This document shows positions 1-45,436 of a stretch of DNA of 45,436 nt, in pieces; the first letter of the stretch is position 1; each line of letters begins with the position of its first letter. Origin of the DNA: Candidatus Dojkabacteria bacterium (lineage in GTDB: Bacteria > Patescibacteriota > Dojkabacteria > JAOAGR01); NCBI GenBank assembly GCA_025999155.1, contig AP026679.1, positions 466,699-512,134 of the forward strand. Direction: 5' to 3'. Under the pieces are notes generated by a model, which searched no databases, had not been told where the DNA came from, and was given only the letters and a program-made list of their open reading frames with translations. A program made the translations under genes and the position numbers.

Positions 1-2666
1 TCAGGATTTTCTCGAAGTACTACGTTTGAATCATATGTTTGTTGAATTTGATCGTTTCCATACGTATTTCCCTGACTGATATCCTTATACGAATAAGTTT
101 TGTCGTATTCATTAAATTGATTTAAATTTTGTGCTTGTTCTGAATTTTGAGTGTAGGCTTGATATGTTGTTTGTTCAGATGAATAATTTTGGTTTGGATC
201 TGTATATGTTTGTGTTTGTTCGTTTTGACTGGTAGTTTGGTCCTGTATAAAGTTTTGTTGAGAGTTATCTTGTTGATATTGATTTGTTTGACTGGGATTT
301 GTGTAATTTTGGTTTATATCGTTATTTGATGATGTGATATAGTCATTGGGATTATACGATTGATTCTTAGGGTCTGCATACAGATTATTACTATCACCAT
401 AATACTCAGTAAATTCAGCTTCTAAATTTCCTTCTCTTTGTTCTCGAATATATTTTATTGTTTTAATAATAAGATAGAGTATCACTACTAATAATATGAA
501 TACTATTAAGCCTATTAGAATAACACCCACGGTCTGCGGTACGCATAATTGTGTGCCTGGTACGCATATTTTCGCTGTCACTATCGTATCTGGAGTAGTG
601 TCGCTTGGTGCTGCTTGCCGCTGAATATTGAAAACCCACTGCTTAGAAGCAGTAGCTCCTTCTTTTGTAACTATTTTGACTTCTACTTCAACACGATTTC
701 CTTCATAAGGAACCGTTGGTTGATAAAATATTGTGTTAATCGTAGTACTGTAAGCAACTTCATTACCATTGACTTTTATAAAAGTTTTTGACTTATCAAT
801 TTCAGCATCCGGCTTAAATTCGACAACTATCTGTTGTTTGGGGTCTCTGACTACGTCATTATCTGCAGGACTATTTTTAGTAATAGTGATGCTTCTAGCA
901 GATTGCTCTTGTTCTATAGATATTTCAAATTGTTCTGAGATTGCTGCTACAGTAACGGGAGGATTACTGTTATCGGTAGCTTCTATTTTAATAAAATATT
1001 TACCAGATATGACTTTATCAATATCTTTCCATTTATATGATGTTGTGCTACCTGGTAATGTAGTAATAATAGTGTAATCTTGTCCGTTTGTTGAATAACT
1101 AATAGTGAATTTTTCAATTGTTGCTCCCTCGTTTACATTCCATTTAATCTCATTATTTGTCTTTGAGAAAACAGTACCTGCATTAGGCGATAATATTTGG
1201 ATATTGGGTGCTACGCGTGAAATCGGTGTAGGGGTTGGTTTATCTGTGTCACTGGCTTGTGTTGGAGGTATATCTACTCCACTTGGTAAAACATTTATGG
1301 ATATAGGGTGTACTGTATTTCCTCCTCTACCATCTGAAACTACTATAATAACACCGTAGTAACCTACATCTTGTTGTGATGGAGTTCCTGTTAGTTTATT
1401 CTTGTCCAATCTTAACCAATGGGGTAGTCTGTCGTTTGTTAGAATGTAAGTTAAAGCATCATTATCATGGTCGGTAGCCTGGATTTCGTAATTATAGGTT
1501 TGTTCTGGCTTTATGTAGTTTATTGGTTTTGATGTGATTTGTGGTGGATTGTTAGGCGACAGAAGCTGCGACGTGCCCCCATAAGCACCGATGTCTATTC
1601 GTGAACCGTCTGTGTTTTTTTCTCCTGGTGTTCCTTTATTTTTTAATTGACTGGTACTACGTAATTTAAAATTATTGGCCCCAACAAATTCCGAATCTAC
1701 CGATAAGTTTCCTTCGGAATTAGCTAGAGTAGGAGGTAAATAATTAGTACCATTTTGATACACATTAGAGTAACGAATTGATGATTGCTCTCCTACAAGT
1801 ACTACACCCTCACCACTATGCTTTTGGATTATTGAGTTCGTTATTGCTACAGAGAAATTTGTCGTGTTATTTTGTCTTCCTGCCGGAATACTGGTAATGA
1901 TACCTTTGCCTCCATCATATAATGTGACGTTTTTAACTATATGGTTTCTTCCTCCTGTGATTTGGATTTGTGTTCCTTTATTCGAATATAAGAGTACATT
2001 TACAATCCGAGAATCGTTTTGAGCATTAATAGAATCCTCGATTGTGATCCCATTATTGGCATTGTTTCGAATAACCGTGTTTTCAACGATTAAAGGTGCT
2101 CTGGAAAATATGCCTTTACCATTCTGGTCTATTATTGATGTTAGAACAGTAGTTTTAGCATTCGCACTTACTCCATATCCTACATTATTACTAACAATAG
2201 TGTTTATCAATTTTAACTCTGTTTGTGATGAGTCGTCTGTTTTTATACCATCTCCTGGAGATCCCGTTATCGAAAGACTTTCTAATGATAGTTTCGCATT
2301 GGTTAGAGCTATAATCGCTTGATTGGAGTTACTTCGTAATGTAGTATATTCAGTTCCAGATCCTAGTATACGTATATTTTTATTTTTAATCTCAAAAGGT
2401 TTGCCATTTGGTGATGTGTAGGTGCCTGGTCTCAGAAATATAGCATCGGAATCGTTAGCATTGTTTATTGCAGTTTGCAGATCCTGTCCACTTTCTAAGT
2501 AAATGGTACGACCAGCAGCATCTTTTCTAGTATCGAAGTTAAAGATATTACTATTAAAACCTATATATAAAGCAAAAATAATGGATATAAATATAAACAA
2601 AATGACACCAAGAAACTCTAATTCTCTTTTCGTTCTAGGTCTCCCTAGGTTTAATCGGCGTCCCAT
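1..2666 (-). CDS. Large cell-surface protein, truncated by the window edge. It has an N-terminal TM anchor, a right-handed beta-helix (PbH1-like) region, a cadherin-like/He_PIG Ig domain, further Ig-like domains, a second TM helix and a Q/N-rich tail.
   Basis: Manual minus-strand translation from the ATG (complement of 2664-2666): MGRRLNLGRPRTKRELEFLGVILFIFISIIFALYIGF... The frame stays open for 888 codons to position 1, so there is no stop in the window and it is absent from the ORF track. Beta-helix-type strands: ITGSPGDGI, VSNNVGYGV, IRNNANNGITI, LYSNKGTQIQI. Cadherin-like motif: YNYEIQATDHDNDALTYILTNDRLPHWLRLDKNKLTGTPSQQDVGYYGVIIVVSDGRGG. Second TM helix VGVILIGLIVFILLVVILYLII (about nt 460-530), then a Q/N/Y-rich tail. 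Confidence 0.8.
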   Translation of the reverse strand, partial: MGRRLNLGRPRTKRELEFLGVILFIFISIIFALYIGFNSNIFNFDTRKDAAGRTIYLESGQDLQTAINNANDSDAIFLRPGTYTSPNGKPFEIKNKNIRILGSGTEYTTLRSNSNQAIIALTNAKLSLESLSITGSPGDGIKTDDSSQTELKLINTIVSNNVGYGVSANAKTTVLTSIIDQNGKGIFSRAPLIVENTVIRNNANNGITIEDSINAQNDSRIVNVLLYSNKGTQIQITGGRNHIVKNVTLYDGGKGIITSIPAGRQNNTTNFSVAITNSIIQKHSGEGVVLVGEQSSIRYSNVYQNGTNYLPPTLANSEGNLSVDSEFVGANNFKLRSTSQLKNKGTPGEKNTDGSRIDIGAYGGTSQLLSPNNPPQITSKPINYIKPEQTYNYEIQATDHDNDALTYILTNDRLPHWLRLDKNKLTGTPSQQDVGYYGVIIVVSDGRGGNTVHPISINVLPSGVDIPPTQASDTDKPTPTPISRVAPNIQILSPNAGTVFSKTNNEIKWNVNEGATIEKFTISYSTNGQDYTIITTLPGSTTSYKWKDIDKVISGKYFIKIEATDNSNPPVTVAAISEQFEISIEQEQSARSITITKNSPADNDVVRDPKQQIVVEFKPDAEIDKSKTFIKVNGNEVAYSTTINTIFYQPTVPYEGNRVEVEVKIVTKEGATASKQWVFNIQRQAAPSDTTPDTIVTAKICVPGTQLCVPQTVGVILIGLIVFILLVVILYLIIKTIKYIREQREGNLEAEFTEYYGDSNNLYADPKNQSYNPNDYITSSNNDINQNYTNPSQTNQYQQDNSQQNFIQDQTTSQNEQTQTYTDPNQNYSSEQTTYQAYTQNSEQAQNLNQFNEYDKTYSYKDISQGNTYGNDQIQQTYDSNVVLRENP

Positions 2667-2802
2667 TCGTAGTACTCTAATATATGACAATAGTATAAAA
2701 TAAATTACTTATTAAGTAAAAGTGTTCTTGCAAAACATGAACATATAGACATATTTGATTTCGTATGTAATTATTTTATGAAAAACACTATACTAAACTA
2801 TC

Positions 2803-3483
2803 ATGGTTGTTATAAAAATAGGAGGATCAGTTTTGCAAAGTACGCCTTTTGATATCAACCCATCATTTTTAAGGCTTTTGGATATTTTTAAAAGTCATAA
2901 TGATCAGTTTTTTATTATCAATGGAGGTGGCCCTTTATGTAGAGTTTTACAAAATGTGTTAAGAAGTATCGGTATAACCGATTCAGATAGGTTAGATCGT
3001 ATGGGTATAAAAGTTAATAATATGTACGCTGAATTTGTACGTATGCTTTTACCGGAAGATCATACTTATCCAAATATTATCGTTACTAAAGATGATATAG
3101 ATGCAGCGAAAGGAGATTTACATAAATTTAAGTATTTTGTAGGTGGTGCAGAATCTCCCGGACATTCATCAGATTATGATGCTGCCATTTTTGCGCATGC
3201 TTTTGGTTCTGATAAAGTGCTACGAATTACTAATGTGGATTATTTGTATGATAAGGATCCAAATACCTATTCTGACGCACAAGTGATAAAAAATATTTCT
3301 TGGGACTCTTATTTACAAATGTTTGATTCTGTTTTTGTACCTGGAGGAAGTTATCCTTTTGATCCTGTAGCGTCAAGATTTGCTAGAGATCACAAAATAA
3401 AAGTATTTTTAACTAGCATAGAAAATATAATTCGCAAGAATAAGATATCATTGGCAGAATTTGATGGTACAGTAATTGGTTAA
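2803..3483 (+). CDS. pyrH: UMP kinase-like protein (amino-acid kinase family, archaeal-type PyrH length)
   Basis: 226 aa. N-terminal VIKIGGSVL, then IINGGGPLCR, PGHSSDYDAA and ITNVDYLYDKDPN, which fit the uridylate kinase / AAK fold pattern. Confidence 0.55.
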   Translation: MVVIKIGGSVLQSTPFDINPSFLRLLDIFKSHNDQFFIINGGGPLCRVLQNVLRSIGITDSDRLDRMGIKVNNMYAEFVRMLLPEDHTYPNIIVTKDDIDAAKGDLHKFKYFVGGAESPGHSSDYDAAIFAHAFGSDKVLRITNVDYLYDKDPNTYSDAQVIKNISWDSYLQMFDSVFVPGGSYPFDPVASRFARDHKIKVFLTSIENIIRKNKISLAEFDGTVIG

Positions 3484-3587
3484 CGATACATACTATTTAT
3501 AATAATAGCTATTAATCCAATAAGACCAATTACGAATAAGGATAGTAAAGCGTAAAAAATTTTAGTTTTTAAATTTCCTGTCTCCAT
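3480..3587 (-). CDS. Possible 35-aa single-TM micro-protein (below the ORF-track size cutoff)
   Basis: Manual translation: METGNLKTKIFYALLSLFVIGLIGLIAIIINSMYR, with an ATG start and TAA stop. It lies in the gap downstream of recA on the same strand and overlaps the pyrH-like stop by 4 nt. No other support. Confidence 0.2.
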   Translation of the reverse strand: METGNLKTKIFYALLSLFVIGLIGLIAIIINSMYR

Positions 3588-3614
3588 TCGGTATCATTTT
3601 AGTACTGAATTTAA

Positions 3615-4664
3615 TTAATTTAAACTACTGTTTGTGATTCCAGCGGCAATTTTTGTTTTTTCAATAATTTCTCTAGTTAGTTTTGTATCTGATCTTAATA
3701 ATTCTTTGACGGCATCTTTACCATTTCCTAATTGCATCTCTCCGTATTTATACCACCCAGCTGTTTTTTGTATTACACCAGCATCAACTGCCGCTGATAT
3801 GAGAGACGAATATTTATCTATACCCATAGGGTAAATAATGTCAAATTCAGTTTCTTTAAATGGCGGAGCTACTTTATTCTTGACCACTTTGACTTTTGCA
3901 GTATTACCGGTTATTTTACCTTCTTTGTCAGTGATTTTTTCACCTTTTCTTATTTCCATTCGTATTGATGCATAAAACTTTAATGCGTTACCTCCCGTTG
4001 TCGTTTCAGGATTACCAAACATTACACCAATTTTCATTCGTATCTGATTTAGAAATATTATCGTCGTCCTAGCTTTTGATGCTATCGCTGTAAGTTTCCT
4101 GAGTGCTTGAGACATTAATCTTGCTTGCGTACCAATCGATGCATCTCCCATTTCACCTTCAATTTCAGCTTTAGGAGTGAGAGCAGCAACAGAATCTATA
4201 ACTATCACGTCCATAGCTCCTGACCTTACCAAAGTTTCTGCTATTTCGAGTGCTTGCTCTCCGTAGTCAGGCTGAGAAATAAACATATTTTCGACATCTA
4301 CTCCGATAGATCGTGCATATGATGGATCTAAAGCATGTTCTGCATCAATATAAGCTGCAACGCCTCCCATTTTTTGAGCTTCTGCCACTATATGAAGAGC
4401 AAGAGTAGTTTTACCTGAAGATTCCGGACCGTAGATTTCAATTATACGTCCGCGAGGTACCCCTCCTATACCCAAAGCAATGTCCAATGACAATGCACCG
4501 GTCGATATTACATCAAGCTTCTCATGAGGTTGATCACTCATCTTCATTATCGCTCCTTTACCGAATTGTTTCTCTATTTGAGCAAGAGCCGCATACAATG
4601 CTTGTTTTTTAGCATTATCCATAGATGTATCTTGAGATTTTTTGTTTATTTCTTTTGTAGTCAT
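3615..4664 (-). CDS. recA: Recombinase RecA
   Basis: Walker [10 protein letters not shown], plus [20 protein letters not shown] and [30 protein letters not shown]-type motifs. The ATG at 4664 (MTTKEINKK) is preferred over the upstream TTG at 4679. Confidence 0.95.
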
Positions 4665-4758
4665 AGCGAGTTTAAGCAATTGTAATAAAAAAGCTTAGAT
4701 TAAACTAGCCATATTTTAATTTTTTTATTATCCTCAATTAATTTTAATTATTCTATAA

Positions 4759-5886
4759 ATGGATCTAATAATATTAGGCCCGAGTAGCTCTGGTAAAACT
4801 AGTCTAGCAAATTTCATAGCTTCAAAGTATTCTTTGCCTATCTTTAATTGTGATTCTATCCAAATTTATAAAAATTTAGATTTTTTATCGAATAAACCAA
4901 AATTTATATCTCAAGAAATAGTCGAAGAAGAAATAATAAGTTATACAGAGCGTACGTTAGCTTTAGATTTAGGTAAATATAAAAATTTTATTTTTTCGGC
5001 GTATGTAGACAGAAGAGATTTTGTGAGTAATCAAACTTGTAATATAAATAAAATCTTATTGTTGATTGATGAAATTTTCTCTAGTTCAAAATCAGATATG
5101 ATCGTGTCTGATAAAGTCGTTAATTTTCTCTTTGACATAAAAGATCCAGGTCAGAATTATTCTACTCATACGTTCGAATTAGATCTGACCCGCATCGTCA
5201 AAAAATTTAATATCTACAGTAAGATCATAGTAGGAGGAAGTGTGTATTATGCCTTTAATTATTTATTTGGTTTGAATAGGGAAATTAATAGCGACTTCAC
5301 TTGTTCAACCTGTTCTAACATAAGTGAATGGTCAAAAGATGAACTGATTAATTTTCTTTATGATAATGATCCTCAGATCTTGGAATTCATTGATATTAAA
5401 AATCGTAGACGCCTTGAAAGTGCTGCACGCTTTGTTTTAGCTACATCAAAAAAATATTCAGAAGAGTATTTTCGTAAAGTACAGCCTAAAAGAAATTTTT
5501 TTATAATATTAATTTATCCTATTGATCGTGAGGAGTATTATAAGCATTTGGATAATGTGATTGAAAAACGATTTAATTCAGACAGCTTTAATGAGTTAGA
5601 GAAGTTAATTTATCTGTATGGTCACGAAATCATTCCTTGGCTAAATAAAATTTCTTATGAATATAGGTATTTTTTGTCTATTTATACGAAAGCCAAAGAT
5701 GAGAAAACTACATCATACATAGACTTGAGTAAGCTTCGCCCATTATATGCAGAATATTTAACAGAATTAAAATACAAAGAACACCAATATGCCAAAAGGC
5801 AAATTACTTTTTTACGGAGGCTAGAGCGAAAGTTGAAAGAGAATTTAGAAATACGTGCAACTAATTACAAAAATCTAGCTATCTAA
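4759..5886 (+). CDS. miaA: tRNA dimethylallyltransferase-like protein (MiaA), divergent and with internal insertions
   Basis: P-loop ILGPSSSGKTSLA, then CDSIQIYKNLDFLSNKP (compare DSMQVY..LDIGTAKP) and IIVGGSVYY (compare GGTGLY). At 375 aa it is longer than the usual ~300 aa. Confidence 0.6.
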   Translation: MDLIILGPSSSGKTSLANFIASKYSLPIFNCDSIQIYKNLDFLSNKPKFISQEIVEEEIISYTERTLALDLGKYKNFIFSAYVDRRDFVSNQTCNINKILLLIDEIFSSSKSDMIVSDKVVNFLFDIKDPGQNYSTHTFELDLTRIVKKFNIYSKIIVGGSVYYAFNYLFGLNREINSDFTCSTCSNISEWSKDELINFLYDNDPQILEFIDIKNRRRLESAARFVLATSKKYSEEYFRKVQPKRNFFIILIYPIDREEYYKHLDNVIEKRFNSDSFNELEKLIYLYGHEIIPWLNKISYEYRYFLSIYTKAKDEKTTSYIDLSKLRPLYAEYLTELKYKEHQYAKRQITFLRRLERKLKENLEIRATNYKNLAI

Positions 5887-6959
5887 CCTTCTATAATTCC
5901 GCTTGCAACGACTTCGTCTCCCATGTAAATACATCCGAATTGTCCTGGAGCTACAGCTCTTTGTGGTTCAAAAAATATTAATTTCGTTTGGTCACGGCTG
6001 TTTCTACAGAGAATGATTAATGCATTAGATGGTTTTTGACGATAACGAAGCGACACTTCTGCCTGTAATGAAGCACATGTATATTTATCAAATTCAGGGT
6101 TAATCACATGTATATCTCGTAAATACACTTCTCGGCTGAAAAGGGCAGGATTATCTTTTCCTTTTGCTACAAATAATGTGTTTGTTTGAGGGTCTTTTTT
6201 AACCACAAACCAAGGTCCGCCTGGCAAGCCCATTCCTTGTCTTTGACCTATGGTATAAAACCATATGCCATCATGCTCCCCTAATTCTTTTTGACTGTCT
6301 ATATCTATTATTTTTCCTTTTTTTTTACCTAATTCTTTTTCTATAAAAGTTCGTACATTAATTTTGCCTACAAAACATATACCTTGGCTATCCTTTCTAT
6401 AAGCATTAGGGAGTCCTAATTCGGCAGCTATTTTTCTTACTTGAGGTTTAGTTAGGTGTCCTATTGGAAACTCTACGTTTGCTAATTCTTCTTGGCTAAG
6501 CCTACAAAGAAAGTAAGATTGATCTTTGTTTTGGTCTATTCCTTTCAGCAATCTATATATGCCCCTATCGTATACTACTCGCGCATAGTGTCCTGTGGCT
6601 ATCTTATCAACTCCTAATTCGTGAAATACTTTTTTACGAAATACATTAAATTTAATCTCGCTATTACACAAAATATCAGGATTGGGTGTACGTCCGGATT
6701 TATATTCTGCAAAAAAATATTCAATTACTCTCTTTCTATACTCTAATTCAAAGTTATAAGAGAGAAATTCAATCCCAATATGATCTGCTACTTCTCTGGC
6801 TGATTTCAGATCTTCTTCCCAAGGACAATCACCCTCAATTCCGAAATCATCAGACCAATTCTTCATAAAAACTCCTACAACCTCATGACCTTGTTGTTTA
6901 AGTAGTGCAGCAGCGACTGCAGAGTCGACTCCACCAGATAAACCTACAGCTATTTTCAT
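5883..6959 (-). CDS. mnmA: tRNA-specific 2-thiouridylase MnmA
   Basis: PP-loop VGLSGGVDSAVAA, then GRTPNPDILCN and KDSQGICFVG. 358 aa. The convergent 4-nt overlap with the miaA-like gene is at the stop codons. Confidence 0.9.
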   Translation of the reverse strand: MKIAVGLSGGVDSAVAAALLKQQGHEVVGVFMKNWSDDFGIEGDCPWEEDLKSAREVADHIGIEFLSYNFELEYRKRVIEYFFAEYKSGRTPNPDILCNSEIKFNVFRKKVFHELGVDKIATGHYARVVYDRGIYRLLKGIDQNKDQSYFLCRLSQEELANVEFPIGHLTKPQVRKIAAELGLPNAYRKDSQGICFVGKINVRTFIEKELGKKKGKIIDIDSQKELGEHDGIWFYTIGQRQGMGLPGGPWFVVKKDPQTNTLFVAKGKDNPALFSREVYLRDIHVINPEFDKYTCASLQAEVSLRYRQKPSNALIILCRNSRDQTKLIFFEPQRAVAPGQFGCIYMGDEVVASGIIEG

Positions 6960-7091
6960 TTACAGATTATACAATAGGGAAAAACCTAAAGTAATCAATC
7001 CATGATAAGGTCATATTTTAAAAAAGTTAATATATTTCTAGAATTCAATTTGTGGCCTTAAAAATTTAGAATATTGTTTTTATGTTTGCCT

Positions 7092-8486
7092 TTATTTGAT
7101 CAGATATCCCTCTAATACAAATTCTTTTGCTTGTTGTATTTTTACATACACAAAATTTCCTATTAAATGGGAACAGTCCTCGTCGCATTCAATAAAAACA
7201 TCCTTGCCATGAGTAGTTCTTGCAATTAAACCTTCTTTTGTACCTTTTTTTTGCTGATATACTAAAGCTTTTTGTGTGGTTCCTATTAATCTTTTATTAT
7301 TCTCTAACGCACCTTTTTTAAGTACTTCTTCTAATAATTGCTTACGTTGTGCTTTGATCGCTACTGGTACATCATCTTTATAGAATTTGGCTGCAATAGT
7401 ACCCTGCCTCTGTGAGTATTCTGCAATATATATTTGGTCAAATTTTATTTCTTCACAAACTTTTAGAGTTTCTTCGAATTCCTTATCTGTTTCTCCACAA
7501 AATCCAACAATTATATCGGTAGTGATTGCCACATTAGGTATTGTACGACGTATAAAATCAACTTTTTCTTTAAATTCACTAACGGTGTAATAACGATTCA
7601 TCCTTTTCAGTACAGAATCTGAACCTGACTGCAAAGCAAAGTGCACTTGTTTAGCGATATTGTCCTTTTGAGCTATTACTTCAATAAGTCTGGGATTGAT
7701 ATCATATGGGTGCGAACTTGTAAATCTAAGCCAAAAATCACCCTCAATATCAGCTAAGGATTCCATTAAGTAAGGAAAATCTAAATACTCTTTTGGAATT
7801 AAGTTTTGATCTCTATATTTTGGAATTGGTATTTTTAAGTGCCCCGTCGTATCACTTCTCCAAGAATTCACATTTTGTCCTAATAAAGTAATTTCTTTGT
7901 AATTGTTTGTAACCAGAGACTGTACCTCATTATAAATTTCTTCATATGGTCTATACACCTCTTCTCCTCTTGTAAACGGTACTATACAGAAAGTACAAAA
8001 CTTATTGCACCCTGTAGATATAGGAACAAATGCTTGAAATGTAGAATTATACTTTGGCTTTATTGATAGATATTCTACAGGATTTATATTGACTTTTTTA
8101 CCTAAAATTTCTGGTAATTTATGAATTTCGCTGATTTCAATAACTATATCAAGAGCCGGGATTTGTTTTTTAAGAGTTTCTTGATATTTTTGCTGGTATA
8201 GAAGTGATTTTTTCTGTCCTTGTCTTATGTCCCTCTTCGCCATACATCCCGTAAGTACAGTTTTTATTTCTGGCTTTTTTGACTTCAATTTTTGTAAGTT
8301 ACGCATTAATCCGTAAACCCTATCTTCAGCTTTTTGTCTGACAGAACATGAATTGACAACATATAAGTCCGCAATCTCATATTCTGATGCTTTCTTATAA
8401 CCCATCGATTCACAAACTGCAGCAATACGTTCAGAATCGGAATGATTCATCTGGCAACCAAAAGTTTTGATAGAATATGTCTTCAT
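7092..8486 (-). CDS. miaB: tRNA methylthiotransferase MiaB (radical SAM)
   Basis: N-terminal TFGCQMNHSDSE, radical-SAM CNKFCTFCIVP and a C-terminal TRAM-like region. The ATG at 8486 is preferred over the TTG at 8492. Confidence 0.85.
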   Translation of the reverse strand: MKTYSIKTFGCQMNHSDSERIAAVCESMGYKKASEYEIADLYVVNSCSVRQKAEDRVYGLMRNLQKLKSKKPEIKTVLTGCMAKRDIRQGQKKSLLYQQKYQETLKKQIPALDIVIEISEIHKLPEILGKKVNINPVEYLSIKPKYNSTFQAFVPISTGCNKFCTFCIVPFTRGEEVYRPYEEIYNEVQSLVTNNYKEITLLGQNVNSWRSDTTGHLKIPIPKYRDQNLIPKEYLDFPYLMESLADIEGDFWLRFTSSHPYDINPRLIEVIAQKDNIAKQVHFALQSGSDSVLKRMNRYYTVSEFKEKVDFIRRTIPNVAITTDIIVGFCGETDKEFEETLKVCEEIKFDQIYIAEYSQRQGTIAAKFYKDDVPVAIKAQRKQLLEEVLKKGALENNKRLIGTTQKALVYQQKKGTKEGLIARTTHGKDVFIECDEDCSHLIGNFVYVKIQQAKEFVLEGYLIK

Positions 8487-8621
8487 GATCAAGTAAATTG
8501 TGATTTATCAATGTTAAACAGAAACTATTCAGTATTGTGATTATACATACTGGGATTTGATGTGTTAACGATATTCAATAATTTTGTCACTCAAATGTAT
8601 TTTGTGCTAGTAAACTATTTT

Positions 8622-9830
8622 TTATTTTGTCGCTATATGAATGATTTTTTTCTTACCAGCTCTTAATATCCCGCTTTTTTCGATTTCGTAATCGTAAGTA
8701 GTTATAGTTTCGTCCTCGAATGTTACGGCTTTCTGGTCTATTAATCTTTTTGCTTGGCTTTTTGATAGACCGAACGCAGTAACTAGTGTATCCACTACGT
8801 TTTTATTTTTTTCTATTAATAGGCTTTTGATATCTTTTGGTAATTCCTTGTTTTGTACGACTCTTTCAAATTCTGCTTGTGCTCTTTCGGCAGCTTCTTT
8901 ACCATGATAGAAATTTACTATTTCGAAAGCGAGACGTTTTTTAAAAATCATTGGGTTTTCACCTGATTTCATGCGTGATTCGATCTCGGCTATTTCCTCC
9001 ATAGGGACACGAGTTATGAGTTCGAAATACTCTATGATTACTTCATCCACAATCTGCATAACCATTGAATACATTTCATCTGCTTCAGCTGCAACGGGTA
9101 TAAAATTTTTCAGACTTTTTCCCATTTTACGGCCATCGTTTCCGGTAAGTAATTTAACGATGAATCCGATTTGAGGCTTTTGCCCGTATACTTCCATCAA
9201 GTGTCTGCCTGCTAGAATATTAAATGTTTGATCAGTTCCTCCAAATTCAACATCGCAATTTAACACGACAGAATCGTATCCTTGCATGAGCGGATATAAA
9301 AACTCAGATAATTTGATTGGTTTACCAGACTCAAATCTTAATTTAAAATTCTCCCTTTCGATCATTTGAGCTACAGTAAATTGCTTGGCTAAATGTATAA
9401 TATCGTTGAAACTTAATTTCCCGAGCCATTCAGAATTGTGTCGTATTTCTATAAGTTGTGGATCATTGATGACAGTTTTAAAAAATTGTTCTTTGTAAGT
9501 TTGTTCATCTTCTCTTATAGCTTCAATAGTTCGTTCTTCACGCATATCAACTTTGTCAGAGTGATCGCCTATTAATGTTGTATAGTCTCCGATGATTAAT
9601 GTAACTTTATGTCCAAGTTCCTGAAAATCGCGTAGTTTTCTATGTGTGACAGCATGTCCGAGATGGATGAGCGGACTTGTGACATCAGTTCCTAGTTTAA
9701 GATGTAATTGTTTGCCAGATAACAAGAGTTCTTTTAGTTCGTCGGTATTATATATAGCAGCCACTCCGCGCGTTAGTATATCTTCAATTTTATTCATGTC
9801 TGTCTTTATAGTTATTTGTTGAGTATTCAT
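8622..9830 (-). CDS. tyrS: Tyrosyl-tRNA synthetase
   Basis: HIGH motif as HLGH, KMSKS motif as KMGKS, and a C-terminal S4-like LSKSQAKRLIDQKAV. It sits behind a Tyr-specific T-box leader. Confidence 0.9.
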   Translation of the reverse strand: MNTQQITIKTDMNKIEDILTRGVAAIYNTDELKELLLSGKQLHLKLGTDVTSPLIHLGHAVTHRKLRDFQELGHKVTLIIGDYTTLIGDHSDKVDMREERTIEAIREDEQTYKEQFFKTVINDPQLIEIRHNSEWLGKLSFNDIIHLAKQFTVAQMIERENFKLRFESGKPIKLSEFLYPLMQGYDSVVLNCDVEFGGTDQTFNILAGRHLMEVYGQKPQIGFIVKLLTGNDGRKMGKSLKNFIPVAAEADEMYSMVMQIVDEVIIEYFELITRVPMEEIAEIESRMKSGENPMIFKKRLAFEIVNFYHGKEAAERAQAEFERVVQNKELPKDIKSLLIEKNKNVVDTLVTAFGLSKSQAKRLIDQKAVTFEDETITTYDYEIEKSGILRAGKKKIIHIATK

Positions 9831-9844
9831 GAATTTAAACTATT

Positions 9845-10079
9845 AATACATAAAAAAGAGCTCGCATCCTTAGCAAGACTTTACACTATGTCTTGGCAGG
9901 ACGAGAGCCCTCCTCTCGTGGTACCACCTGTATTCCCCTATTATAGAGATACTTTTTATGGGCACTCTTAAATATATTTACTTTTTGTGTAATTCATTAT
10001 CCGTTCTACGGCTATTTTGCACTAGCCAACAGCTTTCTTATGTCACGAACGAACAACTACTAACTAAGTAAAGCATATA
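9845..10079 (-). promoter_or_regulatory. T-box riboswitch leader of tyrS (specifier UAC = Tyr)
   Basis: The minus-strand RNA contains the T-box core CAGG-UGGUACC-ACGAGAG-GAGGG-CUCUCGU-CCUG (9897-9930). This is antiterminator helix A1, a 7-nt bulge with UGGU, then helix A2. Stem I elements are GUGA/UGAA (K-turn-like), an AGAAAG bulge and the distal hairpin GGCUA-GUGCAAAA-UAGCC. The candidate specifier UAC, followed by A, is at 9989-9991. Confidence 0.8.
9852..9909 (-). terminator. Intrinsic terminator of the T-box leader (alternative to the antiterminator)
   Basis: CUCUCGUCC (9899-9907) pairs with GGAUGCGAG (9861-9869), giving 8 of 9 pairs including one G-U wobble, with one U-C mismatch. An inner hairpin CAAGAC/GUCUUG lies within the loop. 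CUCUUUUUU follows (U-run 9852-9857). The 5' arm is shared with the antiterminator 3' arm, as in classical T-boxes. Confidence 0.7.
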
Positions 10080-10085
10080 ACGAAA

Positions 10086-10113
10086 ATTATACTAGGTCAA
10101 GTTTGTTTTGCAA
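10086..10113 (-). promoter_or_regulatory. Candidate sigma70-type promoter for the tyrS T-box leader
   Basis: On the minus strand: TTGCAA (10108-10113), a 16-nt spacer, then TATAAT (10086-10091). It straddles the sortase stop codon. Confidence 0.45.
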
Positions 10114-10906
10114 TAACTATTAAACGGTCTGTACCAACACCTGGCGGCCAGCATGTCATAAGAGTTACCGTTTTAATATTATCATTAAATGTGTAAATTG
10201 GGCTAATATCATCAGGAGGTACTATCTTAGCTCTTTCTACAATATAAGAATAGATTTGACCATCATATTCGATAGTAATCTCATCGCCAATATCAAGTTT
10301 ATTCAGGAATGTGAATGCTGTCGTTGGTGCATTTGGATTTATTCGCGCCCATATTTCATTAGCGCTATGACCGTAAATGAATGAATTGCCAGGATGATTT
10401 GGAAGAGAAGTCCCTTTGAAATGGGCTAGTTTTGACTCTAATATCGGCAGGTAGACTTTTGAATCGTAGCTGTTAACATTTATAGCGACTGGTAAATTTT
10501 TTATATTGAGTTTTTGGATCGATAGCTTCATTTCTCCTGTAATATTTTCTAGTTCTGGATGTATCTTAGGATCTAGCTTTAAAACCTGATTAGTTATATT
10601 TAAATTCTGAGTCAAATTTGCCGAATAGACCTCATTAAAATTGTAGATAGATTGTAATCCCAGTACATTGTGGCTGCTAGATGCTGTGAGTATAGATTTA
10701 GAAATTTTATTTTCATCGTTTGTCACATTGAGATATATTTGCCCGTATGGGTAAAGTGAGAATATCATTGTGATAAGACCAAATATAAATAATGTAGAGG
10801 CTAGTATGTTTATTATCATCATGCCACCTTTATTACGGTTTAATTGAGAATCTCTAATATTATATTTAAATGAAATATTGGGGTTTTTTGTGTACTTATA
10901 AAGCAT
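10097..10906 (-). CDS. Sortase-family transpeptidase with an N-terminal membrane anchor
   Basis: Catalytic TLMTCWPPG (TLxTC), His in FIYGHSA, Arg in GTDRLIVIA, and TM MMIINILASTLFIFGLITMIFSL. An alternative start at 10822 (MMIIN) is possible. Confidence 0.8.
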   Translation of the reverse strand: MLYKYTKNPNISFKYNIRDSQLNRNKGGMMIINILASTLFIFGLITMIFSLYPYGQIYLNVTNDENKISKSILTASSSHNVLGLQSIYNFNEVYSANLTQNLNITNQVLKLDPKIHPELENITGEMKLSIQKLNIKNLPVAINVNSYDSKVYLPILESKLAHFKGTSLPNHPGNSFIYGHSANEIWARINPNAPTTAFTFLNKLDIGDEITIEYDGQIYSYIVERAKIVPPDDISPIYTFNDNIKTVTLMTCWPPGVGTDRLIVIAKQT

Positions 10907-11150
10907 ACTGGGCAGTCTTAAAGATGTTATAAGTTTTAATATAGACTTTTTAAATATTTTGTAAAGTTTGATAGAAGCTTTTTAAGTGTGGAAATCCTTT
11001 ATATTAATATTGAGAAATTTTTCAGCAATAGTCTTTACACTACTTTTTCCATATTAAACGGTTTATGAGAGCTTAAAATATTTATATATTTAATAATAAT
11101 TGTGTGTTTTAATGTCTTTTAATGATGATGTTTATGGGAGTTGCATTTTT

Positions 11151-11179
11151 TGTAAATATATAGTACATTTTCAGAGTCT
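11151..11179 (+). promoter_or_regulatory. Weak candidate promoter upstream of tuf
   Basis: TTGCAT (11151-11156), a 17-nt spacer, then TACATT (11174-11179), inside the 334-bp AT-rich intergenic region. Motif match only. Confidence 0.3.
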
Positions 11180-11240
11180 TTACGACTAGAGTTTATAAAT
11201 ATTTACTAATTTAAGTTTTATAATTAAAATATCAAGAATT

Positions 11241-12428
11241 ATGGCAGGTACATTTCAAAGAACAAAACCACATGTAAATGTGGGTACAATTGGTCACGTT
11301 GATCATGGAAAGACGACGTTGACTGCAGCTATTCTTGCTGTTTTAGCTCGCGCGGGATTTCAAGCAGATGCTTTAGGAGTAGATGGTATTGATAAAGCTC
11401 CTGAAGAAAAGGCAAGGGGTATTACCATTAATGCTACTCATGTGGAGTACGAGACAGAGGCTCGTCATTATGCTCATGTCGACTGTCCTGGTCATGCAGA
11501 TTATATAAAGAATATGATCACGGGCGCTGCTCAAATGGATGGTGCTATCTTAGTCGTAGCTGCTACTGATGGGCCTATGCCTCAGACAAGAGAGCATATC
11601 TTATTGGCAAGACAGGTTGGTGTGCCCAAACTTGTTGTTTTCCTAAATAAGTGTGACATGGTAGATGATCCGGAAATGATAGACTTGGTAGAACAAGAAG
11701 TGAGGGATTTGTTGTCGAAATATGGTTTTGATTCTGATACAACTCCTGTTATTCGAGGTTCTGCTTTAAAAGCTTTGGAGGAAAATGAAGTTGGAGAGTG
11801 GTCGAAAAAGATTTTAGAGTTAATGAATTCTGTGGATAATTATATCCCTACGCCCGTTAGAGATATTGATAGGCCGTTTTTAATGCCTATAGAGGATGTA
11901 TTCCAAATACAGGGTCGAGGTACTGTTGTTACAGGTCGAATAGAGCGTGGTGTTGTAAAAGTCGGTGATTCTGTTGATTTAATCGGCCTTGGAAAAGATA
12001 AGAAAAGTGTTGTTACAGGTGTGGAAATGTTTAAAAAATCATTGGATCAGGGGCAAGCTGGAGATAATGTAGGTTTGTTATTAAGAGGTGTTGAAAAAGA
12101 TGATGTTATGAGAGGAATGGTCGTTGCTGCTCCCGGTACTGTTACACCACATAATAAGTTTGTTGCAGAGGTGTATGTGTTGACCGCAGAGGAGGGAGGA
12201 AGAAAGACTCCATTTGTTACTGGTTATAGACCTCAGTTTTATATTAGAACTACAGATGTTACTGGTGAAGTCAAGATTTTGAATGCTGAAATGGCTATGC
12301 CGGGTGATAATATACAGATGGAGGTTGTATTAATAGAAAAAGTTGCGTTGGAAGAAGGTATGAGGTTTGCTATTCGAGAAGGTGGAAAAACTGTCGGTGC
12401 TGGAGTTGTAACTAAAATCATCGAATGA
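11241..12428 (+). CDS. tuf: Elongation factor Tu
   Basis: [18 protein letters not shown] and NKCD GTPase motifs. 395 aa, ending ...VVTKIIE with a TGA stop. Confidence 0.97.
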
Positions 12429-12745
12429 TGAATATGCAGATTATTCGAATTAAAATCAAGGGTTTTGAACCAGTTATTGTTGATACAGCAGCAAAAAAAA
12501 TTGTCGATATAGCTTTAATGACAGGGGCGCAGGTTGCGGGCCCTGTGCCTTTGCCTACAAGAATAAAAAAATGGACGGTTCTTAGGTCGCCTAATATAGA
12601 TAAGAGATCTCAAGAGACCTTTGAATTGAAGACTTCTATAAGATTGATAGATATCAGGAACAGTAATCAAAAGACTATTGATGCTTTGCAGTATCTAGAA
12701 TTACCTTCTGGGGTAGCGGCAGACATACAAGTAATAGATAAGTAA
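12425..12745 (+). CDS. rpsJ: 30S ribosomal protein S10
   Basis: [10 protein letters not shown]...[25 protein letters not shown]. The start overlaps the tuf stop (ATGA). Confidence 0.95.
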
Positions 12746-12751
12746 GGTACT

Positions 12752-13312
12752 ATGTTGCTTGCAAGAAAAAAAGGAATGACACGTGTTTTCGATGATGAAG
12801 GGGTTTCTGTACCAGTAACTATACTAGATTTTTCGGATACAAGGATCATTCGTGGGCTAAAAAATTCGGGTTTATTTATAGGGATAGGATATAACAAATC
12901 TCCGAAAAACCCTCAGAAAGGTATTTTTGGTGAAGATGATGTGCCTGAATATGCTATAAAGTTAGTTGACGATGTTGCTTGTCTCGATGAATTTTCTGTT
13001 GGAGATATAGTAACTGTTTCTGGTATGTCAAAAGGTAAAGGTTTTGCTGGTGTGGTTAAGAGATGGGGCTTCCATGGTGGTAATCGTACACATGGTCAAA
13101 GCGACCGGGAAAGGCATCCAGGTTCTATAGGAGCGGGTACCACGACGGGTAGAGTTTTCAAAGGTTTGAAGATGGCTGGACATATGGGTGTAAAGAGGGT
13201 AACAATACGCGGTTTACGTGTTTTGGATTTTGATAAGGATAATCATTTATTGACTGTGATTGGTACAGTGCCTGGTTCGTATGGTTCAATTATTGAAATA
13301 TACAAACAATGA
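12752..13312 (+). CDS. rplC: 50S ribosomal protein L3
   Basis: [22 protein letters not shown] and [23 protein letters not shown]. 186 aa, which is short. Confidence 0.95.
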
Positions 13313-13920
13313 TGGTGAATGTGATAAAGTCTAATACTGTTGAAACATTAGAAATTCCTGATGTTTCTAGTCATTTAATTAAAGATAATTACATATCTTT
13401 GATTGCGAGAGTTTTAGGACAGAATACAAGGCAAGGAACTAAAAAAGCAAAAACAAGATCAGAAGTAAAAGGTAAATCTGCAAAACCGTACAGACAGAAA
13501 GGAACAGGTTATGCCAGACAAGGTTCAAGAAAAGCTCCCCATTTTAGGGGTGGAGGTGTGGCACATGGTCCTATGCCTGATTACACAAAGTTGCGATTAA
13601 ATAAAAAGTTTAAAAGAATGGTTTTAGTTAATATTTTAAAGAAGTATTTATTGGAGGGCAGACTTGGTTTTATCGATTTGTCTGAAGGTAAAGATGTGCG
13701 TATTTTTGGCTCGCCAATTTTTGAAGGGCGTAGTCTTGTTGTTTACGATTCGAACCATAAAGTTTATGTCAATTACTTAAGGAATATTTCAAATGTAGAT
13801 ATTTTGCCCTTTGTTAGTTTAAGTCCTTTATTGGTTTTGAATTATAATAATCTATATTTTGATTTGAATATTAAAGATACTGTAGTAAGTATGATTACAG
13901 GTAACGATCATGTCGACTAA
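13309..13920 (+). CDS. rplD: 50S ribosomal protein L4
   Basis: [25 protein letters not shown], supported by synteny. Confidence 0.93.
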
Positions 13921-14218
13921 AAAGAAACAAGTAATTATAGCTCCTATTATTACTGAATCTTCTTTATTGATGTATAGGAATTCGAAGGTTTGCACTTTTT
14001 GGGTCGATGTTAGATCGAGTAAAAAAGATATTGCTGTTAAATTTGAGGGTTTATATGGTATAAAGCCTATATCTATTAGAACTGCTCTTATTAGAAAGAG
14101 AATAAGTTATAGAAATACTAATGCAAGGTATGAAATTCAAACTTCACGGAAACTTAAAAAGAAAGCTTATATAGACATAGGTCAAAACGTTATAGATATT
14201 TTTGAGAATATAAAGTAG
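13910..14218 (+). CDS. rplW: 50S ribosomal protein L23
   Basis: Lies between rplD and rplB, 102 aa, basic. Confidence 0.85.
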
Positions 14219-14219
14219 A

Positions 14220-15062
14220 GTGGCATTGAAAAAATTAAAACCAGTCACACCTTCGTCCCGCGGAGTAACTTTAGTCGACTATAGAAGCATAGTCACTAAT
14301 AAGAACCCTTACAAACCATTAACGATACATTTAAAATCCGCGAGGGGCAGAAGTGGTGGAAAAATTACGATGCACCATAAAGGTGGTGGAGTGAAAAAAT
14401 TGTATAGGGTTATTGATTTTTCTCGTCGTATTCGCGATGTTGAAGGTAAAATTAAAACAATAGAGTATGATCCTAACCGTTCTTGTTTCATTTCTTTAGT
14501 ATCATACTCTAACGGTTTGAAAAACTATATTATTACTCCTCAAGATGTAAAAGTAGGAGATAAAATTATTGCTGGTGAAAATGTTCCTGTAGAAGTTGGG
14601 AATGCAGTGCCTTTATCAAGAATACCGGTTGGTACTACCGTACATAATATCGAAATTAATCCGGGTTCGGGGGGCACTCTGGTAAGAGCTGCTGGTACAT
14701 CTGCTGTTGTTATTGGTTTTAGTGGAGATTATGCTCAAATTAGGATGCCTTCGAAGGAAATACGATTAATAAATACGAAGTGTTATGCTACTATTGGTGC
14801 GGTTTCCAATCCTGATTATAAAAATATTTTAAAAGGTAGTGCCGGGAGAAATAGAAGAAAAGGTATCAGGCCTACTGTGAGAGGTATGGTAAAGCCACCT
14901 TCGGCTCATCCTCATGGAGGGGGCGAAGCTAAAGGAGTGATTGGACATATTCCGAAAGATAGGTGGGGTAATGTTCGTGGTAAAATTACTAGAAGGAAAA
15001 GACATCGGTATAATCACATGAGGCTCGTAAATCGAAAAGGACGAAAATTATTGAATAGTTAA
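14220..15062 (+). CDS. rplB: 50S ribosomal protein L2
   Basis: GTG start. GRNRRKGIRPTVRGMVKPPSAHPHGGGE. Confidence 0.96.
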   Translation: MALKKLKPVTPSSRGVTLVDYRSIVTNKNPYKPLTIHLKSARGRSGGKITMHHKGGGVKKLYRVIDFSRRIRDVEGKIKTIEYDPNRSCFISLVSYSNGLKNYIITPQDVKVGDKIIAGENVPVEVGNAVPLSRIPVGTTVHNIEINPGSGGTLVRAAGTSAVVIGFSGDYAQIRMPSKEIRLINTKCYATIGAVSNPDYKNILKGSAGRNRRKGIRPTVRGMVKPPSAHPHGGGEAKGVIGHIPKDRWGNVRGKITRRKRHRYNHMRLVNRKGRKLLNS

Positions 15063-15065
15063 CGT

Positions 15066-15374
15066 ATGTCAAGGTCACTTAAAAAAGGTCCATATATTGA
15101 TCATAAACTACTTAAAAAAGTTCTGGAGGTTAAAGAAAGCGGCCATCGAAAGCCTATTAAAACTTGGTCTAGAGATTGCGTAATACCTCCTGAATTTGTC
15201 GGTGTCACTATTGCAGTTCATAACGGGAGGACACATATACCTGTATTTATTACTGAAGAAATGGTTGGTCATAGATTGGGTGAATTTGCTTTGACTAGGA
15301 CATTCAAGGGTCATGCGGAAAAAGGTAAAGTTGCCAAGGCTACTGGTTCTACAGGTAGAGTTGCTAAAGATTAG
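15066..15374 (+). CDS. rpsS: 30S ribosomal protein S19
   Basis: [19 protein letters not shown]...[24 protein letters not shown]. Confidence 0.96.
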
Positions 15375-15383
15375 TATAGAATT

Positions 15384-15701
15384 ATGTATGCGAAAACTTC
15401 GAAAATTAATTATACACCTAGGAAGTTGAGGCTAGTAGCTAACCTTATTAAAGGTAGAAAAGCTGAGGAAGCGATGGAATATTTGAAAAATGTCAATAAA
15501 AAAGGGTCATTATTTGTGTATAAAGCTGTTAAGTCTGCTCTAGCTAATGCTCAGAGTAAAGGCTTTAATCCTAGTGATCTTTCTATCGTGGATGTAAGGG
15601 TCGACAGTTCTATTGTATTAAAAAGATTTTTTTATATAAGTCGGGGTAGAGCTCGATTGAAGCTGAAAAGATATTCAACATTAACTATTAGATTAGGATA
15701 A
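15384..15701 (+). CDS. rplV: 50S ribosomal protein L22
   Basis: PRKLRLVANLIKGRKAEEA, supported by synteny. Confidence 0.9.
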   Translation: MYAKTSKINYTPRKLRLVANLIKGRKAEEAMEYLKNVNKKGSLFVYKAVKSALANAQSKGFNPSDLSIVDVRVDSSIVLKRFFYISRGRARLKLKRYSTLTIRLG

Positions 15702-16321
15702 TGGCAAAAAGAGAACATCCAAAAATTTTTAGAATCGGAGTTAACGAAAGGAGTTTATCTAATTGGTTCGCTAATAGCAAAGATTTCGCTGCATTTGTTC
15801 ATCAGGATAAAAAAATTAGGGATATTATTAATAATCTTGCTAAGCCGGCTGGAATAGATCGTGTTTATATTTCTCGAGTTTCTAATAATGTATATGTAGA
15901 CCTTTATGTAGGTAGACCTGGTATAGCTATTGGAAAAGGGGGGGCCGGCATTGAGATGATGGAAAAAACAATTCGTGATCGACTAGGTGTTACCGCAAAA
16001 ATAAGTGTTTATGAGGTTAAACAGCCCTATTTATCTGCTGCACTTGTAGCTCAGTCTATACAAGAGGCTTTAGCTCGTAAGGTTCCCCCTAAAGTTGTAA
16101 TGAAACAGCAAATAGATAAAATTGAAGCTTCAGGAGCTAAAGGTGCAAGAATTGAAATTTCTGGTATTGGTCCTATTAAACAGGCGAGAACTGAACGTGT
16201 GGAAATGCGGGGAGGAAAAATACCTCTAACTACTATTCGTGCAAAGATTGATTATGCTTATACTGATGTCCTAGTAGATAAAAAGCTAGGAATTAAAGTT
16301 TGGATTTATAAAGGTGAATAA
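15701..16321 (+). CDS. rpsC: 30S ribosomal protein S3
   Basis: KH-domain GRPGIAIGKGGAGIE, supported by synteny. Confidence 0.95.
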   Translation: MAKREHPKIFRIGVNERSLSNWFANSKDFAAFVHQDKKIRDIINNLAKPAGIDRVYISRVSNNVYVDLYVGRPGIAIGKGGAGIEMMEKTIRDRLGVTAKISVYEVKQPYLSAALVAQSIQEALARKVPPKVVMKQQIDKIEASGAKGARIEISGIGPIKQARTERVEMRGGKIPLTTIRAKIDYAYTDVLVDKKLGIKVWIYKGE

Positions 16322-16329
16322 TTTAGTCT

Positions 16330-16734
16330 ATGTTAGGTCCTAAAAAAACAAAATATCGAGTATCTTTTGTAAGAAATTTGAAAGGAGTGGCGTCAAAAGG
16401 TACGGAGTTAGTATATGGCGATGTTGGTCTTATGTCTTTGGATAATGCTTTTATTACTCCTAATCAGATAGAGGCAGCAAGAAGAGTGATTGCTAGTACG
16501 ACGAAGCGATCAGGTAAAGTGTGGATTAGAATTTTTCCCGATCAGTCTATGACAGCCAAGCCTTCTAATGTCCGTATGGGGAGTGGGAAAGGTCCTCTAA
16601 AAAATTATGTTGCTGCTGTAAAAGTAGGTAAAATCATCTTTGAAATTGGTGGTGTGAATAAGGATGTTGCCACTTTGGCTTTGACTAAAGCTGCAAAAAA
16701 ACTAGGCATTCATACGAAACTGATTACAAATTGA
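16330..16734 (+). CDS. rplP: 50S ribosomal protein L16
   Basis: MLGPKKTKYRVSF...RMGSGKGPLKNYVA. Confidence 0.95.
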   Translation: MLGPKKTKYRVSFVRNLKGVASKGTELVYGDVGLMSLDNAFITPNQIEAARRVIASTTKRSGKVWIRIFPDQSMTAKPSNVRMGSGKGPLKNYVAAVKVGKIIFEIGGVNKDVATLALTKAAKKLGIHTKLITN

Positions 16735-16736
16735 TC

Positions 16737-16964
16737 ATGGCAAGAAGAATAGATGAATTAAGAAAATTGAGTAAAGAAGAATTGAGAGATATGAAATCAT
16801 CGCTTGTAGCTAGATTCAGAAAGGTGAAAATTCTTCTCAAATCTGGTCAAACTGCTCCAGAAAATATAAATGAATCTCGAGCATTAAAAGTTGATATTGC
16901 TCGAGTAAGTACAGTTTTAAAAGAGTTAGAGTTATTAGAAAAGTTAGATGGTAAGTCAAAATAA
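16737..16964 (+). CDS. rpmC: 50S ribosomal protein L29
   Basis: Small helical protein between rplP and rpsQ. The ATG at 16737 (MARRIDELRKL) is preferred over the TTG at 16731. Confidence 0.85.
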   Translation: MARRIDELRKLSKEELRDMKSSLVARFRKVKILLKSGQTAPENINESRALKVDIARVSTVLKELELLEKLDGKSK

Positions 16965-17196
16965 GATTAGAAAAAGATTTACAGGTACGGTAGTGTCTGC
17001 TAAAATGACAAAAGCTGTTGTTGTCGAGGTGTTACGAAGTGTACCTCATCCGAAGTATAAAAAAGTAGTTAAGATGAAGAAAAGGTTTTATGCTCGGACT
17101 GAAGATCCTTTAAAAGAAGGTGACATTGTCGTTATTGAAGAATCAAGGCCTTTATCTAAATTGATTAGATGGATGGTAGTTGAGAAAAAGTCATAA
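16948..17196 (+). CDS. rpsQ: 30S ribosomal protein S17
   Basis: RKRFTGTVVSAKMTKAVVVEV...YARTEDPLKEGDIVVIEESRPLSK. Confidence 0.93.
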   Translation: MVSQNKIRKRFTGTVVSAKMTKAVVVEVLRSVPHPKYKKVVKMKKRFYARTEDPLKEGDIVVIEESRPLSKLIRWMVVEKKS

Positions 17197-17205
17197 AAAG
17201 TCATT

Positions 17206-17577
17206 ATGATACAGATTGGAAGTGTATTAAAAGTAGCAGATAATTCAGGGGCGCGGTACTTTAAAGTAATAACTGTGCTTGGGGGATCAAAGCGTCGCTT
17301 TGGTTATATTGGAGATATTGTTTCAGGCGTTGTACATAAAGCTGCTCCTGATGGTTCTGTAAGGGATCACGAAAAAGTATACGCTGTTATAGTGAGGACA
17401 AAAAAAGAAAAAAAACGTAAGGATGGTTCTTACATAAGGTTCGATGATAACGCTGTCGTACTAATAAATAAAAAGACTAATGAACCTATTGGTACTGCCG
17501 TTTTCGGTCCAATTGCGAGAGAAATAAAAGACAAAGGATTCAATAAAATTGCAAGTCTGGCTTTAGAGTTATTGTAA
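17206..17577 (+). CDS. rplN: 50S ribosomal protein L14
   Basis: [17 protein letters not shown]... Confidence 0.96.
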
Positions 17578-17583
17578 GTTATT

Positions 17584-17871
17584 ATGAAGGTCAAAAAAGG
17601 AGATAAAGTAAAGGTTTTGGTAGGGAAATACAAGGGTAAAGAAGGTGTAGTTTTAAAGACATTTCCAAAGAAGCAGCTGATAATAGTTGAAGGAGTTAAT
17701 ATAAGAAAGAAATCTTTGAAAAAGAATGCTTACAGATTTAAGAATGATTCTTCTGATAATATAAATGATGAGAATTTTAAATATATCCTTCTCCCTATTC
17801 ATGTTTCTAATGTGAAAGTGATAGAAACTGTTAATAATAATATGAAGGATTCGGGTGATTCAGAAAGTTAG
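17584..17871 (+). CDS. rplX: 50S ribosomal protein L24
   Basis: [22 protein letters not shown] (KOW motif), supported by synteny. Confidence 0.9.
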
Positions 17872-17896
17872 GTGAGAGTAGAGATCTGTTTAATGC

Positions 17897-18709
17897 ATGA
17901 AGAAAAAACGATATAAATCAATTGATATTTCAGTTCTTAAAAATAAAATAAAGAATGGTCTTTTTGTTGTGGGTACTAATGCTATATGTGAGTTGATAAA
18001 TTCTTTTCATGAATATTTTGATTTTATTGTTTTACCGGAGAATTACCGCTCAAAAAAGATACATGATGTCCTGCTAAAAGGAGCTCGGTATGGAGTGGAA
18101 ACATTGTTTAATGATAGAATTTTGAATTTTGTCAATAGTTTGAATGTTGATGGGTCGGATGTTAGGTCGATTGCGTTTTTGAAGGAACATATACATAAGT
18201 ATTACTCTTTAGATGAGGTATACAATTTATTCAAAAATAAACAATTTTGCATAGCTGTAGCGTTATACAATATAGACTATGATCAAAATTTGGGCTCTAT
18301 ATTACGGACTTGTGCTGCGTTTAATGTGGATTTTGTTGTTGTTCCAAACAGTCAGCAAAGAATTTTCTCTCCTGTCGTTACAAGGGTATCTATGGGGTAC
18401 AATTATTTTGTGCCTGTTGTTAGAGAAAATTTTTTACTGGCTGTAGATAATTTAAACAAACTTGGGTTTGATATAGTTGCTTTAGATACAGGTGGTGAAA
18501 ATATTGAAAATGTGGTGTATAATAACTGGACTTGTTTTATTGTAGGGAATGAAGGAAGTGGATTAACAGATACGGTATTTAAGAAAAGCGATTTAGTAGT
18601 AAGAATACCGACAAGTTCTCTTGTGGAGTCTTTAAACGTTACAGTAAGTTTGGGTGTAGCTTTATATGATAGAAACAAAAAAATAAATGAGCTTAAAAGA
18701 GCAGTTTAA
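17897..18709 (+). CDS. SpoU/TrmH-family 2'-O-ribose RNA methyltransferase inserted between rplX and rplE
   Basis: All three SpoU motifs are present: NLGSILRTCAAFNV, FIVGNEGSGL and VRIPTSSLVESLNVTVSLGVALYD. 270 aa with a ~120-aa N-terminal domain. The 3' end overlaps rplE by 23 nt. Confidence 0.8.
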   Translation: MKKKRYKSIDISVLKNKIKNGLFVVGTNAICELINSFHEYFDFIVLPENYRSKKIHDVLLKGARYGVETLFNDRILNFVNSLNVDGSDVRSIAFLKEHIHKYYSLDEVYNLFKNKQFCIAVALYNIDYDQNLGSILRTCAAFNVDFVVVPNSQQRIFSPVVTRVSMGYNYFVPVVRENFLLAVDNLNKLGFDIVALDTGGENIENVVYNNWTCFIVGNEGSGLTDTVFKKSDLVVRIPTSSLVESLNVTVSLGVALYDRNKKINELKRAV

Positions 18710-19226
18710 AAAAATAATAATGTTTGATTTAATGAAAAGTCTTGGGTTGTTTAACCCAATGGCTGTGCCTATGGTATCCAAAGTAGTAATTAATTCTGGA
18801 TTGGGTGATGCTTTGGTAGATAAAACTCTGATAGATCGTATGTCTCAGGATATCTCTATGCTGTCGGGACAAAAGCCTAAAGTTACTAGAGCTCGAAAAG
18901 ACATATCAAATTTCAATAGGCTAAAGAAAGGAGATGCTATTGGTCTTATGGTTACTTTGAGAGGAGATAGGATGTGGGATTTCTTGGATAAATTTGTGTC
19001 TGTCACACTTCCGGGCATCAAAGACTTTAGGGGTCTTTCGCGCAAATCTTTTGATGGATCAGGGAATTATAGTATTGGCATAAAAAATCATGCTGTTTTT
19101 TTGGAAGTTGATCAAAATAGGGTTGACTCTCCCAGAGGGTTGCAAGTTGTTATACATACTACTACGTCTAGAGACGAAGATGCTTATGTTTTACTTAAGA
19201 GTTTGGGTTTTCCGTTTAGAGATTGA
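18687..19226 (+). CDS. rplE: 50S ribosomal protein L5
   Basis: [20 protein letters not shown]...[10 protein letters not shown]...[17 protein letters not shown]. Confidence 0.94.
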
Positions 19227-19228
19227 TT

Positions 19229-19426
19229 ATGTCTAAAAAATCAAAGTTGGCAAAATATTTTAAAATGCTGAATCAAGATTTGAAGTATTCTACAAGGTTG
19301 CGTAGAAGATGTCCTATTTGTGGTAGACCACGTGCGTATATAAGGCATTTTGATATGTGTAGGATCTGTTTTAGGAATATGGCTAGACAAGGCCTTATTC
19401 CAGGTGTTCGTAAATCTAGTTGGTAG
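19229..19426 (+). CDS. rpsN: 30S ribosomal protein S14 (zinc-binding type Z)
   Basis: [22 protein letters not shown]...SW. The ATG at 19229 is preferred. Confidence 0.93.
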
Positions 19427-19437
19427 TAATTTATTAT

Positions 19438-19836
19438 ATGGAAAAAAAAGTTAGAAAAACTCATGATATTCTTTCGGATGTATTGACGCGTATGCGTAAC
19501 GCTATAGCGTCCAATAAAGAGTTTGTTGTCTTGCCAAAAACTAAAATGGTTTTAGAGGTGCTTAAGGTGATGTCCAATTACGGTTATATAAATCAGTACC
19601 AAGAAAATGAAGTCGGAGATATTGTTGTATATCTTAAGACAGAATTGGGTTATAGGTTTAAACATTTAGAAAGAGTATCTAAACCTGGTCTGAGAATATA
19701 CGTCTCGGCAAAGGATATTAGACCTGTCAAGGGTGGTAAAGGATTGTCTATAATTTCTACTTCTCGTGGTGTAATGTCTGGTGATCAAGCAAAGAAAGCA
19801 GGTATAGGTGGCGAATATTTATGTAATATATGGTGA
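19438..19836 (+). CDS. rpsH: 30S ribosomal protein S8
   Basis: HDILSDVLTRMRNA...GGEYLCNIW. ATG at 19438. Confidence 0.93.
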   Translation: MEKKVRKTHDILSDVLTRMRNAIASNKEFVVLPKTKMVLEVLKVMSNYGYINQYQENEVGDIVVYLKTELGYRFKHLERVSKPGLRIYVSAKDIRPVKGGKGLSIISTSRGVMSGDQAKKAGIGGEYLCNIW

Positions 19837-19837
19837 T

Positions 19838-20365
19838 ATGTCAAAAATAGGTAAAAAACCGATTAATATACCTAATGAGGTTAGTGTTGATATAGTTGGT
19901 AATACCGTTCATGTCGCAGGTCCTAAAGGGGCTCTTTTTGTAAATACTAATAATAAAGTTAATGTGTACATAGATGACAACAGCATTTATGTAAAGGCTA
20001 TAGATCAAAATAATACTCAGTATCAAGGTTTGTACAGGTCTCTTATAAGTAATGCAGTGGAGGGAGTCTCAAAAGGTTTTACAAAGAAGCTGGAATTGAA
20101 TGGTGTTGGTTATAAAGCTAGTATACAAAATGGAGATTTGGTATTGAATGTTGGTTATTCACATCCTGTTGTTATTAAAAAACCTGAAGGCATAGAGTTT
20201 ACGGTTAATGAAAATATAATTTCTGTTTCTGGAATTGACAAAGTCTTAGTAGGTGATGTAGCTGCGAACATAAGATCTGTTCGACCGCCTGATCCTTATC
20301 GAGGTAAGGGTATTAAATATGTTGGTGAGTTATTAATTTTGAAGAAAGTTAAGTCTTTAAAGTAA
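19838..20365 (+). CDS. rplF: 50S ribosomal protein L6
   Basis: MSKIGKKPINIP...PPDPYRGKGIKYVGE. ATG at 19838. Confidence 0.93.
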   Translation: MSKIGKKPINIPNEVSVDIVGNTVHVAGPKGALFVNTNNKVNVYIDDNSIYVKAIDQNNTQYQGLYRSLISNAVEGVSKGFTKKLELNGVGYKASIQNGDLVLNVGYSHPVVIKKPEGIEFTVNENIISVSGIDKVLVGDVAANIRSVRPPDPYRGKGIKYVGELLILKKVKSLK

Positions 20366-20366
20366 A

Positions 20367-20708
20367 ATGAATAGCAGGGAAAGAAGACACAAAAGAATAC
20401 GCAAGAGAGTTTATGGAACAGAGTCAAAGCCGAGGTTATCTGTATACAGAAGTTCCAAGCATATGTTTGCTCAGCTTATCAATGACGATTTGCGAGTCAC
20501 TATTATAGGTATGAGTACATTGTCGTTAAAGTCTTTCGATGGTCAGACAAAAACTGAAAAAGCGCGTAAATTGGGTTTAGAATTAGGAGCAAAGATTGTT
20601 GCTTTAGGGAAGTATAAAAAAATTGTTTTTGATCGTGGCGGCTATAAATATCATGGAAGAGTCAAAGCTCTTGCGGAAGGTCTTCGAGAAGCTGGGTTAG
20701 AATTTTAA
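20367..20708 (+). CDS. rplR: 50S ribosomal protein L18
   Basis: RRHKRIRKRVYGT..RLSVYRSSKHMFAQLI...FDRGGYKYHGRVKALAEGLREAGLEF. Confidence 0.94.
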   Translation: MNSRERRHKRIRKRVYGTESKPRLSVYRSSKHMFAQLINDDLRVTIIGMSTLSLKSFDGQTKTEKARKLGLELGAKIVALGKYKKIVFDRGGYKYHGRVKALAEGLREAGLEF

Positions 20709-20714
20709 TTTGCT

Positions 20715-21170
20715 ATGTCGAACGATAAAATTAACAACAATAATAATGAATTAGAGGCTGTTGTGTTGTATACAAATAGGGTGGCTAAAGTCGTCAAGGG
20801 TGGTAAACGTATGAAGTTTCAAGCGATGGTTGTGGTTGGTGATAGAAAAGGAAGATTTGGTTTAGCTTTAGCTAAAGCAGGTGATTTAAAAGCGGCTATC
20901 GAAAAAGCTACAACAAAAGCAAAAAAGTCATTAATAAAAATTGACATAGAAGGTAGTACTTTTCCTTTTGAGATAATGCAGAAATACAAGGCCTCAAGAA
21001 TATTTTTTAAACCCGCCCCTCCGGGTACTGGCTTAATATGCAGTAATTCTATTAGACCTATATTAGATCTAGCGGGCGTCAAGGATATTTACAGTAAATT
21101 GTATGGAACTAGAAATAAAATTACTAACGCATATTGTGTAAAGGAAGCCTTATCCACTTTTAAAGTTTAG
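20715..21170 (+). CDS. rpsE: 30S ribosomal protein S5
   Basis: [35 protein letters not shown]. Confidence 0.94.
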
Positions 21171-21175
21171 GTACG

Positions 21176-21607
21176 ATGTTCACTAATAATTTGATAAAAA
21201 TTGTAGATAAAAGAAAAAAAAGAGTAGGCAGAGGTCCGGGTTCTGGTAAAGGAATGCACACCGTAGGTAGAGGCCAGAAAGGGCAGGCGTCAAGATCAGG
21301 TTATAAAAAAAGATTAGGTTTTGAGGGAGGTCAGACTCCTGTACACAGGTTATTTCCTCGTATTAATCGGTTGAAGCCCTCGCGTGCTAAAATGACAGCA
21401 GTACCTATTGATTTGCTGTTAGAAAAGGGAGTGTATGATATTTCCTCTGAATCCATACGGGCTATATCAAAAGACAGACATGTTATTTTAGTCGGACCGA
21501 ACGATGCTAGTAAGTATGATTTTAGTAAAGTTCAAGTTGAGTCAGGAATAAAAATAACTCGGTCGCTGCAAAGAAAAATACATGAGTCGGGGGGGAAAAT
21601 TGGGTAA
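21176..21607 (+). CDS. rplO: 50S ribosomal protein L15 (directly after rpsE, with no L30 gene between)
   Basis: [25 protein letters not shown]. There are only 5 nt between the rpsE stop and this start. Confidence 0.93.
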
Positions 21608-21632
21608 AGTTAATTGAGTTTATGTAATACCT

Positions 21633-23315
21633 ATGGGTGCTTTTGATTACGTAAAATCTTTTCTCTATAATAAGGAAATCGTTGGAAGAGTTTTCGTTAC
21701 TTTGTTGATTTTGTTTATTTTCCGTTTGTTGTCAAAAGTCCCCGCTCCGGGGGTTGAGAAAGATGCTTTAGATGCTATCTTTGGCGGTAGTCAGTCTCAG
21801 GCGTCCTTATTCAATATTGCTAATGTACTTGCAGGAGGAACTTTATCTAATTTCTCAATCATTTCCATTGGTTTAGTTGCATTTATTAGTGCTTCAGTGA
21901 TTTTTCAATTGTTAGGATCCATAGTGCCAAAAATCGAAGAATTACAAAAAATGGGGGAAATTGGGCGTAAGATAATTGACCAGTGGACTAGAATTCTGAC
22001 AGTACCGATTGCGGCTATTCAATCGTATTTACTGTATTTGTTCTTGAAATCAAGTGATAATTTTGTAGGGAGGCCTCTTGTAGAGGACTTGTCAAATTTA
22101 AGGGTTGTCACTTTAGTGCTGACTCTTGTAGCAGGCACAATGCTTTTAGTATGGTTAGCTGAGTTATGTTCTGAACACGGACTTGGAGGTAGAAGGGGAG
22201 GTGGTATATCTATCATAATAACTGCTGGTATTCTTGCGTCTATACCCACGTCTATAATACAGGCTTTCTCTAATTTTGTTTCAAGCGATTATTTAAAAAA
22301 TTTCTGGCTATATTTTGGGCTAGAATGGCTGCTATTTTTTGCTTTGTACGGATTGGTTTTGCTCTTTATCTTTATTACTAGACGTATCTTGAATTTGACA
22401 AATATTCATGTCCGTAATGTATTCTTAGTACTCTATATTTTGTTATTTTTTGCTATTTTTGCTGGAGCAATTATAATGTTACGAGGAGATTATGAATGGG
22501 TTAAGCAGCTTAGAACGCTTTGGGAAGCTAATATCGCTAGATTAGATACTTTAGAGACGAGATTTGGTTTCTTTCTCGCTCTAACAATTCAGTTAATAGG
22601 TATTACTACATTTTTTAATGAATCTTATCGTAAAATTCCTATTAAATTTATTTCACGTATAAATAATTTTTCGAGACAATCTATTGATACTCTTTCGTAT
22701 TTACCAATAAAGTTATTAAGTGTAGGGGTTATGCCTATTATTTTTGCTCTATCCTTTCTTTCTTTACCGGGTGAATTTTATCGTTTTTTTGGCGAAAGTA
22801 TTAAAAAATGGGATGGCATAATAAGATTTTTTGGGTTATGGGAGATGAGATTGTTTACTGAATCTTTTGTCCAATCTTTTTATAGAGTTTTAGAGTATGC
22901 TTCACTAGGATGGCTAAATCCTTTTACTAGTCCTTATTATCATGTCTTGCATTTTATATTGACCGTTTTATTTAGCCTATTCTTTATAAGTGTAGTAATG
23001 AAGCCAGACGATGTTGCGAATGCTCTGAAAGCGCGTAAGTCATTTATTCCTGGTGTAAGACCTGGCAATGAAACAATTCAATTTATTTCAAGTACTATTT
23101 TTAGGGTTACATTTTGGGGAGGATTATTTTTAGCGATATTGTCTTCTTTACCTTATATATTTAACTTTTATAATTCTCAAGTTCCTTTAGGTATAGAATC
23201 CTTAATTGCTGGTGGTACTAGTATTTTGATAGTAGTATCCACTATTCTTTCCGTTAAGACGCAGATTGATGCTTTAATATTGACAAAAAATTACGAAAAA
23301 TTCGAGGATATATAG
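21633..23315 (+). CDS. secY: Preprotein translocase SecY, unusually long at 560 aa
   Basis: GGGISIIITAGILASIP (TM5), NESYRKIPIKF..., LPIKLLSVGVMPIIFA and KSFIPGVRPGNET, supported by synteny. Confidence 0.93.
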   Translation: MGAFDYVKSFLYNKEIVGRVFVTLLILFIFRLLSKVPAPGVEKDALDAIFGGSQSQASLFNIANVLAGGTLSNFSIISIGLVAFISASVIFQLLGSIVPKIEELQKMGEIGRKIIDQWTRILTVPIAAIQSYLLYLFLKSSDNFVGRPLVEDLSNLRVVTLVLTLVAGTMLLVWLAELCSEHGLGGRRGGGISIIITAGILASIPTSIIQAFSNFVSSDYLKNFWLYFGLEWLLFFALYGLVLLFIFITRRILNLTNIHVRNVFLVLYILLFFAIFAGAIIMLRGDYEWVKQLRTLWEANIARLDTLETRFGFFLALTIQLIGITTFFNESYRKIPIKFISRINNFSRQSIDTLSYLPIKLLSVGVMPIIFALSFLSLPGEFYRFFGESIKKWDGIIRFFGLWEMRLFTESFVQSFYRVLEYASLGWLNPFTSPYYHVLHFILTVLFSLFFISVVMKPDDVANALKARKSFIPGVRPGNETIQFISSTIFRVTFWGGLFLAILSSLPYIFNFYNSQVPLGIESLIAGGTSILIVVSTILSVKTQIDALILTKNYEKFEDI

Positions 23316-23321
23316 GCATAA

Positions 23322-24080
23322 ATGCGTAGTATTATTAAAACAAATTCCGAGATCAATATATTGAGGGATGGTGGCTTGATTGCTTCGGAAATTTTTGGTC
23401 ATTTAAAACGGGAAGTCGTTGAAGGAAACGATTCTTGTTCTTTAGACAAGTATGCGGAGTTTTTATTGAAGAAGTATAAAGTTAAATCGGCTTTCAAAGG
23501 TTATCAGGGTTATAAATTTAATATCTGTGCAAATTTGAATGAAGTCATTGTTCACGGTATTCCTAACAAAACAAAATTTAAATCTGGAGATATTTTTGGA
23601 TTAGATTTCGGTATTGTCTATAGAGGATATTATTTAGATATGTCTGCTACGATAGAAATAGGGGAAGTTAGACCTGAAGTACATGATTTTGTACAAAAAA
23701 CTTTGCACAGTATGAATCAGGGTGTATCTGCAGCTATTAGTTCTAATACTATAAGTGACATAACCAACGCAATGAGAAAAAATTTAGTAAATGAAACATT
23801 TCAATTAATGAAAGATTTTGTTGGACATGGTATTGGTAAGCAGCTTCATGAAATTCCAGAGATTCCGGGTGATGGTGTTTCTCCTCAACATGATTTAAAA
23901 ATTTTTCCTGGGATGGTTTTTGCTATAGAAGCAATTTCAGTATTTGGACCCACGAATAATTATCAGATCCTGGATGACGGATGGACTGTCGTTACAGAAG
24001 ATATGAAGTATCTGTCTGCTTTGTTCGAGGTAACCGTATTGGTAAATCAGGACGGCCCTGAGATTTTGACACCTTTATAG
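23322..24080 (+). CDS. map: Methionine aminopeptidase type I
   Basis: Metal ligand contexts DFGIVYRGYYLDMSAT, GHGIG, FAIEA and LFEVTV, supported by synteny. Confidence 0.92.
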   Translation: MRSIIKTNSEINILRDGGLIASEIFGHLKREVVEGNDSCSLDKYAEFLLKKYKVKSAFKGYQGYKFNICANLNEVIVHGIPNKTKFKSGDIFGLDFGIVYRGYYLDMSATIEIGEVRPEVHDFVQKTLHSMNQGVSAAISSNTISDITNAMRKNLVNETFQLMKDFVGHGIGKQLHEIPEIPGDGVSPQHDLKIFPGMVFAIEAISVFGPTNNYQILDDGWTVVTEDMKYLSALFEVTVLVNQDGPEILTPL

Positions 24081-24227
24081 TTGTAAATTTATTTAAGAAA
24101 AGAGTTTGTTATAATTAGATTTTGTTCCTAAAAAAAATTATAAAAAGTATTTGATAGTAAAAATGCTTCTATGTACGCAGAGGAGTTTGATTTGTGAAAG
24201 TTTTTCCTATATAATCTGGAGACATTT

Positions 24228-24449
24228 ATGGAAAATGGCAAAATCGTATTGGAAGGAGTAGTTGAAGAATGCTTAAGAGGCACAGAATTTTCTATAAGAC
24301 TGGATGTGAAAGGTAAAGTAAAAAAGGTTGTAGGTTATATATCTGGTAAAATGCGTAAAAATTATATTAAGGTCGGTCCAGGGGATAGGGTTGCAGTGGA
24401 GCTTACACCGTACGATTTAAATAGGGTAAGAATAATAAAAAGGTTATGA
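24228..24449 (+). CDS. infA: Translation initiation factor IF-1
   Basis: S1-like fold: LEGVVEECLRGTEFSIRL...GYISGKMRKNYIKVGPGDRVAVELTPYDLNRVRIIKRL. Confidence 0.95.
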   Translation: MENGKIVLEGVVEECLRGTEFSIRLDVKGKVKKVVGYISGKMRKNYIKVGPGDRVAVELTPYDLNRVRIIKRL

Positions 24450-24604
24450 AAGTTAAGACTAGTTTAAAACCTCGATGTGAACATTGTTATATGGTAAGAC
24501 GTGGTAAGACTTTATTTGTATATTGTAAACGAAACCGAAGGCATAACCAAAGACAATGGAGAGGTCATGGAAAGAATGTTAAAAAGACTAGAAAAGGAAG
24601 ATAA
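24446..24604 (+). CDS. rpmJ: 50S ribosomal protein L36 with a C-terminal basic extension (52 aa, below the ORF-track cutoff)
   Basis: Manual translation: MKVKTSLKPRCEHCYMVRRGKTLFVYCKRNRRHNQRQWRGHGKNVKKTRKGR. CxxC...C...H zinc ribbon. The ATG overlaps the infA TGA (ATGA). Confidence 0.88.
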   Translation: MKVKTSLKPRCEHCYMVRRGKTLFVYCKRNRRHNQRQWRGHGKNVKKTRKGR

Positions 24605-24616
24605 TATTAAATAATC

Positions 24617-25015
24617 ATGGCGGTTAATACAAAAATTTTAGGAGTTAATATAGACGCTTCTAAAAAAGTTTTGTACTCTTTGCAGGGTATATTTGGTATA
24701 GGTAAATCAACGGCTGCAAAAATTTTATCTAAAGTAGGTGTTGATCCCGAACTAAGAGTTAAAGATATCGATGATGAGAGTTTTAATAAAATACGCTTAG
24801 AGATTGAGAATGGCGATTATGTATTGGAGGGTGATTTAAGACAAAAAATATATAAGGATATAACACGTTTAAAGGCTATAAAGTGTTATAGAGGTTATCG
24901 ACATAGGGTTGGTTTGCCTGTAAGAGGTCAAAATACCCGAAGAAATGCACGTACAAGAAAAGGTAGAGTAAAAGTTGCTGTGGGAGGTTTAAAGAAGAAG
25001 TTACAAAAGAAATAG
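24617..25015 (+). CDS. rpsM: 30S ribosomal protein S13
   Basis: ILGVNIDASKKVLYSLQGIFGIGKSTA...YRGYRHRVGLPVRGQNTRRNARTRKG. Confidence 0.95.
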   Translation: MAVNTKILGVNIDASKKVLYSLQGIFGIGKSTAAKILSKVGVDPELRVKDIDDESFNKIRLEIENGDYVLEGDLRQKIYKDITRLKAIKCYRGYRHRVGLPVRGQNTRRNARTRKGRVKVAVGGLKKKLQKK

Positions 25016-25034
25016 TAAGTATAATCCATAGTAT

Positions 25035-25448
25035 ATGGCCCGATCCAAAAGTACAAAAAATCAGTCTGCAAAATCAGTCAAATCTAAAAAAGCTAAGAAG
25101 GTAGTATATAGAGGGAGAATCTATATGTACGCATCATACAATAATACGATTTTAACTTTTACTGATGATAATGGTGATGTCTTAGCTTGGTCTAGTGCAG
25201 GGGTAGTTGGTTTTTCTGGTGCAAGAAAAAGCACTCCTTACGCGGCACAAAAAGCGGCTGAAAATTTGAATTCTAAAATTGCTAAGTTTGGGGTTAAAGA
25301 AGTTGATGTATATATCAAAGGTGCAGGTGCTGCGAAGCAATTAGCTTTGAAAGAATTATCGAACGGAGGTTATCGAATATGCAGTTTAATCGATAATAAT
25401 CCTGTTCGTATGGGGGGCACCAGACCAAGAAAGAGGCCTCGTAAGTAA
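25035..25448 (+). CDS. rpsK: 30S ribosomal protein S11
   Basis: ASYNNTILTFTDDNGDVLAWSSAG..GFSGARKSTPYAAQ. Confidence 0.95.
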   Translation: MARSKSTKNQSAKSVKSKKAKKVVYRGRIYMYASYNNTILTFTDDNGDVLAWSSAGVVGFSGARKSTPYAAQKAAENLNSKIAKFGVKEVDVYIKGAGAAKQLALKELSNGGYRICSLIDNNPVRMGGTRPRKRPRK

Positions 25449-25460
25449 ACTATACTGATT

Positions 25461-26078
25461 ATGGCTAGAATTACAAAAGGAAAATATAAATTGTGCAGGA
25501 GGGAAAGGTACGATTTGTTTCCTAGGGTGGGAGATCAGTCTCAATCTAGTAAACGTTTAAAAAGAAGAACTCCGCCTGGTGAGCATCCTATATATCCAAG
25601 GATGTCGCAGTATGCTGTTCAGTTTAGAGAAAAGCAAAAAGTAAAAAGAATATATGGAATGTTGGAAAGGCAGTTTAGACGTTTTTTCGAAATGGCATCA
25701 AAAAAGGAAGGTGAAACTGGTCTTGCTCTTTTGCAGCTTCTGGAATTACGATTAGATAATTTTCTGTTTCGTGCTGGCTTGGCTAAGACTCGCGATCAAG
25801 CGCGTCAATTAGTCAATCATGGTCATGTTTTAGTTGATGGGAGAAAGGTCGATGTTCCTTCTTACCTACTGAAAGTTGGTCAGACTGTCAAGTTAGTTGA
25901 TAAGATTTGTAATTTAGATTGGTATGAGGAAATTAAAAGAATAAATGAGTCTTATGTATGTCCGTCCTGGATTTCCAGGCAATCTATAAGTGAAGCTTCT
26001 GTAGCACGTATACCGTCAAGGGAAGATATGGATCAAAGTATTAATGTACAATATATAGTTGAGTTTTATTCTAAATAA
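25461..26078 (+). CDS. rpsD: 30S ribosomal protein S4
   Basis: MARITKGKYKLCRRE...RLDNFLFRAGLAKTRDQARQLVNHGHVLVDGRKV (S4 domain). Confidence 0.95.
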   Translation: MARITKGKYKLCRRERYDLFPRVGDQSQSSKRLKRRTPPGEHPIYPRMSQYAVQFREKQKVKRIYGMLERQFRRFFEMASKKEGETGLALLQLLELRLDNFLFRAGLAKTRDQARQLVNHGHVLVDGRKVDVPSYLLKVGQTVKLVDKICNLDWYEEIKRINESYVCPSWISRQSISEASVARIPSREDMDQSINVQYIVEFYSK

Positions 26079-26080
26079 TT

Positions 26081-26770
26081 ATGGCAAATCTTAATGTAAA
26101 AAAAATAAAAGAGGACCAGTTTTATGGTGCTTACGAAATATACCCTTTTGAAAAAGGTTGGGGGAACACGTTGGCTGTCGCGCTTCGAAGAGTGTTGTTG
26201 TCATCTATACAAGGTGCTGCAATAACAAAAATGAGGGTAAGAGGGGTGGATCATGAGTTTTCAACTTTAAAAGGAGTCAAAGAAGATGTGTTAAGAATAA
26301 GGCTTAATTTGCAGCAAGTTGTTTTAGATATGACTGGTTCTACTTCTGAGAAGATTATTGTAAAAGCTAAAGGTCCGAAAAAAGTTTTTGCTTCAGACAT
26401 AGAGACTCCGGGAAATGTGAGAGTCATAAATCCAGATCTGTTTATTGCTGAATTGACTACAGAAGATGCAGAATTATACATAGAAGCTTTTGTAGAGGTA
26501 GGGAGTGGTTTTAAATTAGCTGATGATGAGATTAGAAATTTGGAACCTGGTACAATACCAATGGATCGAAATTTTTCTCCTATATTAAAAGTAAATTATA
26601 ATGTCGAAGCTACTCGTGTTGCTCAAAGGACGGATTTTGAAAAGATATTTATTGAAATATGGAGTAATGGGGGTGTGGCTCCTTATGATGCTTTATTGGA
26701 AGCTGTAGATAAGTTACAGAATGGTGTGAATGAACTTAAAGAGACATTAAATGCTGAAATTAATGAATAA
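26081..26770 (+). CDS. rpoA: DNA-directed RNA polymerase alpha subunit, N-terminal domain only (229 aa)
   Basis: FEKGWGNTLAVALRRVLLSSIQGAAIT...EFSTLKGVKEDV. The protein ends at about the NTD boundary, and rplQ starts 14 nt later. Confidence 0.9.
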   Translation: MANLNVKKIKEDQFYGAYEIYPFEKGWGNTLAVALRRVLLSSIQGAAITKMRVRGVDHEFSTLKGVKEDVLRIRLNLQQVVLDMTGSTSEKIIVKAKGPKKVFASDIETPGNVRVINPDLFIAELTTEDAELYIEAFVEVGSGFKLADDEIRNLEPGTIPMDRNFSPILKVNYNVEATRVAQRTDFEKIFIEIWSNGGVAPYDALLEAVDKLQNGVNELKETLNAEINE

Positions 26771-26784
26771 TCTTATATCCTGTT

Positions 26785-27129
26785 ATGTATAAGAAAAAAA
26801 GAGTAAGAAAATTAGGTAAGCCACGAGATCAGAGAATCGCTTTAGTAAAGTCTCAAGTGAGGGATTTGATTGGTAGAGGATATATCAAGACCACTATGGC
26901 AAGGGCTAAAGAAGTGGTCCGTGTATTAGGAGTATTAGCTCATCATGTAAAATCAGAAAATAAGCGAATGGCCGAGGCTTATTTGAAAGATGAAAGATTA
27001 GTATCTAGGTTATCTGCTTTTGACTTAGATAAGAGATTAACTGGTTTAGCTCGCATGATAAAAATAGGCAATCGAAAAGGTGATAATGCCAAGAAAGTTT
27101 TGGTCGAATTAGTAAAAAATAACCCATGA
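26785..27129 (+). CDS. rplQ: 50S ribosomal protein L17
   Basis: RKLGKPRDQRIALVKSQVRDLIGRGYIKTTMARAKE, supported by synteny. Confidence 0.92.
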   Translation: MYKKKRVRKLGKPRDQRIALVKSQVRDLIGRGYIKTTMARAKEVVRVLGVLAHHVKSENKRMAEAYLKDERLVSRLSAFDLDKRLTGLARMIKIGNRKGDNAKKVLVELVKNNP

Positions 27130-27557
27130 AAAAAACTACAACATTAAAACTAAAGGATGTAATACGTGATTGGTACGTAATAGATTGTTCTGGTCAAACA
27201 CTTGGTCGAATAGCTTCGAAAGTGGTAAGAATCATCACAGGAAAAAACAAGCCAAATTATGCGCCAAATTTGAATAATGGTGATAAAGTTATACTGATTA
27301 ATACATCTAATATAAGATGGACTGGTAATAAAGGAGAAACGAAGATCTATCGTAGCCATTCTGGTTATCAAGGTGGTCTTAAAGAAAGAACCTTAGAATG
27401 GTTAATGCACAAAAACCCAAATGCCGTTTTAAGAAACGCTATATACGGCATGCTTCCTAAAAATCGTATGAGAGATAAATATATTACAAATGTGTATTTT
27501 TATACTGACTCAAATCATAATCACGAAGCTCAGCAACCGAAAGTATTAGATATATGA
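27126..27557 (+). CDS. rplM: 50S ribosomal protein L13
   Basis: WYVIDCSGQTLGRIASKVVRIITGKNKPNYAP...YRSHSGYQGGLKE. Confidence 0.94.
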   Translation: MKKTTTLKLKDVIRDWYVIDCSGQTLGRIASKVVRIITGKNKPNYAPNLNNGDKVILINTSNIRWTGNKGETKIYRSHSGYQGGLKERTLEWLMHKNPNAVLRNAIYGMLPKNRMRDKYITNVYFYTDSNHNHEAQQPKVLDI

Positions 27558-27571
27558 GATGATTATTTACT

Positions 27572-28012
27572 ATGTCAGATAATTCAAAAAAACGTGCAAT
27601 TAATATTGATAATGTTATCAATGCTGAAATTCTAGCTTATGCAATAGGCCGACGTAAAAGAGCTGTTGCAAGAGTGCGTATGTATCCGGGAATCGGAAAA
27701 ATAATAATCAATGGAAAGCCACTAGAAAAGTATGTTTATTTTGAATCTAAAGTAAGGGAATTCCTCAAGCCACTAGAGATTGCTGGTGTTAAAGAAAATC
27801 ATGATTTTACTGTAAAAGTATCTGGAGGAGGTGCTTCTGGTCAGTTAGACGCTATTAAACATGGTATAGCACGATGCATAGCTAAAATAAATGATGATAT
27901 GAAGAAGACGATGAGACAGCATGGGTTTTTGACTAGAGATCCTCGGGAAAAGGAAAGAAAGAAAGTTTATCGTGTTGGTGCTCGTAAGTCTCCTCAATAT
28001 TCTAAACGATAG
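27572..28012 (+). CDS. rpsI: 30S ribosomal protein S9
   Basis: AIGRRKRAVARVRMYPGIGKIIING...GGGASGQLDAIKHGIARC...RDPREKERKKVYRVGARKSPQYSKR. Confidence 0.95.
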   Translation: MSDNSKKRAINIDNVINAEILAYAIGRRKRAVARVRMYPGIGKIIINGKPLEKYVYFESKVREFLKPLEIAGVKENHDFTVKVSGGGASGQLDAIKHGIARCIAKINDDMKKTMRQHGFLTRDPREKERKKVYRVGARKSPQYSKR

Positions 28013-28038
28013 TTTTGATAAATTGTATGTATTGGAAA

Positions 28039-28114
28039 GTCGAGGTAGCTCAGTTGGTAGAGCGAGGGACTGAAAATCCCTGCGTCGCGGGTTCAAGTCC
28101 CGCCCTTGACACCA
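28039..28114 (+). tRNA. tRNA-Phe (anticodon GAA), CCA encoded
   Basis: Manual cloverleaf. Acceptor GTCGAGG/CCTTGAC, D stem GCTC/GAGC, anticodon stem AGGGA/TCCCT with loop CTGAAAA, T stem GCGGG/CCCGC with loop TTCAAGT. Confidence 0.9.
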
Positions 28115-28130
28115 TTGTGTTATTTATTTT

Positions 28131-28205
28131 GGGCGGTTAGCTCAGTTGGTTTAGAGCGCCTCGTTTACACCGAGGAGGTCGGGGGTTCGAGTCCCTCATC
28201 GCCCA
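28131..28205 (+). tRNA. tRNA-Val (anticodon UAC)
   Basis: Manual cloverleaf. Acceptor GGGCGGT/ATCGCCC, D stem GCTC/GAGC, anticodon stem CCTCG/CGAGG with loop TTTACAC, T loop TTCGAGT. No encoded CCA. Confidence 0.9.
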
Positions 28206-28206
28206 C

Positions 28207-28240
28207 TCGTAGTTTGGGGTACAAACTACGATTTATAAGA
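28207..28240 (+). terminator. Hairpin terminator after the tRNA pair at the end of the ribosomal superoperon
   Basis: Stem TCGTAGTTTG / CAAACTACGA (28207-28216 / 28222-28231), loop GGGTA. Only a weak T tract follows (TTTATAA). Confidence 0.5.
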
Positions 28241-28676
28241 AAAATTTGAATATTCTTTATTTCGGAAAGAATTTCCCTGCCCGCCTTAAGACGGTCTCGC
28301 TCTTAACAATTTTTCAAAGAGTTGAAAAGAAATAAACAAATGTGAAAAGTTAAAATACTAAGTACAAAATTATGTGTTAGGGTTATTGGTATTGGACATC
28401 TATAGTAGATCATATCCGATCAATTAAATCCTCATAATATGTCGAATTAGTGGGTATTATTGTGATTGATAGACAAAAGATTCTGTTTTTTTCGAAAGAC
28501 ACTAAGGATGCAAAAATATATGACAATTTTTAGGATTTGCTAAAACTCAGAAACCCTATTTTATTATTCTAGCAATGCCTCATTATTTTTATTTTGAATC
28601 ATTTAGCTTTTATTGAAGCTGCGCATAACTCGGCGAAGGTAAATCAATATATGAACCCAAAAGAATTTCTTGATTT

Positions 28677-29944
28677 ATGAAATTTTAAAAAGAAAAATTA
28701 GCAATTATTGGCGGACCAAAGACTATTAAAATAAAACCTCCACATTTTGTTTGGCCAACAATAAACAGAAAAGTAGAAAAAGCGGTTATCAAACAACTTT
28801 ATGAAAGCATTTCCATTTACTATAGAAGTTGTATTTTAAAAGACTTTGAGGATGCTTTTGCTAAATATCATCAAAAAAAATATGCGCTTTTATGTAGTTC
28901 CGGAACAGTAGCTATTCATTCGATGTTTGTTGCTGCTGGATTTAAAGAAGGAGACGAAGTAATTTGTCCAGTTTATACTTTCTTTGCTACTGTTACTCCT
29001 CTTTTATTTACCGGTGCCAAACCAGTTTTTTGCGATATTGATGAAAACGGAAATATCGACCCTCAAGAAATCAAAAAGAAAATTACTTCAAAGACAAGAG
29101 GGGTAATTGTAACTCATATGTGGGGTATCCCTTGCAAAATGGATGAAATTGTTAAAATTTGTAAAGAGAATAATTTATTATTGTGAGAAGATTGTTCTCA
29201 TGCTCACGGTGCAAAATATAAGGGAAAGCTTGTTGGTACTTTCGGCGATTTAGCGGCTTGGAGCCTCCAAGGGCCAAAAATTTAAGTGGTGGAGAAGGAG
29301 GAATTTTAGTTGCCGATAATAAAGAATTTTATTATCGGTCCTTACTTTTGGGACATTATAATAAGCGTTGTAAAGAAGAAATTCCTAAAGACCACCCATT
29401 TTATAAATATGCTGTAACAGGGATGGGTTTAAAATATCGTGCTCATCCTCTCGCGATTACGATAGCTTATCCAATATTTAAAAATTTAGAGAAATATTTA
29501 CGCCTCAAAAGGTTATTTGCTAATAAAATGATTAAAGCATTGAAAGAGGAGCGTGGGATTTTACTACCTCTAGCTTTTTTTGATTCTAAAATTGAACCTG
29601 CTTGGTATGGCTTTGTATTTCAATATAGACCAGAGGAGCTTGATAATCTTCCTATTGAAAAATTTTTTAAAGCATTGCAAGCAGAAGGTTTAAGCGAAGT
29701 TGATAGACCGGGTTCTACTTGTCCTTTAAATCTTTTACCTCTTTTCCAAAATCCGACTGAATTATTTCCTGTTTACAAAAAGCACGATTTTTCTTATAAA
29801 ACTGGCGATTTTCCAAAAGCAGAAAAGTTTTATCAAAATGCCATCAAGTTGCCTGTATGGGCGTCTAAAAATGATTTAAAATTTGTAAATTTATATATCA
29901 GAGGGATAAAAAAGGTGATAAGAAATTACCGTAATTTATTATGA
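28677..29944 (+). pseudogene. DegT/DnrJ/EryC1/StrS-type PLP sugar aminotransferase, disrupted by three lesions
   Basis: Manual translation: MKF*KEKLAIIGGPKTIK...SSGTVAIHSMF...THMWGIPCKMDEIVKICKENNLLL*EDCSHAHGAKYKGKLVGTFGDLAAWSLQG, then a 1-nt frameshift, then KNLSGGEGGILVA... Lesions: in-frame TAA at 28686-28688, in-frame TGA at 29184-29186, and a frameshift around 29273-29282 just before the expected PLP-lysine (KNLSGGEGG). Confidence 0.75.
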
Positions 29945-30459
29945 GCCATAAACCAATTATTCAAAAAGTAGTTTTAGCCGCAGTAATAATAAAAAATGAC
30001 AAAGTATTAATTCTTCAGCGCCATAAAGACGAGAATATTTTTCCAAATATGTGGGAACTTCCAAGTGGAAAAAAAGAACCTTTAGAAACTTCTGAAAGTT
30101 GTCTACTTCGAGAAGTAAAAGAAGAAACGGGATTGGATATAAAAATTATTATGCCTTTTTTTGTTTTTGACTATCAAATTGAAAAACCAGAAGAAATACT
30201 AGACTCTACTCAAATAAATTTTTTAGTAACGCCTATAGGCAATAATAAAAAGGTAAAGTTAAGTTCAGAGCATCAAAATTTCACCTGGATTCGAGAAAAC
30301 GAAATTAACCAATACGAAATGTCAAAGGAAACAAAACAAGTTATTAAAAAGGCCATTGAATTAATACAAAAATTGAAACGAAAAAATCTGGTAAAAAACT
30401 ATTCCGGTGAATTATTTTCGGTTGAGTATATAAGGGACAGACGCAATTGGCAAGACTAA
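29941..30459 (+). CDS. Nudix hydrolase
   Basis: Complete Nudix box GKKEPLETSESCLLREVKEETGL (GX5EX7REUXEEXGU). The ATG overlaps the aminotransferase stop (ATGA). Confidence 0.85.
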   Translation: MSHKPIIQKVVLAAVIIKNDKVLILQRHKDENIFPNMWELPSGKKEPLETSESCLLREVKEETGLDIKIIMPFFVFDYQIEKPEEILDSTQINFLVTPIGNNKKVKLSSEHQNFTWIRENEINQYEMSKETKQVIKKAIELIQKLKRKNLVKNYSGELFSVEYIRDRRNWQD

Positions 30460-30630
30460 GTTATTAGAATAGATTGAAAAGTTTTGAAGGAATCAAAAAA
30501 ATAAATTATGGTCGTATAGGAATTTTCCAGTTCTTCATTGTGTGATTTAATAAAAGACGTTCTTTTATTTTAGAAATAGACTTCATTACCCTTTTACTGA
30601 AAATTTATTACTTTGTGTCGATTTTGTTTA

Positions 30631-31011
30631 TTAGTTTGAACAAGTATTATTGAAAAATACTGGGGAGAAAAAGTTATTGATTATTTCTGCTAAAGGACTG
30701 CATTTATAACTTATCAGCTTTCAATAGTCAATCATCAATCGAGCATCTGTGAATAATGTTAACCCGGATAAATGGTTTAGAGAAATTTTAAAACCAATAA
30801 ATAAACCTCATGGTGTAATTCTTTTAACTTCGCCAATTAACCAAACAATACAGAAGATACGCTGAATTTCTTGTTTTGGTCTTTGCATTGTGATGCATCC
30901 TTTTATAGGTCCAAACAGCCAATACACAGGAGGAGAAAATTGTTTGCAAATTATCAATTCATTATCACAATTTTTATTTCTTTTGCAGATTTTTCCTTCC
31001 AGATTTATGAA
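30631..31011 (-). pseudogene. Possible relic ORF: 127 codons free of TAA/TAG but containing two in-frame TGA
   Basis: Manual minus-strand translation: FINLEGKICKRNKNCDNELIICKQFSPPVYWLFGPIKGCITMQRPKQEIQRIFCIVWLIGEVKRITP*GLFIGFKISLNHLSGLTLFTDARLMIDY*KLISYKCSPLAEIINNFFSPVFFNNTCSN. The TGAs are at 30808-30810 and 30721-30723. No family was recognised. Confidence 0.3.
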
Positions 31012-31146
31012 TTAAATTTTGTAAAATAAAAGATAAAGTTTGAAACGGTTTAGTTTGAGCACCACAAATACATTTTTTCTCCAAGCAAATCAAAGAACAT
31101 TGTGCAGCCTGTCATAATTTATAATTTTTATTATTCGGTTACGAAT

Positions 31147-32445
31147 TTATTCATTACTTTGTTTGCTGATTTTAAGGTCAAATGTTGGGAGGTTTTCGTG
31201 ACTAGATCTCATTGTATTATCTAGGCTATGTGTAAGTGTATGATTTTTCAATATCTTTCTTTTGTCGTTAAAATAAACTATAGTGATTATAATTCCATAG
31301 ATAATAGTTAAAACAAGGGCTACTAATAGAGCAATATTCAAGGAGTTTTTATTATCATCTTTATTTTGATTTGTATCAGAAGCAGTTGGCGTCAATGTAA
31401 CATTATTTTGGTCCTTTTCCACTTTATAAGTGCTAGTTACAATATTACCAGCTTGGTCTTTAGCTTGTATTATTATTTCTTTAGCGTTGTTTGGTATCGT
31501 TACTTCAGAATTTTGTTCTCCTAATTCTTGACCATCTACGATTACATAATATTTTAATTTTGATTCGGTATTATCGTGAGTTGAAAAATATAATTTATAT
31601 GTACCATCTTCTTTTTGTATTAGTGTTGGAGTAAAAGGATTTGGGGGAGTACTATCTATCCTGATCGCGAAATGAGTAGTTGGCCCCCATCCAACACTAT
31701 TCTTTGCTCGAATATGAAAATAATTGATACCATCAGGGACTTGATTGTATGTAATAGTATCAATGGTACCGTTGATTTCTTCGCCTGGTATTGTATCTGG
31801 TGATGCATCTAATAGATAACTAAACCCGACAACATCAACATCTTTTTTCCAGTTTAGAATTACTGTATTAGATTGATACCACTCATCTTGATTCGTATGA
31901 GTGGTAGAGGATACTTCTACTGCATTAGGCAAAGGTTTTGGCGTTGGGGTTGGAGTCGCTGTAGGAGTTGGTTGAGGCCTTATGATATTAAAAGATCTAC
32001 TTCCACTACCATTTTCAGATCCGGCACCAAGTCCGGTCCCATCAATCTTTCCAGATACTGTTATTGATCCAGTTGTTGCCTTATTTGGGGCTCTTAAATT
32101 TATTGTTAAGACTGGTTTTGATCCCGATGCTGAGCTACCTAATAAAGCACCAGCAAAGGATATAGTATTACCAGCTACAGAGGGACCCGAGACGGCAGTC
32201 CAACCTGGACCTACACTGGTTCCCACATATGTAAATTCTGTAAACGTTACATTTAAATCTACAGCATTATAAGCTGCATCTCTATTAGCTGATATTGTGA
32301 TAGTGACATTTTGTCCGGTGTTGATCGTTGATGGACCTAATATTATAAAACTTGCTGCAGCTTTAACATCCGTGTTTAGTAAGATTGAGGCCCCGGTAAT
32401 TGAAAGTAAGCATATAAATATTGTAAGAGTTTTTCGTATTAACAT
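31147..32445 (-). CDS. Membrane-anchored surface protein with an N-terminal cohesin-like domain
   Basis: Signal peptide MLIRKTLTIFICLLSITGASILL. Cohesin-like beta-sandwich pattern: GQNVTITISANRDAAYNAVDLNVTFTEFTYVG...ISFAGALLG...VLTINLRAPNKATTGSITVSG. PT linker PTPTATPTPTPKP (about 31924-31977). Two Ig-like domains ending in IDSTPP. C-terminal TM IALLVALVLTIIYGIIITIVYF plus a cytoplasmic tail. Starts 4 nt downstream of the protease gene. Confidence 0.6.
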   Translation of the reverse strand: MLIRKTLTIFICLLSITGASILLNTDVKAAASFIILGPSTINTGQNVTITISANRDAAYNAVDLNVTFTEFTYVGTSVGPGWTAVSGPSVAGNTISFAGALLGSSASGSKPVLTINLRAPNKATTGSITVSGKIDGTGLGAGSENGSGSRSFNIIRPQPTPTATPTPTPKPLPNAVEVSSTTHTNQDEWYQSNTVILNWKKDVDVVGFSYLLDASPDTIPGEEINGTIDTITYNQVPDGINYFHIRAKNSVGWGPTTHFAIRIDSTPPNPFTPTLIQKEDGTYKLYFSTHDNTESKLKYYVIVDGQELGEQNSEVTIPNNAKEIIIQAKDQAGNIVTSTYKVEKDQNNVTLTPTASDTNQNKDDNKNSLNIALLVALVLTIIYGIIITIVYFNDKRKILKNHTLTHSLDNTMRSSHENLPTFDLKISKQSNE

Positions 32446-32449
32446 AGTT

Positions 32450-34996
32450 TTACAGATCAGTCTTTTGCCAATTTGCTGCGAGTATACTGAGATCTGACAA
32501 ATTTGTCACATTATCTGAGTTTGTGTCCGATTGTGGATTATTTTTATTCCAGTTTGCAGCGAGAATACTAAGATCACTAATATTGACTATATTGTCACAA
32601 TTAAAATCTGCCTTGGATCTACGTCTATCACAAAGGTAAGTGATCACAAAAGTACGAGAAGACTCTCTTATGTTACCGGCTTTGTCTATAGCTTGTATGG
32701 TAACGTTGTAGTTACCATCTGGCAGAGAGTTAAGTGTGTGTGGAGAAGATACATTTTGAAAGTTGCTACCGTTTACAGAAATTCGATAATTATCAATACC
32801 TGATATGTTATCTGTAGTCGCAAACGTTAATTCAGCGTTATTATTATTGATAGTTACATTTATGTTAAAAGATTCCGGAGGAGTTGCGTCTAGGTACAGA
32901 GTAAATTTATTTGTATCTCGAATGTTGCCTGCTGCATCCTTTGATCTAACAAACCACTCATAAATACCTTCAGCAAGATTAGTATTGGGCGTAAAAGTGT
33001 TACTTTGCAAATTAGTAAAAACTGGATTGTTGTCTAAATAAATCTCATAAGTTAATCCTGGGTGGTTATCTATTGATTCGGACCAATGAAATGATGGCTT
33101 TAATTCTTTTGTTGCGAGACCATTTGATGGACTTATTATAGAAAAATTTGAAGGAGGAGTTCTATCTATTACGATATTAGTCGCTGTCGCTGTTGAAACG
33201 TTTCCATAAAAATCTTCTACTCTTAAAATTATGTTGTAAGTGCCTTCAGGTAATATTGTAGAATCGACTGACATTAATAAACCAGAGCTAACAGACCCTC
33301 TACCTGCAAATTGTCTAATTATCTCTCCGGATGAGATTGATTGGAAAGATATAGTGTATAAGTAAATATCATCATCCGATGCACTCCCCGTGATGTTAAT
33401 TTGACTTTTATGAAAAGTGTCGGATAAGCCTGTGATTGATGCTGTCGGCGGTGTAGTGTCTACTGGCATATCTGGATACTCAAGCGATTCTTTTGCCCTC
33501 ATTTTTCCAAATCCGGTTTCATTATCGAATCCTGTAGTATTTAAGTCTAAAACTCCTTTGATTAACGCATATCGCACCTCTTTAGCTGTCCATGTGGGAT
33601 GTAATGAAAATATAAGACCAGCAAGACCTGAAACATGTGGAGTAGACATAGATGTTCCGGAAACTGGTTGATAGTTCGTAGAAATAGTATTACCCCCTGT
33701 AGTTAGTATAATTTGTCCATATGACGTTATATCAATTCTTTTTCCATGATTAGAAAAGTAAGATTTGTTATCATTGTAATCTATCGATCCGATGCTTAAA
33801 GCTCTAGTACAACCACTAGGGTAGTACTTGGATGCATCATCATTGTCATTACCTGCAGCAGATACAACAAGTACCCCGTTATCCCATGCATAATCTACAG
33901 CGTCTTGTAGGATTTGCGAATAACCTTCTCCACCCAAACTTAAGTTTATAACTTTTGCTCCATTATCTACAGCATAATGTATAGCCGCAACTATATCTAA
34001 ATCATACGAATCTCCAGCATCATTAACTACTTTTATAGACATTATTTTGCAAGACCAACATATACTAGCTATGCCTATATTGTTATTACTTACTGCAGCA
34101 CCTATTATTCCAGCGACAAAAGTACCGTGCCCAAAAGTATCATGTATATTTGCATCTGCTGGTTCACTAACTAAATTTACACCGAATATGTCGTCTTTGT
34201 AGCCATTAGGAGGGGAATTATCATCATTATCGTTAAGAATAGGCGAACCTGGTGATATTATGTCTATGTAATTTATAGTACTATTACCATCAACATCTAA
34301 GTTGTTTGTTAGAAAGTAGTTTATTAGTTCTTGACTATCTACTTGATTATCTGAGTTTGAGTCTATACTGGGAAATAATGCCGTTGGGATTTCTTCTTGA
34401 TTTATCCATAGATTAGTGTGGCCCCAAGTAGTAGGCCCTTGTTTATTAACTATGTCGGGACGCTTAAGATTTATTCCTGAATCTATTACCGCTATAATCG
34501 TGTCAGGAGACCCTGTTGTTATATTCCATGCTGAATTGCTGTCTGATAATGGAGTAAATCCTGAACTTCTGAGATTCCATTGATCGTATTTACCGGATAA
34601 AAAAGTATTTTGAGAGTTAAAATATGGATCATTAGGTGACGATGATACTCGTCGTAAGAAATTTTTATACACACCTAAAACTTTATAATTTTTTTGTAAT
34701 TTAAGTAGTTCTTCTGTATTAGATGCTTTTAATAAGTACCAATCATTATCAGATACATTCAAAACAGTTTTTAGGTTAGTATCATGAATATTTTTATCCG
34801 CCTTTTTCTCTATTTTTACTATATATCCGTCGAATTTTACTTTATCGGTGGGACTTGGTTGTAGGAACGTATTAAAATTATTAGGATTATTTAATGTGTT
34901 TATTGACGCAAAAGTAGCATTATTAAAATTATTAACAGGGTACACTAAAGCAATAAGACATATTATTACATTCAATATGTTTCGTAATAAGGCCAT
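32450..34996 (-). CDS. Secreted subtilisin-like (S8) serine protease with Ig-like domains and a C-terminal dockerin-like module
   Basis: Catalytic triad contexts AVIDSGIN (Asp), HGTFVAGIIGA (His) and SGTSMSTPHVSGLAGLI (Ser). The signal peptide starts from the ATG at 34996 (MALLRNILNVIICLIALVYP). Three domains are bounded by DTTPP / DRTPP / DATPP. The C-terminus has a duplicated Ca-loop plus helix, DFNCDNIVNISDLSILAANW and DTNSDNVTNLSDLSILAANW (about 32453-32640). Confidence 0.85.
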   Translation of the reverse strand: MALLRNILNVIICLIALVYPVNNFNNATFASINTLNNPNNFNTFLQPSPTDKVKFDGYIVKIEKKADKNIHDTNLKTVLNVSDNDWYLLKASNTEELLKLQKNYKVLGVYKNFLRRVSSSPNDPYFNSQNTFLSGKYDQWNLRSSGFTPLSDSNSAWNITTGSPDTIIAVIDSGINLKRPDIVNKQGPTTWGHTNLWINQEEIPTALFPSIDSNSDNQVDSQELINYFLTNNLDVDGNSTINYIDIISPGSPILNDNDDNSPPNGYKDDIFGVNLVSEPADANIHDTFGHGTFVAGIIGAAVSNNNIGIASICWSCKIMSIKVVNDAGDSYDLDIVAAIHYAVDNGAKVINLSLGGEGYSQILQDAVDYAWDNGVLVVSAAGNDNDDASKYYPSGCTRALSIGSIDYNDNKSYFSNHGKRIDITSYGQIILTTGGNTISTNYQPVSGTSMSTPHVSGLAGLIFSLHPTWTAKEVRYALIKGVLDLNTTGFDNETGFGKMRAKESLEYPDMPVDTTPPTASITGLSDTFHKSQINITGSASDDDIYLYTISFQSISSGEIIRQFAGRGSVSSGLLMSVDSTILPEGTYNIILRVEDFYGNVSTATATNIVIDRTPPSNFSIISPSNGLATKELKPSFHWSESIDNHPGLTYEIYLDNNPVFTNLQSNTFTPNTNLAEGIYEWFVRSKDAAGNIRDTNKFTLYLDATPPESFNINVTINNNNAELTFATTDNISGIDNYRISVNGSNFQNVSSPHTLNSLPDGNYNVTIQAIDKAGNIRESSRTFVITYLCDRRRSKADFNCDNIVNISDLSILAANWNKNNPQSDTNSDNVTNLSDLSILAANWQKTDL

Positions 34997-35067
34997 TATA
35001 TCTTCGTCATTATAACATTGTAAAAATTTTGTTTCAATCAAGGATTTTTTTATATATACTTGCTCGT

Positions 35068-36141
35068 ATGAATCAGAAGCCAAGTGATTATTTATTTTTA
35101 GACTCTGATAAGTTTATAAAAGATCTACAATTTGAGCTATGCAATGACATTAAACGAGTTGTTTTCATATATTTTAGATTAGTACATCAAGATTATTTTA
35201 AGAAAATATATCCTTTACTACTTTTTGCGCTCGAACATGGGGCCAAGGTAGAATTTTATTTGGATGGTATTTTTTCTAAGTCAAATCTAGTAAGTGGTCT
35301 ATTATTACCTCCGATTTTTGGGCGTCGTCGTAAAAAACAAGCAAAAGCATCAAGAGCACTACAAAAAGCATTTGATAATTTATCAAAACGAGGGGCTAAA
35401 ATTAATTACTTTAATATACCACAGAATTTTTTGAAAAAATTTTTACTGCAATTCTCTGGAAGAGATCACCGTAAATTTGTTTATGTAGAAAAAAATAATG
35501 GTAAATCTATTACGTATTTTGGGGCGTGTAATTTAGTTAGGTCGGGCACACATGATTTTATGATCAAAATACTGGATTCTGATTTGAGTCATCGATTACT
35601 TGTTGAGAATTTGAATGTATGGCATAACCCTTGTACAGAAGATAAAGTTATAGAAGTATCGGATGAAAAGCGAATTTTGATTGATTCTGGTGCTATATTT
35701 CAGTCTGTAATTTGGAAGACCGGAATTAGTAATATCCGTAATGCTAGAAATAATATTATTTTTGTATCACAAATTCCTCCAGAACCTCCATTATTATACG
35801 AATTTTTTCTTGCTCGTATGAGAGGAGTAAAAGTTCAGATTCTCATTCCTGCATTTAAGCATAAAAATATCTCGAGTTTCCCATACATAATAGCATTTTT
35901 ACTAGCCAGATTAGTGTGTAGTATACTTAGTATACAGCTAATACATGTTAAGCCTGGTTATACACATGCAAAAATTCTGATTTGTGATAATCGTGTCATT
36001 TTAGGATCACATAATATGTCATTTATTGGGGTGGCTGCTGGAACTATTGAGATGAGTATTGATACGAGTGATGCTAATCTATTGAATGCTGCTTTGCGGT
36101 TTACGCATAGATTGCGTGGTTTTGCAAACGGGTTTCACTAA
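35068..36141 (+). CDS. Phospholipase D superfamily protein (two HKD motifs; cardiolipin/phosphatidyl-transferase-like)
   Basis: HKD-like motif 1 is HRKFVYVE...GACN. Motif 2 is the canonical HAKILICDNRVILGSHN. The ATG at 35068 is preferred over the TTG at 35029, which would overlap the protease start. Confidence 0.7.
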   Translation: MNQKPSDYLFLDSDKFIKDLQFELCNDIKRVVFIYFRLVHQDYFKKIYPLLLFALEHGAKVEFYLDGIFSKSNLVSGLLLPPIFGRRRKKQAKASRALQKAFDNLSKRGAKINYFNIPQNFLKKFLLQFSGRDHRKFVYVEKNNGKSITYFGACNLVRSGTHDFMIKILDSDLSHRLLVENLNVWHNPCTEDKVIEVSDEKRILIDSGAIFQSVIWKTGISNIRNARNNIIFVSQIPPEPPLLYEFFLARMRGVKVQILIPAFKHKNISSFPYIIAFLLARLVCSILSIQLIHVKPGYTHAKILICDNRVILGSHNMSFIGVAAGTIEMSIDTSDANLLNAALRFTHRLRGFANGFH

Positions 36142-36147
36142 CTTATA

Positions 36148-36777
36148 ATGCAGCACAAAGGTAAATTGAAAGAAAAAGTATTCATATTTGATTTCGATGG
36201 TACGATAATCGATTCGATTGACGATATTGTATTTATACTATCAAAATATATACCTAATCTTACAAGAAACACATTAAGACAAATACTGGTGGATGTATAT
36301 ATTCGTCATAGTACTTCTGCCCTTTTCAAAATGTTTTATGCTGAAATTTTGATTTTTTTGCATGTCAATCAGGTTTTAAAGAATATAGTTGAAGATACTG
36401 GTAAACTGCCATTAATTCATGATATTCAAGATGTTCTAATTGATTTACATAAAAATGGAGTTAAGCTTTTTGTTGTAAGTTCGAATTTTACAAAGAATAT
36501 TCAGGATTATTTGATATCAAAAAATTTAGATGTTTTTGAGAGAGTAGAGGGCATTGGCATAATATTCGGTAAAGCACGATATATAAAAGCTATTGCAAAC
36601 ACATATTCAGACAGTGATATTTATTATATTGGAGATGACATAAGAGACGTATTAGCTGCAAAAAAAGCGTGCGTCAAGTCCGTTGCTGTCACCTGGGGAT
36701 TAAGTACTAAAGAAGACTTTCAATATGTAGATCCGGATTATATTGTTGATCAACCAACTGATTTACTAAGAATTTGA
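36148..36777 (+). CDS. HAD-superfamily phosphatase (phosphoglycolate phosphatase-like)
   Basis: Motif I FIFDFDGTIIDS, motif II VVSSN, motif III/IV K...YYIGDDIRDVLAAKKA. Confidence 0.75.
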   Translation: MQHKGKLKEKVFIFDFDGTIIDSIDDIVFILSKYIPNLTRNTLRQILVDVYIRHSTSALFKMFYAEILIFLHVNQVLKNIVEDTGKLPLIHDIQDVLIDLHKNGVKLFVVSSNFTKNIQDYLISKNLDVFERVEGIGIIFGKARYIKAIANTYSDSDIYYIGDDIRDVLAAKKACVKSVAVTWGLSTKEDFQYVDPDYIVDQPTDLLRI

Positions 36778-37722
36778 TTCCCTACATTTTTTTATCAGAT
36801 ATTGAATTACAATGTCTGCTATATTTACGCCGCTGTAATATGAAGTAAGCGTTATTTGAGGTGATAGATTAACTTCTAAGATATAAAATTTACCTGATTT
36901 TCGGTCTTGAATTATATCAACTCCTGCAAATTCTATCTTCAATGTCTTTGCAGCTTTTATTGCCATCTCTTTTAATTCCTGGGGTATTTCAACAGGGATA
37001 GCTGCTGCTCCTTTACTCATATTAGATACAATAGAGTCTTTTGGTCTGATCTTGAAAATTGAAGCTATTACTTCATCCCCTAATACGACTATACGATAAT
37101 CACCATCATTATCGATAAATTCTTGAAAAATATTTGGGTAAAAAATCGGTAAATTATAATTTTGCAGGAAACCTAGCAAATCTTCTCTTGTCCTAAATAA
37201 ATACGTGTCTCGGCCTTTTGATCCATCTGCAGGCTTGAGAAATAGTGGAAAATGTAATTTATCTATATTTTTTAGAACTTGGTCTTTGCGGAAAAAAGCA
37301 TAAGTAGGGATAATTGGTAATCCTGCTTGCATAAGTGTATAAGCTTGTATTACTTTTGTGTTGGTCTGTGATCCACTGATAATGAAACTATCAAATACTG
37401 GCTTACCTAATCTATAGTATATATGACTTGCAATCGTACAAAGTTCCGCAAATATACGCACTTTAGTATTTGATGCTTTGTGAATTAATTCTGAAATATC
37501 CCTAAAAATAAATAAATCCTGTTCTTGTATATCCACATCGTTACCTGATACACTAAAACCCGAGTTATTATCTATACTCAAAATTATTTTGCCTTTTGGG
37601 ATATTATTCAAGATTACATTAGCCTTTTTTGCTGCTTTTACTAATAAAGTAATGGAATTATCTTCTTCTGTTTTCTGGTTCGTTTTACTTCCTATAAGAC
37701 AAAATTTTAACTTTTTTGACAT
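36766..37722 (-). CDS. ATP-grasp ligase, RimK-like (divergent paralog 1)
   Basis: PLFLKPADGSKGRDTYLF, GDYRIVVLGDEVIASIFK and FAGVDIIQDRKSGKFYILEVNLSPQ fit the RimK/ATP-grasp pattern. Confidence 0.7.
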   Translation of the reverse strand: MSKKLKFCLIGSKTNQKTEEDNSITLLVKAAKKANVILNNIPKGKIILSIDNNSGFSVSGNDVDIQEQDLFIFRDISELIHKASNTKVRIFAELCTIASHIYYRLGKPVFDSFIISGSQTNTKVIQAYTLMQAGLPIIPTYAFFRKDQVLKNIDKLHFPLFLKPADGSKGRDTYLFRTREDLLGFLQNYNLPIFYPNIFQEFIDNDGDYRIVVLGDEVIASIFKIRPKDSIVSNMSKGAAAIPVEIPQELKEMAIKAAKTLKIEFAGVDIIQDRKSGKFYILEVNLSPQITLTSYYSGVNIADIVIQYLIKKCRESNS

Positions 37723-37837
37723 AATTTTTAAGGAAAATTTTAGTTTATATGAACAAAAGTTTGAAAATATAAATTTTTAAATATCGAGTAAAATAAATCA
37801 TATCTATATCGTGGATTTTATTATATAATTGCTTATT

Positions 37838-38722
37838 ATGAAAGTTGGTTTATATCAATCTAAAGGAGATGCTTCATCACTTGAAGAATTTGAAGTATAT
37901 AATGCTTTGAATCGTAGGCATGATGTAGAAGAAGTTATTTTTCTATCACCGGGAAAGTTTAAATTGATGATAGAATCGTCTCGTTTATATTTAAATTACG
38001 GGGAATTCAATATCGAACCTGGTATTTTTGATGTTCTAATTATACGTGGAGACTTTGCAAGTGTTACAAACGCTATAGTGCTTGCCGATTACTGTCGAAG
38101 TATTGGTATTAAAGTATTTGACAATAATTTAACAAGAATTAAGTATCTAATAAACAAAAAAGCAGACTATGTAAAATTAATAAATGCTGGTATTAGAGTG
38201 CCTAATACTTACTTTTTTTCTAGCTTGGATAGATTTAAAGAAGCAAATTTAAAGTTTCCTCTCGTGATGAAACCACCACATACTGGCCAAGGCTACAATG
38301 TAATGAAAGTTGAAAGTTACGATGATGTCGAAAGAATATTGCTAGAACTTGATAAGAGTATTCAAAAGTTTATGTTTCAGGAGATGATCGAATATGAGCA
38401 TGATCTACGTGTTTTAACTGCAGGCGATGAGGTTGTTGGATGCATGAAACGTATTCCTCCAGAGGGTGATTTTCGAGCGAATTTTTCGATTGGGGGTAGT
38501 GTAGAGCCTTTTCAAGTGAATGATCGTATTAAAGAGTTGGCTATCAAAGCTATGAAAGCTTGTGATCTTTTGGTTGCAGGCGTTGATATTTTAATTGATA
38601 AAAAGGGAGAGATGTGGCTATTAGAAACAAATCATACTCCAGGTATTGAAGGTATAACTCAAGCTTTAGGAAGACAAGTAGCAGATAGATTTACCGAGTT
38701 TATGATAAGGCATGCATGCTAG
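37838..38722 (+). CDS. rimK: ATP-grasp alpha-L-glutamate ligase, RimK family (paralog 2, close to canonical RimK)
   Basis: PLVMKPPHTGQGYNVMKVES and HDLRVLTAGDEVVGCMKRIPPEGDFRANFSIGGSVEPF...VAGVDILIDKKGEMWLLETNHTPGIEGI are collinear with E. coli RimK motifs. ATG at 37838. Confidence 0.8.
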   Translation: MKVGLYQSKGDASSLEEFEVYNALNRRHDVEEVIFLSPGKFKLMIESSRLYLNYGEFNIEPGIFDVLIIRGDFASVTNAIVLADYCRSIGIKVFDNNLTRIKYLINKKADYVKLINAGIRVPNTYFFSSLDRFKEANLKFPLVMKPPHTGQGYNVMKVESYDDVERILLELDKSIQKFMFQEMIEYEHDLRVLTAGDEVVGCMKRIPPEGDFRANFSIGGSVEPFQVNDRIKELAIKAMKACDLLVAGVDILIDKKGEMWLLETNHTPGIEGITQALGRQVADRFTEFMIRHAC

Positions 38723-38804
38723 ATCTGGTTTTTGTGATTCGAAATGGTCTTATTTAGGTAATATATTTAATTGTATTGTACTTTAGAATATAATTTTCTA
38801 ATAA

Positions 38805-38881
38805 GCGCCCGTAGCTCAGCTGGATAGAGCACCTGTCTTCGGAACAGGGTGTCGGGAGTTCGAATCTCTCCGGGCGTGCCA
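38805..38881 (+). tRNA. tRNA-Arg (anticodon UCG), CCA encoded
   Basis: Manual cloverleaf. Acceptor GCGCCCG/CGGGCGT, D stem GCTC/GAGC, anticodon stem CCTGT/ACAGG with loop CTTCGGA, T stem GGGAG/CTCTC with loop TTCGAAT. Confidence 0.9.
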
Positions 38882-39200
38882 TTGTATAGTTATTACTTTA
38901 TATTCTTTAAATCATATTTATCTCAAAGATTTTTTGGTTGATTCAGTATTATTCTGACTATAAATTAAATTCAGAAATAATAGAATCTTTTTGTGTTTTG
39001 ATTAGGTTTACAATCAAATGCAGAACAATTAGTACATACTGATTGCATCCTAGTTGGAGTCACAGCATCTATATGAGAATCAAGTTATTTACTATAAATT
39101 TGATTCTAAATATCTTTAAGTTATTTTAACATAAAGAATAAATCTGATTTTTTACTTAAAAATAGGAATATTATTTGTTAGTAATATTTTTTCGTTAGAT

Positions 39201-39240
39201 AAAAATAAATAAAACCAGATGCCATAAAAAAAGCATCTGG
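39201..39240 (-). terminator. Rho-independent terminator downstream of the FN3 surface-protein gene
   Basis: On the minus strand: CCAGATGC-TTTTTTTATG-GCATCTGG followed by TTTTATTTATTTTT. Stem arms at 39233-39240 and 39215-39222. Confidence 0.7.
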
Positions 39241-39279
39241 CCAGAAAGTCACAAAGTAAATGAAATAATTTAAATTAGT

Positions 39280-39915
39280 TTAGTAAGAAACCTGTCTTTT
39301 GTTACCGCACCATAAACTTCCATCATTTTCCCGACTGCAAGCTATATAAGTATATGTACGGCCTGCTTCTACGTTTGTATCCATATAAGACTTTAAGTTT
39401 CCACCTCTAGCGATCTCAAAAAAATTGGTTCCATCTATGGATTTGTATAGTACGTAATATGATAGATTATTACTTTTACAGTTAGTCCAAGACAATGATA
39501 CGGATGTAGAATTTCTTGAAGCACTTAAAGCTAATTCATCAGGATCTGTTGAATTGTAAGATAAAGGTTGTCCTGCTGGATAGATAAGAGTTGGCTTTAC
39601 AGTTGGAGTGGGAGTAGGGGTCTGCATCTGGGTCGGTACATTAGTTGGTTCTGGAGTAGTTTCTGAGGTTGGTTCTGGAGTAGCTTCTACAGTAGCTGTC
39701 GGTGTAGATTCAGTAACCGGATCTATTGCAGTTAATTGATTATCATCAGCGGCATTTTCTGATACCTGTGTTTCCTGTTTTTTATCCTCCTGGTTATTGG
39801 ATGTAACGTATGTATAACCTACATAACCTGCAGTAGCTACTGCTACACTTGATACAGCAACCACAGCACCGAAGCCGAATTTTGAACTGAGTATAGTTGT
39901 TATTATGTTTGACAT
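39280..39915 (-). CDS. Membrane-anchored surface protein with a PT-rich linker and a fibronectin type III-like domain
   Basis: N-terminal TM FGFGAVVAVSSVAVATAGYVGY. PT/PE-rich linker at about 39592-39714. FN3-like region: LSASRNSTSVSLSWTNCKSNNLSYYVLYKSIDGTNFFEI...VEAGRTYTYIA. ATG at 39915. Confidence 0.65.
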   Translation of the reverse strand: MSNIITTILSSKFGFGAVVAVSSVAVATAGYVGYTYVTSNNQEDKKQETQVSENAADDNQLTAIDPVTESTPTATVEATPEPTSETTPEPTNVPTQMQTPTPTPTVKPTLIYPAGQPLSYNSTDPDELALSASRNSTSVSLSWTNCKSNNLSYYVLYKSIDGTNFFEIARGGNLKSYMDTNVEAGRTYTYIACSRENDGSLWCGNKRQVSY

Positions 39916-39979
39916 ATTCACTGTTAACAAATCCAGCTTATTGTGTCAACGTCAACATATTATGATAAAATAATAGACT

Positions 39980-41371
39980 TTAATAATTAAAACTCATTAC
40001 GTGTTTATATAACATCATTTGTAGTCTTTTAAATGGATAGATCTTATTAATGTAAGTTTGGGGTTGGTGGTAGCCTCTTTTTTTAAAGTCATATACCTCA
40101 TTGACACTAATTTTTCCAAGAAATAAATCGGTGAATTTTTCATGATTTGTTAAATATGGCCAAATTGTCCGATTTCCTCTCAGGTAAATGCTAATTTTCG
40201 GATTAGATAAGCCTATTCTAGGAGTATGGAAATCTGCATAAAGTCTGGTTAATAGATTTTGTATTATTGTGTGTTCATTGATCGTTGTATGTGGAAAAAT
40301 CTCTTTTTTAAGTTTGATTAATTTTTTTATAAACTTATATGTCTCATAAGGGGTTTTCACTCTCGAAATTTCTAGAGCAATTACTCTAAGATAGAGATCA
40401 AACAATCTGTATATGTCATATTGGTCAGATTCGCCGAAAATATTTTGTTCTAAATATGTACATATGCCTTCTTCCGTCAATAAATAATCTTTAGTACCTA
40501 GACTAAGTAATTTTAAGCATTTACCTGTTTTGGATACTGTTTTTTCTGCACTTAGACTTCTAAGCAAGTGTCCGAGTATTTCATGTGCAATAATCTCAAT
40601 CAGTCTTTCACTTGAAATTGATAAATTTTGTGGAATATAAATCTTTTTAAGATTAGGTAACACAGCAAAAAGATAATTTTCATTGATTTCTACACTAATC
40701 CCATTTATACCTTCTGCATCTAGAAGATTTTGAATAAGTATTTGTACTTCCTCCGAAGAGAAAGTTTTTCTTGGTAAGAGATTTATCTTTTTTAGTCTTT
40801 GTTCGTGTAATTGTGTTATTTTATCGAAATCAATTTCTTTATGTGTAATATGAAACAGTGATACTAAGGTATCGATTATCTGTTTAGAATACTGAGAATT
40901 TTTTATTCGTCCCTTGTGTAATAGATAATTGATAAATGAAGCAAATTCAGCAATGAATGCTAAATTATCTTTATGAGAGTATGAATATTTTTCATCAAGA
41001 AGATCAACTAATTCATCTTTATGTAGTAATTTGGCTTTATGTATTTGTATATCAAGTTTTTCACTCTGGATACGCTCGAGGTACTTTTTGTGGATAAATT
41101 TTTGTTTTGGTTTTCTAAGGATTTTTGATTCAAGTTTTTCTAATTTTCTTTGTTTTTTTTCTAGAGCTTCTAGTAGTTCTAATTTTTCTTGCTTATTAAG
41201 GTTAAATAAGGCCGATTTTACTTCAACATGTTTGTCTTTTATAACAATCCTTGCATCTTTAGATTTAAAGATTTTTCGCTTATATTGATGTATTTTGAGA
41301 AATTTGTTGTACCAGTATTTGTCAATACAAATCTGATCGTTATTCATTGTTTGTGAGATATTTTTCGGCAT
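39980..41371 (-). CDS. DUF1704 / MATCAP-like metallo-carboxypeptidase candidate (atypical HExxxH)
   Basis: IIAHEILGHLLRS gives an H-E-x-x-x-H motif plus Arg. About 30 aa later comes LLTEEGICTYLEQ (compare the TEEGLA/QEGLA motif). Further downstream is IYLRGNRTIWPYL. The N-terminal region is K/E-rich and coiled. Overlaps the trxB stop by 32 nt, or 8 nt from the alternative ATG at 41347. Confidence 0.55.
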   Translation of the reverse strand: MPKNISQTMNNDQICIDKYWYNKFLKIHQYKRKIFKSKDARIVIKDKHVEVKSALFNLNKQEKLELLEALEKKQRKLEKLESKILRKPKQKFIHKKYLERIQSEKLDIQIHKAKLLHKDELVDLLDEKYSYSHKDNLAFIAEFASFINYLLHKGRIKNSQYSKQIIDTLVSLFHITHKEIDFDKITQLHEQRLKKINLLPRKTFSSEEVQILIQNLLDAEGINGISVEINENYLFAVLPNLKKIYIPQNLSISSERLIEIIAHEILGHLLRSLSAEKTVSKTGKCLKLLSLGTKDYLLTEEGICTYLEQNIFGESDQYDIYRLFDLYLRVIALEISRVKTPYETYKFIKKLIKLKKEIFPHTTINEHTIIQNLLTRLYADFHTPRIGLSNPKISIYLRGNRTIWPYLTNHEKFTDLFLGKISVNEVYDFKKRGYHQPQTYINKIYPFKRLQMMLYKHVMSFNY

Positions 41372-42263
41372 CTATGGCTGCTTTACATCCGGAACCAGCA
41401 GCAGTAATAGCTTGTCTATAAATGTGGTCAAAAACATCACCAGCCACGAATACACCTTCTACACTAGTCATGGTCTGATTTGGTCCATAAGTCTTTATAT
41501 ACCCCTTTTCATCTAGCTCTAATTGTCCCTCTAGAAATTTGGTATTTGGTTCATGGCCTATGGCTACAAATACCCCATCTAGGTCTAACTGAGTTTGTAA
41601 ACCATCTATTGTTGATTGTAATGTAACGGATTGGACTTTATTTTCGCCATTGATTTTGACAACTACAGTATTCCAAATAATTTCGATTTTTTTATTTGCA
41701 AATACTTTTGTCTGCATTGCGTGGCTCGCACGAAATGTATCTCTACGATGGATAATATATACCTTATTAGCAAATCTTGTCAGGAATAGAGCTTCTTCCA
41801 TAGCGGTATCACCTCCTCCTACGACAGCAACTATTTTATTTTTAAAAAATGCACCATCACATGTAGCACAGGTACTTACACCCCTGCCACGAAATTTCTC
41901 TTCATTTTCGACATTTAGCCATTTTGCAGAAGCTCCTGTTGCTATAATGATTGCCTTAGCTTTCAAGACATTATCGTCTAAATACACTATTTTCTCTCTA
42001 GGGCTAGAAAAGTCTACTTTGACTGCATCCTTATCTATAAATCTCCCTCCAAACCTCTCTGCTTGTTTACGCATTTTATTCATTAATTCGGGACCTAATA
42101 TACCATCCTCAAATCCAGGATAATTTTCAACTTCAGTTGTCATCATTAATTGACCTCCTGGTTGATAGCCCGCAATTACCAAGGGTTGTAGATTTGCACG
42201 TGCCGTATATATTGCTGCAGTAAGGCCTGCGGGACCTGAGCCAATGATAATAATGTTTTCCAT
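41340..42263 (-). CDS. trxB: Thioredoxin reductase
   Basis: FAD motif GSGPAGLTAA, redox CATCDG, NADPH motif GGGDTAMEEA. 307 aa. Confidence 0.93.
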   Translation of the reverse strand: MENIIIIGSGPAGLTAAIYTARANLQPLVIAGYQPGGQLMMTTEVENYPGFEDGILGPELMNKMRKQAERFGGRFIDKDAVKVDFSSPREKIVYLDDNVLKAKAIIIATGASAKWLNVENEEKFRGRGVSTCATCDGAFFKNKIVAVVGGGDTAMEEALFLTRFANKVYIIHRRDTFRASHAMQTKVFANKKIEIIWNTVVVKINGENKVQSVTLQSTIDGLQTQLDLDGVFVAIGHEPNTKFLEGQLELDEKGYIKTYGPNQTMTSVEGVFVAGDVFDHIYRQAITAAGSGCKAAIDAEKYLTNNE

Positions 42264-42396
42264 GATGCGTCTTTCTGTAAAAAATTATAACTCTAGTTTT
42301 ATGTATGATTATATCACTATTTGTCGTAGAAAAATGTAATACGATATTCATTTTTTATAAGTCGAGATATCTTGAAAGTATTTATTGAAAGTTTTA

Positions 42397-42425
42397 TTGA
42401 CAGAAAAGTCTATATTATGTAGTCT
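42397..42425 (+). promoter_or_regulatory. Weak candidate promoter for the fibre-like gene, possibly giving a near-leaderless transcript
   Basis: TTGACA (42397-42402), a 17-nt spacer, then TAGTCT (42420-42425). The ATG is at 42431. Motif match only. Confidence 0.3.
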
Positions 42426-42430
42426 TTTAT

Positions 42431-42646
42431 ATGCCGAATGTACCATATAACTCCACACAAGCGAGTCTGTATAACCAAGATACTTATAATGGAAGTAATT
42501 ATGAGATACCTAAATCTCGGTATCTAACAGATGAAGAAAGAAGCCTGAAGCGTTGGGTATTGCCTACCATACTTGTATTATTAATTGTCATAATCTTGTT
42601 GTTATGTAACAGTAGTGGTCTTATAGCTGAGGTATTACCATTTTAA
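42431..42646 (+). CDS. N-terminal fragment (N/Q/Y-rich cytoplasmic head plus a single TM anchor), ended by a TAA that is in frame with the next ORF
   Basis: MPNVPYNSTQASLYNQDTYNGSNYEIPK...WVLPTILVLLIVIILLLCNSSGLIAEVLPF, then TAA at 42644-42646. The downstream open frame is the same frame. Confidence 0.6.
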   Translation: MPNVPYNSTQASLYNQDTYNGSNYEIPKSRYLTDEERSLKRWVLPTILVLLIVIILLLCNSSGLIAEVLPF

Positions 42647-45436
42647 AACCGTAATGTTTCTAATGGAAGTACGAGTAAAAGCCTTACTCCTGGAATCAAT
42701 TCCGATGATATATCAAATTGGAATAAAGCATACTCATGGGGCAACCATAAAGAAGCTGGCTATCTCACAAAAGAATCTGATCCTTTGTACGCATCAAGTC
42801 CTGCAGCTAAGATCACAGAAGATGACTTGAAAAAAATACAAGATGTGTACTCCTGGGGAGATCACGCTACTGCTGGGTATCTTAAGTCATTTACGGAAAC
42901 TGATCCAAAGTATTCGTCTAGTCCAGCAAGTAGTATCACAGCAAGTGATATTGCTAAATGGAACTCAAAAGAGAATTCTATACCTACAGGAACTACCTCT
43001 CAGTACTTGAGAGGTGATAAAACCTGGCAAACTTTTCCTACATGTACTCCTTCACAAGCTTTAGCATGGAATGGGACAAATCTAGTTTGTGTAAACTTCC
43101 CCACCTATACAGAAACTGATCCAATTTTTACAGCAAGCCCGGCAAACTCTATTACAAACACTATGATATCTAACTGGAATACTGCTTTCTCCTGGGGGAA
43201 TCACACTACCGCCGGATATCTTACATCAGAATCTGATCCTGTGTTCTCTGCTAGTGTTGCTGCTTCAATTACTGCTGCTGATATAACTAACTGGAATAAT
43301 AAAGAGAATGCCATCTCTCTTGGCACTACATCACAATTCCTCCGTGGAGATAAAACTTGGCAAACCATTCCTACTTGTGCCGGTAATGATCGGCTAATCT
43401 GGAATGGTACGGGTTTCGCTTGTGTACCTACTGGAACATTGACTGCTGAGACTGACCCTGTTTTCTCTGCAAGTCCTGCAGGCACTATCACTAACGCAAT
43501 GATCTCTAACTGGAACACAGCCTACTCTTGGGGGAATCACGCTACTGCTGGATACTTAACTTCAGAGACTGATCCATCATTCTCCGCTAGTCCAGCTGGC
43601 TCTATCACAAGCACGGATATTTCTAACTGGAACACGGCCTTCTCCTGGGGTAATCATGCTGCCGCTGGATACCTTACATCAGAATCAGATCCGATATTCT
43701 CAGCAAGTCCTGCTAGCTCAATTACAAACTCTATGATCACCAACTGGAATACTGCTTACTCTTGGGGAAATCATGCTTCCGCTGGATACTTAACATCAGA
43801 AACGGATCCAGTATTCTCAGCAAGTCCTGCTAGCTCAATTACAAACTCTATGATCACCAACTGGAATACTGCTTACTCTTGGGGAAATCATGCTTCCGCT
43901 GGATATTTCAACTCTATAAACGGTATAACAGGGCCAACGTTGACATTGTCTGTAGGAAATGCAGGATCAGATTTTAATATCTCAAATTCGGGATCTAATA
44001 TCGTTCTTAATTTACCTGATGCATCAAACTCTGCGCGTGGTGTCGTGAATACTTCGGCTCAGACCTTTGCAGGGACAAAGACTTTTACTAATGCTCCAAT
44101 ATTCTCCACGATGACTCCTGGATCTATATTTTTTGCTGGCGCAGGGGGATTAGTTTCTCAAAACAATCCAAATTTATTCTGGGATAATACGAATGCTCGT
44201 CTAGGACTAGGAACAAATACTCCAACAGAAAGATTACATATCATAAACGGCAATATTAGGATGGATGGATATGGTGTATTTCCAAATATATCTACGAGGT
44301 TTTTTCCTTCTAGCAGTACAGTTCCTTACAGTTTTTATTCTTTAACTACTACAGGATGGGGTCAAGGATTTCAATTGTCAGTCAATGCAGTACCTAGTAC
44401 AGTGAATGGTCCTGGTCATGCTTATCAACACATGGTTTATATGGTGGATCCAGGCCCTTACAATACTAAAGCCGGAGCATTGTATTTTGACGGGAACGGC
44501 CCAAACTGGAGTTTTTTTACAACTCCTCCGTCGACAGGGTATGGGACGCCCGCTACAATGACGGAAAATGCTAATATCTCTCCTTATAGCATTTGGCTGA
44601 GCCCTACAGGCTCCGATAGTACTTTTCACATTAACAATTTAGGAAATGTTGGTATTGGAACAAATAGCCCCACTGCTCGCCTTACTGTTAATGGGAGTGT
44701 TAGATTAGATCTTACCGGTACTGGTACAGGTTGGGCTGTCTGTCATTCAGGATCAGCTACAGCTACAGATGACGTTAACTTAGTCGATTGTACGAGTACT
44801 CCTTCTGCCGACTACATGGAGATGTATCCCGTAGAATCAAATGCTCAAATCGGAGATATTCTTATGGCTTCTAATGATTATGTACTGACAAAAGATAGTG
44901 AAAGAATTGTAAAACTAGTCAAAAGTAACAGTACTAATAAACAAAAAATAATCGGTGTAATGTCTGATATCAATAAAGCTGGTGATTTCAATAGCATAGG
45001 TCATAATATCAATGACTCTGATAACCCTCAGCCTGTAGCCCTAGCTGGACGTGTGTATGTGAATATGGATCCTACCTCACCTGATATTGAACCTGGTGAT
45101 ATGATTACTGTCTCTAATGTACCTGGAAAAGGTACTAAATTGACTGGATCGGGATTTGTCGTTGGTAAGGCATTAGAAGCTTGGAGTAGTGCTTCAGGAC
45201 AAACTAAAGTAATGATTTACATAATGAATTTTTATTATAACCAAAACTCTATAAATGAATATTTCACACTAAGTGGCAGCACATTGACTACTGATTATTC
45301 ACTTGTTGTGAATGGTAGTATTACAGCAAATAGTTTGTCCCTAGCTTCAGGTAAATTTACCGTTGCAAGTAATGGTGATACAGTAATTGATGCTGTACTC
45401 AGGGCTAATCAGGCGGTGATAAGGAATTTAATAGTT
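42647..45436 (+). CDS. Large tail-fibre-like repeat surface protein, an in-frame continuation of 42431-42646 that is truncated by the window edge
   Basis: Manual translation shows the frame open from 42647 to 45436 (930 codons, no stop, hence absent from the ORF track). No ATG occurs before about 43162. Repeats: ETDPxFSASPAxSITNxMIxNWNTAYSWGNHAxAGYLTS. Modules: TTSQ(Y/F)LRGDKTWQT(F/I)PTC. Also NLFWDNTNARLGLGTNTPTERLHIINGNIRMDG, NLGNVGIGTNSPTARLTVNGSVRLD and PVALAGRVYVNMD...GDMITVS. Confidence 0.75.
43112..43915 (+). repeat. In-frame tandem coding repeats: 117-nt (39-aa) units with one 219-nt long module
   Basis: Short units at 43112-43228, 43448-43564, 43565-43681, 43682-43798 and 43799-43915. 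Long unit at 43229-43447. 43695-43788 is identical to 43812-43905 (94 nt, offset 117). More diverged units extend upstream to about 42700. Confidence 0.9.

Follow-up and report, generated by a model that had tools for sequence, protein, structure and literature searches.

The gene pair described here has its closest counterparts in cohesin-dockerin systems. In clostridial and ruminococcal cellulosomes, as at this locus, a secreted enzyme ends in a duplicated Ca-loop/helix dockerin and a cell-bound protein presents a beta-sandwich cohesin; anchoring of cellulosomes through SLH domains or by sortase is known. Outside cellulose degradation, cohesin and dockerin serve as non-cellulosomal modules in Archaeoglobus fulgidus (2xdh) and in the glycoside hydrolases of Clostridium perfringens (2jh2, 2w1n, 2vo8, 2o4e, and the complex 2ozn); these two species provide the best structural matches to the cohesin reported below. 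For "Ca. Stygibacter" (Cloacimonadota), a cellulosome-like complex with dockerin-tagged S8/S53 and C25 peptidases was predicted, in which, much as we propose here, S8-type peptidases with C-terminal dockerins would dock on a cell-attached cohesin protein (PMC8542988). Cohesin/dockerin proteins have also been reported from CPR bacteria, namely, "Ca. Shapirobacterales" (where they are expressed) and "Ca. Roizmanbacterium," and were taken to be components of cellulosomes or of glycan targeting; an interpretation of CPR cohesin/dockerin proteins as parts of cellulosomes is found in bioRxiv 10.1101/2021.08.21.457207 and PMC7038595. Finally, SEML1_0315 of Southlakia epibionticum, a dockerin-domain protein with no co-directional cohesin neighbor in the annotation table, is essential, and such modules can therefore be essential in Patescibacteria. 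Against this background, we consider the present gene pair to be, probably, a non-cellulosomal, one-cohesin, TM-anchored cohesin-dockerin display pair, which is a known mechanism in a new form.

Both genes, and all features listed below, lie on the minus strand of the 45-kb stretch of DNA that was analyzed (the window). The first gene (positions 32450 to 34996, read from 34996) encodes a secreted S8 (subtilisin-family) protease of 848 aa with a C-terminal dockerin, and the second (31147 to 32445, read from 32445) encodes a type I membrane protein of 432 aa with one cohesin. As the preliminary description had stated, the two are co-directional neighbors, separated by a gap of 4 nucleotides (from the stop codon of the protease gene to the start codon of the anchor gene, the sequence reads TAA-AACT-ATG), and they probably share one transcript. 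Upstream, the protease frame is open as far as a TTG at position 35083. Since a strong promoter-like site (TTGAAA-17-TATAAT with TG, 11 of 12 matches, positions 35009 to 35037; a consensus match only) falls inside this TTG-extended open reading frame, just 5' of the ATG at position 34996, that ATG is the likely start of the protease. The organism is a CPR bacterium ("Ca. Dojkabacteria," the name borne by its cluster mates) with a genome of approximately 0.74 Mb, in agreement with the earlier supposition of a reduced genome.

Judged by its Pfam match to Peptidase_S8 (PF00082; residues 165 to 497, positions 33506 to 34504, 175.4 bits, E = 2e-51) and by an intact catalytic triad in the order Asp-His-Ser (D172 in AVIDSG, H290 in HGTFV, and S449 in GTSMS), the first gene product classifies, at the level of sequence, as a subtilase (peptidase family S8). 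An NLSLGG motif, starting at residue 351, lies between the His and the Ser; the S8 motifs are kept in the orthologs, those in L001, L006, and L007 being 46 to 51% identical. The sole hydrophobic segment of the protein, with a hydropathy peak at residues 1 to 22, belongs to a probable Sec signal peptide (approximately residues 1 to 31, positions 34904 to 34996), with cleavage presumed; if uncleaved, this segment would leave the protease already membrane-bound. The catalytic domain contains an EF-hand-pair-like insert (approximately residues 205 to 250, positions 34247 to 34384), with loops DSNSDNQVDSQE (residues 212 to 223) and DVDGNSTINYID (residues 234 to 245), so that the internal Ca-loop-like element previously noted between the catalytic Asp and His is indeed present. 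The insert is kept in four orthologs; its profile retrieved only EF-hand proteins from the PDB, and these with weak scores (E = 9.7e-5 at best, as a sum over repeats), with no significant match as a dockerin. The region between the catalytic domain and the dockerin (approximately residues 510 to 790, positions 32627 to 33469) is made up of Ig-like or fn3-like spacer domains, each ending in xDxTPP, with Pfam matches to Big_13 (2.9e-17, in three stretches), Big_3_3, and fn3.

As a dockerin, we counted two tandem segments of approximately 22 residues, each composed of a 12-residue EF-hand-like Ca loop and a helix. The protease C terminus (...KADFNCDNIVNISDLSILAANWNKNNPQSDTNSDNVTNLSDLSILAANWQKTDL) contains a compact module of this kind at residues 793 to 846 (positions 32459 to 32620), the two repeats of which, DFNCDNIVNISD-LSILAANW and DTNSDNVTNLSD-LSILAANW, begin at D797 and D824, spaced 27 residues apart, and have 15 of 22 residues in common; in each, an EF-hand-like loop (D1, N/D3, D/N5, and D12) is followed by a helix, SDLSILAANW, that is identical in both. 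The tandem segments that had been reported at the end of the protease were thereby recovered. Among open reading frames of at least 60 aa in all six frames of the window, the double motif occurs solely here. The D, N, D, and D positions of the loop show little or no variation across 21 and 63 sequences, and the region is densely invariant in the protease alignment. Pfam Dockerin_1 (PF00404) scored the window protease at 12.9 bits (E = 0.13), below the gathering score of 22.9 bits; the match still spans model positions 2 to 53 of 57, and its low score fits an inter-repeat linker that is 6 residues shorter. Homologous modules pass the same model at 27.6 to 36.1 bits, with orthologous S8 proteins at 27.6 bits (L037) and 28.4 bits (L050) and other cassette dockerins up to the upper end of that range. 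Solved structures point the same way: a phmmer search with the 66-aa C-terminal segment against 177,635 PDB sequences matched 2y3n_B of Bacteroides cellulosolvens over both repeats (E = 4.9e-5; 36% identity over 58 columns and an rmsd of 1.6 Å, the window dockerin being approximately 6 residues shorter between repeats), and the dockerin family profile (A6) found 2y3n_B at 8.5e-15 as well as approximately 30 further dockerins at E ≤ 0.01. PF00404 is carried by nearly all of the best 120 listed database matches of this profile. In the AF2 model of the segment (pLDDT, 86.4), helices are predicted at residues 24 to 32 and 51 to 59, and 19 of the 21 PDB matches returned by Foldseek are dockerins (best TM, 0.79/0.87; rmsd, 1.6 Å); the E values are weak (best, 1.4e-3), owing to the short length of the domain. 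Sequence matches and predicted fold thus agree with the dockerin identity first proposed.

The anchor protein begins with a signal peptide (approximately residues 1 to 29, positions 32359 to 32445; hydropathy at 5 to 25), putatively cleaved at an A-x-A-type site read off the sequence (...VKA/AAS). It continues with the cohesin domain (approximately residues 31 to 155, positions 31981 to 32355; assigned from AF2, Foldseek, and profile), a Pro/Thr-rich linker read from the sequence (RPQPTPTATPTPTPKPLP, residues 156 to 173, positions 31927 to 31980), an fn3-like domain (approximately residues 174 to 268) followed by a Big_13-like Ig domain (approximately residues 269 to 345; positions 31411 to 31926 for both), and a C-terminal TM helix (approximately residues 371 to 392) with a 40-aa cytoplasmic tail that starts with NDKRK (positions 31150 to 31335, helix included). 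Signal peptide, PT linker, TM segment, and tail had all been listed before, and both sequence and hydropathy (TM peak of 2.93 at residues 367 to 395) bear them out; the hydropathy profile shows a topology in which the anchor would be held in the cytoplasmic membrane by the single C-terminal helix, with its N terminus out. The full-length arrangement recurs, from end to end, in dozens of representatives of 50%-identity clusters, and nearly all anchor homologs have the TM segment; the tail is not conserved. In the fn3-like domain, H183, W189, and Y190 of the motif THxxQxxWY are kept in a 16-sequence alignment. The Ig/fn3 region gave weak fn3 and Filamin matches, and anchor residues 236 to 339 align with protease residues 674 to 780 (29% identity, E = 3e-8), as expected from the earlier observation of Ig-like domains common to both proteins.

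The AF2 model of the N-terminal domain (pLDDT, 93.6) is all-beta, with 10 strands, and this predicted beta-sandwich (jelly-roll) is superposable on solved cohesins, the property by which we assign the domain. The top six Foldseek matches in the PDB, including 2jh2, 2w1n, and 2vo8 from C. perfringens as well as 2xdh from A. fulgidus, are all non-cellulosomal cohesins (E = 3.3e-8 to 6e-6; TM, 0.65 to 0.78; rmsd, 2.5 to 4.3 Å; sequence identity, 12 to 19%), and non-cohesins appear from rank 7. A cohesin profile (A4) matched 2xdh_A over 114 of 130 positions (E = 1.2e-4), its sole significant PDB sequence match, the next being at E = 0.023; predicted fold and profile match together uphold the cohesin-type domain of the preliminary description. 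Pfam Cohesin (PF00963) gave no match to the window anchor at E ≤ 1. The model is found in 2 of the 15 anchor homologs and is reached by P0012 and P0013 (best, 1.2e-9), as well as by P0017, P0018, P0020, and others; the downstream gene of L071 scores 29.5 bits, against a cutoff of 24.1, and a profile search with the anchor cohesin retrieves PF00963 proteins. Since homologs match PF00963 and the window cohesin does not do so directly, its Pfam membership is one of transitive homology. The Pfam check that had been suggested for the two modules was therefore divided in outcome: in the window itself, Dockerin_1 stayed below threshold and Cohesin was not matched, while homologs pass both cutoffs.

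In a cohesin-first sample of GTDB genomes, 17 of 19 informative loci have a gene with a C-terminal dockerin immediately upstream of the cohesin gene, the loci being labeled Dojkabacteria, Berkelbacteria, CPR2, Patescibacteria, or "Saccharibacteria." Starting from dockerin genes, a cohesin gene directly follows 18 of 36 informative ones and 11 of the 15 closest; half of this sample has no cohesin gene alongside, so the two genes need not be neighbors, and the partner of a dockerin can be distant. The co-occurrence anticipated for relatives hence extends well beyond them. An S8-dockerin protease is paired with an anchor in L001 to L004, L006, L007, and L010 and also in L036, L037, L049, and L050; the cargo differs from cassette to cassette (S8 proteases, NHL propellers, an M11/reprolysin-like metalloprotease, and unknowns), while the dockerin-then-cohesin order stays. 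Tight gene spacing recurs at many of these loci, and a second cohesin is present in some related anchors (L016 and L024). Over 30 pairs, the divergence of dockerin and cohesin co-varies with an r value of 0.77, above the 0.71 obtained for the cohesin and its own protein's fn3 domain, and with fn3 controlled for, the partial r is 0.58 (reached by 0 of 2,000 permutations), values that derive from short alignments and from a mirror-tree correlation partly reflecting shared phylogeny. These data support a CPR/Patescibacteria cassette in which each cargo gene ending in the compact dockerin comes before the gene for a TM-anchored cohesin receptor of its own, the present pair being one instance.

In the mechanism we propose, Sec would export both products, the one cohesin would be held off the membrane by the PT linker and the two Ig/fn3-like domains, and the secreted S8 protease would plug its Ca2+-loaded C-terminal dockerin into that cohesin, to be kept non-covalently at the cell surface and not lost by diffusion. 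Because the helices of the two dockerin repeats are identical, binding in either of two 180-degree orientations is probably possible, as in dual-binding-mode dockerins. The likeliest role of the protease would be surface-confined proteolysis, which could serve peptide scavenging or the attack or remodeling of a partner cell surface.

That no cohesin gene adjoins half of the related genes with a C-terminal dockerin could also mean that the modules are real but that the dockerin finds its partner in another cohesin of the genome or in a structure of the host cell, with the protease being an adhesin or effector and the neighboring genes merely co-regulated. An adhesin role has been proposed for non-cellulosomal dockerins in Omnitrophota (PMC10066038), and the essential dockerin protein of the cultured Saccharibacterium has no co-directional neighbor annotated as a cohesin. 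We nevertheless regard this scenario as unlikely, since the dockerin-then-cohesin order is kept across lineages while the cargo changes, since the dockerin co-varies with the neighboring cohesin more tightly than do two domains of one anchor, and since the window has just one cohesin and one dockerin (45 kb is all that is visible of the 738-kb genome, so further copies may exist).

A very improbable reading is that the repeats form a Ca2+-binding, stabilizing tail of a free protease and that the anchor, as an Ig-type adhesin or envelope protein, is independent of it and has an N-terminal beta-sandwich that does not bind dockerins. While the sub-cutoff Pfam scores of both window proteins, the second EF-hand-like Ca module inside the protease, and the promiscuity of beta-sandwich folds, evident from the seventh rank downward in the Foldseek list, would agree with this, the best-ranked folds and the only significant profile match are those of cohesins, homologs score above the PF00963 and PF00404 cutoffs, and the conserved adjacency to cohesin genes would be left unexplained. 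We give next to no credence to a cellulosome component, in which carbohydrate-degrading enzymes would have the anchor as their scaffoldin and the protease would be an accessory subunit, although this would follow the published reading of CPR proteins cited above: Pfam gave no CBM match for the anchor, which has just one cohesin, no glycoside-hydrolase match above the Pfam cutoff was obtained among the cassette cargoes examined, and, within the window and these cargoes, we found neither a multi-cohesin scaffoldin (usually with a CBM) nor a carbohydrate-active cargo.

The display pair that we favor might be one instance of a more general arrangement. We tentatively raise the possibility of plug-and-display in Patescibacteria (CPR), in which diverse secreted cargoes (proteases, beta-propellers, and unknown proteins of approximately 390 aa) would each have a co-evolving, TM-anchored, single-cohesin receptor. 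If true, this would give the cells a toolkit of exchangeable surface modules where they meet host cells, and the routine reading of CPR cohesin/dockerin annotations in terms of cellulose degradation would be wrong.

In the reports on Shapirobacterales, Roizmanbacterium, and S. epibionticum, a dockerin-then-cohesin cassette is not described. Compared to cellulosomes, in which the scaffoldin is multi-cohesin, the window anchor carries a lone cohesin without a CBM, and its cargo is a protease and not a glycoside hydrolase. Anchoring is via a C-terminal TM helix; Pfam and NCBIfam scans of the window proteins gave no SLH or LPXTG/sortase-type anchoring domain. Whereas the C. perfringens modules join secreted enzymes to each other, the window cohesin sits on a membrane anchor, and it differs from the "Ca. 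Stygibacter" system in being part of a 432-aa single-cohesin TM protein, the gene for which adjoins that of its cargo. Finally, and again unlike in cellulosomes, cargo and receptor are encoded here as an adjacent pair.

The two genes lie on the minus strand: the S8 protease gene (34996..32450, 848 aa counted from the ATG) is followed, 4 nt after its stop codon (TAA-AACT-ATG), by the anchor gene (32445..31147, 432 aa). This is the arrangement given in the preliminary description, every quoted sequence of which was found in the window. The open frame of the protease gene extends upstream to a TTG at 35083; since a promoter-like site (near-consensus TTGAAA-17-TG-TATAAT, 35037..35009, minus strand) lies inside this extension, the ATG at 34996 is the probable start. 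In the closest deposited NCBI relative, both proteins are labelled 'hypothetical protein'. Pfam places Peptidase_S8 at residues 165-497 (E = 2e-51), with the catalytic motifs D172/H290/S449 intact and kept in orthologues, and finds Ig-like domains of the Big_13, Big_3_3 and fn3 types behind it. By hydropathy, the sole hydrophobic segment of the protein is N-terminal (residues 1-22), which fits a predicted secreted enzyme. Ig-like domains are indeed common to both proteins (anchor 236-339 versus protease 674-780, 29% identity, E = 3e-8). The Ca-loop-like insert that had been noticed within the catalytic domain was located between Asp172 and His290; it comprises ~55 residues (residues ~205-250; 34247..34384, minus strand), is kept in orthologues and contains two EF-hand-type loops, DSNSDNQVDSQE (Glu at position 12) and DVDGNSTINYID. 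We ruled out this insert as a second dockerin: its dockerin HMM score was not significant and it resembles generic EF-hands only, a profile of the insert matching EF-hand proteins alone, and weakly. It may act as a Ca2+ switch or stabiliser.

The two tandem dockerin segments proposed for the protease C-terminus are present as DFNCDNIVNISDLSILAANW and DTNSDNVTNLSDLSILAANW, which begin at D797 and D824 and have 15 of 22 residues in common, the helices being identical. With Pfam Dockerin_1, the window protease stayed below threshold (12.9 bits versus a cut-off of 22.9, the match spanning model positions 2-53 of 57), whereas homologous modules in other cassettes exceeded it (27.6 to 36.1 bits), so that a Pfam assignment holds for the homologues and not for the window protein. 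The low score is due to the unusual compactness of this dockerin: the 66-aa C-terminus alone matches the solved dockerin 2y3n_B over both repeats (E = 4.9e-5), and the alignment requires 6 residues of gap. Further backing for the identity of the module came from profile and fold matches. A profile of 21 homologous C-termini reached 2y3n_B at 8.5e-15 and ~30 further solved dockerins at E ≤ 0.01, with calmodulin-type EF-hands appearing only at E > 0.03 (PDB); from the database it drew 226 proteins, and of the best 120 among them almost all are annotated with PF00404. The AF2 model (pLDDT 86.4) consists of two loop-helix repeats, and 19 of its 21 Foldseek matches in the PDB are dockerins (best TM 0.79/0.87, rmsd 1.6 Å).

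For the anchor, Pfam and NCBIfam scans returned no Cohesin match, and a single-sequence phmmer search of the whole protein against the PDB gave nothing meaningful; the proposed cohesin was recognized by Pfam (PF00963) in 2 of 15 anchor homologues and not in the window protein itself. A profile of the N-terminal domain matched just one PDB entry significantly, the cohesin 2xdh of Archaeoglobus fulgidus (E = 1.2e-4; 8.7e-4 with a whole-protein profile), and also retrieved database proteins annotated as cohesin. In the structure check, residues 26-158 yielded a confident all-beta model (AF2, pLDDT 93.6, pTM 0.87), the six best PDB fold matches of which are cohesins, namely, 2xdh and the non-cellulosomal Clostridium perfringens cohesins 2jh2, 2w1n and 2vo8 (TM 0.76-0.78), while non-cohesin beta-sandwiches start at rank 7 with lower TM. 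The remaining predicted parts were also found, i.e., the PT linker (residues 156-173) and, by hydropathy, a C-terminal TM anchor, formed by the only internal hydrophobic helix (~371-392), behind which come NDKRK and a tail of 40 aa. Among the best 150 of the 50%-identity representatives, dozens match this architecture over its full length, total match counts being inflated by large repeat proteins with the same fn3/Ig domains. In the representative library, the fn3-like THxxQxxWY domain (anchor 174-268; window 31642..31926) and the next Ig domain occur in up to ~40 repeats in giant proteins (P0165-P0175, 1,600-7,800 aa); judged by sequence, it is a widespread putative stalk module.

The gene pair is kept in related genomes. 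In close relatives with anchors 39-48% identical (loci L001-L003, L006 and L007), an S8-dockerin gene lies immediately upstream and a PLD-like gene diverges from it; invariant positions are dense in the dockerin region of the protease alignment. Among 25 loci from GTDB species genomes that were found with the anchor, 20 contained a cohesin gene, 19 with room upstream, and in 17 of these 19 a same-strand gene ending in a window-type dockerin was located directly upstream, many of the pairs having a gap of -50 to +40 nt. The lineage labels were Dojkabacteria, Berkelbacteria, CPR2, 'Patescibacteria group' and, many times, 'uncultured Candidatus Saccharibacteria'; loci from outside the CPR (Methanosarcinales, Omnitrophota, Myxococcota, Riflemargulisbacteria, Termititenax) were dismissed as matches to the fn3-like domain only, with neither cohesin nor dockerin. 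Because ascertainment bias had to be removed, we also sampled from the dockerin side, using 36 metagenomic genes for C-terminal dockerins that had 600 nt or more of downstream sequence. A cohesin gene directly followed in 18 of the 36, six encoded dockerin and cohesin in one polypeptide (L071, one of the six, being followed by a cohesin gene as well), and 11 of the 15 closest dockerins had a neighbouring cohesin gene; the linkage is thus strong without being obligatory. The first cohesin HMM (16 sequences) had missed divergent cohesins downstream of L023, L032, L043, L044 and L046, all of which were recovered after four local iterations, at which the model converged at ~70 proteins; this home-made HMM is backed by the Pfam cut-off passed in L071. 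Finally, dockerin distances follow those of the neighbouring cohesins (r = 0.77, 30 non-redundant pairs) more closely than cohesin distances follow those of the fn3-like domain of their own polypeptide (r = 0.71), and the partial correlation with the fn3-like domain controlled (0.58) was reached by 0 of 2000 permutations, a co-variation that we consider supportive rather than decisive.

Around the pair, the window (GC ~33%) also contains a ribosomal-protein operon. The proteins of the window belong to a contig of 738,054 bp, and members of their 90%-identity clusters bear the name Candidatus Dojkabacteria bacterium KatS3mg083. The PLD-like gene (PLDc_2; 35029..36777, plus strand) and the protease promoter region are arranged divergently not only in the window but also in L001, L006 and L007, and a HAD-hydrolase gene comes after the PLD-like gene here and in L001 and L006. 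The neighbourhood could point to a link in function, or its synteny could be no more than inherited. The ~690 nt between the anchor gene and a convergent Nudix-like gene (30460..31146) hold no ORF of >52 aa and no Rfam match at the gathering threshold. On the plus strand, a DegT/DnrJ/EryC1-type aminotransferase gene (28300..29944) is seemingly broken, with ORFs at 28923..29186 and 29258..29944 and none for the N-terminal part. The same gene is also split (168 aa with PF01041 plus 204 aa) in L004, a 97%-related contig, and is possibly a pseudogene in a reduced genome.

The cassette, i.e., a cargo gene ending in a compact dockerin followed by a TM-anchored cohesin gene, carries various cargoes: S8 proteases (window, L001, L006, L007, L010, L037, L049 and L050), NHL beta-propellers (L013 and L041), an M11/reprolysin-like metallopeptidase (L017, CPR2) and a recurrent protein of ~390 aa with no further Pfam domain. 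No glycoside-hydrolase match above the Pfam cut-off was obtained for any cassette cargo examined. Its layout varies as well. Two cohesin domains occur in the anchors of L016 (3264-6086) and L024 (940-3363), one dockerin gene precedes three consecutive cohesin-protein genes in L019 (3676-7425), and the order in L005 is cohesin, dockerin, cohesin; these gene arrangements suggest small multi-socket scaffolds in some CPR lineages. On peat metagenome contigs (Ga0182030/Ga0182024; L053, L056, L059 and L063), ~340-aa proteins combine a cohesin with a C-terminal dockerin in one polypeptide and could form self-assembling chains; in L053, L056 and L063, their genes adjoin genes with a dockerin near the N-terminus (~residue 100 of 410-600 aa). 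One MAG, CAZZBO01 ('binchicken_co27_251'), has two separate dockerin-then-cohesin cassettes (L021 and L032) with different dockerin helices (LLDVSILASVW versus IQDLSLLSNEW), which hints at orthogonal specificities within one cell.

Having demonstrated domain identities, topology signals, tight gene coupling, conserved adjacency and co-variation, we consider the observation in the preliminary description confirmed and its interpretation, a protease tethered non-covalently at the cell surface, supported with the exception of the binding step. Both proteins would be exported; the anchor would stay in the membrane with its N-terminus out, presenting one cohesin on a stalk of PT linker and Ig/fn3 domains, and the Ca-loaded dockerin of the protease would bind this cohesin, keeping the enzyme at the cell surface. 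Judged by the symmetric dockerins of clostridia (for example, PMC4728124), the identical dockerin helices may allow a dual binding mode. A role in peptide scavenging or in action on a partner cell is plausible in this 0.74-Mb CPR genome.

The pair is unsurprising in kind, yet it offers an experimental entry point to the surface biology of CPR bacteria and sets right a widespread reading of annotations. The locus suggests a specific mechanism, open to experiment, by which a membrane-anchored receptor would display a protease without a covalent bond, and the same gene-pair logic, with varied cargoes, recurs in several CPR lineages. Synthetic surface display could also make use of the compact, internally symmetric dockerin and the small cohesin as orthogonal parts. 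Non-cellulosomal cohesin/dockerin modules have, as Peer et al. reportedly set out in 2009, long been known. The genomes of CPR bacteria are tiny, and those few members that have been cultivated grow epibiotically on other cells (PMC10633639). Cohesin and dockerin proteins are already on record from CPR genomes and proteomes, where they were interpreted as cellulosome parts (bioRxiv 10.1101/2021.08.21.457207; PMC7038595); because the cargoes found here are not glycoside hydrolases, ecological inferences from such annotations would change. In Southlakia, a cultured Saccharibacterium, the dockerin-domain protein SEML1_0315 is essential; its annotation shows a tRNA and an opposite-strand alpha/beta hydrolase next to it and no cohesin neighbour, so that no cassette is evident there. 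The literature searched contained no description of adjacent dockerin-cargo and TM-cohesin genes, an absence that is not proof of novelty. In Cloacimonadota, dockerin-tagged S8 peptidases have been proposed to dock on a cohesin scaffold (PMC8542988). The window pair is not a cellulosome, from which it differs in its single cohesin, lack of a CBM, protease cargo and TM-helix anchoring (Pfam and NCBIfam scans revealed neither an SLH nor a sortase-type anchoring domain in the pair). In mechanism, it would work like an anchoring-scaffoldin/dockerin pair and is a variation on an already known mechanism.

Follow-up and report, generated by a model that had tools for sequence, protein, structure and literature searches.

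The stretch of DNA analyzed here, referred to as the window, covers 45,436 nucleotides of contig AP026679.1 from a Candidatus Dojkabacteria bacterium, a tiny organism of hot springs. It carries a gene for a putative metallopeptidase that lies between trxB and a gene for a small membrane-anchored protein, with two genes for RimK-type ATP-grasp ligases close by (Table 1).

Table 1. Features of the peptidase locus, in window coordinates
Feature	Position	Strand	Evidence or remarks
trxB (thioredoxin-disulfide reductase)	41340-42263	-	TIGR01292, 412 bits against a cutoff of 343
MATCAP/DUF1704-family metallopeptidase gene	39980-41371	-	ORF listing; PF08014; hhalign; AF2 model
HEILGH codons (H263-E264-x-x-x-H268; aa 263-268)	40568-40585	-	translated ORF
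E300-E301-G302 codons (EEG motif; predicted third metal ligand)	40466-40474	-	clade invariance; alignment to human MATCAP
Membrane-anchored protein, weakly FN3-like	39280-39930	-	N-terminal hydrophobic anchor, Pro/Thr/Glu-rich linker, C-terminal domain
Intrinsic-terminator-like hairpin and T-run	39203-39242	-	stem 39242-39213, 11 pairs, then T-rich tail
tRNA-Arg(TCG)	38805-38881	+	between ligase B and the peptidase-unit terminator
RimK-type ATP-grasp ligase B	37829-38722	+	PF08443, 112.7 bits; TIGR00768, 137 bits; convergent with the peptidase unit
RimK-type ATP-grasp ligase A	36766-37722	-	PF08443, 98.9 bits; TIGR00768, 128.7 bits; divergent from ligase B

Genes surrounding the peptidase

The upstream neighbor of the peptidase gene is a genuine trxB, as judged from its TIGR01292 score, and its TAA stop codon (41340-41342) is overlapped by the 5′ end of the peptidase gene, as the first-pass annotation of this DNA had claimed. 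The extent of the overlap depends on the start codon: it is 32 nt if translation begins at the ATG at 41371, which yields a protein of 463 aa, and 8 nt if it begins at the ATG at 41347, which yields 455 aa. The second ATG is the start in the ortholog P0002 (79% identical), and residues 1-11 of the peptidase are disordered in the AF2 model. In the clade of closely related peptidases defined below, trxB lies directly upstream of the peptidase gene in 7 of 7 loci.

The product of the downstream gene had been described as a membrane-anchored FN3 protein. The anchor can indeed be seen, but the match of the C-terminal domain to fn3 (E 4.3e-4, 20.9 bits) is below the cutoff of 25, and AF2 prediction of this domain from the single sequence gave a pLDDT of 47, too low to be of use. 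An ortholog was found in L001 only, the closest relative, and the gene is absent from L003, L005 and L006; it is probably a lineage-specific passenger in the transcription unit and not a conserved partner. The unit made up of trxB, the peptidase gene and the FN3-like gene ends at the 11-pair hairpin and T-run, in agreement with the clean terminator reported earlier.

Two RimK-type ligases had been placed 1.3 kb away, and the distance holds for the nearer of them: 1,258 nt separate the end of ligase B from the stop codon of the peptidase gene, and ligase A is 2.26 kb away. Both score slightly under the TIGR00768 cutoff of 143.4 and far under the S6-ligase equivalog cutoff, and both exceed the GSH-S_ATP cutoff. 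Orthologs of ligase B are found near the peptidase in L001, L003, L005 and L006, and those of ligase A in L001 and L003. Further neighbors in the window are an S8 subtilase that carries Ig-like domains and an enzyme of the PLD-like type. The DNA runs in which the locus was found are hot-spring and microbial-mat metagenomes; no RNA run matched.

Assignment of the peptidase to the MATCAP/DUF1704 family

The sequence HEILGH occupies residues 263-268 and is followed by LLR, the Arg being R271, so that the earlier reading of an HExxxH rather than an HExxH motif is correct. A second motif had been noticed about 30 residues further on. It corresponds to LLTEEGICTYLEQ (residues 297-309), which includes TEEG at 299-302; the TEEG begins 37 residues past the first His of HEILGH. 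Across 17 clade members, with identity down to 23%, there is no variation at H263, E264, H268, R271, E300, E301 and G302. The context of the EEG motif is TEEGIC in the window peptidase, and the clade consensus is EEG[IL]A. The 463-aa sequence has no signal peptide or TM segment. The idea that the peptidase carries a redox switch was set aside, as no Cys is invariant across the clade alignment.

Membership in the DUF1704 family, which had been proposed from these motifs, is borne out by profile comparisons. The peptidase matched Pfam PF08014 with 37.6 bits (cutoff 27; E 1.7e-9), the match spanning only positions 108-257 of the 365 in the profile. When a profile of the clade was compared with canonical DUF1704 by hhalign, the probability was 99.95% (E 3e-38) over 391 columns; the homology is thus full-length and takes in the D..W region near the N-terminus as well as the GK motif at the C-terminal end. 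Given the Pfam E-value and the invariance of the motif residues across the 17 clade members, chance does not account for the motif. The first-pass annotation had also named TIGR02421, the hypothetical equivalog "flavohemoglobin expression-modulating QEGLA motif protein". Here the comparison was negative: the score was 32.2 bits against a cutoff of 338.65, and the QEGLA motif is absent, so the peptidase is not a QEGLA equivalog.

The AF2 model of the peptidase (pLDDT 89.1, pTM 0.90) was compared with the PDB using Foldseek. The best five matches were all human MATCAP chains, with 7Z5G on top (E 3e-6 to 2e-5, probability 1.00, target-normalized TM 0.48-0.52), and the likeness to the MATCAP catalytic domain anticipated earlier was therefore recovered at the level of predicted structure. 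HEILGH...R aligns to HEIGTHYLR of human MATCAP, and EEG aligns to the human EEGLA. The next matches were other gluzincins, namely DUF885, neurolysin (M3), the T. cruzi M32 carboxypeptidase and ACE, with E-values of 0.01 to 2. A direct phmmer search of the PDB sequences with the peptidase gave no match. The clade profile matched the 7Z5G sequence with a nonsignificant E of 0.5; this comparison served for motif alignment and is not evidence in its own right.

Word-indexed homolog searches returned 3 and 9 proteins only, and the clade was therefore taken from an exhaustive profile search. It comprises about 19 representatives, and a gap in the scores (E<1e-37, then >1e-19) divides them from other DUF1704 proteins. 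A metagenome scan extended the clade by a single locus, on a contig of 2.5 kb with 95% identity, and was therefore of no help in telling a functional link from inherited synteny among clade members. As judged from the profiles and the predicted structure, the peptidase is a divergent member of the MATCAP/DUF1704 family with an intact catalytic motif. The invariance of all catalytic motif residues across the clade argues for an active enzyme.

ATP-grasp ligases near DUF1704 genes

By itself, the RimK adjacency in the window carries little weight, because the whole region is collinear among the clade genomes; the window, L003 and L006 share an arrangement that includes ribosomal-protein genes and the S8 subtilase. 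The RimK genes of the clade are not operon mates of the peptidase: they lie on the other strand or belong to transcription units of their own. The intervening content varies from one clade locus to the next, but the distance from peptidase to ligase remains under 3 kb.

The association extends beyond the clade, as the first-pass annotation had supposed it might. An ATP-grasp ligase is encoded less than 3 kb from the DUF1704 gene in 13 of 22 genome loci. When DNA within 3 kb of a DUF1704 gene (near) was compared with DNA beyond (far), a first set gave 37 ATP-grasp ORFs near (153 kb) versus 3 far (252 kb), a drop in density of about 20-fold, and a second set gave 14 near versus 2 far. No ATP-grasp gene was present within 10 kb at 9 of the 22 loci in the genome set and at 15 of the 21 in the metagenome set, where many of those contigs are short.

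The proximity comes in at least 6 different architectures, fusions included. One is a co-directional operon of 7TM_transglut, an ATPgrasp_ST fused to a RimB-like domain, two to three RimK-like genes, YdjC, DUF1704 and PBP1A; in another, DUF1704 is followed by 7TM_transglut and ATPgrasp_ST. At a Woesearchaeota locus, the ATP-grasp gene is 44 nt downstream of DUF1704. On a Sinorhizobium plasmid, a GshB-type ATP-grasp gene ("glutathione synthase") is 12 nt downstream of the MATCAP-domain gene, with an FGase gene nearby, and a protein encoded on a Vibrio plasmid joins an FGase (N-formylglutamate amidohydrolase-like) to MATCAP. In three further proteins, ATPgrasp_ST is fused to MATCAP. The two of these for which contigs were read both adjoin 7TM_transglut genes, with Mur ligase and MurJ genes close by. 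The literature searched on DUF1704, QEGLA and KIAA0895 together with ATP-grasp holds no description of a bacterial ligase link.

A different kind of fusion, STAND/TPR-MATCAP, raised the question of a defense role. This was rejected, as there was no meaningful PADLOC match and no sign of a defense island in the window.

Discussion

Because relatives of the peptidase adjoin or are fused to tail-adding ATP-grasp enzymes in many lineages, we propose that it works in the cytoplasm as a metallocarboxypeptidase, trimming off residues that ATP-grasp ligases have attached, and thus acts as the eraser of a ligase/peptidase pair. We give this reading a probability of about one half. For this genome, the exopeptidase activity, the tie to the neighboring ligases and the nature of the substrate are what we infer from the comparisons above. 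The peptidase would be co-transcribed with trxB and is probably translationally coupled to it. H263 and H268 of HExxxH, together with E301 of EEG, are predicted to hold the metal, and E264 is the predicted catalytic base. The RimK-class ligases 1.3-2.3 kb away would extend a protein or peptide at its C-terminus by alpha-linked amino acids, of which glutamate is the most plausible, and the peptidase would remove the added residues singly from the C-terminal end, by which the length of the tail would be set. None of the window ORFs has an acidic C-terminal tail, so the window offers no candidate substrate of that kind, and rpsF, the gene for the ribosomal protein S6 that with its Glu-Glu C-terminus is the target in a RimK-RimB pair, is absent from it.

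The tubulin detyrosinases and deglutamylases that had been missing in eukaryotes were traced to members of this family as late as 2022-2023. Human MATCAP1/TMCP1 (KIAA0895L; PDB 7Z5G, 7Z5H, 7Z6S) and TMCP2 (KIAA0895) have PF08014, HExxxH...R and EEG in common with the peptidase, and they trim chains built by the ATP-grasp enzymes TTL/TTLL, which is the logic proposed here. In humans and Tetrahymena, family members act as carboxypeptidases, taking Tyr and Glu off C-termini and cutting back polyglutamate chains; E281 of human MATCAP is needed for activity, and the EEG motif was named as the putative third metal-binding site (PMC10499314). The resemblance has limits, in that identity to the peptidase in the structural alignment is 14-16% with a TM of about 0.5, and the window gene, unlike that of human MATCAP, is co-transcribed with trxB by our reading of the locus. 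The substrate must also differ, because no tubulin gene was seen in the window. Among prokaryotes, the proteobacterial QEGLA proteins (TIGR02421) are homologous to the peptidase over the full length, and some also adjoin ATP-grasp ligases; those examined have N-terminal extensions (an FGase domain in Vibrio). The peptidase sits in a separate clade. The mostly helical gluzincin fold is common to the peptidase, the M32, M3 and M2 "cowrin" gluzincins (T. cruzi MCP-1, neurolysin, ACE) and DUF885, but these have HExxH in place of HExxxH, and none is a sequence-family match.

Two bacterial systems offer further comparisons. RimB of Pseudomonas trims the polyglutamate that RimK adds to S6, and RimB-RimK hybrid proteins exist (PMC11957791, PMC10092738). 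The combination of a ligase with a dedicated peptidase, hybrids included, has a parallel in the ATP-grasp-MATCAP fusions, and the window likewise has two PF08443 ligases near the peptidase, at 1.26 and 2.26 kb. The proteases are not the same: no RimB-type retropepsin-like PF05618 was present among the window neighbors scanned, and the window peptidase is a gluzincin. The RloABC system of P. aeruginosa consists of the ATPgrasp_ST RloC, the 7TM inactive transglutaminase RloB and the secreted retropepsin-like RloA (PMC12239564). DUF1704 genes or fusions take the place of the protease beside 7TM_transglut and ATPgrasp_ST in other CPR; the window locus itself has neither of these partners, and its MATCAP-type peptidase would be cytoplasmic where RloA is secreted.

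One could envision that the peptidase acts not on a protein tail but on metabolites, namely small glutamyl or thiol peptides. It would take the C-terminal residue off a short peptide, possibly a low-molecular-weight thiol, that a ligase of the GshB/RimK type had made. Such a role would explain the thiol-redox neighbors, that is, the trxB gene upstream at all seven clade loci and a DsbA-like thioredoxin-fold gene that ends 5-6 nt ahead of DUF1704 in L013, L015 and L016. The GshB-type gene and nearby FGase gene on the Sinorhizobium plasmid, the Vibrio FGase-MATCAP fusion, the GSH-S_ATP scores of the window ligases and the oligopeptide-limited character of the structural neighbors M3, M32 and ACE all point the same way. 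Nevertheless, the clade has no invariant Cys, the window holds no glutamate-cysteine ligase or other thiol-biosynthesis gene, the trxB link is limited to one clade and could reflect operon history, and the characterized family members work on protein C-termini (PMC10499314). We regard this alternative as unlikely. Somewhat more doubtful is the view that the protein works on its own as a housekeeping peptidase in the turnover of peptides and that its proximity to RimK is inherited gene order without function. The collinearity of the clade genomes, housekeeping genes included, would be expected on this view, as would the separate transcription of the ligases, with a tRNA gene and a terminator in between, and the many DUF1704 loci that have no ATP-grasp neighbor. 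It does not readily account for the recurrence of the association in unrelated architectures, phyla and gene fusions, for the steep fall in ATP-grasp density beyond 3 kb, or for ligases that keep their distance in the clade while the intervening content changes.

An envelope pathway of the Rlo type, in which a peptide or polymer made by an ATP-grasp enzyme is handled by the 7TM "inactive transglutaminase" and the peptidase limits or recycles the product, seems improbable for this locus. It is suggested by the other CPR operons in which DUF1704 accompanies 7TM_transglut, ATPgrasp_ST, YdjC and a class A PBP, by the fusion proteins that adjoin 7TM_transglut near Mur ligase and MurJ genes, and by the finding that rloB and rloC mutations rescue loss of the Rlo proteases in P. 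aeruginosa (PMC12239564). The window does encode the membrane-anchored FN3-like protein, the subtilase with Ig-like domains and the PLD-like enzyme. However, no 7TM_transglut, ATPgrasp_ST, YdjC or PBP gene is among the window neighbors scanned, the ligases are RimK-type rather than ATPgrasp_ST, and the peptidase lacks an export signal. Finally, the name carried by NCBIfam TIGR02421 implies a regulator rather than an enzyme, and PA3697 is presumably a protein of the QEGLA family. PA3697 has been given as a modulator of fhp (PMC8070244). That the window protein acts in this way is very improbable, as its TIGR02421 score is about a tenth of the cutoff, the catalytic motif residues are all invariant in the clade, and an effect on expression could be an indirect outcome of peptidase activity.

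In the literature searched, no bacterial DUF1704/MATCAP protein has an established experimental function. The description of bacterial DUF1704 as a recurrent and sometimes fused partner of ATP-grasp amidoligases would provide a concrete one, the trimming of ligase-added tails that we favor. More tentatively, RimK/TTL-class ligases and MATCAP-type carboxypeptidases might make up a writer-eraser module for C-terminal amino-acid tails, ancient in prokaryotes and present in CPR, DPANN and Proteobacteria as neighbors, operons and fusions, from which both halves of the eukaryotic TTL/TTLL versus MATCAP/TMCP cycle could have come; in this organism it might serve the reversible tailing of a protein, perhaps under thioredoxin-linked control. 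If the proposal is true, a second, unrelated protease family joins the paradigm of RimK-RimB and Rlo, and both halves of the writer/eraser pair of the tubulin code gain a plausible prokaryotic origin. That genome-reduced CPR keep two to three RimK paralogs together with the peptidase would imply an important function that is currently invisible.

The peptidase is a divergent member of the MATCAP family

The first-pass annotation had described an HExxxH peptidase of the MATCAP/DUF1704 type and had proposed HMM and structural comparisons. Direct reading of the window confirmed the ORF, which has HEILGH (residues 263-268) with LLR after it, and LLTEEGICTYLEQ at residues 297-309. The protein scored 37.6 bits against PF08014 (MATCAP, formerly DUF1704; gathering score 27), with only the central part of the model matched, and 32 bits against NCBIfam TIGR02421 ('QEGLA motif protein'; cutoff 339); by this score it falls outside the equivalog group of proteobacterial QEGLA proteins. 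When 1.84 billion representatives were searched exhaustively with a profile, 381 relatives were found; 19 of them (E<1e-30; approximately 450-470 aa) form the peptidase's own clade, set apart from generic DUF1704 proteins by a gap in score. In an alignment of 17 clade members with identities down to 23%, H263, E264, H268, R271, E300, E301, G302, E308 and Q309 are invariant; the clade has no invariant Cys. Profile-profile comparison with 13 canonical DUF1704 proteins gave a probability of 99.95% (E 3e-38) over 391 columns, which indicates homology along essentially the whole protein.

The best five PDB matches to an AlphaFold2 model built from the clade alignment (pLDDT 89.1, pTM 0.90) were human MATCAP chains (7Z5G, 7Z6S; E 3e-6, probability 1.0; target-normalised TM ~0.5), followed by other helical gluzincins (DUF885, neurolysin, T. 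cruzi M32 carboxypeptidase and ACE). The clade profile places HEIxxH...R and EEG opposite HEIGTHYLR and EEGLA of human MATCAP, the activity of which needs the motif residue E281, EEG being the proposed third metal ligand (PMC10499314). All computational tests of PF08014 membership were positive, and that of TIGR02421 was negative. NCBI already names one clade member 'tyrosine/phenylalanine carboxypeptidase domain-containing protein'; the peptidase, considered as a protein, thus adds a new and divergent member to a known family. We predict that it is very probably an active MATCAP-family metallopeptidase.

Other proteins of the family show further layouts. P0046, P0047, P0069 and P0080 (840-1545 aa) combine a C-terminal MATCAP domain with a STAND-type NTPase (AAA_16/NACHT) and TPR, some of them also with HTH or BTAD, a layout reminiscent of a sensor-effector protein; PADLOC gave no convincing match for these fusions. 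Two full-length paralogs stand in tandem in a Kaiserbacteria MAG (L013). In loci of the Kaiserbacteria type, the gene just ahead of DUF1704, on the same strand, encodes a DsbA-like thioredoxin fold (Thioredoxin_4/DSBA), its end 5-6 nt from the DUF1704 start; it is a second, independent thiol-redox neighbour besides the trxB of the window's clade.

Gene context within the clade

The overlap with the trxB stop codon was verified; it measures 32 nt with ATG 41371 as the peptidase start codon and 8 nt with ATG 41347, which is the start used in the 79%-identical ortholog (residues 1-11 are disordered in the model). The predicted terminator and the two RimK-type ligases were also present (see the table). 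The gene product encoded 49 bases downstream had been called a membrane-anchored FN3 protein. This 216-aa protein does have an N-terminal hydrophobic anchor, followed by a Pro/Thr-rich linker and a C-terminal domain, but the 'FN3' label is weakly supported, as the C-terminal domain alone is sub-threshold (E 4.3e-4, 20.9 bits; cutoff 25). Its last residue is Tyr, also in the 77%-identical ortholog of L001, the closest relative; this Tyr is probably irrelevant, because the FN3-like domain is predicted to be extracellular.

Positions of features in the window and in related loci
Feature	Locus	Position	Strand	Remark
Peptidase ORF	window	39980-41371	-	463 aa
trxB, thioredoxin reductase	window	41340-42263	-	upstream of peptidase; TIGR01292 412 bits, cutoff 343
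Hairpin and T-run	window	39242-39203	-	after FN3-like gene
FN3-like C-terminus	window	39283-39300	-	...KRQVSY
tRNA-Arg(TCG)	window	38805-38881	+	between hairpin and RimK-type genes
RimK-type ATP-grasp gene	window	37829-38722	+	divergent from next
RimK-type ATP-grasp gene (RimK_A)	window	36766-37722	-	divergent from preceding
PLD-like (PLDc_2) and HAD genes	window	35029-36777	+	
S8 subtilase and 432-aa protein	window	31147-35083	-	
Long ORF	window	42647-45436	+	divergent from trxB
FN3-like ortholog	L001	2876-3517		
S8 subtilase and adjacent protein	L003	8526-12296		
MATCAP-like ORF	L006	6743-7366	-	207 aa; 25.5 bits
DsbA-like gene	L013	8507-9271		directly upstream of DUF1704
DsbA-like gene	L015	8511-9260		directly upstream of DUF1704
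DsbA-like gene	L016	8511-9260		directly upstream of DUF1704
Tandem DUF1704 paralogs	L013	9278-11997		
RimK-like ligase	L014	6899-7855		in DUF1704 operon
MATCAP-domain and GshB-type genes	L052, S. medicae pMl3 CP140910	5311-8252		
FGase-MATCAP fusion	L051, NZ_CP049914	5119-7110		

Seven clade loci extend upstream of the peptidase gene (the window, L001, L002, L003, L005, L006 and L030), and every one has trxB directly before it on the same strand, with an overlap or a gap of at most 40 nt; this coupling is conserved. Four clade loci reach far enough downstream, and all four have two or three RimK paralogs within 3 kb; these genes either converge with the peptidase gene or form units of their own, and do not share an operon with it. 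Gene order throughout this region (ribosomal-protein genes, S8 subtilase, 431/432-aa protein, RimK genes, peptidase, trxB, pth) is shared by the window, L003 and L006, so the adjacency within the clade could be a matter of inheritance. The FN3-like gene, presumed an operon partner in the first-pass annotation, is found in the window and L001 only, and L003, L005 and L006 have other genes in its place; it is thus incidental and no conserved partner.

Several neighbours were recorded besides. In both the window and L003 the RimK genes adjoin a conserved pair, namely an 877-aa S8 subtilase that has Ig-like/FN3 domains and, beside it, a 432-aa protein without a Pfam family. PLD-like and HAD hydrolase genes, present in L001 and absent from L003, lie between the subtilase and RimK_A, the 3' end of the HAD gene overlapping that of RimK_A. 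In the Dojkabacteria MAG of L006, a short MATCAP-like ORF just below the cutoff sits between the peptidase and RimK genes. The ORF divergent from trxB, of at least 930 aa, continues past the window end; its region has a higher G+C (0.40) and its sequence resembles a repetitive surface protein.

ATP-grasp ligases outside the clade

The functional signal for the family is the context outside the clade. When every ORF of the fetched loci was searched with several ATP-grasp queries, the first locus set had 37 ATP-grasp ORFs within 3 kb (153 kb of DNA) and 3 beyond (252 kb), or 32 and 3 without five fusion loci; a partly overlapping metagenome set had 14 (74 kb) and 2 (88 kb). The co-occurrence anticipated earlier was thus seen, with an ATP-grasp gene within 3 kb in 13/22 genome loci, as well as in fusions; although the loci are phylogenetically non-independent, their architectures differ. 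In Moraniibacteriota/Parcubacteria, genes for 7TM_transglut, a fusion of ATPgrasp_ST with a RimB-like 'Zn_protease' domain, 2-3 RimK-like proteins, YdjC, DUF1704 and a PBP of class A all run in one direction as an operon. One Saccharibacteria locus reads DUF1704, 7TM_transglut, ATPgrasp_ST, and others carry RimK-like genes 71 nt to 1.5 kb from DUF1704; in a Woesearchaeota archaeon the ATP-grasp gene is 44 nt downstream. Three single polypeptides fuse ATPgrasp_ST to MATCAP, one named by JGI 'alpha-L-glutamate ligase-like protein/uncharacterized protein (TIGR02421 family)', and a 7TM_transglut gene adjoins the fusion in 2/2 contigs read. On a Sinorhizobium plasmid, a GshB-type ATP-grasp ligase gene annotated 'glutathione synthase' comes 12 nt after the gene for a MATCAP-domain protein of 627 aa, and a Vibrio sp. 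HDW18 plasmid encodes an FGase-MATCAP fusion. Proteobacterial proteins annotated as 'QEGLA motif proteins' have N-terminal extensions, the Vibrio one being an N-formylglutamate amidohydrolase-like (FGase) domain. One of the RimK-like ligases in the DUF1704 operon of L014 matches Pfam TTL (tubulin-tyrosine ligase) at 32.3 bits (cutoff 20.1), a resemblance that is suggestive only because it covers a 33-residue stretch.

Discussion

The eukaryotic members of the family that have been characterised are metallocarboxypeptidases: they take Tyr or Glu off the C-terminus of tubulin tails and also shorten the polyglutamate chains that TTLL ligases of the ATP-grasp class build (PMC10499314). Pseudomonas pairs its RimK ligase with a protease, RimB: RimK attaches glutamates to ribosomal protein S6, RimB removes them, and RimB-RimK hybrid proteins exist (PMC11957791; PMC10092738). 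The MATCAP-type peptidase in CPR operons and fusions holds the same position as the RimB and Rlo proteases. The best-supported reading, to which we assign a probability of about one half, is that the peptidase would be a cytoplasmic exopeptidase trimming residues that ATP-grasp ligases put on a protein or peptide C-terminus. This role is much less secure than the metallopeptidase assignment itself. The earlier suggestion of a C-terminal-residue-removing enzyme, possibly acting on a tailed protein, is supported as an interpretation by MATCAP membership and by the ATP-grasp operons and fusions.

One could envision instead that the substrate is a small peptide or thiol-peptide, as the trxB, DsbA-like, GshB-like and FGase neighbours might suggest; we regard this as unlikely. 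At several DUF1704 loci, the ATP-grasp search of the fetched loci found no ligase within 10 kb, and the association is frequent, short of universal; that the peptidase is a stand-alone housekeeping enzyme nevertheless seems unlikely. In the Rlo operon, related to RimK-RimB, inactivating the ATP-grasp and 7TM proteins rescues loss of the proteases (PMC12239564), and an envelope-linked role of this type appears improbable for the peptidase. A non-enzymatic regulator is very improbable.

In the literature searched we found no functional study of bacterial MATCAP/DUF1704 members and no description of a systematic link with ATP-grasp ligases, for either of which an earlier mention is possible. We take PA3697 to be a member of the family. 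The sole functional note found is that PA3697 modulates fhp expression (PMC8070244). Study of the peptidase could show what a widespread family of orphan proteins does, and bacterial ligase-peptidase pairs could be tied to the eukaryotic tubulin code.
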